This document shows positions 1 to 64,000 of a stretch of 64,000 nt of DNA, piece by piece (position 1 is the first letter of the stretch; each line of letters begins with the position of its first letter). The DNA lies in contig NC_092398.1 in NCBI RefSeq assembly GCF_030028105.1, forward strand, positions 16,372,182-16,436,181, given 5' to 3'. Both the position numbers and the translations under genes were made by a program. The notes under the pieces are model-generated. The model did no database searches, was not told where the DNA came from, and worked only from the letters and a program-made list of their open reading frames with translations. This DNA comes from Mobula birostris (taxonomy: Eukaryota).

Positions 1-194
1 CGATGGCCATTCATCAAGTCAAATCACAGATGTGTCCACATATTCCTGTTCTTGCTACGATTGATGTGTTGTCTTCTCAGGAATCTGCTTTATATTTAAG
101 GAACAGTGGCATTCATGTGCTGTTGAACTGAGAGGCAAAGCAGGACTGACGTGCTGCTGTGTTTGAGATTCCCATAAACAAAATCCTTTGCTCT

Positions 195-1890
195 CTGTTT
201 CGCTTTTATTCTATCTTTGAGTTCTCTCATCTTCCCTTTAGAATACTTCATCTTTGGGATGTATTTGTCCTGCACCTCCCAAATTACTCCCAGAAACTCC
301 AGCCATTTGCTGTTCTGCTGTCATTCTTATCCAATCAACTTTGGCCAGCTTCTCTCTCATGTCTCTGTAATTCCCTTCACTCCACTGTAATAATGATACA
401 CCTGATTTGTGCTTCTCTCTCACAAACTGCAGGATAAATTCTAGAATATTGCAATCACTGCTTCTTAAGGATCCCTTTACCTGAAGCTCCCTAATCCAAT
501 CTGTTTCATTACAAACACCCAATCCAGAATTGCCTTTCACTGATCTGTTCTAATAAGCCATCATGCAGGCATTCAGCAAATTCCCTTCTTGGGGGTCCAG
601 CACGATCCTGATTTTCCCAATCTACCTGTATCTTGAAATCCACCATGACTATCGCAACATTGCCCTTTTTAAATAACTGCAATCCCATTGTAAATTTCAC
701 CCCACATCCCAGCAACTGTTTTTAGTCTATCAGAGTCTTTTGACCCTTGTAGTTCCTTCACTCTCCCCACAAGGATTCGATAACTTCTGATCACGTGTCG
801 CCTCTTGCTAAGGATTTCATCTTTACCAACAGAACCAACCTACCCACCTGCCTCCTTGACTTTCCTTTCAATACAATGTTTATTTATCCTTAGATGTTAA
901 ACTCCCAACTATGATTTTCTTTCAGCCATGACTCAGTGCTACATACCTCATGGATATCTTGTGACTGTCTTATGACCATGATGTCATGGTTTTTTTTTTG
1001 TTGGAGATCACATGATGCAATTTTCCCACCAATGTGAGGTCACATGATGATCTATTCTCAACAGGTATATAAAAGGGAGACCCTAGTGACGCAGTTTAGT
1101 TTTCCAGTTAGAACATCAGCCAGAGATTCTGTTCCGTTGTGTATTTGCTTTATGATACAGTTTCAATTTAAAACAGAGTTTTACTTTCTATTGTAAGGTA
1201 CAATAGTGTTGGACTGGCAGTTTGCCCATTTCTGCCAGATTTGTTGATGTACCTTTTCAGTGGCGGTTTGCAGAATGGCCACATAACGGTTAATTTCCGG
1301 TTAAGGTTTTCGTTTGATTTTTTTTATTGTTTATCAATGTTTAATAAATGTGTGGTTTATTTTTATATAACCTGACTCGGTTGATATTCATTGTTGCCAG
1401 TTATGTAACATCAGTAATTCTCACAGTCATAACCGCCAATTTCCAAATGTATACAAGATAATTTAACTTATACCGTAAACTGAGTGCACTCAAACACAAC
1501 ACCTTCAGTTCTGTATTCATCACCCTTTTTCAGTTTGCACTTATGTAACACTTCCACTCATCCCACTGACTCCAGATTTATCCAGTCATCTGCCTATTCT
1601 TCCTCACAGGCCCACTACACACCTTGTCTTCTTGTATCCTGACTACACCATCTTCAACAGCATCACTCCGGTTCCCATTCCCCTGCCTATTAGTTTAAAT
1701 CCTCCACAAGAACTCTAGCAAAATTGCCCGCAACAATATTGGTCTCCCATGAATTCAGCTGTAACCAATCCTTTTTGTACAGGACAGACCTTCCCCATAA
1801 GAGATGCCAATGGTTCAAAAATCCAAAAACCTGTTTGGTGCACTAATTCTTCAGCCAAATCATCCTACGCTTATCCTCATTGGCATGTGG
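195..1890 (-). mobile_element. Degenerate CR1-clade LINE (ORF1 to endonuclease region), interrupted by a solo LTR
   Basis: ORFs 238..540 and 509..715 give CR1 endonuclease-like peptides (IVMVDFKIQVDW, LRSSDCNILEF, NYRDMREKLAKVDW); many stops and frameshifts; boundaries approximate. Confidence 0.75.
937..1410 (+). mobile_element. Solo LTR, 474 bp (Gypsy-type)
   Basis: Begins TGCTACAT and ends ATGTAACA (7/8 inverted match); 4-bp TSD TCAG at 933-936 and 1411-1414; TATATAAAA at 1066-1074; AATAAA at 1343-1348; host CR1 sequence resumes across it. Confidence 0.85.
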
Positions 1891-1983
1891 CACAGGCAAC
1901 AATCCAGGGGCAGCTTGAAGGGCTGAGAGGCCTGTTCCTGTTATTCAGCCTCCTCTAAGTGAAGATGAGGGTTTGGAGAGATT

Positions 1984-2167
1984 CAAACAACAGGAATTCT
2001 GCAGATGCTGGAAATTCAAGCAACACACATCAAAGTTGCTGGTGAACGCAGCAGGCCAGGCAGCATCTCCAGGAAGAGGTACAGTCGACGTTTCAGGCCG
2101 AGACCCTTCGTCAGTCACAGAGATGCTGTCTGGCCTGCTGTGTTCACCAGCAACTTTGATGTGTGTT
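1984..2167. mobile_element. Penelope-like element pLTR-derived hairpin insertion with hammerhead ribozyme motif
   Basis: About 50-bp inverted arms (caacacacatcaaagttgctggtgaacg... / ...gttcaccagcaactttgatgtgtgttg); minus-strand CTGACGA-agggtctcggcct-GAAACGTC at 2084-2114; 13-bp TSD gtttggagagatt at 1971-1983 and 2168-2180. Confidence 0.8.
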
Positions 2168-2284
2168 GTTTGGAGAGATTGATGGGCAGAATGGCCTATC
2201 CCAAGGAAAGGCTGGCTGTGGAGGTAATTAAATGTGATACACTCATCCCTGGATTTCCTGAGTCACCCTGCACCCTGGATTTGC

Positions 2285-4090
2285 GAAGGAAGGCAAATGC
2301 AATGTCAGCATTCATTTCAAGTGGACCAGAATATTACAACAAGGATGTATTGCTGAGGCTTTATAAGACATTGGTTGGACTGCACCTGGAGCAACATGAG
2401 CTGTTTTGGCCCCTTGCCCAAGAAAAGATGTGTTGGCATTGGAGAGGGTCCAGAAGAGGTTTACAAAAATAATTCTGGGAATTAAAAGGTTAAAGTATAA
2501 GGAGCTTTTGATGGCTCTGGGTCTGTACTCGCTGAACTTTAGAATAATGTTGGGGGAGTTCATTGAAACCTATCAAATATTGAAAACTGAGAGAGTGAAT
2601 CTGGAGAGAATGATTCCTATAATGGAGGAGCAGAGGGCACAGCCTCAGAATAGAGGGACATCTATTTAGAAAAGAGATGAGGGGCAAATTCTTCAGGCAG
2701 ATGATGGTGAATCTGTGAATCTCGCATAATGTCAATAAGACCAAGGAACTAATTGTAGACTGCAGGAGAGGGATACCAGGGGTCCATCAGCCAGTAATCA
2801 TTGGAGGATCAGAGGTGGAGAGCGTCAGTTACTTTCAATTTCTGGGTGTCACTATCTCAGAGGACCTGTCCTGGACCCATCATATAAATATCATTGTGAA
2901 GAAAGCACAACAGTGCCTCTACTTCCTTAGGAGCCTGCTGGGGTTGGGCATGTAATCAAAAACCTGGGCAAACCTCTATAGGTATCTGGTGGAAAGTGTG
3001 CTGACTGGCTGCATTACAGCCTAGTTTGCGAACATTCAGATTTAGATTTAGATTATGAGGACACGCAGTCCTCTTTTATTGTCATTTAGTAATGCATGCA
3101 TTAAGAAATGATACAATTTGTTTCTCCAGAATGATATTATAGAAACACAAGACAAACTAAGACTAAAATAACTGACAAAAAACACATAATTATAAAATAT
3201 AGTTACAACAGTGCAAAGCAATACCATAATTTGATGAAGAACAGACCATGGGCACATTAAAAAAAGTCTCAAAGTCTCTTGAAAGTCCCATCATCTCATG
3301 CAGACGGTTGAAGGGAGAAACTCTCCCTGCCATGAGCTTCCAGCACCGCAAACTTGCCAATGCAGTATCCTGGAAGCACCCCGACCACAGTCCGACTCTG
3401 AGTCCGTCCGAAAACTTCGAACCTCTGACCAGTGCCTTTGAGCAGAAAACCCTACAAATGGTAATGGATTCAGCCCAGTATATCACAGGTAAAGCCCTCG
3501 CAGCCATTGAGCACATCTACATGAAACATTACTATAGAAAAGCACCATCTATCATCAGATCCTCACCACCCAGGCCATGCTTTTTCCTCACCACTGCCAT
3601 CAGGTAGAAAGTACAAGTGGCTCAGGACTCGCAACACCAGGTTCAAGAACAGTTACTGCCCCTTAACCATCAAGCTCTGAAACAAAAGGGGATAGCTACA
3701 CCCATTTAAGGACTCTGTTATATTGTTACTTCATTCTGGTTATTTATTCCTATTTATTTATATCTGCATTTTCATAGTTTGTTTACAGTTTACAGTTACT
3801 GTTTTATAGATTTGCTATGAATGCCCTCAGAAAAGGAATCTCAGGGTTGTATGTGGTGACATGTATGTACTTTACTGCATGCATTTTACTTTGAACTTCA
3901 GAATCCATTACCACGGATGTTGATAGAGGCCAAATCTTTGTATAGATTTAAAGCATATCTTGATACGTTTTTGATGAGTCAGGGCATCAAAGGTTCGGGG
4001 GAGTAGGCAAGAGAATGGGGTTGAGAGGGATAATAAATCAGTGTGTTGGAATGGTAGAACAGACTCAAGGGGCTGAATGTTCTGTATGTC
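2285..4090 (+). mobile_element. CR1 3' fragment with nested L2-like LINE 3' fragment (about 2723-3899), itself carrying a minus-strand non-autonomous LINE-like insert (about 3038-3428)
   Basis: CR1 peptides LLRLYKTLVGLHLE and ALERVQKRFTKII; L2-type KTKELIVDCR...FLGVTISEDLSW; (AGATT)n tail at 3038-3056 of the same family as 52285-52953. Confidence 0.7.
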
Positions 4091-4269
4091 TGAGGCTCTC
4101 TATAGTAATAAATTTAAAATATGGTGGAATTGGTAGACAGTTGGTTTATGATATGCTAGAGCACACACACACGAAAATATTAACATCCTTAATCCAGTCA
4201 GTGTCCATGCAGGTACCAATGACAAAGGTATGAATTGAATAAATAAGTGAATTGACAAGGTAGGAAGAG

Positions 4270-6335
4270 TGTGTAATAGTTACCGCCCCCGTCTGTATGT
4301 GACTGAGTGGGTTCCCTCCCCGGGTTTTGTACTTGTCACAGTAAAGATGTCAGTTGAGATAAACGTATTTTTGCATGGACCGAATGCACACCACCTTGGT
4401 GTTTGGATTAGGATTGGAAATTAACGGCGAGATTGAAGAACTACAACGCTGGATGGAGCGCCCTAAAACCTGGGGAATAAGTGGAGGGACCCAGCAGTAT
4501 GCCTCTCCCGCACACCCGAGCCGAGCTCCCGAAGACAGGACGCTGACCTGGAGGGAGAACCTGGGAACCAAGAATCGTGCCTTTCTAGGGCGAGTGTATT
4601 CAGTCTACAACAGCACAGGGGACAGAGTGGAGAGCATCATCCACCTCTCTCGTGGCCCAAACCGGAGAACCTAAGGTTGACCGCAGCCATGGGAGGAAGG
4701 ACAACAAGGCAGGCACCACCGACACAGCTGGAGCAAGAGGAAGACTAACGGGCCTCAGTAATTCACACCGAAGCTCTCCAGATACAATGGTGCCAGCCGC
4801 CTGGAGCTTTACCTGGCGCAAGTCAAACTTACCTTTCGGCACAACGGGTGGAGCACCACAGAGACAGCGGTGCGCCTTGCACTGGCACTGGAGCCCAGGC
4901 TTGTGTCGCCGAGGCAGAGGAAGAAACTGACCAGGAGGAGCCCACGAGACTGGTCCGATCAGCGCTGCGCCTGGCTTTTCCCGCCGCGTGCCACGGTGCG
5001 ATCTCTGCTACCGACGTGGCGAGGCCAGGCCACTTGGCCCGGTACTGTCCCGCACCGGCGTATCCATCGGGAAACACCAAGGGGAGGGCACCACCCGAGA
5101 TATCGAATCTCTCCGTTGTCGCCTCTCCGGGTGGGCCGCTTGGATAAAGAGCATGACTTGGACTGAGTAGAGGGCATCAGCTGCCGTGCGTTGGTGGACA
5201 TGGGGTCATCCATCACCATCATCCGTCCTAGTGTCCTCCTCAATACAGTCCAGCCATCCCCGCCTGGTTGGACAACGACGGCGGTCCAGCTGACTGGTGA
5301 CTGTGAGGCGATGAGAGGGAAGAGATGACTGCGCATCGCAGTGGGTGAAAAGATAGTGGAGCACGAGATGGCCTTGACCTGCTGGCCCTTGTGGGTGTGC
5401 CAGAGCAACACCCACCTCGACGCTGAAGCCGTGGCTCTCCGGCAGGGCGGCTCCAGGAAGCGGACCAGGCGGGCGCTGCATCGATCACCACGGTCTTACA
5501 GTGGCCCTCCGCAGTGCAGCGCACCCCAGAGTTCAAAGCAACACAGCGGAACCAGGGGCAAGCGGTGGTGGCTGCGCTTCAGGTGGCAGCCATCGGCGAG
5601 GTAGACCTCTCCACTATTGACCAGCAGTGACCAATTCTATGCTGTCCCATGTGAGGGGGGTGGCTGAGCGTGCGACAGCTTCCGGATTGGGCAGAGATCT
5701 CCGCCATGGATTCAGGGACTCTCAGTGGGGCAGGCTGGATATATGTTACAGGTTGCTGTTCCAGCCATAGCAGTTTTCCGACAACGGCAGACATCTCTTG
5801 CAGCGGATGGTCCCCCGACAGCTCCACGCCATGGTGCTGCGGTCGAGGCACAGGCTGGTGGGAGCCGGCCATTTCGGGGTCGCAAGGACGTTGGGCAAGC
5901 TGCGCCAATGCAGCAATACCTGGTGGGGGTCATTATGGAGCTGCTGCCCCACCCGGAAGAAAGCGCTATTCTCCAAACTTGGAAGCCGTTGGAAACGACC
6001 GGGAGAGGTACTGGACCTTATCTCCGATGTGATATACCGGGTGCGGTTGCCTGAGAGACGAAAGGCAGTCGTGCTACATGGGGAGCGGCTGGCACCGTAT
6101 CGGCTCTCGGCTACCACCGACCCAGTGAGGCTGAAGGAAGGAAGTGACACTGCGGTACCCTGCCTCTCGCCTCATCAAATAATGCCTCCAGTCAGTTGGG
6201 AGGGTGGGGAGGGGCTACAGACACCCACAACGCCTCAGATGGCGGCGTTGACCACCACCAGGACTTTTGGATTTTGTTGTTGACTCTGAGGTTACTGAGG
6301 ACAGTTGACCCCTCAGGTGAGGGGCAATGTGGCGC
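4270..6335 (+). mobile_element. Internally deleted Gypsy/Ty3 LTR retrotransposon (gag knuckle, protease, integrase ends only)
   Basis: Frameshifted CCHC knuckle CYRRGE/PGHLARYC (about 5005-5048); protease ALVDMGSSITII (about 5188-5223); integrase Zn-binding HRLVGAGHFGVARTL joined directly to a GPY/F-type C-terminus (SRWKRPGEVLDLISDVIYRV...VVLHGERLAPY); purine tract gaggggcaa then TGT at about 6319-6330. Confidence 0.8.
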
Positions 6336-6344
6336 TTTGGAGGG

Positions 6345-7762
6345 CGGAAATTCAGAAATCAGTGGTGCAAAAGGACTGGGGAATTCTCATACAGGATTCC
6401 TAAAGTTTAACTTGCAAGTCGAATCGGTGGCAAGGAAGGGCAATGAAATGTTAACATTCACTTCAAGAGGATTAAAATATAAAAGCAAGGATGCAATATT
6501 GAGGCATAAAAAGGCATTGGTCAGACTGTACTTGGAGTATTGTGAGCAGTTTTGGGCCCTTATCTGAGAAAGGGTGTGATGGCATTGGAGAGAGTCCAGA
6601 AGAGCTTCGAGAGAATTATCAAGGGAAAGAAAGGGTTAACGTATGAGGAACATTTGATGGCTCTGGGCCTGTACTCACTGGAATTTCGAAGAATGATGGA
6701 GGATCTAATTGAAACCCACTGAAGCTTAAAAGGCCGAGATTGGGTGGACATAGAGAGGATGTTTCTTATAGTGGGGGAATCTTAGACCAGCGGGCACAGC
6801 CTCAGAATATGAGGAAGTCCCTTTAGAATAGAAATGAAGATGAAATTCTTTAGTGAGAAGGTGGTGACTCTGTGGAATTTGTTACCACAAAGGCTATGGA
6901 GGCAAAGTTATTGGGTATATTTAAAGTGAAGATTGATAGGTTCTCGATTAGTAATGGCATCAAAGATTATGGGGAGAAGGCAGGAGAATGAGGTTGAGAA
7001 GGCTAATATATCAGCCATGACGGAATGGCTGAGCAGATGCGATGGGCGAAATGGCCTAATTCTGCTCCTATGTCCTATGGTCTTAAGATGGTGTGCTGAC
7101 AAAACAGAGTGCAGACACTGAACCAAAGCTTTGAGAGGCGAGCTTCCCTTTGTGCAACCTTTCTGAGTGTGGAAGTTCAGTAAGGCAACAGTAAAGATGA
7201 TAAGCTGACACAGTGTGCAGACATAGTTACATTGGAAACCGGAAGGATACATTATCCTTGCGGATATATTTGCTGGAGCTGTTAGGGAGAGCTTAAACTA
7301 ATTTGGCAGGAGGATGGGAACCGGATGAAAGGACTGAGGATAGGGTTGCTGGGTTACAAGCAGAGGCAGTGAGTAGTGAAACTCTCAGGAAGGTCAGGCA
7401 GATCATTGGGCTAAATTGCAGTCAGTTTAATGTTGCACTGCAAAAGGGAGAGAACATTGAAGAAGTTGTTGGATACAAGACTGAAGGCTTTTTATCTAAA
7501 TGCATGCAGTATACAGAATGAATCTGATGATCTTGTAATGCAGTTAGCGATTGGCGTTATGGGCATTACTCAGTCGTGGTTGAATGAAGGTTGTGGGAGG
7601 AGCTTAACATCCAAAAATATACATTGTATCAAAAGGACAGACAAGTTTGCATATCCGTGATAAGATATGACACAGGGTCAGAAGGTGTAGAATCATTGTG
7701 GGTAGAGTTAAGAAACTGCAGGTGATGGGAGTTATATACAGGTTTCTGAAAAGTAGCAAAGA
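6345..7762 (+). mobile_element. CR1 LINE fragments (ORF2 3' end and tail, then ORF1/endonuclease pieces)
   Basis: KALVRLYLEYCEQFW; typical CR1 3' UTR ending tctgctcctatgtcctatggtctta; LKAFYLNACSIQN...MGITQSWL endonuclease motif. Confidence 0.75.
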
Positions 7763-7764
7763 TA

Positions 7765-8760
7765 CAGCTTTTTGAATGTTCACTTTACGAAACCTCGCTG
7801 TTATGAAAGACTTACATTAGTTACCTGTTTTCGCTATCGGAAGGTGTTTTCACTGTTACGAAAAAAGGCAGCGCGCCGCGCGCCCCAGCAGCCAAGCTCC
7901 TCCCCCGGAACTGCATTCTGGCCGGCATTGCTTAAATACATGCCTATAAGCAGCCATCAGCAAGATGAGTTCTAAGGTATCGGAAAAGCCTACAAGAGCT
8001 CGTAAGGGTGCTACACTTAACGTAAAAGTAAACATAATTAAGCGTACCGATCGTGGTGAACGAAGCAAGGACAAAGTGAGTTTGGCTTGTGGAAGCTGAC
8101 GAAGATGATGTTGAAGAGGTTTTGGCATCCCATGACCAAGAACAGATAGATGAAGAGCTGATGCAACTGGAAGAGGAAAGGATAATAACCGAAACCGAAT
8201 GCAGTAGCGAACGGACCGAAAGTGAAGTCGTCCAGGAACTGAACGTGAAGCAACAGCTTGAGATGATAGAAAAATGCGCGAGGATAAGCAGTCAAGCATA
8301 CCGTTGTTTTTCAAGCCTTCCACATCAGCCACAGCAGATGATGAACCTCGACCTTCGACATCGAGGCAGGCAGACATAGAAGAAGATGACCTGCCTGCCC
8401 GAGACTCCATAGTATTACATTAGTCTTCTTGTACAGCACCACCATACAGACTCCAGAAGGTAGAGTGTTCCTATGAAACGGTTCGTAAGCCGGAATGTCG
8501 TAAAGTGAAGAAGCAATTACCATTTATTTATATGGGAAAAATTTGTGCGCGTTTGCAGACCCACAAAAATAACTTACCAAAATCATACCAAATAACACAT
8601 AAAACCTAAAATAAAAATAACAGTAACATATAGTAAAAGCAGGAATGATATGATAAATACACAGCCTGTATAAAGTAGAAATACTTTTCTACAATCATTG
8701 CCGCACTGTTCTCCATAGTGAAAATCTCACGGAAGCGCTCTCGGCAGAAACACTCTCTCC
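7765..8760 (+). mobile_element. Tigger/pogo DNA transposon deletion derivative; probable 3' end (8457-8760) is inverted
   Basis: TA|CAG start; ATG 7965 encodes MSSKVSEKPTRARKGATLNVKVNIIKRTDRGERSKD (psq/CENP-B-type HTH) joined to the acidic Tigger C-terminal motif EADEDDVEEVLASHDQEQIDEELMQLEEER; DDE domain absent. Confidence 0.75.
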
Positions 8761-8779
8761 AGCTTCACTCTGGGAAACA

Positions 8780-9115
8780 TAACAGTCTGCCTATTTAGCA
8801 CCAGCATCCAAATTCCAGAGATTATATCAGACAGTCTCCTACTAAAGCGCCACCATACAGACTCCATAGTATTACATCAGTCTTCTTGTACAGCACCATC
8901 ATACAGACTCCAGAGAATTACATCAAACAGTCTCTATACAACGCCAGTATACAAACTCCAGAGAATTACATCAGTCTCCCTATACAGCACAACCATGCGA
9001 CCTCCAGAGAATTATATCAAACGGTTTCTGAAGACAGTGATGGCACCCGAACTCCGGAGAATTACAGCCAACAATGGACGGTCCTCTGAGACAGCTATCA
9101 TATCTGAACTCCAGG
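8780..9115. repeat. Degenerate minisatellite, about 45-50 bp unit, 7 or so copies (one more copy at 8402-8456)
   Basis: Recurring cagcaccaccatacagactccagagaattacatcag. Confidence 0.8.
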
Positions 9116-9860
9116 CGACTGGCCAGTGGCTAATGTACCTCTGCTTAAGAAGGGAACAGGGGAACTTCCTGGGAACTGCAAGCCGCTGAGTCTCAGTTGT
9201 AGGGAAACTGCTGGAGAAAATTCTTAGAGATAGGGTATATAAGCACTTGGCCCAACTAGGGTGAGCCAGCATGGATTTGCCACATAGCAGATCGTGCCTT
9301 ACCAACTTGATTGTTTTTTTTTGACAAGAGGACGAGAGATTGATGAAGGTAGGGCAGTGATTGTTGTCTGCATGGATTTTAGTACAGCATTTGACAAAGT
9401 GCTTTATGGGAGGCTAATACAGAAGATGCATGAATTCTGTGGCAAATTAGCTGTTTGAATTCAGTACTGGCTGGCGAGAAGAAAACAAAGGGTAGTGGTT
9501 GAAGGGACTTATTTAAGCTACAGGTCCGTAATTAATGGAGTTCTGCTGGGATCTGTGCTGTTTGTGGCGTATATAGCTGACAAATGAAAATGTAGCTGGG
9601 TGGGTTGGTAAATTTGTGGATGACACCAAGACTGATGTAGTTCTGGATAGAGTAGAAAACTGGCAAAAAATACAATACTTTATACTTTATTGTCGCCAAA
9701 CAATTGATACTAGAACGTACAATCATCACAGCGATATTTGATTCTGCACTTCCCACTCCCTGGATTACAAATTGATAGTAAGTATAAAATTTAGATTAAT
9801 TGCAGATATGGGCTGAGAAATGGCATATGGAGTTTAACCCAGATAAATGTGAGATGTTGT
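9115..9860 (+). mobile_element. CR1 reverse transcriptase fragment, degenerate
   Basis: SVVGKLLEKILRDRVYKHL, RSCLTNL, MDFSTAFDKV, KFVDDTK motifs with frameshifts. Confidence 0.75.
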
Positions 9861-11529
9861 GATAGTAGATATGTGTGAAATGAAAGAGATGTGGTTGAGG
9901 CTGAGTACCAGCAGGATCTGTGGAAGACTAAACAGTTAATGTTTTGGGCTAAGACCCTTCTTTTTGAAGTTGAACCTGTGCTCTCGACCAGGATCTTGAA
10001 ATTTTGTTTAGGCACCGAATATTCTGTCTTTGTCTTGGATTATTCCAAGCTCTAGATCCTGCTGACTATTTCAATTGATGGATTTTATAAGTTTAGATCT
10101 AAGATTCTTTTAGAAGTCAGGAATGAGGCATAAAACATGTTGCTTCACGATTGTTTTATTAAGAGATGATAGAACAGGAACAGATCAGTGACAGGGGCCT
10201 ACGACTTGAAGAAGCAAGAGAAACTAAAGATGGCACCTTGTATAACACAGCTACTTTCATACACAAATAAAAATTTCCATTCAAATCTATGATAACAATA
10301 ATCTAATAAGAAAGTACTTAGTCAATATTGCAGTACAAATTAAGCAATGAGGAAATACTTACTTATTAAATGAAGTGCAAGTAAGTCCCAGAATTGTAAT
10401 TTGTACAGGCATATTAAACTATTATGTATACAAAGGCTACTGAAAATACAAGCAGATAACTAATTGTAAAACTGCAAAGAAAATGACAATTAAACAGTCA
10501 GATCCAACAGAATCAGCACATGCACACTCAATTCACAGTGATAGTACATTCTAAAACTCAGATTTCTGGGTAAGAATAATGTCTTGAAAGTATTTACAAG
10601 CATCGCCTCCTCTATGCCAAATGTCAGCAATCAAGTCGATATTTTTATGAGAACTCATTAGCCAGTTTAACATAGCAAGCTCCCATAAGCAATATACTCA
10701 ATGTCAACATAGTGTATCAACAGTTAAAGTCAACCTAATGTTTTTCCTCTGTCAATTAGCTTCCAAATGTTGCTATCCTGCCATTTGTTGCCACACCCCT
10801 GCTCTGGTTCCTTGTTCCTCATCACGTGTTCTTAACCCTACCACGGTCCAGAGCCCCAAACTCCATTCTCTGCTGACCTGTCTCTGGTTTCTGACCATGT
10901 TCCAGTGAACTATTGGACCCCATTCTGCTTTCAGACTTTAGAGGACAGTGTGTATTCTAACAACCCAGCTGTTGGAAAAAGCCCTTTAGAAGCAGTGAAA
11001 GTGGCCTATATCGTTGAAATGAACAGGGAAGAAGGACATTATCTACCAATGTCATTCTTCCTCGCCCAGATATTCAAAGGATGAAGAACAAGCCAGACAT
11101 GACTGCAGCCAATTCGTCTCCTTCAATCTGCAGAAAGTCATGCAGGAAATTCAAGGGAAACCTCTTTACCCACAGAATGGTGACTGTTTGGAACCCATCT
11201 CCATAGGGAGAGCCAGAGGTGAACGGCAGGGATGGATTTAAAGGACTGTTACGGAACAGAAACTCGGGCAGGGATCAGCTGGGCTCAGTGGACTCCCTAC
11301 TGTACACTGGGTGTATTGTGGGTTCACTTAAGTACCTGAGACAGAGTTTAAAATAGAACTGATTTATTCGTCACAGACCCAGAATAGTAAACTCCAGTCA
11401 TATTAGTGAACATCGGCGGAAGAAACTCCTCCCAGGCTCAGTGACCAGGGTGCAGAACTGGGTGTGATGAGCAGCAGCAATAATTGCAGAGTTTGACACC
11501 AACAATCACTTTTGAACTTGCCTCTGGAT

Positions 11530-11978
11530 TCAGCAATCTCAGTGGTTAAATATCCAACATGCAGCCCATTTAAACTTTCTCCCCAGTGTGAACTGAACAG
11601 TGTGTCACAATGTGAGATGACCGAGTGAATCACTTTCCACACTCAGAACTGGTGAATGGTCTCTCCCCAGTGTGAACTCGCTGATGTCTCAGTAAGCTGA
11701 AATGGCTGAGTGAATCCCTTCCCACAGTCTGACAGATAAACAGTTTCTCCCCAGTGTGAGCTGACTGGTGTGCCAGTAGATTAGTTGATCCAGTGGCGCC
11801 CTTCCCACACTCTGAGTAGGTGAAATGTCTCTCTCCAGTGTAAACTTGCTGGTGTCTGTGGAGGTTGCATGATTGTGTAAACCCCTCCCATACAGAGAAC
11901 AGGTGAGTGGCCTCTCTCCCAGTGTGAACTCACTGGTGTTTCTGCAGGCTACATGACTGAGTGAATCCCTTCTCACAG
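11530..11978 (-). pseudogene. About five decayed, out-of-frame zinc fingers downstream of the ZNF ORF
   Basis: 84-bp periodic cccagtgtgaact linkers continue with indels and stops. Confidence 0.8.
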
Positions 11979-13091
11979 TCAGAGCTGGTGAACGGCCTCT
12001 CTCCCAGTGTGAACTCGCTGGTGTCTCTGTAGACTGAAAGACCGAGTGAATTCCTTCCCACACACTGAACACATGAATGGCCTCTCCCCAGTGTGAACTC
12101 GCTGATGTACCTTCAGTTGAGATAACCGGGTGAATCCCTTCCCACAGTCTGAGCAGGTAAATGGCTTCTCCCCAGTGTGAATTCGCTGATGTACCTTCAG
12201 TTGAGATGACCGAGTGAATCCCTTCCCACAGTCTGAGCAGGTAAACGGCCTCTCCCCAGTGTGAACTCGCTGGTGTCCTAATAGTTGAGATGACTGAGTA
12301 AATCCCTTTCCACAGTCTGAGCAGGTGAATGGCCTCTCCACATTATGGACTCGCTGGTGTGTTTGTAGGTGGGATAACTTAGTGAATCCCTTCCCACAGT
12401 CTGAGCAGATGAACGGTCTCTCTCCAGTGTGAAGTCGCCGATGTTCCTTCAGGTGAAATGACCGAGTGAATCCTTTCCCACAGTCTGAGCAGGTGAACGG
12501 TGTCTCCCCAGTGTGAAGTGACTGATGCGCCAGTAGGTCAGATAACCGAGTAAATCCCTTCCCACACATGGAACACACGAATGGCCTCTCCCCAGTGTGA
12601 ACAGATTGGTGTCTCTGTAAGCTGAATGATCGAGTGAATCCCTTCCCACAGTGTGAACATGTAAATGGCATCTCCCCAGTGTGAACTGACTGGTGTTCCA
12701 ATAGTTGAGATGACCGAGGAAATCCCTTCCCACAGTCTGAACAGATGAACGGCCGCTCCCCAGTGTGAACTGGCTGATGTTCCTTCAGTTGAGATAACCG
12801 AGTAAATGCCTTGCCACAGTCTGAGCAGATGAACGGCCTCTCCCCAGTGTGAACTCGCTGATGTTCCTTCATTTGAGATGACCGACGAAACCTCTTCCCA
12901 CAGTCTGAGCAGGTGAACGGCCTCTCCCCAGTGTGAACTCGCTGATGTTCCTTCAGTTGAGATGACCGAGTAAAGCTCATTCCGCAGTCTGAGCAGGTGA
13001 ACGGCCTCTCCCCAGTGTGAATTCGCTGATGTTCCTTCAGGTCAGATGACCGAGTAAATCCCTTCCCACAGTCTAAGCAGGTAAGAGACAT
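11979..13091 (-). CDS. Tandem C2H2 zinc-finger protein, 13 in-frame fingers (370 aa ORF)
   Basis: 13 repeats of CxxCGKxFxxxSxLxxHQxxH with TGERP linkers; no KRAB/SCAN seen; ends by frameshift in an AG run after finger 13; true start may depend on splicing. Confidence 0.9.
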
Positions 13092-13460
13092 CTCCCCAAT
13101 GTGAACTGACCGGTGTGCCAGTAGGTCAGATGACTGATTGAATCCCTTCCCAGTCTGAGCAGGTAAATGGCCTCACTGTTGTGTCTGGGGATCGGCTGCA
13201 TGAGAGAATCCTTTCCCTCACTGAGAGCAGGTGAATGATATCTCCTTGCTTTCAATTCTCTGACAATTTGTGAAGTCAGATGTCAGACGTAGTGAATCCC
13301 TCACACAGTCAATGCAGTTGAAGAACTGATCTCTAATGAACCAATGCTGTTGAGTTCTCAGCATCCCAGTTCCAGTGGATTACACCGAGTTACAGATGAA
13401 AATTCTATTTCAGACACAAAACCTATTTCCAGCTGGAATGAAATGCTTCTTCATCTCCTA
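13092..13460 (-). pseudogene. Decayed upstream fingers and candidate splice acceptor of the ZNF main exon
   Basis: Broken finger-like repeats at 13092-13330; minus-strand ctgtttttgattctag|gag at 13458/13457. Confidence 0.5.
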
Positions 13461-13644
13461 GAATCAAAAACAGATATATTGGTGTTACAAAGGAAATATC
13501 TGGTCACTCCTTAAATATTTAGACACGAGACAGCAAATCTGACGTGCTGTTTTGTTTTATATGCCCATACACAAATTCTTTGTCATTTCTAATCTGTAAA
13601 AAGATTGACAAGAGACATCAATGGGTGAAGGACAACATTTCAGA

Positions 13645-13760
13645 GGAACACTAACAACACGCTGGGGGAAGTCAGCAGGTTGGGCAGCATCCGTGGAAAC
13701 GATCAGTCAATGTTTCGGGCTGGAACCCTTCATCAGGACTGAAGAGGGAAGGGGCAGAAG
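13645..13760 (-). mobile_element. Penelope pLTR fragment with hammerhead motif
   Basis: Minus strand cagtc-CTGATGA-agggttccagccc-GAAACatt-gactg at about 13704-13741. Confidence 0.7.
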
Positions 13761-14334
13761 GTCTGAGCTGTTAAGGAACAGCTCCTTAACAGCTCAGAGC
13801 ACCTAGATCGCCCATCAAATTGTCTAACAGTCCTCCTCTCTGTATGAGAATGGACATTCTTGCCCATCACTGTCTGTGACTTGGTTCAGTGTGTCTCCAT
13901 TAGTATCATTTCAAGTTCTGCTCATGTCTCACAGCACTACAAAGAACACATATCACATGGCTGAGCCTGGAGACTTTCTAATTACTCTGACCCCCACCAC
14001 ACCAGGTGATTGACAGTGGGGAATACCAATGAATATGAAGAGGAGGGCACTAAGATTTCTCATTGGAGTGTGGCACCTGTGTGATGTGGAAGCTACAGGT
14101 CACTTGCTACCCAGGACAAAAGTGTTTGATATCATTATGTACCCAGAGAGAATGGTACAAAACAGATTCTCATGGGTAGAAAGGTCCAGAACACAAGGAG
14201 ATAGAACGAAGGTGATTTTCTCAAGAACTAAAGGCGGTGGAAGGATTTTGTTCTGTTTTTCCATGCAGCTCTAACTGGTATTTTTTACTGGTAGCTTCTC
14301 CATCCGTGATGAACTCAGAAGTATATTTTTGTTC

Positions 14335-14710
14335 CTTTTTTTTCTTTCTTTTTCAATCTTTTTTATTAGTTTCATAATAATGAACATAACATGGTAATGG
14401 GAATACATTGTTATAATTAGCATAAGTAATTATAAAGCCAGATGACATTTAAATGATAAAACTCCTAATCATATAGGATACAGATGAGCAATATAAAACA
14501 AAGAAAAATATCTAGAAATAATCATAAGGAGAAAAAAAAACTATAATTCTCCCCCCCCCGCAAAAAAAACTAATCTAAACAGAATTAATCAACTAAACTA
14601 AAAAAGACATGGGCTGTTATGTAACATCATAAAAAAAGAGGAAACCTTAGTGTCGACGACTCCTTTCCTCTCAACCAATATTACAAAGAAATAAAATAAG
14701 TTTGGAAAGG
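14335..14710 (-). mobile_element. L1-like LINE 3' end
   Basis: T-rich tract on plus at 14335-14365 (poly-A on minus) next to AT-rich 3' UTR-like sequence. Confidence 0.45.
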
Positions 14711-15419
14711 GATTGTTCCAAGTTCCTAATCCGTGGATTTAGACAGATGGAGCCTGACAGTGTCTGGGAGATCCATCCACTCCCATTGCCCCGTCTATCC
14801 TTCCAAGCACGCCCTATGGCAGGGAAAGCACTGGAAGTGTCACCCATGGCTGCCTTTATACCCAGAAACCTCCGCAAATGAGAGACACATCTATTCGTCA
14901 TGCTTCCAACGATCCATATGCGCCACAGAAATAGCATTGGTACCTTCACTCAACAGCAGAAAGCTGCTGGGGCCCGGGTACAGATTGTGGGGCTGAGATC
15001 CCGCCTTTGCGGAACCACGGTGTGTCCTAAACTCGGAGCAATTGTCCCTCAATGAAGATGCAGACACCGATGACGCTGATGAAACCCCAACCTGAGTAAG
15101 TCTGGAGATGCTGGATATCCAAAGCAACACCAGAAGGCCATAAGATAGAGGAGCAGAATTAGGCCATTTAGCCCATTGTCTGCTCCAACATTTCACCACG
15201 AATAATCCATTTTCCCTCTCAGTCCCAATCTCCCGCCTTCTCCCCATATCGAGCTTGCAAGCACCATTTGTACTGGTAGCTACTTCTACACTCTGACGGC
15301 CATCTCAGTGAAGAAGTTTCCCTTCATGGTCTGCTTAATCTTTTCATCTTTTCATCTTCAACCCATGACCTCTGGTTGTAGTCCCACACAACCTTACCCT
15401 ACCTCAATGGATAAAAGAA

Positions 15420-16215
15420 ACACTCACAACACGCTGGAGGAACTCAGCAGGTCGGGCAGCATCAGTGGAAACAATGAGTCAACGTTTCGGGCCGGAACCC
15501 TTCGTCTGGACTGAGGGAAGGGGCAGAGGCCCTATAAAGAAGGTGGGGAGAGGGTGGGAAGGAGAAGGCTGGTAGGTTCCAGGTGAAAAACCAGTAAGGG
15601 GAAAGACAAAGGGGTGGGGGATGGGGAGCAGGGAGCTGATAGGCAGGAAAGGTGAAGAAGGAATAGGGGAGAACATACTGGGTAGTAGAAGGAGGCGGAA
15701 CCATGAGGGAGGTGATAGGCAGCTGGGGGAGGGGGCAGAGTGAAATAAGGATAGAGGAAGGGAGGGGGAGGGAATTACCAGAAGTTGGAGAATTCTATGT
15801 TCATACCAAGGAGCTGGAGACTACCTAGACGGTATATGAGGTGTTACTCCTCCAACCTGAGTTTAGCCTCATCATGGCAGTAGAGGAGGCCATGTATGGA
15901 CATATCTGAATGGGAATGGGAAGAAGGGTTGAAGTGGGTGGCTACTCGGAGATCCTGTCTGTTGTGGCAGATGGAGCGGAGGTGCTTAACAAAGTGGTCC
16001 CCCAATCTGTGTCGGGTTTCACCGATGTAGAGGAGGCTGCACCAGGAGCACCGGATGCAATAGATGACCCCAACAGACTCACAAGTGAAGTGTTGCCTCA
16101 CCTGGAAGGACTGTTTGGGGCCCTGAATGGTGGCAAGAGAGGAGGTGTAGGGACAGGTGTAGCACTTACGCTTACAGGGATAAGTGCCGGATGGGAGATC
16201 CGTGGGGAGGGACGT
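15420..16215 (-). mobile_element. Penelope-like element 3' part (Neptune type) with GIY-YIG endonuclease and pLTR
   Basis: ORF 15844..16101 FTCESVGVIYCIRCSWCSLLYIGET...VATHFN; upstream Cys linker PGTYPCKRKCYTCPY; pyrimidine-rich tail; mutated hammerhead at about 15477-15514. Confidence 0.88.
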
Positions 16216-16219
16216 GTGG

Positions 16220-17745
16220 ATAAAACCAGCTTGTATTTACCCTATCTATACCCCTCATAATTTTGTATAGCTCTATCAAATCTCCTTTCTGTGTTCTATA
16301 TTCTAAGGAAATCTATTCAATTTTTGCTTATAAATCAGGTCCTCTGGACCCAGCATCATCCTTCTAAACTTTCTCTGTACTATTTCAACCTTATTTACAT
16401 CTTTTCTGTAGGTCTGTGTATTCAGGCATCCAAGTATTCAGATATCCGGTCCCTTAGAACACTTTCCCACTTCTGATGTCAGGCTCACCGGCCTATAATT
16501 TCCTTTTAGAGCCTTTCTTAAACATCAAAAAAAATTGGCTGTCCTCCACTCCTCTGGTACCTCATCTGTCGCTAAGGATGATTTAAGCATCTCTGCTAGG
16601 GCCCCAGCAATTTCTGCATTTGCCTTCTGCAGGGTCTGAGGGATCACCTTGTCAGGCCCTGGGGGTTTATCCACCCTAATTTGCCTCAAGACAGCAAACA
16701 CCTCCTCCTCTGTAACCTGTACCGGGTCCATGAAGTTGATGCCACTTTGCCTCCCTTCTATACACTCTGTGTCCATCTGCTGAGTAAATACAGATGCAAA
16801 AAGTGCATTCATGATCAGTCCCTCTCTTTTGCGTCCATGCATGGATTACTATTCTGATCTCGCAGAGGAACAACTTTATCCCTTGCAGTCCTTTTGTTCT
16901 TAACATACCTGTAGAATTCCTTAGGATTCTCCTTCACCTTGTCTACTAAGGCAACCTCATACTTTCTTTTAGCCCTGATTTCGTAAGTGTTCTCTTGCAT
17001 TTTATTACACTCCATAAACACTTAATTTCTTTCAACCTGCCTATGCACCTCCTTTTTATTTTCCAAAATAGGGCCTCAATATCTCTTGAAAATCAACATC
17101 TCATCGGGACATACTGATTAAAGAAACTTCCCTGAACACACTTGACAAACTCTATCCCAGCTAGTCCTTTTACAGTATGGGAGTCCCAGACAATATGTGG
17201 AAAGTTAAAATGATTTACTGGAACAACCCTGTGTTTCTTCCAACAGTCTGCAATCTCTCTACAAAGTTGTTCCTCTAAATTCCTCAAACTGTTGGGTGGT
17301 CTGTAATATAGCCCCACTAATGTGGTCGTACATTTCTTATTACTCCGTTCCACCCAGATCGCCTCAGTAGACGAGTTCACTAGTCTGTCCTGACTGAGCA
17401 CCGCCAGAACATTTTTCCTGACTAGTAACACCACCCTTCCTCCTTTAATCACTCCCACTGTCGTGTCTAAAACATCAGAGCCCCTGAATATTGACATGGT
17501 AGACCAGCCCCTCCTGCTACCAAGCCTCACTAATGGCTACAATATCAAAATTCTAGGTGTTGATCCATGCCCTGAGTTCATCTGCTTTTCCTGCAATTCT
17601 CCTTGCACTGAACTAAACACAGCTCAGCTCATTAGTCAGATCATGCTCAACCTTTTGATTCTTGACTTTGTCTGAGGTCTTAACAACATGTCTCCACAAC
17701 CTCTCTGCTAACTATTCCGGTACTCTGCTTCCCACCCCCCTGCAA
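16220..17745 (-). mobile_element. CR1 LINE endonuclease-to-RT fragment, degenerate
   Basis: GGRVVLLVRKN, TLVGLYYRPPNS, FNFPHIVW, DKPPGPDKVIP, VPEEWRTAN. Confidence 0.85.
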
Positions 17746-17749
17746 CTTC

Positions 17750-19085
17750 AGGGAGAAATCAGGAAGGCTAAACAGGGACATGAGGTTGGTCTGCTGATAA
17801 GGTAGAAGAGAATTCCAAGGGCTTCTTTAGATATAGAAGAAGAAGAAAGCTCTTAACTCTGAGTGGAGTCATCGGGACGCCGTCATGACGGCATTTTTTT
17901 TAGCAGGACTTTCTTATTTTTACGAGGCCGAGTTGCTAGCTTGACGCTCAACCCAGCATGGATGGAAAATGTGCAAGGGACACGGCTGGATTCGAACTCG
18001 GGAGCCTTCGCTCCGAAGTCTGGCGCTGATGCCACTAGATATATCAAAGGCTAAAGGACGGCAAGCGCTAGAATTGGTCCTTTTGAAGATCAGCGTGGAG
18101 ATCTACCCACAGAACCAGAAGAGAAGGGAGAGATCTTAAGGGAGTTGTTTGTATTTGTATTTACCTGAGAGAAATACACAGGATCTATAGACCTGACTGA
18201 GGCTTAAGAGTAGTGAGGTGCTGGAACTTACCCCAATTACAGAAAAGGTGGTGCTTGCTGTCTTGAGGCAAATTAAGCAGAAAAATTCCCAAGGCCTGCA
18301 AAGTGTCCCCTCCACCTTACAGAAGTCTAGTCCAGAAATTGCACGGGGCTTAACAGAGACGCTTAAAATGCCTGTACCACAGTTGAGGTGCCAGAGGACT
18401 GGAGGACAGCAACTGTTCCATTGTTTAGGAAAGGTTCTAAGAATAAACCCGGAAATTACACGCCAGTGAGCCTGACATCAGTTGTGAGTAAATTATTGGA
18501 AAGTATTCTTTGGGATAGAACATAAAAGTATTTGGACAGACATAATCCCAATTAGGAATAGTTAACATAGATAAACCCTACCAAGTACATTGCTAACTAA
18601 CGTTATATAGACTTTGAATTGGTATGAGGAAGGTTGATGTTGGAAAGGCGGTGGACGTTGTGTAAATGGCCATTAGCAAGGCCTATGACAGCATGTGAAG
18701 CCAGTCCTGAATGTTAAATGGCATAGCATTCAGGATGAAATTGTGGGAGTAGATGGTTGTCTGTCTAACTGGAGGTCTGTTACACTGGTGCACCACAGGG
18801 ATTGGTGCTTGGTCCATTCTTGTTTATTACCTATATCGATGATTTAGATGATAATGTGGATCAGGATGACAATAAAATCTGGGACGTAGTGGACAGCGAG
18901 GAAGGGTATCGAAGCTTGAAACGTGATCTGGACCAACTGGCAAAATGACAGAAGGAATTTTAATGCAGCCAAGTGTGAATAGTTTGGATAGCTACATGCA
19001 TGAGAGGGGTATGGTCCGGGTGCGGGTAAATGGGGGAAAAAAAACAGATCGATACAAACTAGATGGGTTAACGGCCTGATTCTGT
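17750..19085 (+). mobile_element. CR1 LINE ORF2 fragment, degenerate
   Basis: VLAVLRQIK, PGNYTPVSLTSVVSKLLE, PQGLVLGPFLFITYIDDLD-like sequence with frameshifts. Confidence 0.75.
17836..18035 (-). mobile_element. tRNA-derived SINE with (TTC)n tail
   Basis: Minus-strand B box GAGTTCGAATCC near 17988-17999; GAA repeats at 17836-17848; 8-bp TSD TAGATATA at 17828-17835 and 18036-18043. Confidence 0.8.
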
Positions 19086-19099
19086 GCTGAATTCTGACT

Positions 19100-19480
19100 C
19101 TCACCTTGTCCACGCCCCCAATCCACGGTCCTGAACTTTCCATCCAAGTGAAGCGGTGATTCAGTCGCACTTTTTCCAGTCTAGTCCGCTGTAATCGGTG
19201 ATCACACCGTGGTCTCCTCGGCACTGGAGAAACCAAACGCAGATTGGTCCGTCACCCTCATCTTCACTGTTATTGTCAGTGCAGCAGCCATCAATCTGCT
19301 TAAGCGGGTGGATCAAAAATGAGGGAGGGGGTATAGTGAATGGTGCCTCCTCCACTGTGACACTGAGGACCGAGACCACGCTGAGGAAGAGAATCTCATC
19401 CGTCCGGGAACATCGGAGCCGCTGGTCTCCATATTAATCTGTCCAGCGGTATTGCGCGTGCGCGGCCTGCTCGGTAAGGG
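19100..19480 (-). promoter_or_regulatory. CpG-rich candidate promoter and first exon of the ZNF gene
   Basis: CpG-dense; NRF1-like TGCGCGTGCGC at 19453-19463; minus-strand splice donor aag|GTGAGA at 19105/19104; link to the ZNF is inferred. Confidence 0.5.
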
Positions 19481-19601
19481 AGTTCAAAGGTCAAATGTTT
19501 AAGTGCAATTTAATATCACCACAAACAAGCCCACGGTTAGTTTTCCCTCGGGCATACTTAGCAGTAAACGGCGAGAATGCGAGGCACCTTCAAACGCTTC
19601 C

Positions 19602-19770
19602 ACGACAAAATCTGCAGGTGCCGGAAATCCAAGCAACACACACAAAATGCTGGAGGAGTTCGGCAGGCCAGACAACATCAATGGAAAAGTATACAGCCGA
19701 CGTTTCGGACCAAGACCCTGACCAAGAAACGTCGACTGTTTACTCTTCCTCCAGCATTTTGCGTCTGTTG
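19602..19770. mobile_element. Penelope pLTR-derived hairpin insertion
   Basis: Inverted pLTR halves; 14-bp TSD cttcaaacgcttcc at 19588-19601 and 19771-19784. Confidence 0.75.
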
Positions 19771-19806
19771 CTTCAAACGCTTCCGGCCGTTTCGGGAGTC
19801 TCGGGT

Positions 19807-19890
19807 CCCACGGCGGAGCTCCGGGCTGGGACCAAGGAGGGAGGCATAGACCCCATGGCGGAGCTCCGGGCTGGGACCAAGGAGGGAGGG
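19807..19890. repeat. Two-copy GC-rich tandem duplication (about 45-bp period)
   Basis: ggcggagctccgggctgggaccaaggagggagg occurs twice. Confidence 0.85.
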
Positions 19891-20046
19891 GCTTGCGCAC
19901 GGTGGATCTGTGGCGGTGAGATCAGCCCAGGCGCCTCCCGACCACCTCCTACCGGAACACCCGCTCTTACCGGCACCTACACCTGCAACTACCTCCCACC
20001 ACTTCCCCCTCCTACCACTGTACCACAAGACATAAGAGCAGAATTA

Positions 20047-20248
<202 letters not shown>

Positions 20249-20275
20249 TAATTGGTCATCGATCAGCGATACAAA

Positions 20276-20291
20276 GGCTCTTTTCAGAGCC
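20276..20291 (+). terminator. Histone 3' stem-loop
   Basis: aaaGGCTCTTTTCAGAGCCac, perfect consensus. Confidence 0.92.
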
Positions 20292-21295
20292 ACTTACAAT
20301 TTCTGTGGAAAGGATGAGTTGGGGCGAGTTCTAGAGAGTGCATTCAGTGTACCTGGAGCAGACAAGGCCATCCGGCCACGTCTTGATCTTCCTTGAAATA
20401 AATTGGCTTTCATCTGTGCATATTGCGGCCCCCCTGAATGCCTTTATTCTTTCGCATCCGGTATTTTACACAAAAGACGAAATTCTCCTGGGCTCGCCCC
20501 GGTACTTCCAAGAGCAATGCAGAATGGTGCAGACAACTGGCAATTTCACCAATAAACAGGTGACAAAAAGAAATTATCCAGACTAACCTCAATCCCCAGA
20601 ATATGTAAATCCTGCCAAGATAATTATTATGTCCATTAGTCCAAAACAAATGCAGATGCGTGAACAGGATTTCACGACAGAGAGTCTCCACTCATTTACC
20701 ATAAAGACCGTGTGTGAATTCATCACTTATGAAGAGATTATTTGGTTTTAATCTTCACTTCCCATTTCCAATGGTTCACAGAACGGAATAGTATTAGTCA
20801 ATTATGTACAACGCAGACTGAAGACGGGTTACCACTTATAAAATACAATCGGAGCAGTGACGGTCGTGTTAATTCGTTGAAAAGATCCTGAGTGAACCTA
20901 TTCTGATCTCTAGTTGAAATACGATTCAGACTTTTATAACACTGGGATGTTGCAAATAGTAAATCGCATCTACAACAATTAAATCACTTCAGTAACAGCA
21001 AGCATCTTCATCTCTATCCGCTCTATATCTAAAGTTTTGTGCGAGAAAATAGCGACAAAGTGACTGAAGTGAGAGGGCAAAATGTTCGTGTTGGAGCAAT
21101 GGGCAGGAACAGCAACAATGGAATTGTACGAAGCAATGGAAAGATTCATCAACATAAACATTTCCCTTCGAGAGTTAAACCTTCAAGACAAGCTTGCAGC
21201 GATGTGATATAGAATTATGAGTACAACTCTTCCACGGAAACTGTGAGTGGCTTTTAAATGAGCTGTTGGGTTTGTCCTATCAGCACTCAGCCGTT

Positions 21296-21525
<230 letters not shown>

Positions 21526-21649
21526 TTCTTCAATCAGTTTCAGACACTGTAAATGCCAATTAAATAGGCAGCGTGGTCCCGCTGGCAGATTTGGTCGGAT
21601 GAAAGCTAACAGTTCAATCTAACCCTTTGATTGCACAATGTGAATTGAC

Positions 21650-23040
21650 CAACCACAGTCATCAAGGTTTAGCAAAGGTTCATTGGTTAACATAAGAAGA
21701 CACAAAGTTGGTTATCCAATATTGATAACATTAGTAGAGTGTTGGGAGCACTTCATTCATAAGGCTTTCATCAGCTCTGAATGTTTATGGATACAAAATA
21801 TTGGCCTGTTTCATGTGAAATTTGATCTCAATGTACCCCTTTCTGTCACTCCTCCATGATTTTCCCTTTGCCTGTGGTTGATCTAAACCTTCAAGAAAAT
21901 ATCATGATGAAGAATGATTGTATACCAGTAGCACAGGTTGTTCAGTGATATGTGCAAGGCAGACATTACAGATTCCTACACTCTACAAAGATGGTTCAAA
22001 AGATCTAGTTGCAAGTTGTTCAGGTGTTTCTGTTTATATTCCAAAGTTCCAAGTGACTATTAAGAAAAGATTATCAGAGAAAGTATCAGGATTCATGTCT
22101 GAGGTATTTGCTATCATTTCAGCCTTGGAATGGGTTGAAGAAGTCTGCCTGGATTCTGTACTTCGGTGATTCATTTTTGGTTTTGTTCATCATGAGAAGT
22201 GTTGTATTACGTTGGTGATCATAGTCTTTCCATGAACATGACTGCTCTTAGCAAATTTTACCACAGAGCAAGCTTGCCATTGCCTTCTTCTGGGCAATTA
22301 CTTTACAAGCTTCAGTTTTGCCATCTAATAAGACAGGTATATTGAATTAGAGGCCAAAAATTCTTCTTGGGTTTGGACAACAGTCGTTGAGGTTGCAGGG
22401 TCTAGGCTTGGGTATACAAATAAAGTGGCAGATATTCTAGCCAACCAATCACTTAAACTTAGGAATATCAAAGTAGTGGTGTCTTTCTATATATGAGAGA
22501 TGAAAGCTATAATTAAACCGTCAATTTGATCACTGTGGCAACAAAGTTTGGATAAGGAAAGAATGACATTTATATCAAATTTATCTAGTGAGAACTCAAC
22601 TGGAAGGTATGCATAAATTCTTCCCTCATTTTATACACATTGGACACATGAAGCTGAATAATTCCTTGTTCACAATTAGTAAAGATGATATGGGTATTTG
22701 TACAGAGAGAACTTGTCAAGAAATGGTGCAACATGTATCTTTCCAATGCAATTCCTCTGAGGTGCAAAGGAAGCATCTAATTGCTAAATTGAGATCTTTG
22801 GGACAGACACAATTTAATGGAAAGCTCTTCAGGATATCACTGCCATTGTAATGTATACAAATCTGTGTTTGACGTTCTGAAAAGCGATAGACGTTTTGAT
22901 ATTATTTGAGGTTAACTTTTTGGAGGGAAAATTTAGTGGGTATACTTCCTGTCTCGTTATTCCGCAATCGAACCAATTCAGTAATTGGTGGTAATGCACC
23001 TTATGTTACTCTACAAAACACCAATCAACCTTACAAGAAC
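21650..23040 (+). mobile_element. RNase H-containing non-LTR retrotransposon 3' fragment (I/Nimb-like)
   Basis: LYKDGSKD...SEVFAIISALEWVEE (YTDGSK-type RNase H); C-terminal GICT..CQEMVQHVSFQC; 3' motif ggtggtaatgcacc. Confidence 0.7.
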
Positions 23041-24585
23041 AATTAGTAGGTCTTTTTTTTTCCCCTTAAGATACTCTCGACCCAGTTTGATTGGAACGTT
23101 TTTAAAGAGATGACAATATATATTGATGAGGATGGTTTGAGTTTGACTCTACAATTTGAGGGGGAGAAATTCAAGCTAGATCAATTCATATTACAGTGGA
23201 GTAAATGGAATTACAGAGGCACAAGAGAGGAGCTGATCAAAGTCAAAGGAAAGGTGGCAGTAGCAGGAATGACAGCATTACAGCAATGGCTGGAGTTTAT
23301 TGGAACAATTTGGAAGGCACAAAACAGATATATCGCAAAGTTGGAAAAACAAGCTTTTCGCTTCTCCATAGATGCTGTGTGTTGCAAGCATGTATAGCAG
23401 ATTGGCAGGAAGCAAAGAGAGGGAATAAGTGAGGCCTTTTATGGTTGCCCGATTCTCTTAATAGCTGTTAGAAAAATTATTCACACTTCCCTTGAACAAG
23501 AATTTTTCCAGGTGCCTTCAAAACTGTGGCTGTCAAACATCTACTTACGAACTACAGGCATATAGCAAAACTTCCCTTCCTGGGCAAGATTCTTCAGAAA
23601 GAAATATTCAAGCGACAGAACTTTCTGACTGAGAACAACATTTAAGAAAAGTTCAGTCAGGCGCTCACCAAAATTGTCAGCAACCTCAGGTTCAGCACTG
23701 AAAGAGGAAGAGTGAATATTTCAGGTCAGAATTTGGAAAGTGAGGAAAAAGCAAGTTTGTTTTAATTTGCTGAAAAGAATGGTGGAGATATCGATGGTGT
23801 GAAATAAATATCAGTAAAAACGAGGTCCAGATGGAACAGGTTAATGGGGTTATCATTTTTATCAATTCCACACGTTTCTAGTAGCAGGGATTCATTGATT
23901 CCCTCTTTTACAGAATGTTGTAGCACTATATCAGGCCATTAGTCCATCACATCAATACCAATCGGTTGGAATTCATTCATATTTATTCCTTCTACCAGCA
24001 CTTGTCCTGTAGCCTGGGTAATTCACGTGATTGTCAAGACATTTCTAAAGTACTATCAGTTACTCTGCTTTCTCCACTCTCTCTGGTTTTGTGTTCCAGT
24101 TACTGTCCCTCAGCCTAAACCCACTGTCCTGTAGGTTGCTGCCCGAGCTGTGTTTCATCTGAATTTCAGGACTTCGGTCTCCGAGTTTGTTCTTTTTTTC
24201 CAGAATATCATTAATTAATTTTCGGAGAAATGAGTACAAATCTGAAGGGGTTTTATATCAGTTATTCAGGACGTTCGGTGGTAATGTTGCAGACTAATCT
24301 TCAATATGGAACCCGGACTGAAAATAAAATTGATACCAATCATCTCTCCGGGGAACATACACACGCAGCAGAAAATTTGCACAGTTTCGGAAGCGATTCA
24401 GAAAATCACCTCCACGGATTCGAACTCGGCTTGTTTAGAGAAAAAAAACACTACTATAAGATAAAGTGGTATGATTTTAATGTTAAAGAACTTCTTCAGA
24501 AATCTTTCGCCGTGCCAGCGAATCCCAAGACTTTCCTCCGCGCTCATGGTATCCGCAGGGCAGCCCCTTCACAGACACTGTGAGT

Positions 24586-24601
24586 GGCTCCTAAAAGAGC
24601 C
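24586..24601 (-). terminator. Histone 3' stem-loop of H2A pseudogene A
   Basis: Minus GGCTCTTTTAGGAGCC (top pair U-G), then actca and purine-rich gaaggggctg. Confidence 0.8.
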
Positions 24602-24631
24602 TTTGGGTGACTGGGTTCATACTCTATCGCT

Positions 24632-24947
24632 TCACTTGCTGGCTCCGCCGGTTTTATTGGGCAACAACACGGCCTGTTTATTGGGTAACACTCCACGCTG
24701 GGCGACAGTCACCACTCCCTACCGCTTGCTGAGCGGTATCGTTGCGAAAAGCCAGCTGCAGACGCCTGGGGATGATGGGGGTCTTTTTTGTTGTCACGGG
24801 CTGCATTGCCAGCCAGCTCAAGAATTTTACCTGTCAGGAACTCAAGAACAGCAGCCAGATAGACCGGGGCTCCGGCTCCCACCCGCTCAGCATAGTTACC
24901 CTTTCTCAGGAGCCCGTGAACACGGCACAATACGAACTGCAGTCCGG
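24632..24947 (-). pseudogene. Histone H2A pseudogene A
   Basis: [34 protein letters not shown]...GNAARDNKK then frameshift; start codon and N-tail deleted. Confidence 0.92.
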
Positions 24948-24964
24948 AATGAGGAAATGCTTCC

Positions 24965-25155
24965 GCCCCTCAGCCTTCTTGTATGTCCTGGTGGATGCAG
25001 TGAGACATTCAGGATTGGTGCAACAACGCCTAAGCTCATTGGAGAGCAAATAAGCCAACGACAGATCCGATTTATCAATCAAAATCAAAAGCGCGGAAGT
25101 AACTGCTTACCCGCCGAAAATAAACTGAAACTTGAAAACAGCCCGCCAAAAATCC
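24965..25155 (-). promoter_or_regulatory. H2A-type promoter module (E2F-like sites, ETS core, two CCAAT); repeated at about 34760-34952, 42935-43110, 59950-60135, 63345-63535
   Basis: GCGCGGAAGT 25091-25100, CCCGCCGAAAA 25110-25120, CCCGCCAAAAA 25142-25152, ATTGG at about 25014 and 25038. Confidence 0.7.
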
Positions 25156-25416
25156 TTTGTTCGGATCTAATCAAATCATTGCAGATCTGCTTGTCAACTA
25201 ATTCTCCGCATTATCCCATTACTGAAGTAGCCACATCTAATGTTTGAGTGTAGCTAATATTGCAGATGTGTCTGGGGATTTCATTGCTCTTCTCAAACTA
25301 CGGCTGGAGTTCAGCCCGCAGTCTTGACAAATTATTGGTGAAAAAACAGTTTGGCATTGCAGTGGGCTTCAGAGAATATGAGTTAGAAATGTAGCTCGTT
25401 TAATGAAACTTTGAGT

Positions 25417-25432
25417 GGCTCTTAAAAGAGCC
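25417..25432 (-). terminator. Histone 3' stem-loop of H2B copy 1
   Basis: Minus cccaaaGGCTCTTTTAAGAGCCactca, then HDE-like aaacgagct. Confidence 0.95.
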
Positions 25433-25464
25433 TTTGGGTTTTCGGTTAGTTTTGGCAGCACTCT

Positions 25465-25836
25465 TTACTTGGAGCTGGTATACTTGGTCACTGCCTTTGT
25501 CCCCTCCGACACGGCGTGCTTGGCCAGCTCTCCGGGGAGCAGCAGGCGCACGGCGGTCTGGATCTCCCGGGAGCTGATGGTCGACCGTTTGTTGTAATGG
25601 GCTAGACGGGAAGCCTCGCCAGCGATGCGCTCGAAAATATCGCTCACGAACGAGTTCATGATGCTCATGGCCTTGGAGGAGATGCCGGTGTCAGGGTGAA
25701 CCTGCTTCATCACTTTGTAGATATAGATGGCGTAACTCTCCTTCCTCACCCTCCTACGCTTCTTGCCAGACTTGCCTGATGGTTTCGGCAGCGCTTTCTT
25801 AGCGCCTTTCTTGGGAGCGGGTTTCTGCTCAGGCAT
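25465..25836 (-). CDS. H2B: Histone H2B, replication-dependent, copy 1 (123 aa)
   Basis: Intact [14 protein letters not shown]...[10 protein letters not shown]; intronless; stem-loop downstream. Confidence 0.97.
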
Positions 25837-25884
25837 TGTTTCCGTCGAGTTCAGACTCAAATAAGCAGAACAACCTTCGGAGCG

Positions 25885-25960
25885 CCCTTTAAATAGGAAG
25901 CGCTGACGGCGGTATGCTAATCAAGGAATGGAGAATTCGAGCATGTTCATTGGCTGCTTG
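25885..25960 (-). promoter_or_regulatory. H2B promoter: CCAAT, octamer variant ATTAGCAT, TGACG, TATTTAAA (also upstream of copies 2-4)
   Basis: Plus strand tttaaata 25888-25895, atgctaat 25914-25921, cattggct near 25948-25955; canonical order for vertebrate H2B. Confidence 0.8.
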
Positions 25961-27177
25961 GAGAGACGAATCACCATCGACATTTTTACGACAAATCCTA
26001 TATTTGGATATCGGAAGGAACAAATTGCCAACACTCGCTCCACCCGTCAGCAGACTCACCCGGCCTGCGGACCGGGTACCTTGCTAACCCGTGGATTAGC
26101 CCCTTTGGTTCAAGAACATGATGGTTGAGGGAAAATGACTATTCCTGAAACTCATGGTGTGAGTCCTGAGGCTCTTTTACTTTTCTCCTGTGAGCAGAGT
26201 GAGAAGAGAGCATGTCCTGGGTGGTGGGGGTCCCCGATGATGGAGCCACTTTTAATGAGCTATGAGCTTGGATCCCAAGATTTCCCTGCTTAGCAACATT
26301 TAAGGAACTGTATTGTAAGTTGCTTATTTCATGACCAGCAGGACACAGTTGGAGAAAATTCAGATATCAGAGGGGCAAAGGGACTTGTACAATTTTCCAA
26401 ATGGTTACCTTGCAAGATATGTCAGTGGTAAGGAAGGGAAATGAAAAGTTTGTATCCCTTTCAAGATGCCTAAAATATAAATTCAAGGAAACAATATTGA
26501 GGCATAATAAAGCATTGGTCAGACAGCCTTCAAGTACTGTGAGCAATTTTGAACCCCTTATCTATGAACAGAAGTGTTTTATTTGAGATTGTCCAGAGGA
26601 GCTTCACAAGATTTTGCATGGGAATGAAAATGTTAATGCTTGAGGAGAGTTTGCTAGCTCTGACCCTGTACTCGCTTGAATTTAGAAGAATTAGGGGGAT
26701 CTCATTGAAACCTATTGAATGTTGGAAGGTGTAGATAGAGTGGAAGTGGAGAGGCTGTTTCCTGTAGTGGGGGAGTCACAGACCAGCAGGAACAACCTGG
26801 AGAATATAAGGAAGACCCAATAGAACAGAAGTGAGGATAAATTCGTTTAGCCCAAAGGAGGTGATAGAACAGAGGGCAGACACTGTACAGCCACAAGTTG
26901 AACCAAAACTTTGAGAGCTGGGCTTGGTAGAAGTTCAGTCAGGCCCCAGTTAAGATGAAGAACTGACAAGAGACAGTGTGCACACATAGTGTAGTTATCC
27001 AGGCTGAACACTGCTCTTGAAAGCCTAACTCTCCTGTGTACAGCCTTTCTGAAGCAAAGTCACCAAGAATAACAAAATGGAGATGGAAACAAATGACTCG
27101 AGGGCACATCTGCTACTGGCCTCTTATTTAACTAATTCTCAACCCTTATTGGTTTCTAATATATAGATTATGGGTTA

Positions 27178-28546
27178 TAGAATCATAGAAACTACAGCAC
27201 AGAAACAGGCTCTTTGGCCCTTCTTGGCTGCGCCGAACCATTTTCTGCCTAGTCCCACTGACCTGCACACGGACCATATCCCTCCACACACCTCCCATCC
27301 ATGTATCTGTCCAATTTATTCTTAAATGTTAAAAAAGAACCCGCATTTACCACCTCGTCTGGCAGCTCATTCCATACTCCCACCACTCTCTGTGTGAAGA
27401 AGCCCCCACTAATGTTCCCTTAAAACTTTTCCCCCCTCACCCTTAACCCATGTCCTCTGTTTTTTTTCTCCCCTTGCCTCAGTGAAAAAAGCCTGCTTGC
27501 ATTCACTCTATCTATACCCATCATAATTTTATATACCTCTATCAAATCTCCCCTCATTCTTCTCTGCTCCAGGGAATAAAGTCCTAACCTATTCAACCTT
27601 TCTCTGTAACTGAATTTCTCAAGTCCCGGCAACATCCTTGTAAACCTCTGCACTCTTTCAACCTTATTTATATCCTTCCTGTAATTTGGTGACCAAAACT
27701 GAACACAATACTCCAGATTCGGCCTCACCAATGCCTTATACAACCTCATCATAACATTCCAGCTCTTATACTCAATACTTCGATTAATAAAGGCCAATGT
27801 ACCAAAAGCTCTCTTTACGACCCTATCTACCTGTGACGACACTTTTAGGGAATTTTGTATCTGTATTCCCAGATCCCTCTGTTCCACTGCACTCCTCAGT
27901 GCCTTACCATTAACCCTGTATGTTCTACCTTGGTTTGTCCTTCCAACGTGCAATACCTCACACTTGTCAGTATTAAACTCCATCTGCCATTTTTCAGCCC
28001 ATTTTTCCAGCTGGTCCAAGCCCCTCTGCAAGCTCTGAAAACCTTCCTCACTGTCTACTACAGCTCCAATCTTTGTATCATCAGCAAACTTGCTGATCCA
28101 ATTTACCACATTATCATCCAGATCATTGATATAGATGACAAATAACAATGGACCCAGCTCTGATCCCTGTGGCACACCACTAGTCACAGGCCTCCACTCA
28201 GAGAAGCAATTCTCTACCACCACTCTCTGGCTTCTTCCATCGAGCCAATGTCTAATCCAATTTACCACCTCTCCATGTATACCTAGCGACTGAATTTTCC
28301 TAACTAACCTCCCATGCGGGACCTTGTCAAAGGCCTTATTGAAGTCCATGTAGACAATATCCACTGCCTTCCCTTCATCCACTTTCCTGGTAACCTCCTC
28401 GAAAAACTCCAATAGATTGGTCAAACATGATCTACCACGCACAAAGCCATGTTGACTCTCCCTAATAAGCCCGTCTATCCAAATGCTTGTAGATTCTGCC
28501 TCTTAGTACTCCCTCCAATAACTTACCTACTACTGATGTTAAACTG
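27178..28546 (-). mobile_element. Young 5'-truncated CR1 LINE insertion specific to this repeat unit
   Basis: ORF 27420..28442 (340 aa) with DFNKAFDKV, GVPQGS, KFADDTK; atagaatcatagaa tail; empty site in paralogous unit near 38060-38085. Confidence 0.92.
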
Positions 28547-29049
28547 ATACTTAAACAGGAATTTGATGCAATTCAAAAGTTCAGTATCCATCGAACCAAT
28601 CTGTATACAGCTAGTTGATTACAGGATAAAAATAGCATTGCTTTATTCAATCTTCCAAACAGTGACAGGGGCAGAGTGGGGATGAGAAGAGGGAAGGGTG
28701 TGGGAAAAAAATTACCTGATGGAGAAATCGGTATTCGTGCCTAGATCCCTAAATTCAACCAGCGAGAGTAATTCAAAGCACAAGTACATTGAGCAAGGAC
28801 AAAAGGGAAAATAAAATCAAAATGAAGAATATAATCATTATATCTTAAGAGAAAGTGCAGCACAAGGAAAGTACACAGTGTTTGTCAAGACCCTTAACAA
28901 TGTTGATACAGAGGGGGATGTTCGAGTCCAAGTCCATGGCCCCTGGTAGTGGCTACACAGGTTGTCCATCTGGTAAAGAAGGCGTATTGCGTGCTTGACT
29001 TTATTAGTTGAGGTGACTGCCGGAGTCAGGAAGTTATGTTGCAGTTTTA

Positions 29050-29395
29050 GTTTGGAATCGACTGAGGCTGCCTCTAGAGCACTGTCTGAGCATCCTCTGA
29101 AATAGTCTATAAATCTAGTTAGGACTTCTCTGGAGTACTGTCCAGGCTTCCCCTGGAGTAGAGCCCAAAACTCCAGTTAGGTCTCTTATTGAGTCTAAAA
29201 GTCTAGTTAGGCCTCCCCTGCAGTAGTGTCTAGGCCTCCACTGTATAAAAGAATCTAGTTAGGCCATCTCTGCAGTGGGTCTAGGACTCTTCTGGAGTAG
29301 TATAAAACTCTAGTTACGCCTTCTCTGGAGTAGAGTCTAAAAGTGTAGTTAGGCCTTCTTGGAGTAGAGTTTAAAAGTCTAGTTAGGACTCCTGT
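29050..29395. repeat. CR1-derived minisatellite (about 20-35 bp unit)
   Basis: Recurring aaaagtctagttaggcctcctctggagtagagtct. Confidence 0.85.
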
Positions 29396-30106
29396 GAGTC
29401 CTGATCAAAAACCTAAATCAGTCTTCTCAAAGTTTAAAGGTCAATGTACATTTTATTATCAAAGTATTTATAAATTATACAATCTTGGGATTCGTTTGCT
29501 TACAGGCAGCCACAAAATTACAACATTTACCCAATGTCCCTCGTGTTCAATAAAGTATATCTATCTAAAATCCAATTAAAAAAAGATCAACACCCAATCT
29601 ACAAAAAGATTAAAAAAAGCAAATCAATTCATACAAACAATAAAGCAAGCATCAGTATTCAGAATGAAATTGAGTACATAAGCCTGAAGCCAAAGAGGAT
29701 TAGAGTATAAACGTCCAGTTTGGCCTCCTCTGCTTTGTAGCCTAAGAGACAAGTTAGGACTCCTCTGGAATAGTACATTCAAGTCTGGTTGGTGCATTAT
29801 AGGAAAGAATTGAAGGCTTTGAAGAGGATTCAGAATAGACTTAAGCCATAACAACAGAAATAGGCCAATCAGTACCCTGATTTTGCTGTCATTCCATCAT
29901 AGCTGAGTTATTAATCTTGTCAATCAAATTCTTCCGCCTTCTCCCTGTAACCTATGACTCCCTGACTAATTGAGAACCTGTCATATTCTGTTTTAAATAT
30001 GCTCAATGACTGTCTGTGACAAAGTATTCCACTGAATAACTATCCAGTGGTTGAAGAAAATGCTCCTTACCTCTGTTCTCAATAGACATCTCTCTATCTT
30101 GCACAT

Positions 30107-32010
30107 GAGAAAATAGGCAAAAGCCAGCATCGTTTCATGAAATGAAAATCCTGCCTGACTAACCTACTACAATTTTTTTGAGGAAATTGCAAGCAGGGTA
30201 GACAAAGGAGATGTAGTGGATGCGGTGTAATTGAACTTTCAGAAGGCCTTTGATAAAGTGCCTCAAAGGAGAATGCTTAGCAAGATAAGAGCCCATGGAA
30301 TTACAGGGAAGTTACCAGCATGGGTGAAACATTGGTAGATCATCAGAATGCAGAGTGTGGGAATAAGGGGATCCTATTCTGGCTGGTTGCCGGTTTCCAG
30401 TGGAGTTCCACAGGGGTCGGTGTTGGGACTGTTGCTTTTTACGATATAGGTCGATGATTTGGACCATGGGATTATTGGATTTGTGGCTAAATTTGCCAAT
30501 GATACAAAGATAGGTGGAGGAGTGGGTAGTTTTGAGAAAACACAGAGCTTGCAGAGAGACTTAGATAATTTAGAAGAATGGGCAAAGAAATGCAATGTGG
30601 AAAATGTATGATTATGCACTTTGGTGGAAGAAATAAACAGGCAGACTATTATTTAGATGGAGAGAGAATTCAAAACGCAGAGATGCAACGGGACTTGAGA
30701 GTCCTTGTGCAGGATACCCTAAAGGTTAACTTCAGGTTAAGTCACTGGTGAAGAAGACGAATGCAATGTTGGCATTCATTTCTAAAGGTATAGAATGTAA
30801 GAGCAGGGTTGTGATGTTGAGGTTCTAAGGCACTTGTTAGACTACACTTGCAGTTTTAGGCTCCTTATTTTAGAAAGGATATACTGATTTTGAAGAGGGT
30901 TCAAAGAAGATTCACAAGAATGTTTCCAGGAATGAAAGGGTTACTGTACAAGGAACGTCTCGCAGCTCCAGGGCTGTATTTCCTGGTTTTAGGTGAATGG
31001 GGGGGGGGGGAATCTCACAGAAACATTCTGTATGTTAAAAGGCCTGAACGGATTAGATATGGCAAAGTGAACACAGCAGGCCAGGAAGCATCTTTAGGAA
31101 GAGGTACAGTCGACGTTTAGGAGAAGACAGGATGGGGAGGGATGGAGGTAAGAGCTGGAAAGTTGATTGGCAAAAGGGATACAAGGCTGGAGAAGGGAGA
31201 GGATCATGGGACGGGAGGCCTAGGGAGAAAGAAAGGGGGAGGGGATCCAGAGGATGGGCAAGGAGTTATAATGAGAGGGACAGAGGGAGAAATAAATAAA
31301 TAAATAGATAGATAAATAACAGATGGGGTATGGAGGGGAGGTGGGTCATTAACGGAAGTTAGAGAAGTCAATGTTCATGCCATCAGGTTGGAGGCTACCC
31401 AGAAGGTCCCTTTTGCCAATCAACTTTCCAGCTCTTAGCTCTATCCCTCACCCTCCTGTCTCTCCTATCATTTTGAATCTCCCCATCCCCCTCCCACTTT
31501 CAAATCTCTTACCATCTCTTCTTTCAGTTAGTCCTGATGAAGGGTCTCGGCGCGAAACATCGACTGTACCTCTTCCTACAGATGCTGCCTGACCTGCTGC
31601 ATTCACCAGCATTTTTTGTGTGTGTTGCTTGAATTTCCAGCATCTGCAGATTTCCTCGTGTTTAGATATGGCAAAGTCATTTCCCATGGCAGGGGATTCT
31701 AGGACAAGAGGGCACGACTTCAGGATTGAAGGACGTCCATTTAGAACAGAGATGCGGTGCAATTATTTTAGTCAGAGGCTGGTAAATCTGTGGAACTTGC
31801 TGCCACGAGCAACTGTGGAGGCCAAGTCACTGGGTGCTTTTAAGGCAGAGATAGGGAGGTTTTTGATTAGCCAGGGCATCAAAGGGTATGGAGACAAGGC
31901 AGGGGGAGTTGGGCTGATTGGAAGAATTGGATCAGCCATGACTCAATGGCGGAGCAGACTAGATGGGCCGAATGGTGTTCTTCTGCTCGCATATCTTACT
32001 GTCTTATTCT
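30107..32010 (+). mobile_element. CR1 ORF2 3' part and tail, degenerate
   Basis: SCLTNLLQFFEE, SGVPQGSVLG, KFANDTK, KRVQRRFTRMFPG, SRTRGHDFRI. Confidence 0.85.
31069..31661. mobile_element. Penelope-derived inverted-pLTR insertion with hammerhead motif
   Basis: Inverted arms; plus-strand agtc-CTGATGA-agggtctcggcgc-GAAACatc-gact at 31530-31565; 16-bp TSD ttagatatggcaaagt at 31053-31068 and 31662-31677. Confidence 0.85.
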
Positions 32011-32029
32011 GTGGCTGTGCCGTTTGCTC

Positions 32030-33700
32030 CTAGAATCACCCACTACAGGAAACATCCTCACCAGATCTACTCTATACAGACCTTTTAACATTTGATAGGT
32101 TTCAATAAGATGACACCTCAGTCTTCTGAACTCCAATAAGTTGAGGACCAGAGCCATCAAATGCACAAAATACGTTCACTGTTTCACTCCTGGAATCATT
32201 CTTGGGAAACTCCTCTGGACTCTCTCGAACACCAGCACAATTCTTCTCAGATAATAGGCTAAAAACTGCTCACAATACTGCAAGTGCAGTCTAACCAATG
32301 TCTTATAAAACAGCCTCAGCTTTACATTGACCCGTTTATGTTCTCGTCCTGTGAAAATGAATACTAACACTGAATTTCCCTTCCTTACCTCTGACTCAAC
32401 TGGCAAGATGTCCTTTATGGAATCCTGCACAAGTACTCCCAAATCCCCTTGCACCTCTGATTTTTGAATCTTCTCCTTTTTTAGAAAATAGTCTATGCTT
32501 TTATTCCTTCTACCAAAGTACATGACCATACACTTCCATTCACTATATTGCATCTGCAACTTCTTTGTCTATTCTCCAAATCTGTCTAAGTCCTTTTGCA
32601 GACTCCCAGCTTCTTCAAAGCTTCCTGCCTCTCCACCTATATTTGTATCATCCATTAACAGGACCGAAAGAAGCTGCCGATGTTTGTAAATCTAGTCAGC
32701 TCCATCTGGGTAGTAACCTACAAAGTACCCAGGACATCTTCAGGGAGCAGTGGCTCAGAAAGACAGCGTCCATTATTAAAGACTTCAGCACCCAGGGCAT
32801 GCCCTCTTCACACTGTTACCATCAGGTAGGAGGTACAGAATCATGAAGGCTCACAGTCAGCGATTCAGGAACAACTCCTGAAACAGTTCCTCTGCCATCC
32901 AATTCCTGAAAGCACATTGAATCCTTGGACACTACCTCAATTTTTTAATAAGTAGTATTTCTGTTTTTCTGCATTTTTAAAAAATCTATTCAATATACAC
33001 ATACTGTAATTGATTTATTTGTTTATTTGTTCTTATTATTTTTATTTTTTCTCTCTCTTCTGGATTATATATTGCTTTGAACTGTTGCTGCTCAGTTTGA
33101 AATTTCACATCACATGCCAGTGATAACAAACCTGATCCGGATTCTGAACCTGGCCACAAAGCCATCATTTCCATCATCCAAATCATTTATATATACAGTA
33201 TCATGAAAAACATAGAAAATAGGTGCAGGAGTAGGCCATTCGGCCCTTCGAGCCTGCACCGCCATTTATTATGATAATGGTTGATCATCCAACTCAGAAC
33301 CCGTCCCAGCCTTCCCTCCATACCCCCTGACCCCCCGTAGCCACAAGGAGCGGTCCAAACACTAAACCTTGCAGTAGACCACTAGTCACTGGCAACTAAA
33401 CAGATAAGGCCTCTATTATGCCCACTCTTTGCCTCCTGCTGGTCAGCCAATCTTCTATCCATACGAGTACCTTTCCTGTAATACCATGGGTTCTTACCTT
33501 CTTAAGCAACCGCACGTTCAGCCAGTTGTGCAAGTCTTTTTGAAAATCCGAATAAACAGCATCTACTGACTTTCCTTTATCTATTTTGCCTGTTATTTCC
33601 TCAAAGATTTGCAACAGATTTGTGAAGCAGGATATCTCCTTCTGAAAACTCTGTTGACTTTGGCCTATTTTATCCTGTGCCTTCAAGTACCCCGGAAATT
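32030..33700 (-). mobile_element. CR1 RT fragment with nested L2-like piece; paralogous to about 45170-47220
   Basis: ORFs 32176..32559 and 33396..33686 give CR1 RT peptides. Confidence 0.75.
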
Positions 33701-34350
33701 CAACAATAGAAATTACTCCTTACCTCGAGGATTTTATTGAATGGCGGGGCAGGCTCGATGGGCCGGATGTCCTACTCCTTATGTTCTTATGTAATGAGGG
33801 AGATTGTGGGAGTAAGTACATTTTGGCGGGGAAAATGTGCCATAATGCATGTTCTCTAAATGTTCACAGACAACAAAATATTATCTCATGAGGAGGCTGA
33901 AAGATTAAAAGCTTTCACGGTTGCTGCCCGAGCTACGTTTTACCTGAATTTCAGGACTCCGGTCTCCGCGTTTGTTCTTTTTCCAGATTATCATTGATTA
34001 ATTTTCCAGGAAATGAGTACAAATCTCAAGAGTTTTTATATCAGTTATTCAGGACGTTCGGTAATAATGTTACAGACTAACCTTCAATATAAAAACGGAG
34101 TGAAAATAAAATTGATCCCAACCATCTCTCCGGGGAACATACACACGCCAGCAGAAAAGTTCATCAGCTCCGGAAGAGATTCTGAAAACCATCGCGGCTT
34201 GTTTAGAAAAAAATAAGTAGTCTAAGATAAATTAGTATGAATTTCGTGTTTCTGTAAAAAGAACTTCCTCAGAAATCTTTCGCAGTGACAGCGAAACCCG
34301 AGTTCTTTACTCCACACTCCGCAGGGCAGCCCCTCACAGACACAGTGAGT

Positions 34351-34366
34351 GGCTCTGAAAAGAGCC
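34351..34366 (-). terminator. Histone 3' stem-loop of H2A pseudogene B
   Basis: Minus GGCTCTTTTCAGAGCCactca, perfect. Confidence 0.92.
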
Positions 34367-34397
34367 TTTGGGTAACAGGGTTTCATATTCTGTCGCT

Positions 34398-34711
34398 TCA
34401 CCTACTGGCTCCGCCGGTTTACTTGGGCAACAACACGGCCTGGGTATTGGGTAACACTCCATCCTGGGCGATCGTCACCCATCCGGACCTTGCGGGTCTT
34501 CTCGTTGTTCGGGGCCGCGTTGCCTGCCAGCTCAAGAATTCCAGCCGTCAGATACTCGAACACAGCAGCCAGAGAGACCGAGGCTCCGGCACCCACCAGC
34601 TCATCATAGTTGCGCTTTCTGAAGAGCCGGTGAACCCGGTCCGATGAGAACTGGGCCGGGGACGAGCTTTCCCGCCAGTTTTACTTCGTCTATTTTTCTT
34701 TGTCCGTTTAT
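34398..34711 (-). pseudogene. Histone H2A pseudogene B
   Basis: [27 protein letters not shown]; ATG lost; N-terminal deletion; [20 protein letters not shown] segment deleted. Confidence 0.92.
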
Positions 34712-35220
34712 TTCGACAAGCTCAGCAACACCCGGAGAATGAGGAAAAGCTTCCGGCTCTCCGCCTTCTTGTATGTCCTGTGGGGATGCAGCGGGGCATT
34801 CAGGATTGGTTCAACAACGCTTAAGCTCATTGGAGAGAGCAAATCAACCAGTGAGAGAGCCGACTTATTTACCAAACAAAATCAAAAGCGCGGAAGTAAC
34901 TGCTTATCCGCCGAAAATAAACGGAAATTATAAAAAAATCCGCCAAAAATCCTTTGTTGAAACCCAATCTAAAATTAAATGATTGCTGATCTATTTGTGG
35001 ACGAATTCTCTGCATTAATCCATTACTGAAATCCGCCACATCTAATGATTGGGTGTAGCTAATATTGCAGATGTGTCTGGGGATTTCATTGCTCTTCTCA
35101 AACTACGGCTGGAGATTAGCCTGCAGTTTTCACAAACTACTGGTGAAAGAACCGTTTGACATTGAAATGGGGTACACAGAATATAACTAGAAATGTAGCC
35201 CTCTTTATGAAACACTGAGT

Positions 35221-35236
35221 GGCTCTTAAAAGAGCC
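35221..35236 (-). terminator. Histone 3' stem-loop of H2B copy 2
   Basis: Minus GGCTCTTTTAAGAGCCactca, then aaagagggct. Confidence 0.95.
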
Positions 35237-35268
35237 TTTGGGTTTTCGGTTTGTTTTGGCAGCACTCT

Positions 35269-35640
35269 TCACTTGGAGCTGGTATACTTGGTCACTGCCT
35301 TTGTCCCTTCCGACACGGCGTGCTTGGCCAGCTCCCCGGGCAGCAGCAAGCGCACTGCGGTCTGAATCTCCCGGGAGCTGATGGTCGACCGTTTGTTGTA
35401 ATGGGCTAGACGGGAAGCCTCGCCAGCTATGCGCTCGAAAATATCGTTCACGAACGAGTTCATGATGCTCATGGCCTTGGAGGAGATGCCGGTGTCGGGG
35501 TGAACCTGCTTCATCACTTTGTAGATATAGATGGCGTAACTCTCCTTCCTCACCCTCCTACGCTTCTTGCCAGACTTGCCTGATGGTTTCGGCAGCGCTT
35601 TCTTAGCGCCCTTCTTGGGAGCAGGTTTCTGATCGGGCAT
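35269..35640 (-). CDS. H2B: Histone H2B copy 2 (123 aa)
   Basis: Intact [10 protein letters not shown]...KYTSSK with promoter and stem-loop. Confidence 0.97.
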
Positions 35641-36373
35641 TTCTTCCGTCCAGTTCAGAATCAAATAAGCAGAATAACAATCGATGCGCCCTTTAAATAG
35701 GAAGCGCTGACGGCGGTATGCTAATCAAGGAATGGAGAATCAGAGCATGTTCATTGGCTGCTTGGAGAGACGCTTCACCATCGTAATTATTACGGCAAAT
35801 CCTATATTTGGTAATAAGAGGCAACAAATTAAAACGCTCGCTCTACCAAGCAGAAGCCTCTCCCAGTCTGCGGGCCGGGAACCTTGCCAATCCGTGACGG
35901 TTTTCGGTGCAATTTATTGCGGCAGAAGGGATAAGAGGTTGTGGCTGACGTTAAACAATGGAAAACGTAAAATACAGATGCAGATGAAATAAACTCACAT
36001 TCAGATGAAAAGTTGAAAGAAAATTTATTATCAAAGTACATATATGTCACCATCAAGAAGCATGATTCATTTTCTTGTGTGCATACTCAATAAATGGATA
36101 ACAGAATACTAGGTTTCATTGAATAAATAAGAGATGCTATCAATTTGGGCATTCAACCAGTGTGCAAAAGAAACAAATTGTGCAAATAAAAAAAATAAAG
36201 TGAATATTAATAATTAATAAGCAATATATATTGAGAATATGAGTTGAAGCGTCCTGAAAGTGAGATCAAGTTGTGGAACGTTTCAATGATGAAGTGAATT
36301 TATCCCTTTTGGTTCAGGAGTCTGATGTTTGGGGGATAATAACCACTACTGAAACTAACAGTGTGAGTCCTCA

Positions 36374-37048
36374 TCAAAGTTGCTGGTGAACGCAGCAGGC
36401 CAGGCAGCATCTCTAGGAAGAGGTACAGTCGACATTTCAGGCCGAGACCCTTCGTCAGGACTAACTGAAGAAAGAGTTAAATCCCATTCCAATTCTGACA
36501 TGTCTACCCATGGCCTCCTCTACTGTAAAGATGAAGCCACACTCAGGTTGGAGGAACAACACCTTATATTCCGTCTGGGTAGCCTCCAACCTGATGGCAT
36601 GAACATCGACTTCTCTAACTTCCGCTAATGCCCCACCTCCCCCTCGTACCCCATCTGTTATTTATTTTTATCCACACATTCTTTCTCTCACTCTCCTTTT
36701 TCTCCCTCTGTCCCTCTGACTATACCCCTCGCCCATCCTCTGGTTCCCCAGCCCTTGTCCCCGGACCTCCTGTCCCATGATCCTCTCATATCCCTTTTGC
36801 CAATCATCTGTCCAGCTCTTGGCTCCATCCCTCCTCCTCCTGCCTTCTCCTATCATTTTGGATCTCCCCCTCCCCCTCCCACTTTCAAATCTCTTGCTAA
36901 CTCTTCCTTCAGTTAGTCCTGACAAAAGGGTTTTGGCCTGAAATGTCGACTGTACCTCTTCCTAGAGATGCTGCCTGGCCTGCTGCGTTCACCAGCAACT
37001 TTGATGTGTGTTGGTTGAATTTCCAGCATCTGCAGAATTCCTGTTGTT
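36374..37048 (+). mobile_element. 5'-truncated Penelope-like element with inverted pLTR
   Basis: GIY-YIG C-terminus SHSNSDMSTHGLLYCKDEATLRLEEQHLIFRLGSLQPDGMN; hammerhead motifs at about 36427-36462 (-) and 36916-36951 (+); TSD gtgtga(g/a)tcctca at 36361-36373 and 37049-37061. Confidence 0.88.
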
Positions 37049-38867
37049 GTGTGAATCCTCAGTCTCTTTTACCTTTGTCCTGATAGCAGAGTGAGAAGAG
37101 AGAATGTCCTGGGTGTTGGGAGTCCAGGATGATGGAACCACTTTCAAGGAGCTATGACCTTAGATCCCAAAATTCCCTGCTTAGCAACATTGTTAAGGAC
37201 CTGTATGGTATTGCTTATTACGTGACCGAGGGCAGTAGGTAACCGATGGAGAAAATTTGGATATCAGAGGGGCAAAGGGACTTGCACAAGTTTCCAAAGG
37301 GTTAATTTTTATGTCAGTGGTAAGGAAGAGAAATGAAATTTCAAGATGCTTAAAATATAAATACAAGGAAATAATATTGAGGCATAATAAAGCATTTGTC
37401 AGACAGCTTGGAGGACCATGAACAGTATTGAAACTGTTATCTAAGACGGGATATGTTGCATTGGAGAGTGTCCAGAGGAGCTTTTTGAGATTTACCATGG
37501 GAATGAAAATGCTATGTTTGAGAGAGTTTAATGGCTCTGTACGCACTTGAATTTAGAAGAATGAGGGGGATCTCATTGAAACATATTGAAAGTTGGAAGC
37601 CCTAGATAGAGTGGATGTGGAGAGGATGTTTACTCTAGTGGGGGATTTACAGAACAGCGGGAACAACCTCAGAATATAAGGAAGATCCTATAGAATTGAA
37701 ATGAGGATGAATTTCTTTAGCCAGGGAATGGTGATAGAACTGTGGGCAGACACTGTATAGTCACAAGCTGAAGCAAAACATTGAGAGCTACATTTCCCTT
37801 TGTATAGCCTTTCTGAGTGTAGTAGTTCAGTTATGCCGCAGTCACGATGATAAACTGACAGAGACAGTGTGCAGACATAGTGCAATTAGGCAGGCGAACA
37901 ACAACCCTCAAAAACTTAGCTCTTCTTTGTACAGCCTTCCTGAATCAAGGTACTGAAGAATAGCAGGATAAAGATGGAAACAAATCTTTCTAGGGCAACA
38001 TCTGCTACTGGACTGTTATTTCACTGATTCTGAAGCCTTATTGGCCTCTAATACATACATTATGGGTTATGATTGATAATTAAACAGGAAATTGATGCAA
38101 TTCAAAAGTGCAGTATTTATCAGACCAATATCTGTATACAGCAAGTTGATTTCAGGATAAAAATAGCATTGCTTTATTCAAATTTCAGAACAGTGTGGTG
38201 ACAGGGGCCAAGATGTTCCCCTTGTGCTCAATAAAGTAGATTGCATTTGAGGAATTATGTAATGTTTCAGGGTCTAGTTAATCACATAACAGACTCTCAG
38301 TCAAACGTATTGTCATAAACACAAGGCATTCTGCAAGTTGGAAATCCAGACACACACTCAAAATGTTGGAGGAACTCAGCAGGTCAGGCAGCATCTGTGG
38401 AAATGAATGAACAATCAACATTTCAGTCCAAAACCCTTATTCAGGACTGGAAATAAAGGGGAATGATGCCAGAATAAAAAAAAGTGGGGAGGAGGAATAG
38501 CTAGAAGGTGATAGGTTGAGCCAGCTCGGTGGGAAATGTAAAGTGATGGAGAAGAAGGAATCTGATAAGAGAAGAGAGTGGACCATGGGAGAAAGGGAAG
38601 AGGAGGGCATCAGGCAGAGGTGACAGGCAAATGAGAAGAAGAGATAAGAGGCCAGAGTAGGGAATAGAAGAGGGATGGGAGAGCGAAAAAAATTACCTGA
38701 AGGAGAAATCGATATTCACGCATAGATTCCTAAGTTCATTCAGTGAGAGTAATTCTAAGCACAGGTATATTGAGGTAGTACAAAAAGGAAAACAAAATCA
38801 AAAAGCAGAATATACCATTCTATCTTAAGAGAAAGTGTAGTGCAAGAAAACCACACAGTATTTGGCA

Positions 38868-39772
38868 GCATTCAGAAACAGCTCTACTACCATCTTTAAT
38901 TTCTTTATTTTTCCCTTTCAGGGGTTTTTTGAAGACCCTGACCTGAAGTTACATGGTGACTATGGTTCTTTGCAGGACTGGGACATGCTCTTGATGTTTC
39001 AGGACTGGTTGTTGTTCAGCACACCAAGGGCTCGGCTTAAGTATGTGGTTCGACTCTGGAGGCCTAGGAATTCGGGCCTCTGGGGATGGCCAGATCGAGG
39101 GTCGTTGTCAAGACTGGAGATCCACGTGTTGTTGGTGAGTCAGAATATCTGAGCTTTGTGCCCAGAGACTCGTGATCTTTGGGCACAGAGCACAAAAAAA
39201 GCGATGCGGTGGACCTTTAACATTGTAAATTTGTGAGTTGTTTGTTATGTCTCCCCTCTTGCTGTGAAAATGGACACACCTCTTTCGCCCTTATTGGGGA
39301 GAGAGAGGACCTGTGGTATGTCGAATGCCGGGTGAACAATGCAGCCTTTGGGGTAACTGCAAGTCTGTGTCTTTGTTGGAAGAGGTACAGTTGATGTTTC
39401 AGGCTGAGACCCTTTGTCTCGGTCTGAAATATCGACTGTACCTCTTCCTAGAGATGCTGCCTGGCCTGCTGCGTTCACCAGCAACTTTGATGTGTGTTGC
39501 TTGAATTTCCAGCATCTGCAGAATTCCTCGTGTTTGCTGTGTCTTTGTTGTTGCTTTGCTGCACGCTTGACTGCTCAGTGGCGGGTGCCGATGCTTCATT
39601 TTTGCCGGTGGGGGGGAGTGGGTTTGTTGCTTCCTGCCACTTACACGTAGGAGGGGGAGCTGTGGGGGGACGACTTTGGGGTTTTAACATTTGACGGTCC
39701 TTCATTCTTTGGGGCAATCCTCTGTTTTCATGGGTGGTGGCGAAGAAAAAGCATTTCAAGGTGTATATTCTG
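38868..39772 (+). mobile_element. Unit-specific non-autonomous LINE-like insertion with nested Penelope hairpin (39379-39536)
   Basis: Absent from paralogous site near 28870-28910; nested insert has 14-bp TSD ctgtgtctttgttg at 39365-39378 and 39537-39550. Confidence 0.65.
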
Positions 39773-39924
39773 AGCAACATTGATACACAGAGGGATGTTG
39801 GAGTCTGAGTCCATGGCTCCCTGGTAATGGCTACACAGGATGTTCGTCTGGTGAAGAATGCGTATTACGTGCTTGACTTTATTAGTTGAGGTGACTGCGG
39901 GAGTCAGGAAGTTATGTTGTAGTT

Positions 39925-40315
39925 TTAGTTTGGAATGTACCGAGGCCATCTCTAGAGCACTGTCTGAGCATCCTCTGGAATAGTCTATAAATCTAGTTAG
40001 GCCTTCTCTAGAGTACTGACTAGGCTTCCCCTGGAGTAGAGTCCAAAACTCCAGTTAGACCTCCTATGGAGTCTGAAAGTCCAGTTTGGACTCCACTGCA
40101 GTAGTTTAGGCCTCCTCAAGATAAAAAAAAAACTGGTTAGGCCATATCTGGAGTGTAGTCTAGGTCTCATCTGGAGTAGTCTAAAACTCTAGTTAGACCT
40201 CCTCTGGAGTGGAGTCTAAAGTCTAGTTAGGACTCCTGTGGAGTTGAGTCTAAAAGTCTAGTTAGGCCTTCTCTGCAGTAGAGTTTAAAAGGCAAGTTAG
40301 GTCTCCTCTGGAGTG
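39925..40315. repeat. CR1-derived minisatellite, second copy (shorter copies at about 44645-44770 and 61420-61495)
   Basis: Same unit as 29050-29395. Confidence 0.85.
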
Positions 40316-41236
40316 CTGATCAAAAATCTAGTTCAGCCTTCTCAAAGTTGAAAGTTCAAAGTACATTTTATTATCAAAGTATGTATAAATTATACAATCT
40401 TGGGATTCATCTGCTTACAGGCAACCACAAAACCATATTTAAAAAAAAAGACAAACACCTAATCTATAGAAAGATAAAAAAAAAACAAATCATACATGGA
40501 AATAATAAAGCAAGCATCAACATTCAGAATGAAATTGAGTCCATAAACCTTAAAGCCAAAGAGGATTAGAGTAAAAAATTCCATTTCGGCCTTCTCTGGT
40601 TTGTAGCCCAAGAGACAAGTTAGGGCTCTTCTGGAATACTATATTCAAGTCTGGTTGGTGCATTATAGGAAAAAAAAATTGAAGACAACCCAATTTTGCC
40701 CAACTTCTCATTGTAGCACAAGCCTTCTAATCCAGTCAACATTCAGAATCAGTTTTAATATCATTGGTATATGTCAGGAAATTTGCCGTAATCCTCTTTT
40801 CTCACCCTCTCCAAAGCCTCAACATCTTTCTTGTAATGGAGCAAACAGAACTGTATGCAGTACTCCAGATGAGGCAGAACCAGAGTTCTATAAAGTTCCA
40901 ATATAATAGTTAATAGATCATATTCACAGCTATTAAATCACTTAAACAACAGCAAACATCGTCACCTCTATCTGCTCTGTGTAAAGTTTTGTGTGAGAAA
41001 ATTGTGATAAACTGATTGATGTGAGAGGGCAAAATGTCTGTGTTGGGGCAACGGGCAGGAAGAGCAACAATGGCATTGTACGAAGCAATGGAAAGATTCA
41101 TCAACAGAAACATTTACCTCCAAGAGTAAAACAAGCTTGTAGCGATCCAGTATCAAATTATGAGTACAACTCTTCCCTGGAAACTAAGTGGCTCTTAAAA
41201 GTGCCGTTGGGTTTGTCTTATCAGCACTCAGCCGCT

Positions 41237-41608
41237 TCATTTGGAACTGGTGTACTTGGTCACTGCTTTTGTCCCTTCCAACACGATGCACTTGGCCAGT
41301 TCCCAGGATAGCAGCAGGCGAATGGTGGTCTGGATCTCCAGGGAGCTGAAGGTCAGCTACTTATTCTAATGGGTTAGACGGGAAGCCTCACCCATGATGA
41401 GCTCATAAATGTTGTTCACAAATGAGCTCATGATGCTCATGGAGTTGGAGGAGATGCTGGTATCTGGGTGAACTTGCTTCATCACCTTGTACACAACGAT
41501 GGAGTAAGTCTCCTTCCTCATCCTTTTACACTTCTTGCCTCCCTTGCTTTGCGCTTCAAACACAGTTTTCTTTGTGCCCTTCTTGGCAGCTTTGGAGGGT
41601 TCACGTAT
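41237..41608 (-). pseudogene. Histone H2B type II pseudogene
   Basis: ATG mutated to ATA; premature stop at 41366; many substitutions; stem-loop at 41190-41205 mismatched. Confidence 0.9.
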
Positions 41609-41759
41609 TTCTTAGTTCAGTTTCAGACAGAGGTAGCATGGTCCCAACCCTGTGCTAATGAGAAATCAGCAGAATTACAATCCCATTATTAGATTTGTAC
41701 GAATGAAAGCTAACATTTCAATCTAACCCTTTGATTGGACAATGTGAATGGATCTACCA

Positions 41760-42740
41760 CAGCCCAGGATGACCACAGTAAAAGGCTTAGCGGTGGTTCA
41801 TTGGTCAACATGAGGAGACATAAAGTTGGTTATCTAATATTGGCAACATTAGTAGAGTGTTGGGAGCACTTCATTCATAAGGTCTTCAGCTCTGGGTGGA
41901 TGGGAAATGTATGGGTACAAAATATTGGCTTGTTTCATGTGAAATATGATCCCTGTGTACCCCTTTCAGTCACTCCATGAATTTTCCCTTTGCATGTGTT
42001 GATTTAAGCCTTCAAGAAAATATCATGATGAAGAAAGATTCTATATCAGTAGCACAGACAGTTCAGTGATAAATGCAAAGCAGACATAATAGATTCTTAT
42101 ACTCTACACAGATGGTTTGAAAGATCCAGTGTCAGGTCGTTCAGCTGTTTCAGTTTTGTTCTAAAGTTTGAGGTGACTATTAAGAAAAGATTATCAGATA
42201 ATGTATCAGAATACACATCAAATGTATTTGCTATCATTTCAGCCTTGGAATGGGTTAAAGAAGTAGGCCCTAATTCTGAATATCTGTGCTTTGATTGTTT
42301 TTCGGTTTTGTTTATTATGTGAAGTGTTGTATGTCATTGGCGATCATAGTCTTTCCATGATCATGACTGCTCATAGCAAATTTTTCTACTGAAGTAGCTT
42401 CTGTTGCCTTCTTCTGGCCAATGCCTTTACAACTTGTGGGTTTGCCATCTATTAAAACAGGTACATTGAACTACAGCCCAAAAATTCTTCTTTTGATTGG
42501 ACAACAGTCATTGAGGTTACAGGATCTAGGCTTGTGTATGCAAGTGGCAGATGTTCCAGCCAACTAATCATTTAAAGTTAAGGATATCAAAGTAGTATTG
42601 CCTTTGGAAATATGAGAGATGAAGGCTATAATTGAAAGGTCAATTTGATCAAAGTGGCAACAAAGTTTGCATAAGAAAAGGATGGTATTTATATCAAATT
42701 TAGCTGGGGAAAACTCATCTGGGAGATGTGTATAAAAGGA
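41760..42740 (+). mobile_element. I/Nimb-like LINE fragment, paralog of 21650-23040, 3'-truncated by deletion
   Basis: LYTDG RNase H motif near 42102-42116; collinear with the first copy. Confidence 0.7.
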
Positions 42741-42749
42741 GGACACGCT

Positions 42750-42910
42750 TTGCCAGCCTGTCAGGTACCCGAGCACAGCAGCCAGATGGACAGAGGCTCC
42801 AGCACCCACCCACTCAGCAGAGCTGCCCATTCTCGTGAGCCTGTCAACATGGCCCAATGGGAACCGGGCCGGAGACGAGCTTTCTTGCCGGTTATACTTT
42901 GTCCACTCAT
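42750..42910 (-). pseudogene. Histone H2A pseudogene C (5' half only)
   Basis: MSGQSITGKKAR, then frameshift; AEWVGAGASVHLAAVLGYLT; 3' half and stem-loop deleted. Confidence 0.85.
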
Positions 42911-43449
42911 TTCAACACCCAGCGAGTGAGGTCCTCGGCCTTTTTGTATATGCTACTGGATGCAGGAGCGGTGGAACAAAGCTTTCGCTCAATGGAGAGC
43001 AAATTAACCAATGAGAGAGCCGACCTATTTATCATTCAAAATCAAAAGCGCGGAAATAACTGCTTACCCGCCGAAAATAAACTGAAACTTGAACAGCCCG
43101 CCAAAAATCCTTCGATCAAACCTATTTTAAAATAAAATGATTGCTGATTTGCTTGTCAGCAAATTCTCCGCATTAATCCATAACTGAAGCCCGTCACATC
43201 TGATGTTTGAGTATAGCTAAAATTTCAAGTGTCTGGGGATTTCATTCAGAACAAAATTCAATTCTCAGTTGCTGTCCCCGGTCAGTCATTGTGTGAACTG
43301 TATCGTTATGAATGAGTTGCTCTTCTCAAACTATGGCTGGAGTTTAGCTTGCGATTTTGACAAATTACTGGCGAAAGCACCGTTTGGCATTGAAATTGAA
43401 TTCACAGAATATAACGAAAAAATACAGCTCTGTTAATGAAATAGTGAGC

Positions 43450-43465
43450 GGCTCTTAAAAGAGCC
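43450..43465 (-). terminator. Histone 3' stem-loop of H2B copy 3
   Basis: Minus GGCTCTTTTAAGAGCC, then HDE-like aacagagctg. Confidence 0.93.
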
Positions 43466-43497
43466 TTTGGGTTTTCGGTTTGTTTTGGCGACACTCT

Positions 43498-43869
43498 TCA
43501 CTTGGAGCTGGTGTACTTGGTCACTGCCTTTGTCCCTTCCGATACGGCGTGCTTGGCCAGCTCCCCGGGCAGCAGTAGGCGCACTGCGGTCTGGATCTCC
43601 CGAGAGCTGATGGTCGACCGCTTGTTGTAATGGGCTAGGCGGGAAGCCTCGCCAGCGATGCGCTCGAAAATATCGTTCACGAACGAGTTCATGATGCTCA
43701 TGGCCTTGGAGGAGATGCCGGTGTCGGGATGAACCTGCTTCATCACTTTGTAGATATAGATGGAGTAACTCTCCTTCCTCACCCTCCTACGCTTCTTGCC
43801 AGGCTTGCCTGATGGTTTCGGCAGCGCTTTCTTAGCGCCCTTCTTGGGAGCAGGCTTCTGATCGGGCAT
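43498..43869 (-). CDS. H2B: Histone H2B copy 3 (123 aa)
   Basis: Intact [13 protein letters not shown]...KYTSSK; TATA box mutated. Confidence 0.95.
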
Positions 43870-46800
43870 TTCTTCAGTCGAGTTCAGACTCAAATAAGCA
43901 GAGTAAACTTCGGAGAGCCGATGAAATCGGAAAGGCTGACGTCAGTATGCTAATCAAGGAATGGAAAATCTGAGGATGTTCATTGGCTACTTTGAGAGAC
44001 GACTCACCATCGAAATTATTACGACAAATCCTAGTTTGGATATCAGAGTCTCCACCAATCAGAAGCCTCTCCCAGTCTGCGGGCCGGGAACCTTGCCAAC
44101 CCGTGCGGTTTATTGCCACAGAGAGATTAAGAGGGCAGAGAGTTGTTGCTGACATTAAACAAAGGAAAACGTAAAATTCAAACGCAGATAAAATAAACTC
44201 ACATTCAGCTGAAAAGCTCAAAGTAAATTTATTATCAAATTACACATATGTCACCAAACATGATTCATTTTCTTGCGGGCATACTTAGTACGTGGAAAAC
44301 AGAATACTATCTATAATAGAATAAATTGGAGACTATATCAATTTGGCATTCAACCAGTGTGCAAAAGACACAAATAGTGCAATTAAAAAAGAAAGAAAGG
44401 ATATTAATAATAAATAAAGAATATATACTGAGAATGCCAGTTGAAGGGTTCCTAAAAATGAAATCAAGTTGTGCAAACTTTTCAATGATGAAGAACATTT
44501 ATCCACTTTGTTTCAAGAACCTGAATGTTGAGGGATAATAACCATTCCTGAAACTGATGGTGACTCCTGAGGCTCTTTTACCTTTGTCCTGATAGCAGAC
44601 TGGAATACAGCATGTCCTGGGTGCTGTTGCACTAATAAAAAATTAGTTAGGCTGTCACTGGAGTGGAGTCTAGGCCCCTTCTGGAGTCGTATAAAACTCT
44701 AGTTAGGCCTCCTCCGGATTAGAGTCTAAAGTTTAGTTAGGACTCCTGTGGAGTTGAGCTAAAATTCTAGTTTTTTTTAATTCTCTGGCTCCAATTCAGC
44801 CTTCTCAAAGTTTAAAGTTCAAAGTGCATTTTATTATCAAAATATGTAAAAAAAAGTATTGAATCTTGGGATTCATCTGGTTACATGCAGCCTCAAAACC
44901 CAATTTAATAAAAAGATCAATACCCAATCGACAAAGATAAAAAAAAACAAATCAATTCATGCAAATAATAAAGCAAGTGTCAGTATTCAGAATGAAATTG
45001 AGTCCATAAACCTGAAGCCAAAATGGATTAGAGAATAAAAGTCCAGTTCGGCCTTCTCTTGATTAGAGTGAAAGAGACAGTTAGTCCTCCTCTGGAACAC
45101 TACATTCAAGTCTGGTTGGGGCATTATTGGAAAGAAGTGAAGACTTTGGAGATGATTTAGAATGGATTTAGGCCATAAGAACAGAAATAGGTCATTCAGT
45201 GCATTGACTTTGCTCTGTCATTCCATCATATTTGAGTTATTATCCTGGTCAATCACATTCTTCTGCCTTCTCCCTGTAACCTTTGACTCCCTGACTAATC
45301 ATGCACCTATCATATTCCATTTTGAATATGCTCAGTGACTTGACCTCCACAACTGTCTGTGATAATGAATTCCACTGAATAAGTATTAACTGGCATAAGA
45401 AAGTCCTCCTCACCTCTGTTCTCAATAGCAATCTCTCTATTCTGTGGTCATGCCATTTGGTCCTAGACTCACCCACTACATGAAACATCCTCACCACATC
45501 TACTGTATTTATGCCTTTTAATATTTGATAGGCTTCAATTAGATCACCCCTCAGTCTTCTAAACTTCAATGAGTTGAGATCCAGAGCCATCAAATGCACA
45601 AAATACATTCACGCTTTCACTCCTGGAATCATTCTTGTGAACCACTTCAGGACCCTCTTGAATGCCAGCAGAACTTTTTTTTCAGATACTAGGCTAAAAA
45701 CTGCTCACAATACTGCAAGTGCAGGCCTTATAAAAAAAAAAGCCTCCGCTTTACATCCTTGCTTTTATGTTTTTGTCCTGTCAAAATGAATACTAACATT
45801 TAATTTCCCTTCCTTACCTCTGACTCAACCGACAAGATGTGCTTTATGGAATCCTGCACAAGTACTCCCGAGTCCCTTTGAATCTTCTCCCTCTTTAGAA
45901 AATAGTCTATGCTTTCTTTCTTCTATCAAAGTACATGACCAAACACTTCAATACACTATCTGAAATGCCTTTGTCCATCCTCCAAGTCTGTCAAGGTCCT
46001 TTTGCAGACTTACACCTTCTTCAAAACTTCCTGCCTCTCCATCTATATTTGTATCATCCATTAATAGGACCAAAAGGAGCTGCAGAGGGTTATAAATCTA
46101 GTTAGCTCCATCTTGGGTACTGGCCTACAAAGTACGCAGGACATTTTCAGAGTCTCAAAAGACAGCATCCGTTATTAAGGACCTCCAGCACCCAGGGCAT
46201 GCCCTGTTCTCAGTGTTACAATCAGGTAGGAGGTACATAAGCCTGAAAGCACATGCTCAGCGATTCAGGAAAAACTCCTGAAGTGGCTCCTCTGCCATTC
46301 AATTCCTAATGGACATTGAATCTTTGGACACTAACTCACTTTTTAAAATTTAAAATACTCCTCTTTTTTTGCACTTAAAAAAGATCTATTCAACACATGT
46401 ACACTGTAATTGATTTAGTCTGATTTTGAATCTGAACCTGGCCACAATGCGGTCAATTCCATCATACAAATCATTTACATATAACATGAAAATGAGTGGT
46501 CTCAACACAAAACCTTGCAATAAACCACTAGTCACTGGCAGCTAACCAGAGAAAGGCTCTGTTATTCACATTTTTTGCTTCCTGTTCTTCGGCCAGTCTT
46601 CTATCCATACTGGTACCTTTTCGATAATACCGCGGGTTCTTACATTCTTAACCAACCGCATGTTCAGGAACTTGCATAAACCTTTCTGAAAATCCAAATA
46701 AACAACATCTACTGACTCTCCTTTGTCTATTTTGCCTGTTATTTCCTCAAAGAATTGTAACAGCTTTGTCAGGCAAGATTTCTTCTTTTGAAAACCCTGT

Positions 46801-47221
46801 TAACTTTGGCCTATTTTATCATGTGCCTTCAAATACCCCCAAAATTCATCAGTAACTATGGTCTCCAACAACTACCCAACCACTGAAGTCAGAGTATAAT
46901 TTCCTTCCTTCTGTCTCCCTCCCATCTTAAAAGTGGAATGACGTTTTCAAATTACCAGTTCTTTGGAACTGTTCCTGAATCTAGTGATCCTTGAAAGATC
47001 ATTATTATTGCCTCCACAATCCCATTCAGATCCCATTTGGTCTAGCTGACTTATCTACCTTAAGACATTCCAAACATCTTCTCGCTCCAATAGCAACTGC
47101 ATTCACTTATGTCCCCTGATACTCTCCAACGTCCATCATACTGCTAATTTCTTCTACAGTGGGGACTGATGCAAAGTAATTATTTAGTTGATCTGTAATT
47201 CCCTTGTCCCCTGTTACTACC

Positions 47222-50200
47222 TGATTTTGATCAGCTCAGCATGGGTGCATGAAGCTATTGGCCAGAAGAAACTGCAGTCTAATCAAGGAGAGGGGAAGCA
47301 GACAATCCAGTTGTCTTGGTTTGACCCTTTTTGTGGACTCTGAACTGATTCTTGCTGTTGGATAATCTAATCAGAGCAACTGAAGGTGGACACAGGAAGC
47401 TTCCAGTAATGATCTGCTAAACCCTAGAGCATTCTCAAACAAGTAGCCACTTGTTATGCAAAGGGCGTGGACTCTGATCTGATTTTTTTTAACTCTGGGA
47501 CAATGTTTTTTTTTACAAAATATACTTTATTCAAAAATAAAATTATGTACAATAAAACATGCAATGACTCTCAATCCTTTACAGACATTTCCATTATGGT
47601 CTATGCATTTCCACACTTTTAGCCACACACATGGCACTCTGTTGTTTCACCTTTCCACACCATTGTTGAGGGGTATACTCCCTGCCACCCAACCCCTCCC
47701 ACACCTCTGGGAGAAGAACCCTAAACCGTGGTCCTTCCCCACTGGGCCCTTGTGGTGGGTGCACCAAGTTTCAGCGCGTCCCTCAGAGCAACAAACCTGA
47801 GACCATTCTCAGAGGAGTAGCTACTTGTCATGTAAAATGCCAGAACTACACTCTGCAGTCTCATTAAACTCTGTCTGGGTTGCCTCAGTTTACTGGTTAG
47901 GACCAGTCAGAGTGTAAAGGCAGAAATACACAGGGCTGGGGTGGGCATAGACATGAGGCAATGTTGGTTGTAGCCCTGTACAATGATCAGTAAGAAGGTG
48001 ACCCAGGTAGGTCAGGTGACCTTGAGCCAGTGGGATGGAGATGCAATGGTTCAATTGAGGAGGAACAGTATATGACCCAGCAGTTCTAAATACGCAGGTG
48101 TGATAACTCTCCAGCAGCCAGAGACCAACCATTGCAGATAAGGAGGACCCCACGGACACATGGAGATTGGGACCATGAGGAATCCCTGTCCAGTGTAGTC
48201 TCCTTGTCTGTGTAATACCTTCTCTCTTCATTGACCGTTCATGGAGTGTCAGATGTTCTAATATGGAGCACACAGGTATGATTGGAGTGTGAACCAGCAT
48301 GCTTTTTAGTTGAAATAATAAAGTTACTTGTTGGCAAATATAGATTTTCTGCACCTTACTGATCTTTATTACAAGGGGCAATTCTTGTAACAGAATTGGC
48401 TTCCCTGGGTGGGCTCGTGGATAAATCTCTTTGTTCAGCAGGAGACTCGAGTCAGGCCACGTGTGTGAGGTACAGAGATCTGGGGCTGGGTATTTAGTGG
48501 TTACTGACCCAGGATGAAGAATTCAGGAAATTCTGCAAGTCCACAGGACTTGGATTGTTTTGATTCGAGGGGATACCTCCTGAAATACATACTGGGGGAG
48601 GTGGCTGCAATATGAGGAGTTTGCTGGTCACCCTGGCTGTGAAGGGAAAACTGTTGGTGATGCCCTATGGAAAATCACCCAAGGGAATCTGTTGAGCAGG
48701 AAGTTTAAACAATTACAAAAAACAGTAGCAGTTGGTTGTTTTATTGAAGATTTGATAGAGTTATGACAAAATGCTAAAGCAGAATGGCATAGGTTAGAAT
48801 CAGAAAATAAATGTTGGTAGAAAGCAGAAGCCCAGCAAAATATATTACCACAGGAAATCTAAAAATATCGGCATAAATCTGAGGCCGAGCGAGATAGGTT
48901 CGAAGGAAAACATAGAAGGCTCGAAAGGAGTTAGAAACCTTTAGAGAAAAGGTTACTGATTTATAGGATCAGAGAGGCATAGACTTGATGCATATGAACC
49001 AGTTTCAGTTAAAATGTGAGAAATTACTTAAACGGAAATGTAAACTAGAGAAGCAGCTGAACTAGAAAAGGATGAAGTAGAAGGATTAAGGAAACAGTGA
49101 AGTGACTTAAAGACAGCTATGAATGTGATTCAGAAATCAGCACAAGTATTGCACAATCATGCAAAGTATTTAAAGCATATTCAAACACTGCAGGACCAAC
49201 TTGCATAGCGAGGTATAATATGTGCTTTTGGATCTGAAAAAGGGAAAGGTGAATATGGAGATATTGATTGGCATTTGTAGATGAAGCTACTAGAAACAGT
49301 TACGATAATTACGGAGCATCACTTACCAAGCAAATCCCGCCTACACCATACCAACTGGAGCCAGTCTCACTGTCTGCACGATTGGCACCCCTAGTTACTA
49401 TCAGAGAGGGGATCAGGGGAGCAAACCAAAAGCAGAATATAATATACACCACACCGTTTGGGGTACAGCACCTTAGAGATATTGCTGAGGATATCCAGAG
49501 GTGTGCTCGGAGACTAATCTCGAGAGCTTTTCTAAGCAACTAATCATCAGAGAATAATACACTGCTGAGATGACTCTGAGGAGAGGAAATTGAGTATATT
49601 GTGTTTACACACAAATTTACACTCAGCTTTACCAGGTATACAACGACATGGTGGGGAACAAGTGAAGAACTGAAAAACACAATAACGACTGTTATGGGTG
49701 TTAACGGAGGGGACCCAGTAAACGCGCCAGCCAAATGTTACCAGAGAAAAGGTCAACATCTCACTGTATTTGCATACCATTTATGAACTATATTCCAAGG
49801 GGTTTATGGGACAGCATTAGAGTGGGACCATTTAGGACCAGAGGGCTCAAATAGTTGATTGAGGACACTGGTGTCTCACTGTATCGATGAATGTAAAAAG
49901 GCAGTGAAAATGTTTGATCCTTTCTGAACCCACACATACTGAGGCATGTTTACAGAGGAAAATGTGTAGAGCGTAGGAAAAGGAGATACAAAGCCCAACT
50001 AAACTCCCTAATGGGAAGGTGACGCCTATTAAAAGTCAGTCAACTACATGAAGAAATGAGGGTAGGGGACCTACAGCGAGGGCCTCCCTGCCACACTATC
50101 AAGGGGCAAGGAAGAGCAGAGGAAATGGAACAGGCAGAACTGAAGGTGGAGTAATTCAATGCTATAACTGTGGTCAACAGGGGCACAATAAGAGAGAAGG

Positions 50201-52070
50201 TCCAAGCCTGAGACAAGAAAGAGCAGAACAATGTGGTTTGCCCTTGGAGGGGCCAGAAAGACGGAGCCCATAAAATAACATGGCTGAGACACCACCATCC
50301 AGGGAACTGTACCCTAAGCTTCAATGACAGTATCAGGCCTCACCAACACGGGTGTGTGACAAAACGTGGGATGAAACCGGAAGATCTCCAGTGAGTGGTA
50401 GAGTCAGAGGATGCCCTGTTACCTTTTTATGGGATACAGGAGGATCCCGAACCACAGTGAACACCACTAATATAAATAATGCAAATTGAAAGATACAAGG
50501 TAAAATTATCCTAAGTGGATTCACAGGCCATTCACAATTTGGACGTGTGAGTGTAGTATTGGAAGTTAGAATTGGAGACAGATCATTGAAACAGTTAATA
50601 GTGTTGGCGGAATTACCCAAGGAGCAGGACCATATACAGGGGTGTGATTATATGGCCAAAGCAGGGCTTTGTTTTGACCAAGTTAATTGTATGATTTGGC
50701 AGATGCCAACATGGGCATGAATATCATACACAACATGCAGATCCCAGCAGGAGTATATCAGGATAGAAGATGTACAATGGGTGAAATGTGGAGAAAACTG
50801 GAGGAGATGAGCAATGATCAATAACAGCCCCAACTGTAGCAACTAACTGTGGACAAACAGAATAAAAGAGCGCTATGGTTCACAGTTTTGGACATAAATA
50901 ACGGATTTTTGTTAATTCACATTTGCATTTACCTTTCAGGGGCAGCAGTATACATGGATTGCCCTACCACAGGGGTTCCATGGTTCCCCGTCCGTATTTC
51001 ACCAATATTTAGATGAAGGGTTAAAATGGTTTTCAACACCCAAATGCTTGGTGCAATATGTAGATGATCTCCTCCTGTGGACGGAAACCAAGCAGAACCT
51101 TTTTAATTGGGACAGAATGTAAACTCTAAAAAAGCACAGGTAATGAAGCAAGAAGTTAGTTATTTGGAAATGATCCTGACACTGGGAAGAAGAGAAATTG
51201 AGAAGCGAAGAGTAGAATCGGTTATGAAACGGCACATTCTCTGAGACCTGAAAGGGCTACGTTCTTTTCTGGGGCTGGCAGGACACTGTAGGGATCACAT
51301 TGATGGATTTTTCACGAAAGCAGCTTCTTTAGTGGAGTTACTGAAAAAAAAATGTGGAGTGGGAATGGAAATAAGAACACACCCAGGCCATCACAGCTCT
51401 GAAACAAGCACTGGCTGCTGTACCTGCATTAAAAACCCCAAATCCAAATGAGTCATTCTCATTCGAGGTGGCAAAAAATGATATCACCCTCTCAGCAGTG
51501 CTGTTACAGGAGACACATGGGAATTCAAGACCAGTCATGTATGCATCACACATGCTCTCTCCAGTAGAACAGGGGTATACTGTATGTGAAAACCACTTGT
51601 TAGCAGTTTTCAGTGTGGTACAACATTTTGCCTACATAGTGGGACTTAATTCACTTACAATACTGACAGAACATACCCCCACACAATTACTGTTAGCTGA
51701 AAGGATTAAAGATGGTTCAGTAAGCAAAAACAGAATTGCTAGATAGACACTGCTGCTGCAAGAAAGAAATATTAGTGTATAGTGAGTAAACACTACCACT
51801 ATGTGTACCAAGGAACTGAACATGAGTGTCAAATTATGATAGGAAATGATCCCAAGGCCATATTTGTATCAAAACAAAAATTAGGGGGTAGAAGTAGATC
51901 AGATAGAGTAATGACTGAGAACAAAGACAACTGGCTTGTCTGCTTCCCCTGTCCTTGATTAGACTACAGTTTCTTCTGGCCAACAAAGCAGAACCAATGC
52001 AGTCATTGATATGACACAAGATAAGACAGACAGTATTACCAGTGAAGGCAAGGAACATGGACTGTTCCAC
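47222..52070 (+). mobile_element. Degenerate endogenous retrovirus (5' LTR, PBS, gag, pro, partial pol), foamy/loki-like
   Basis: LTR ends TGTAACA at 48392 with AATAAA near 48317; PBS 48397-48414; protease FLWDTGG at 50424-50444; RT WFTVLDINNGF, LPQGFHGSP 50964-50990, YVDD 51057-51068; tether domain in ORF 51468..51746; many stops; 5' boundary uncertain. Confidence 0.85.
48397..48414 (+). promoter_or_regulatory. Primer binding site complementary to tRNA-Asn
   Basis: TGGCTTCCCTGGGTGGGC matches 17/18 the complement of the vertebrate tRNA-Asn(GUU) 3' end TGGCGTCCCTGGGTGGGC (recalled sequence); match extends through TCG. Confidence 0.88.
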
Positions 52071-52284
52071 GTACCTATCACCAATCACTTTCCAGCCAGT
52101 CTTTGTTCCTACACACCCACCACCCCAACCTACCTACTACAGCAATTTCCCTCTTTCATTTCAGTCCTAAAGAAGCGTCTCTACCCGAAACGCCAGCGGT
52201 TTATTCATGTCCATAGATGTTGGCTGACCCGCTGAGTTTCCAGCAGTTTTCATTCAAGTGTTGCTCTGGATTTCCAGCACCTGC

Positions 52285-52953
52285 AGGAAATATGCCGGAG
52301 GAGAAGATGGTGGTGCAACGCAGCGCGCGCAGCTGTTCTGAATGATATCATATATGTTAAATAGGGGGCCGTGCACAATCCTGATTTGATGGAGACAGCC
52401 ATGAAAAGCACAGAGGAACACCTGGAGAAACTTCTGAAATGCCCACTTCACTGCCACTGCTACTGTGCAATCAAGAATCTCCAGAGGGGAAGGCCCCAAC
52501 TCCTTGGCTTTGCCTATTGCCTGTTGCCGGGGCTGGGGTCGAAGCACTCGGCAGAGATGGTGCTCGGTGCTCAGTGTCGGAGAGCTGGTCAGAGGCTCGG
52601 AGTTTTTGGACACACTCAGAGTCAGACTATGGTCGGATGCTTCCAGGATGTTGCATCGGCAAGTTTGCGGCGCTGGAGGTTCACCGTCTGCGTGAGATGA
52701 TGGGACTTTCAAGAGGCTTTGAGATTTTTTACCGTGCCCATGGTCTGTTCTTATCAAATTACGGTAATGCTTTGCACTGTTGTAACTATATGTTATAATT
52801 ATGTGGTTTTTGTTAGTTTTTCAGTTGGTTTGTCATGTGTTTCTGTGATATCATTCTGGAAAAACATTGTATTACTTCTTAATACATGCATTACTAAATA
52901 ACAATAAAAGAGGACTGTGTGTCCTCATAATCTAATAATTTAATAATCTAATC
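52285..52953 (+). mobile_element. Non-autonomous LINE-like element with (AATCT)n tail, inserted in a Penelope pLTR remnant (52070-52284)
   Basis: 3' 390 bp or so matches 3038-3428 in reverse orientation; GC-rich 5' end. Confidence 0.65.
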
Positions 52954-54256
52954 TCTTGTCTTTACCAAATTCTGAATTCAGAGCTGCAAAAAGTCTGGGA
53001 ACCCTCGTGAAGGATTCAGTAAAATTTGCTTGCAGCTTCAATTGGTGGTAAGGAAGACAAATGCCATGTTAGCATTCATTTCCAGAGGACTCGGATATAA
53101 AAGCAATGATATATTAAGATACTGCATGGTGGAAACCGAGATTAACTCATACAAAATGCTGGAAGATCTCAGCTGGATAGGAAGCATCTCTGGAAAGAAA
53201 TAAACATTCAATATTTCAGGCTGAAACTTCCTGCAGAAAAATATTACATCAGGAATGTCAGCTGAGGCTCTGTGAGGCACTGGTCAGACAGCATTTGGGG
53301 AACTGTGAGCAATTATGAGTCCCTTATGTAAGAAAGTATGGAATGTTGAACATAGAACAGCACATCACAGGAACAGGCCCTTTGTCCCACAATATTTTGT
53401 CGAACAAATGACAAATGACAAAGAAAATGTCTGCCTACATATTACCCATATCCTTCCATACATTCACGTACCTATTTAAACTCTCTGAAAAGACCCTAAT
53501 ATATCTGCCTTGACCATCACCATAGCATCCACCACACTCCGTATAAAAAAAACCTCATATCTCCATTGAAATGACCACCTTACATGATTGTCACTGGTAT
53601 TAGGCAATTCAACCCTGAGTAGATGTGATTTGTCTACTCTATCTATGTCCCTCACAATCTTATAAACCTAGCAGATCTCCCCACAGCCACTGTGTCTCCG
53701 AAGAAAACAACCAAATTCTGTCCAACTTCTCATTGTAGCACATGCCCTCTAATTCAGGCAACATTCAGAATCAGGTTGAATATCTCTGACATATATTGGG
53801 AAAATTGCCCTAAACCTCTTTTCTCACCTACTCCAAAGCCCCAACATTCTTCTAATAATGGGGCAACCAGAACTGTATGCAATACTTCAGATGAGGCAGA
53901 AGCAGATTTCTGTAAAGTTGAAACATAATAGTTAATACATTGTATTTACAGCAATTAAAGCTCTTCAGCAACAGCAAACATCTTCATCACTATTTGCTCT
54001 ATGTGTAAAGTTCTGTGTGAAAAGAAAACATCGCACAAGCTGACTGAAGTGAGAAGGCAAAATGTCTGTGTTGGATCAGTGAGCAGGAACGGCGACAACA
54101 GCATTGTACTCAACATAAACATTCACCTCCAAGAGTAAAACCTTCAAGACAAGCTTGCAGCGATCTAATATTGAATTATGAGTACAACTCTTCCACGGAA
54201 ACTGTACGTGGCTCTTAAAAGGGCTGGTGGGTTTGTCTTATCAGCACTCAGCCACT

Positions 54257-54628
54257 TCACTAGGAACTAGTATACATGGTCACTGCTTTTGTGCTTTCCG
54301 ACATTGTGTACTTGGACTGCTCCCTGGGTAGCAGCAGGCACATGGCACTCTGGATCTCCTAGAAGCTGATGGTCGACGGCTTGTTGTAATGGTTTAGTCG
54401 GGAAGCCTCACCCGTGATGCGCTCGAAAATGTCGTTCACCAATGAGCTCATGATGCGCGTGGCACTGGAGGAGATGCTGGTATCGGGGTGAACCTGCTTC
54501 TTCACCTTGTACCCATAGATGGAGTAAGTCTCCTTCCTCATCCTTTTGCACTCCGTGCCTCCCTTGCTTTGCACTTTGGACACAGTTTTCTTGGCGCCCT
54601 TCTTGGCCACTTTGGATAGCTCAGGCAT
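54257..54628 (-). pseudogene. Histone H2B type II pseudogene
   Basis: [18 protein letters not shown]...NKPSTISF* with premature stop at 54359; degenerate stem-loop at 54210-54225. Confidence 0.9.
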
Positions 54629-54809
54629 TTCTTAAATCAGTTTCAGACACTGAATGAAATGGAACTGGTTGCATCACCAATTTACTTGGCAGCTACATCC
54701 TTGCCCTGTAGTAACATGGAATTGGCAAAATAAGGTTCTCATTGGTAGATTTGGACAAATGAAAGCTAACATTTCAATATAACCCTTTGATTGGGCAACA
54801 TGAACATGC

Positions 54810-56500
54810 AAACCACAGCCAAGGATGACCAAAGTCAAAAAGGCTTAGCAATGATTCATTGGTAACACAAGGAGACATAAAGTTGGTTATCCAATATTGG
54901 AAACACTAGAAGAGTGTTGGGAGCACTTCATTCATAAGGTCTTCAGTTCTGGGTGGATGGGAAATGAATGGGTACAAAATATTGGCTTGTTTCATGTGAA
55001 ATATGATCCCAGTGTACCCGTTTCTGTCACTCCATGGTTTGACTGTGGTTGATTTAAGCCTTCAAGAAAATATCACGATGAAGAGTAGTTGTATGTCAAT
55101 AGCACAGGTGGTTCAGTGATATATGCAAAGCAGACATGATAGATTCTTACACTCTATGCAGATGGTTCGAAAGATACAGTGACAGGTCATTCAGATGTTT
55201 CCATTTTGTTACAAAGTTTCAGGTGACTATCAAAGAAGAGATTATCAGATAAAGTATCAGAATTCACATCAAAGATATTTGCTATTTTTTCAGCCTTGGA
55301 ATGGGTTAAAGTATGCCCCGATTCTGTACACCTGCGCTTTGATTCTTTTTCAGTTTAGTTAATTATGTGAAGTGTTGTATGACATTGGCGATCATAGTCG
55401 TTCCATGATCATGACCGCTCTTACCAAATTTTTCTACAGAAGTAGCTTGCAGTTGCCTTCTTCTGCTCAATGTCTATACACGTTTCAGGTTTGCCATCTA
55501 TTAAAGCAGGTATATTGAACTATAGCCCAATATTTCTGATTAGGATTGGACAGCAGTCATTGAGGTTACAGGATCTAGGCTTGTGTATACAAATAAAGTG
55601 GTAGATGTTCTAGCCAACCAATCATTTAAACTTCAGGATATCAAAGTGGAGTGTTGACGTGTGGCCAAGTGGTTAAGACGTTCATCTAGTGATTGTACGT
55701 CGCTAGTTCGAGCCTTGGCTGAGGCTGTGTGTGTCCTTGAGCAAGGCCTTAACCACACATTGCTGTGTGATGACACCGGTGCTAAGCTGTATGGGTCCTA
55801 ATACCCTTCCCTTGGACAACATCGGTGGCATGGAGAGGGGAGACTTGCAGCATGGGCAACTGCCGGACTTCCATACAACCTTGCCCAGGAAACCTTCCAA
55901 AGGTGCAAATCCAATGTCTCATCAGAGTGTCGGAGGCCTACATCAAAGTGGTGTTGCTTTTGGAAATATGGGAGATAAAAAGGTCAATTCGATCATTGTG
56001 GCAACAAAGTTTGGATAAGGAAAGGATAGTGAGAACTGGGAGATGTGTATAAAAGCAGAAAACAATTTATAGTTGTATATTGGACATACAAGGTGGAATA
56101 ATTCCTTGTTTTCAATTAATATGTATGATATGGGCAATTGTATGGACAGCATATTATGGGTATTTGTATAGAGAGAACTTGTCAAGAAATGGTGCAACAT
56201 GTATTTTTTCAATGTAGTTCCTATGAGATGGAAAGGAAGCATCTAATTGCTAAATGGACATCTTTGGGACAGAAACAATTTAACATTTAAGCTTGTTAGG
56301 ATATCACTGTCATTGTAATAAATAAAAGTCTATATCTGACGTTCTGAAAAGCAATAGAAGTTTTCATAGTATTTGAGGTTAACTTTTTGGAAGGAGAATT
56401 CAGTGGGTATAGTCTCTGTCTCTTTAATCCACAATCCAACTCAGTAGATGGTGGTATTGTACCTTGTGTTACTCTGCCAACCACCAATCAACCTTACAAA
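54810..56500 (+). mobile_element. I/Nimb-like LINE fragment, third paralog
   Basis: LYADGSKD near 55152-55175; collinear with 21650-23040. Confidence 0.7.
55650..55941 (+). mobile_element. tRNA-derived SINE, unit-specific
   Basis: A box TGGCCAAGTGG, B box GTTCGAGCC; 10-bp TSD atcaaagtgg at 55640-55649 and 55942-55951; empty sites at about 22468 and 42586. Confidence 0.88.
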
Positions 56501-56826
56501 AGAAATTAGAAGGGCTTTTTTCCTTAAGGTACTCTCAAAGTAGTTTGATTGTAATGTTCTTAAGAGGTGACAAACATATATTGATGAGGGTAGTTTGTGA
56601 GTTTGACTCTACAATTACAGGGGGAAAAATTCAAGCTAGATCTATATGTATTACAGTGGAGTAAATGGAATAACAGAGGCACAAGAGAGGACCTGATCAA
56701 AGTCAAATGAAAGGTGGCACGAGCGGGGATGACAGCAGTATAGCAATCACTGGAGTTTAGAGCAGCAATTTGGAAGGCACAAAATAGTTATATCACAAAG
56801 TTGGAAAAATGAGCTTCTCCCTCAGT

Positions 56827-57080
56827 CCTGACGAAGTGTCTCGGCCCGAAACATCGACTGTACCTTTTCCAACAGATGCTGCCTGGCCTGCTGCATTCAC
56901 CAGCATTTTTTATGGGTCACCATAAAAAATGCTGGTGAGCGCAGCAGGCCAGGTAGCATCTATAGTAAGAGGTATAGTCAACATTTGCCTGGCCTGCTGC
57001 ACTCACCAGCATTTTTTGTATGTGTTGCTTGAATTCCCAGCACCTGCAGATTTCCTCGTGTTTGATTTTTTATGTGTGTT
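56827..57080. mobile_element. Penelope pLTR-derived rearranged/hairpin insertion with hammerhead motif
   Basis: cagtc-CTGACGA-agtgtctcggccc-GAAACatc-gactg at 56823-56860; TSD gctt(c/t)tccctcagt at 56813-56826 and 57081-57094; empty site near 62013. Confidence 0.75.
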
Positions 57081-58399
57081 GCTTTTCCCTCAGTGTTTAC
57101 TTTTCACCATAGATGCTGTCTGGCCTGCTGAGTTCCTCCAGCATTTTGTGTGTGTTGCAAGCATGTAAAGAAGATTGGTTGATTTCAATCAACAGAGTAG
57201 GAATAAAAGAGGCCTTTCATGGTTGCCTGAGCCTCTAAATAGCTGCTAGGAAAATTATTAACATTTCCCTTGAACAGGAATTTTTCCAGGTGCCTTCAAA
57301 ACTGTGGCTGTAAAACCCCTACTTACTAACTACAGGCATAGATCAAAACTTCCCTTCCTGGGCAAGGTTTTTGAGAAAGATATATTCAAACAACAGAAAT
57401 TTCTGACTTAGCCCATTACATTGATACCAACAGTTGGAATCAATCCATAATTATCCCTTCCACCAGTACTTGTCCTGTAACCTGGGTAATGCAAGTGATT
57501 GACAAGACATTCCTAAAATACCATTAGGCACTCTGCTTTCACCACTCTCTCTGGTAGAGTGTTCCAGTTACTCACCTTCAACTTACCCCCCATGTCCTGC
57601 AGGTCTATCTACTCCTGATATGGGGGAAGCTCTCTGCAACCTACCCAACCTCAACCCCTGATAATTTTCTACACCTAAATCATTTCCCCTCTTAAGCAGG
57701 GATCAGAGCTGGGTCAGTGTATGTTTGTCATCTACATCAATGATCTGAATGATAATGCTTTAACATCAAACAACAAGTTTGCCGATGGTAGCAAGTTTGG
57801 GATGTAGTGGACAACAAGGAAGCTATTGAAGCTTGCAGTATGATCTGGGAATTATTGCGTGAATGTGGAGTCACAGGTAGCGAGCCCACAGAGAGAACTC
57901 TAGGCACATTGGCCTTCATAAATCAAAACATTCAGTACAGAATTTGGGATGGGTTAATGAAAGAAAATTATGGGAGTAAGTACATTTTTTGCCAGGAAAA
58001 TATGCAATTAAGCACGTTCTCTAAACGTTCACAGACAACAAAATATTATCCGCTGAAGAAGCTGAAAGATTAAAAGCTATCTCAGTTGCTGGCCCGAGCT
58101 GTGTTTTACCTGAATTCCAGGACTCCGGTCTCTGTGTTTGCTCTTTTTCCAGAATATCATTGATTAATTTTTGGAGAAATGAGTACAAATCTTAAGAAGT
58201 TTTATATCTGTTATTCAGGGTGTTCGGTAGTAATGATACAGACTAACTTTCAATATGGAAACAGGGTGAAAATAAAATTGATCCCAAACATCTCTCCGGG
58301 GAACATACACACACAGCAGAAATCTTCCTCAGCTCCGGCAGTGCTTTAGAAAACCATCTCGCACATCACAACTCCACTTGCTTAGAAAAATATAAGCAC

Positions 58400-59417
58400 A
58401 CTTTTTTAGATATTTACAAATTAGAGACTTCTTGCATTCTCAACTTCATACACCTCCTAAATGTCCAGATAAGAATTTAATTGATACAATTTTTACTTTG
58501 AAACCAATTCATAATGGATCTATCTCTAATATAGTCTGTTGTTGGCAATGAGAAATATTCCATTAGACAAAATTAAAATCCTCTGGGAACAAGACCTACG
58601 GATTTCAATTGATGAGGATACTTGGAATGGAATTTTTAAACTTGTTCACACCTCTTTGTTATGTGTGCATCACTCACTTTTACAATTTAAGGTGGTTCAT
58701 ATAGCCTATATGACTGAAGATAAGCTCTCTCATTTTTACTCAGATTTTTCTCCATACTGTAATAGATGTAATGTCAAAGAGACCTCTCTAATTCATATGT
58801 TTTGGTCTTGTCTGCGGTTTGACAAATTTTGGAAAGAAGTATTTCAAACTTTCTTGGAGCTTTTTAAAGTAAACTTTAAACCGCTCTGTTGGAGGAAATG
58901 ATTTTACTCTTAAGCAGAATGATTTGCATATTTCGGCTTTTATTTCTCTTGCAGCCAGAAGAGCTTTGTTGCTTAAGTGGAAAGATGCCGCACCATCTAC
59001 TCATACCCATTGGTTGATTGATGTTATGTCATGTTTAAATCTAGAGAAGATTAGGTGTTCTATTTCTATACCTAGACAAGATTTTGTCACATTATGGAGA
59101 CGTTTTTGGAACTACTTTCACAACTTTTGATTTGTTTAGCAATGATGATGGCTATTATATGTTTGAATTTACGATTATATGTCAGAGATTTTTTTCTTTT
59201 AACCAAACAGCTGTTTTTTTTCTCTCTTTTTTTGTTTTGTTACGGGTTTTGATTTTGTTTTAGATTAGAATAAAATACACCTTTTCAATATTATGGTTAA
59301 TTTACCATACATAGTTATGGGGCATTTCAATCTTGTTTCTGTTTCCATAATATCATAATGTATTTTGTATTTGTCTATGCAAGTAATTAATTAAAACATT
59401 GAAGAAAAAAAGAAAGA
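58400..59417 (+). mobile_element. 5'-truncated L1 LINE (ORF2 C-terminus, 3' UTR, A-rich tail), unit-specific
   Basis: LLQFKVVHIAY...CNRC...SLIHMFWSC CCHC motif; ARRALLLKWK; absent from paralogous site near 34215. Confidence 0.85.
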
Positions 59418-59553
59418 AGATAAATTAGTATGGTTTTCGTGTTTCTGTGAAAAGAGCTTGTTCAGAAATCTTTCGCAGAGACAAAAAAAACCCGAGTCCT
59501 TTCCTCCGCACTCATGGTATCCGCAGGACAGCCCCTTCACAGACACTGTGAGT

Positions 59554-59569
59554 GGCTCTGAAAAGAGCC
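59554..59569 (-). terminator. Histone 3' stem-loop of H2A pseudogene D
   Basis: Minus GGCTCTTTTCAGAGCCactca, perfect. Confidence 0.92.
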
Positions 59570-59600
59570 TTTGGGTAGCTGGGATTCATATTCTGTCTCT

Positions 59601-59901
59601 TCACTTACTGGCTCCGCCGTTTTTTGGGGTGCGGCCGAGTTATTGGCTAATACTCCACCCTGGACGATCGTCACCCCTCCATAGGATGCGGACCTTCTTG
59701 TCCCTGGCCGTGTCGGCAGCCAGTTCAAGAATTTCAGCCGTCAGATCCTCGAGCACAGAACCCAGAAAGACCGAGGCTCCGGACCCACTTGCTCAGCATA
59801 GTTGCCCTTTCTCAAGAGCCTATTAACACGGCCCAAAAGGAACTGGGCCAGGAGCGAGCTTTCCTGCCGCTTTTACTCTTTTTTTTACTCTCTTTATTCA
59901 T
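59601..59901 (-). pseudogene. Histone H2A pseudogene D
   Basis: H2A-like pieces ([18 protein letters not shown]) with the same two deletions as copy B plus further indels. Confidence 0.9.
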
Positions 59902-60465
59902 TTTCAACAAGCTCAGCAAAACCCAAAGAATGAGGAAATGCTTCTGGTCCTCGGCCTTCTTGAATGTCCTGTGGCCATGCAATTTGACATTCAGGATTGC
60001 TACAACAACGATTAAGGTCATTGAAGAACAAATAAACCAACGAGAGAGCCGACCTATTTACCAATTAAAAGCGCGGAAGTAAGCTCTGATCCGCCGAAAA
60101 TAAACCGAAATTTGAAAACAGCCCGCCAAAAATCCTTCGTTCCAACCGAATCTAAAATCAAATCATTACGGATCTGCTTGTGCAATAATTTTCCGCATTA
60201 ACCGATTACTGAAGCTAATTATGCAGAACGGTCTGGGTATTTCACTTAACGATATCTCTACTCAGAGAGAAAAAAATGTTTTCTCATTTGCTTTCCCTGA
60301 TCATTGTGTGAAAGGCATCGTGTTACAACCGAGTTGCTCTTTTCAAAATACGGCTGGAGTTTAGCCTGGAATTTTGACAAATTATTGTGACTGTACCGTC
60401 TGGCATTGAAATTTAATTCAAAGAATATGACGAAAAACTGCAGCTCTGTTCATGAAACAGTGAGT

Positions 60466-60481
60466 GGCTCTTAAAAGAGCC
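60466..60481 (-). terminator. Histone 3' stem-loop of H2B copy 4
   Basis: Minus GGCTCTTTTAAGAGCCactca, then aacagagctg. Confidence 0.95.
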
Positions 60482-60513
60482 TTTGGGTTTTCGGCTTGTT
60501 TTGGCAGCACTCT

Positions 60514-60885
60514 TCACTTGGAGCTGGTGTACTTGGTCACTGCCTTTGTCCCTTCCGATACGGCGTGTTTGGCCAGCTCCCCGGGCAGCAGCAGGCGCAC
60601 GGCGGTCTGGATCTCCCGGGAGCTGATGGTGGATCGCTTGTTGTAATGGGCTAGGCGGGAAGCCTCGCCAGCGATGCGCTCGAAAATGTCGTTCACGAAC
60701 GAATTCATGATGCCCATGGCCTTGGATGAGATGCCGGTGTCTGGGTGAACCTGCTTCATCACTTTGTAGATATAGATGGAGTAACTCTCCTTCCTCACCC
60801 TCCTGCGCTTCTTGCCAGCCTTGCCTGTTGGTTTCGGCAGCGCTTTCTTAGCGCCCTTCTTGGGAGCAGGCTTCTGATCGGGCAT
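60514..60885 (-). CDS. H2B: Histone H2B copy 4 (123 aa)
   Basis: Intact [10 protein letters not shown]...KPTGKAGKK...KYTSSK. Confidence 0.97.
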
Positions 60886-62994
60886 TCCTCTTCTCCAATT
60901 CAGACTCAAATAAGCAGTATTTCCGTCGGAGCGCCTCTTAAATAGGAAACGCTGACGACTGTATGCTAATCAAGGAATAGATTTTCAAAGAATGTTCATT
61001 GGCTACATTGGGAGACGAATCACCATCGAAATTATTACTACAACTCCTATATTTGGCTATCAGAGGTTACAAAAACAGTCGCACTCTCCACCAATCAGAA
61101 GCCTCTCCCAGTCTGCGGACCGGGAAGCTTGCCGCCAGTGACAGTTCTACGTGGCGTTTATTACGACAGCAGGGATAGGAGGGTAGAGAGAAAAGTTGTG
61201 GCTGACATTAAACATAGGAAAACGTAAAATGGAATTGCAGAAGAAATAAACTCACATTCGGATAAAAAGTTCAAAGTTAATTTATTATCAATATAAATAT
61301 ATGTCACCATCAAGAAGCATGATTCATTTTCTTGCGGGCAAAATAACCATTCCTGTCTTGATCGCTGACTGAGAAGACAGCATGTCCTCCTGGGTAGTAT
61401 TATACTAATAAAAAATTAGTTTGGCGGTCTCTGTTGTGGAGTCTAGACCTCTTCTGGAGTCGTATAAAACTCTAGTCGGGCCTCCTCTGGCGTGCTGTTC
61501 AAAAATCTAGTTCAGCTTTTTCAAAGTTTGAAGTTCGAAGCACATTTTACTATCAAGGTATGCATAAATTATTCAATCTTGGGGTTTGTCTGCTTACAGG
61601 CAACCACAGTATCCAATATTAAAAAAAATCAACACCCAATCTACAGAGAGATAAATAAAACAAATCAATTCGTGAAAACAATAAAGCAAATATCAGCATT
61701 CAGAATGAAATTGAGTCCATAAACCTTGAGGCCAAAGAGGATTAGAGTATAAAAGTCCAGTTCAGCCTCCTCTGGAAAACTACATCTAGTCTGGTTGTTG
61801 CATTATAGGAAATAATTGAAGACTTTGGAGAGGATTCAGAATAGATTTAGACAATAAGAACAGAAATAGGTCATTCGGTCCATCGATTTTGCTCCGTCAT
61901 TCCATCATATCTGAGTTAATATCCCTGTCAATCACGTTTTTCAGCATTCTCTCTGTAACCTTTTGTCTCCTTGACTAATCAAAAACCTATATCGCAAAGC
62001 TGGAAAAACAAGCTTTTCCCTCAGTGTTTACTCTTCCCTGTCTGGCCTGCTGAGTTCCTCCAGCATTTTGTGTGTGTTGCAAGCATGTGAAGAAGATTGG
62101 TTGATAGGCAATGAGCAGAGTAGGAATAAAGGAGGCCTTTTATGGTTGCCCGATCCTCTTAATAGCTGCTAGGAAAATTATTAACACTTCCCTTAAACAG
62201 GAATTTTTCCAGGTGTCCTCAAATCTGTGGCTGTAAAACCCCTACTAACTACAGGCATAGATCAAAACTTCCCTTCCTGGGCAAGTTTCTTGAGAAAGAT
62301 ATATTTAAACAGCACAACTTTTTGAATGAGCCCATTACATCAATACCAATCAGTTAGAATCCATCCATATTTATCCCTTCTACCAGCACTTGTCCTGTAA
62401 CCTGGGTAATTGAAGTGATTGACAAGACATTTCTAAAATACCATTAGGCACTCTGCTTTCACCACTTTCTCTGGTAGAGTGTTCCAGTTACTCACCCTCA
62501 ACTTACACCCCCCACCACCATGTCCTGCAGGTCTATCTACTTCTGATATGGGGGAAAGTTCTCTGCAACCTACCCGATCTCAACCCCTGATAATTTTCTA
62601 CACCTAAATTATCTCCCCTCTTCAGCATGGATCAGGGCTGGGTCAGTGTATGTTTGCCATCTACATCAAATATTGTCTGGATGATAATACTTTAACACGG
62701 AACAACGAATTTGCTGATAGCAGCAAGATTGGGGATGTAGTGGACAATGAGGAAGCTATTGAAGCTTGCAGTGTGTTTTGGGAATTATTGCGTGAATGTG
62801 GAGTCGCAGGTAGCGAGCCCACAGGGAGAGTTCTAAGCACATTGGCCTTCATAAATAAAAACATTGGGTACAGAAGTTGGGATGGGGTCATGAAAGGAGA
62901 TTATGAGAGTAAATACATTTTTGCCAGGAAAATATACAATTAATCATGCTCTCCAAATGCTCACAGACGGCAAAATATTGCAGACACTGTGAGT

Positions 62995-63010
62995 GGCTCT
63001 AAAAAGAGCC
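62995..63010 (-). terminator. Histone 3' stem-loop of H2A pseudogene E (downstream HDE deleted)
   Basis: Minus GGCTCTTTTTAGAGCCactca. Confidence 0.85.
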
Positions 63011-63041
63011 TTTGGATAGCTGGGTTTCATATTCTGCCTCT

Positions 63042-63296
63042 TCACTTACTGGCTCCGCCGTTTTTCTTGGTGCGGCCTCGTTATTGGGTGATCGTCACCT
63101 CTCCATATGATGAGGGCCTTCTTGTTGTCCCTAGCCGCGTTGCCAACCAGTTCAAGAATTTCAGCCGTCAGATACTGGAACACAGAGCCCAGAAAGACCG
63201 AGGCTCCGGCACCCACTCACTCAGCATAGTTGCCCTTTCTCAAGAGGAAATGGGCCGGGTACGAGCTTTCCTGCTGGTTTTACTCTGTCCACTCTT
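63042..63296 (-). pseudogene. Histone H2A pseudogene E
   Basis: [19 protein letters not shown] recognisable; ATG lost; shared deletions plus additional ones. Confidence 0.9.
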
Positions 63297-63890
63297 TTGA
63301 ACAAGCTCAGCAACACCCAGAGAATGAGAAGATTCTTCCGGCCCTCGGCTTCTTTGTATACCCTGTGGGGATGCAATCAGACAATCAGGATTGGTGCGGA
63401 AACGCTTAAGCTCAATGGAGAACAAATAAACCAGCGAGAGAGCCGATTTATTCACTCATCAAAATCAAAAGCGCGGAAGTAACTTCTTACCCGCCGAAAA
63501 TAAACTGAAACATGAAAACAGCCCGCCAAAAATCCTTTCTTCAAACCGAATCTAAAATAATCATTACAGATCTGCTTGTGGAATAATTCCCCGCATTAAC
63601 CCATTACTGAAGTCCGCCACATCTAATGTTTGCGTAGCTAATATTGCATGAGTGTTTGGGTATTTCATTTAACGATATGTCCACTCTGAGAAAAAAAAAT
63701 CGTTTTTCAGTTGCTGTCCCCGGTCATTGAGTAAACTGCATGATGTTACGACGAGTTGCTCTTCGCAAACTACGGCTGGAGTTTAGCCTGCAATTTTGAA
63801 AAAAAAAATGGTGAAAATACCGCCTGGCATTGAAATTGAATTAAAAGAATATGACGAAAAAATTGCAGCTCTGTTAACGAAATAGTGAGT

Positions 63891-63906
63891 GGCTCTTAAA
63901 AGAGCC
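63891..63906 (-). terminator. Histone 3' stem-loop of H2B copy 5
   Basis: Minus GGCTCTTTTAAGAGCCactca. Confidence 0.95.
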
Positions 63907-63938
63907 TTTGGGTTTTCGGTTTGTTTTGGCAGCACTCT

Positions 63939-64000
63939 TCACTTGGAGCTGGTGTACTTGGTCACTGCCTTTGTCCCCTCCGACACGGCGTGCTTGGCCA
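63939..64000 (-). CDS. H2B: Histone H2B copy 5, 3' end (runs off the window)
   Basis: [19 protein letters not shown] with the same 3' UTR as copies 1-4. Confidence 0.85.
   Translation of the reverse strand, partial: AKHAVSEGTKAVTKYTSSK

What the first reader, a model, noticed from the sequence alone, without database searches (positions are those of the whole stretch)
47222..52070. Foamy/lokiretrovirus-like ERV with a tRNA-Asn PBS inside the histone cluster
Seen: an LTR ending TGTAACA; PBS TGGCTTCCCTGGGTGGGC; a long charged, coiled-coil-like stretch at the start of gag (about 48760-49200); a capsid-like start LAPLVTIREG...IIYTTPFGVQHLRDIAEDI; protease FLWDTG; RT with LDINNGF, LPQGFHGSP and YVDD; then a tether domain lacking the catalytic DAS (FSFEVA...RPVMYAS...CENHLLA). 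Established: LPQG plus a degenerate tether marks retroviruses rather than Gypsy (MPFGL). W before the protease Asp and LDxxNGF are spumavirus-like. As I recall, tRNA-Asn priming is reported for some fish/amphibian foamy-like ERVs. Inference: this is a deep-branching foamy-like or loki-like ERV. To my recollection lokiretroviruses were not described from cartilaginous fish, so this could extend the host range. Integrase, env and 3' LTR are not visible in this copy.
Basis: partly seen in the sequence, partly recalled or inferred. Interest (0 to 1): 0.72.

Follow-up and report, generated by a model that had tools for sequence, protein, structure and literature searches.

The report
Dead snakehead-like retrovirus in a ray
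This is a broken, truncated copy of an old multicopy retrovirus family that is likely related to the snakehead fish retrovirus rather than to loki- or foamy viruses, and a sister lineage left one intact envelope gene, shared with two stingray species, that the host may have kept for its own use.

Summary
The element is real: LTR, tRNA-Asn primer site, gag, protease, RT and tether at 47256-51985, one of at least 40 old copies in the genome. It is not a lokiretrovirus (AU p=6e-5; loki RTs read PFG, this one LPQG). It does not group directly with spumaviruses (p=0.002), and Gag has a Cys-His box with in-frame gag-pol. It groups with frog, coelacanth and unnamed class III ERVs. Snakehead retrovirus (SnRV) is the likeliest named sister, but support is weak. 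Such ERVs are already known from chondrichthyans (CmiERV lineage I), so there is no host-range extension. The copy ends in an inverted LTR start inside a 4-bp target duplication, likely an aberrant integration, which explains the missing RNase H, integrase and env. Sister copies carry all three. Their env looks like a paramyxovirus-F-type fusogen, and many copies share one env deletion. Best lead: a sister lineage left one intact, spliced 741-codon env in a decayed provirus, 92% identical to proteins of two stingrays, with signs of purifying selection. It is a candidate captured F-type env; expression and function are untested.

The parts
47252..47255 (.). left 4-bp target-site duplication (AAGC)
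   Evidence: same 4 bases at 51986-51989; family TSD is 4 bp
47256..48392 (+). 5' LTR (about 850 bp plus an insert; start TG mutated to TA, end CA)
   Evidence: 82-88% identical to solo LTRs of 840-861 bp
47505..47782 (-). foreign insert in the LTR starting with a T-run, likely a reverse-oriented retroposon tail
   Evidence: absent from solo LTRs; identity inferred
48397..48414 (+). primer-binding site for tRNA-Asn(GTT), 4 bases after the LTR
   Evidence: 17/18 to host tRNA-Asn genes; 18/18 in L237
48500..50327 (+). broken gag: coiled coil (about 48760-49200), capsid-like part (from about 49385), TGA stop at 50325-50327; start approximate
50160..50201 (+). Cys-His box (zinc knuckle), last Cys lost in this copy
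   Evidence: Pfam zf-CCHC E=0.013; intact in 6 sister copies
50328..50702 (+). protease (WDTG at 50430), same frame as the end of gag
   Evidence: Pfam Asp_protease_2
50789..51350 (+). broken reverse transcriptase (LDINNGF 50888, LPQG 50964, YVDD 51057), with about 295 bp deleted at 50820 and several frameshifts
51375..51780 (+). tether (degenerate RNase H)
   Evidence: Pfam RT_RNaseH_2 E=2e-19; true RNase H follows in sister copies
51920..51985 (-). inverted first 66 bp of an LTR (U3 end), joined to pol over a 10-bp microhomology (51920-51929)
51986..51989 (.). right 4-bp target-site duplication (AAGC)

Best explanation
This is a dead, 3'-truncated provirus of a multicopy endogenous retrovirus family that likely belongs to the snakehead-retrovirus-related class III group (clade Huo), not to loki- or foamy viruses. 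Shown: the layout LTR-PBS(Asn)-gag(coiled coil, capsid-like part, one Cys-His box)-stop-pro-RT-tether in the window; RNase H, integrase, env and a 3' LTR in sister copies; 4-bp target duplications; at least 40 dispersed copies 75-86% identical. Inferred: the virus primed reverse transcription on tRNA-Asn and made Gag-Pol by reading through the gag TGA, as the SnRV layout suggests. It entered cells with an F-type (class Ib) fusion protein. An env-null sub-lineage later multiplied without its own envelope. The window copy likely integrated already truncated, with a U3 end at both termini after a microhomology template switch. It has no function today.
For: Tree of 32 rows: inside Retroviridae to the exclusion of loki 100/99; with frog, Xenopus, coelacanth and unnamed ERVs 89/98. 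70-row mixture tree (quick, SH-aLRT only): that clade plus SnRV 93. AU tests reject ray+loki, ray+foamy, ray+epsilon/gamma and ray+Gypsy. The window's own 68-aa RT piece is 55% identical to SnRV, 47% to the best foamy virus and 36% to the best loki. The loki RT rows shown in part 71 of the PMC7947760 supplement read PFG at motif B (one row has a gap there); SnRV reads LPQGF. SnRV Gag also has a coiled coil plus one zf-CCHC, and its gag and pol are in one frame. The gag stop followed in frame by protease is seen in the window and 6 sister copies. 39 of 50 residues around motifs A-B match CmiERV lineage I (translated by eye), which Han 2015 places with SnRV. Env core of the sister lineage: Atlas features 0.92 to PF00523 clusters, TM 0.54 to a Baculo_F cluster; signal peptide, RRRR site and TM present, no ISD or CX6CC. 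The same 1.6-kb env deletion junction occurs in 12 of 18 short-env loci tested. TSD AAGC flanks the whole insert.
Against: SnRV's own position is weak: 34/35 in the 32-row tree. The careful 70-row search did not finish. The wider clade as sister to foamy viruses is not rejected (p=0.11). The tether is only 22% identical to SnRV against 37% to loki. Fish foamy-like ERVs, ERV-L, Odin and CmiERV were not available as tree rows. The F-type call rests on one Atlas source using a low-confidence model of a sister-lineage env (41-49% identical to this family's env); my two folds failed (pLDDT 38 and 35). Similarity to SnRV Env is marginal (E=2e-4; hhalign 8%). A 4-bp repeat arises by chance 1 time in 256.
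Confidence: 0.8

Rival explanations
1. Endogenous lokiretrovirus, the first in a cartilaginous fish.
For: Dual RNase H and coiled-coil Gag; F-like env; Wang and Han screened chondrichthyan genomes without a hit, so it would be new.
Against: AU p=6e-5 and 0.002; loki clade 100/100 without it; motif B is LPQG, not PFG. Dual RH is common to retroviruses, and F-like Env is also found in foamy viruses.
Confidence: 0.02
2. Foamy-like ERV (clade Tu / FLERV).
For: WDTG protease as in foamy WDSG; 4-bp TSD; F-like env with TM 0.45 to a foamy Env cluster; wider clade + foamy not rejected (p=0.11).
Against: Ray + foamy rejected (p=0.002). Cys-His box and in-frame gag-pol are unlike spumaviruses (recalled). 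Fish FLERV RTs in the supplement have a different motif spacing (by eye). No fish FLERV row was in the tree.
Confidence: 0.07
3. An unnamed class III lineage (ray, frog, coelacanth, CmiERV-I) that is no closer to SnRV than to ERV-L-like or turtle/bird ERVs.
For: Core clade 89/98, but SnRV joins at only 34/35; turtle ERVs score higher than SnRV over RT+tether.
Against: Both best trees put SnRV next to it; shared Gag layout and gag-pol junction; Han 2015 grouping.
Confidence: 0.11

Closest known systems
CmiERV lineage I, elephant shark (Han 2015, PMC4422223)
   Same: Chondrichthyan host; RT motif A-B region 39/50 identical; about 850-bp LTR; charged coiled-coil Gag with one Cys-His box (read by eye).
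   Different: Its PBS differs (tRNA-Ser by recall) and its env has a gamma-type immunosuppressive domain (by eye); this family has tRNA-Asn and an ISD-less, F-like env.
Snakehead retrovirus (SnRV) / clade Huo (Xu 2018, PMC6001957)
   Same: LPQGF motif B, coiled-coil Gag + one zf-CCHC, gag and pol in one frame, faint Env likeness around the furin site.
   Different: Only 33-48% RT identity; different PBS; no accessory ORFs noticed in sister copies.
Frog, Xenopus and coelacanth ERVs annotated 'NYNRIN-like' or 'GIN1-like' (XP_073459965, A0A803JYW4, H3A7L3)
   Same: Nearest named proteins, 49-53% over RT or RT+tether; same clade.
   Different: Some frog copies have intact Pol; their env and PBS were not examined.
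Lokiretroviruses (PMC7947760)
   Same: Dual RNase H, F-like Env, coiled-coil Gag.
   Different: PFG motif, outside Retroviridae proper in the tree; grouping rejected.
Captured env genes (syncytins, percomORF, chondrichthyan syncytin-like candidates of bioRxiv 10.64898/2026.05.06.723177)
   Same: For the off-window env gene: intact env in a decayed provirus, shared between species.
   Different: Those candidates all have ISD + CX6CC (gamma-type) by selection; this one has neither and looks F-type.

Membership tests
Retroviridae (broad) | LTR-PBS-gag-pol-env-PPT-LTR with tether plus second RNase H | tested here: met
   window plus sister copies
Lokiretroviruses | RT falls in the loki clade, sister to other retroviruses | tested here: not met
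Lokiretroviruses | Env similar to PF00523 fusion glycoprotein | tested here: inconclusive
   no Pfam hit; Atlas features 0.92 to PF00523 clusters for the sister-lineage env
Lokiretroviruses | PFG at RT motif B | tested here: not met
   LPQG in the window and sister copies
Spumaretrovirinae / FLERV | RT groups with foamy viruses | tested here: not met
   direct grouping p=0.002; wider clade p=0.11; fish FLERVs not in the tree
Spumaretrovirinae / FLERV | Gag without Cys-His box; Pol made apart from Gag (recalled for spumaviruses) | tested here: not met
   CX2CX4HX4C and in-frame gag-stop-pro
Spumaretrovirinae / FLERV | accessory bel/tas genes and internal promoter | not tested
   no room for such ORFs noticed between env and the 3' LTR in 4 copies; not searched by profile
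SnRV-related class III ERVs (clade Huo) | RT groups with SnRV | tested here: inconclusive
   best trees agree; support 93 SH-aLRT but 34/35
SnRV-related class III ERVs (clade Huo) | close RT match to a published member (CmiERV lineage I) | tested here: met
   39/50 residues, by eye from the supplement
Epsilon/gamma (class I) ERVs | RT groups with WDSV/MLV; gamma-type Env | tested here: not met
   p=1.5e-4; no ISD or CX6CC
Captured env gene (off-window locus) | intact ORF at an orthologous site under purifying selection | tested here: met
   (indirect; no dN/dS)
Captured env gene (off-window locus) | expression and fusogenic or other host function | not testable with these tools
   needs tissue RNA-seq and a cell assay

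The most novel reading that the evidence does not exclude
This retroviral clade carries a paramyxovirus-F-type envelope, a third retroviral lineage with one besides foamy and loki viruses, and live-bearing stingray-like rays have domesticated one such env (G000:C3:127239527-127241740, ortholog of Hypanus XP_059838750 and Hemitrygon XP_072911529) as a spliced host gene under an exon outside the provirus: a captured F-type fusogen that syncytin-based screens could not see, possibly acting in reproduction.
Probability: 0.5. Interest if true: 0.75.

Novelty: new variant of a known kind. Interest (0 to 1): 0.5.

Why it matters
The window element itself is one dead copy of a known kind of ERV and does not extend any host range. 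Two things around it matter. An F-type env in a non-foamy, non-loki retrovirus would favour the scenario in which the ancestral retroviral envelope was F-like and gamma-type envs replaced it, one of four left open in PMC7947760; CmiERV-I, with a related pol and a gamma-type env, would be such a swap. A conserved intact env in live-bearing rays would be a directly testable candidate for env capture in cartilaginous fish, of a structural class excluded by the published screens.

Tried and rejected
The search for related loci in viral contigs found no relative. Both AlphaFold jobs on env gave unusable models, and the fold search on one had no hit at E<=0.001. The env profile against PDB gave only coiled-coil noise. 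The protein search for more env orthologs returned only the query's own cluster. The careful 70-row tree did not finish, so a 32-row LG+G4 tree was used for tests; rows dropped were redundant ray, foamy, gamma, beta, loki and Gypsy sequences. 5'/3' LTR dating of the window family failed: useful overlaps of only about 90-100 bp in 2 of 6 pairs, so no age is given. Contig depth for the env locus is about ten times that of paralogs in two runs; depth is no copy number, so this is a hint only. Four look-ups of earlier findings were empty. Rejected as diagnostic: LDxxNGF and W-before-Asp. Rejected: the inverted piece as a normal 3' LTR, since it faces the wrong way and lacks the polypurine tract.
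Full report
Observation. The LTR runs 47256-48392; apart from an insert at about 47505-47782 it is 82-88% identical to solo LTRs of 840-861 bp. The PBS at 48397-48414 is complementary to the 3' end of host tRNA-Asn(GTT): the pattern has 103 genomic matches and 0 for the reversed control. ARAGORN calls Asn at 6 of 8 loci scanned, Lys at one, none at one. The window differs at 1 of 18 bases and sister L237 at none. All genes are broken by stops and frameshifts, and about 295 bp of RT are missing at 50820 relative to 7 of 7 sister copies. The element lies between an H2B gene (43498-43869) and an H2B pseudogene (54359-54628) in an array where my scan found no other histone type.

Family. In the 4.0-Gb genome the RT-tether DNA has 40 scored matches of 163 candidates, 75-86% identical; the LTR query gave 2381 first-look candidates, 40 scored. 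Sister copies continue with a catalytic RNase H, an integrase and an env-like ORF before a polypurine tract and 3' LTR. Both LTR ends were found in 24 of 30 loci; 3 are followed by a PBS, 5 preceded by a purine tract, and 7 of the other 16 have an exact 4-bp target duplication. Gag carries an intact CX2CX4HX4C in 6 distinct copies and ends in TGA followed in frame by protease in the window and 6 sisters, among 20 stretches read. SnRV has the same layout. The host is a ray close to stingrays, inferred from the env ortholog below.

Why the copy stops. At 51920-51929 pol joins, over 10 shared bases, the reverse complement of the first 66 bp of an LTR. That piece lacks the purine tract, so it is not a 3' LTR. 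The whole insert 47256-51985 is flanked by AAGC on both sides, the family's TSD length. The simplest reading is one integration of a molecule with a U3 end at both termini after a template switch. A later deletion between two opposite-facing insertions would need a 1-in-256 coincidence. This step is inferred.

Placement. Nearest proteins are unnamed Logan/JGI sequences and frog, Xenopus and coelacanth ERV proteins at 49-65%. References came from tool results: SnRV (contig of 10,688 nt, the length given in PMC12193657, matching the published RT), foamy, gamma, epsilon, beta and delta contigs, and loki proteins; group labels were set by motif. Ray rows were stop-free stretches of single copies. 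The 70-row mixture tree (quick search) puts them with the frog/coelacanth group and SnRV at SH-aLRT 93, with loki and foamy apart. The careful 32-row tree gives Retroviridae without loki 100/99 and the core clade 89/98, but SnRV joins at only 34/35. AU tests reject ray+loki (6e-5), ray+foamy (0.002), ray+epsilon/gamma (1.5e-4), ray+Gypsy (2e-5) and core+loki (0.002), but not core+foamy (0.11). Fish FLERVs, ERV-L, Odin and CmiERV were not tree rows. By eye, loki RTs read PFG where this family and SnRV read LPQG, and CmiERV lineage I shares 39 of 50 residues around motifs A-B. Han 2015 places that lineage with SnRV, Xu 2018 finds clade Huo in all major vertebrate lineages, and clade III RTs are the majority in chondrichthyans.

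Env. The env remnant finds three named homologues, from horn shark and Hypanus. The 745-aa Hypanus protein has a signal peptide, RRRR site and C-terminal TM, and no ISD or CX6CC. It has no significant Pfam hit, but residues 215-690 score 0.92 by features to PF00523 clusters and TM 0.54 to a Baculo_F cluster, 0.45 to foamy Env (the whole protein stayed under the bars). My own folds failed. Longer-env copies of the window family are 41-49% identical to it. Twelve of 18 short-env loci share one 1.6-kb deletion junction that removes the furin site and fusion peptide; these loci were found with a short-env query, so this is no frequency. The two sides lie in different frames in the three copies read. 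An env-null variant therefore likely multiplied, inside cells or by complementation.

Side lead. Of 80 listed matches to the Hypanus protein (60 of 1365 candidates scored), one is full-length and open: 741 codons at C3:127239527-127241740, 92% identical to the Hypanus and Hemitrygon proteins without gaps. Its provirus has decayed: broken integrase, gag and protease remnants, RT largely absent, LTRs 79% alike over 333 bp. At half that divergence about 11 stops are expected (P about 1e-5). The first 8 residues of the stingray models are encoded 9.4 kb upstream, outside the 5' LTR, with a GT donor and an AG acceptor. Runs of 8 coded organisms hold part of the ORF, one at a share of only 0.05. In four laid runs I used 20 of 32 listed contig pieces (10 set aside as paralogs at 12% or more difference, 2 straddling the ORF edge). 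The 8 in-ORF pieces (3228 bases) have no gap and 0.45-0.63 times the substitutions of outside pieces (p=0.18, 0.002, 0.005, 0.0001). All 12 listed indels lie outside the ORF; 14 more are not shown. Against: one deep contig in run X18 skips 103 bases over the ORF start, no piece spans the whole ORF, and no dN/dS or expression data exist.

Literature seen. PMC7947760: parts 1-3 of 4 and supplement parts 1, 71 and searches. PMC4422223: part 1 of 2 and supplement part 1. bioRxiv 10.64898/2026.05.06.723177: parts 1-3 of 4, supplements closed and could bear on novelty; it accepts only ISD + CX6CC envs and does not name Hypanus or Hemitrygon. PMC12813294: passages, and its 26 Hypanus env rows, none longer than 1980 bp. 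Passages only: PMC6001957, PMC10435555, PMC11089739, PMC11468914, PMC12193657, PMC12583693, PMC12440569, bioRxiv 2024.03.25.586437 and 2023.10.26.564294. Term searches without hits: PMC9040795, PMC9967133. Listing only: PMC6669660 (co-opted foamy ERVs in geckos, which may precede this as an F-like capture). Searches found no report of this gene or of an F-type env in the SnRV clade; subscription papers are not covered. Recalled, not tested: spumavirus Gag and Pol features, and the tRNA-Ser label of the CmiERV PBS.

Verdict. The window holds a real but dead class III, SnRV-related ERV. The loki and foamy readings fail or are unsupported. Interest comes from the F-like env and the candidate captured env elsewhere in the genome.

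Noticed in passing
G000:C3:127239527-127241740 (-) (L159), first exon near C3:127251151 (L192): Single intact 741-codon F-like env in a decayed sister-lineage provirus, 92% identical to Hypanus XP_059838750 and Hemitrygon XP_072911529; candidate captured env gene.
   Followed up: partly
window 21400-64000: Tandem array of H2B genes (intact at 25465, 35269, 43498, 60514; degenerate copies near 21440, 41160, 54360; one cut at the window end) with no other histone type found by my motif scan.
   Followed up: partly
window 11979-13091 (-): 370-aa C2H2 zinc-finger ORF with 84-bp repeats.
   Followed up: no
G000:C33:19.2-42.6 Mb: About 95 of 103 matches to the tRNA-Asn 3' end lie on one contig at fairly regular spacing, suggesting a large repeated tRNA gene cluster.
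   Followed up: no
L056-L060 (G000:C17, five places): Near-identical env-deleted copies with shared flanks on one contig, so probably spread by segmental duplication rather than by retrotransposition.
   Followed up: no
L045:107-607 (+): Immunoglobulin or T-cell-receptor V-like exon next to a family copy on C9.
   Followed up: no
P0201, P0203 (horn shark gene models): Predicted proteins that look like internally deleted versions of the same env; P0201 has several transcript accessions.
   Followed up: no
P0006, P0020, P0099 (crane, cuckoo): Long bird Pol-like proteins with degenerate RT motifs, near-identical between two crane species; possibly a domesticated class III pol.
   Followed up: no
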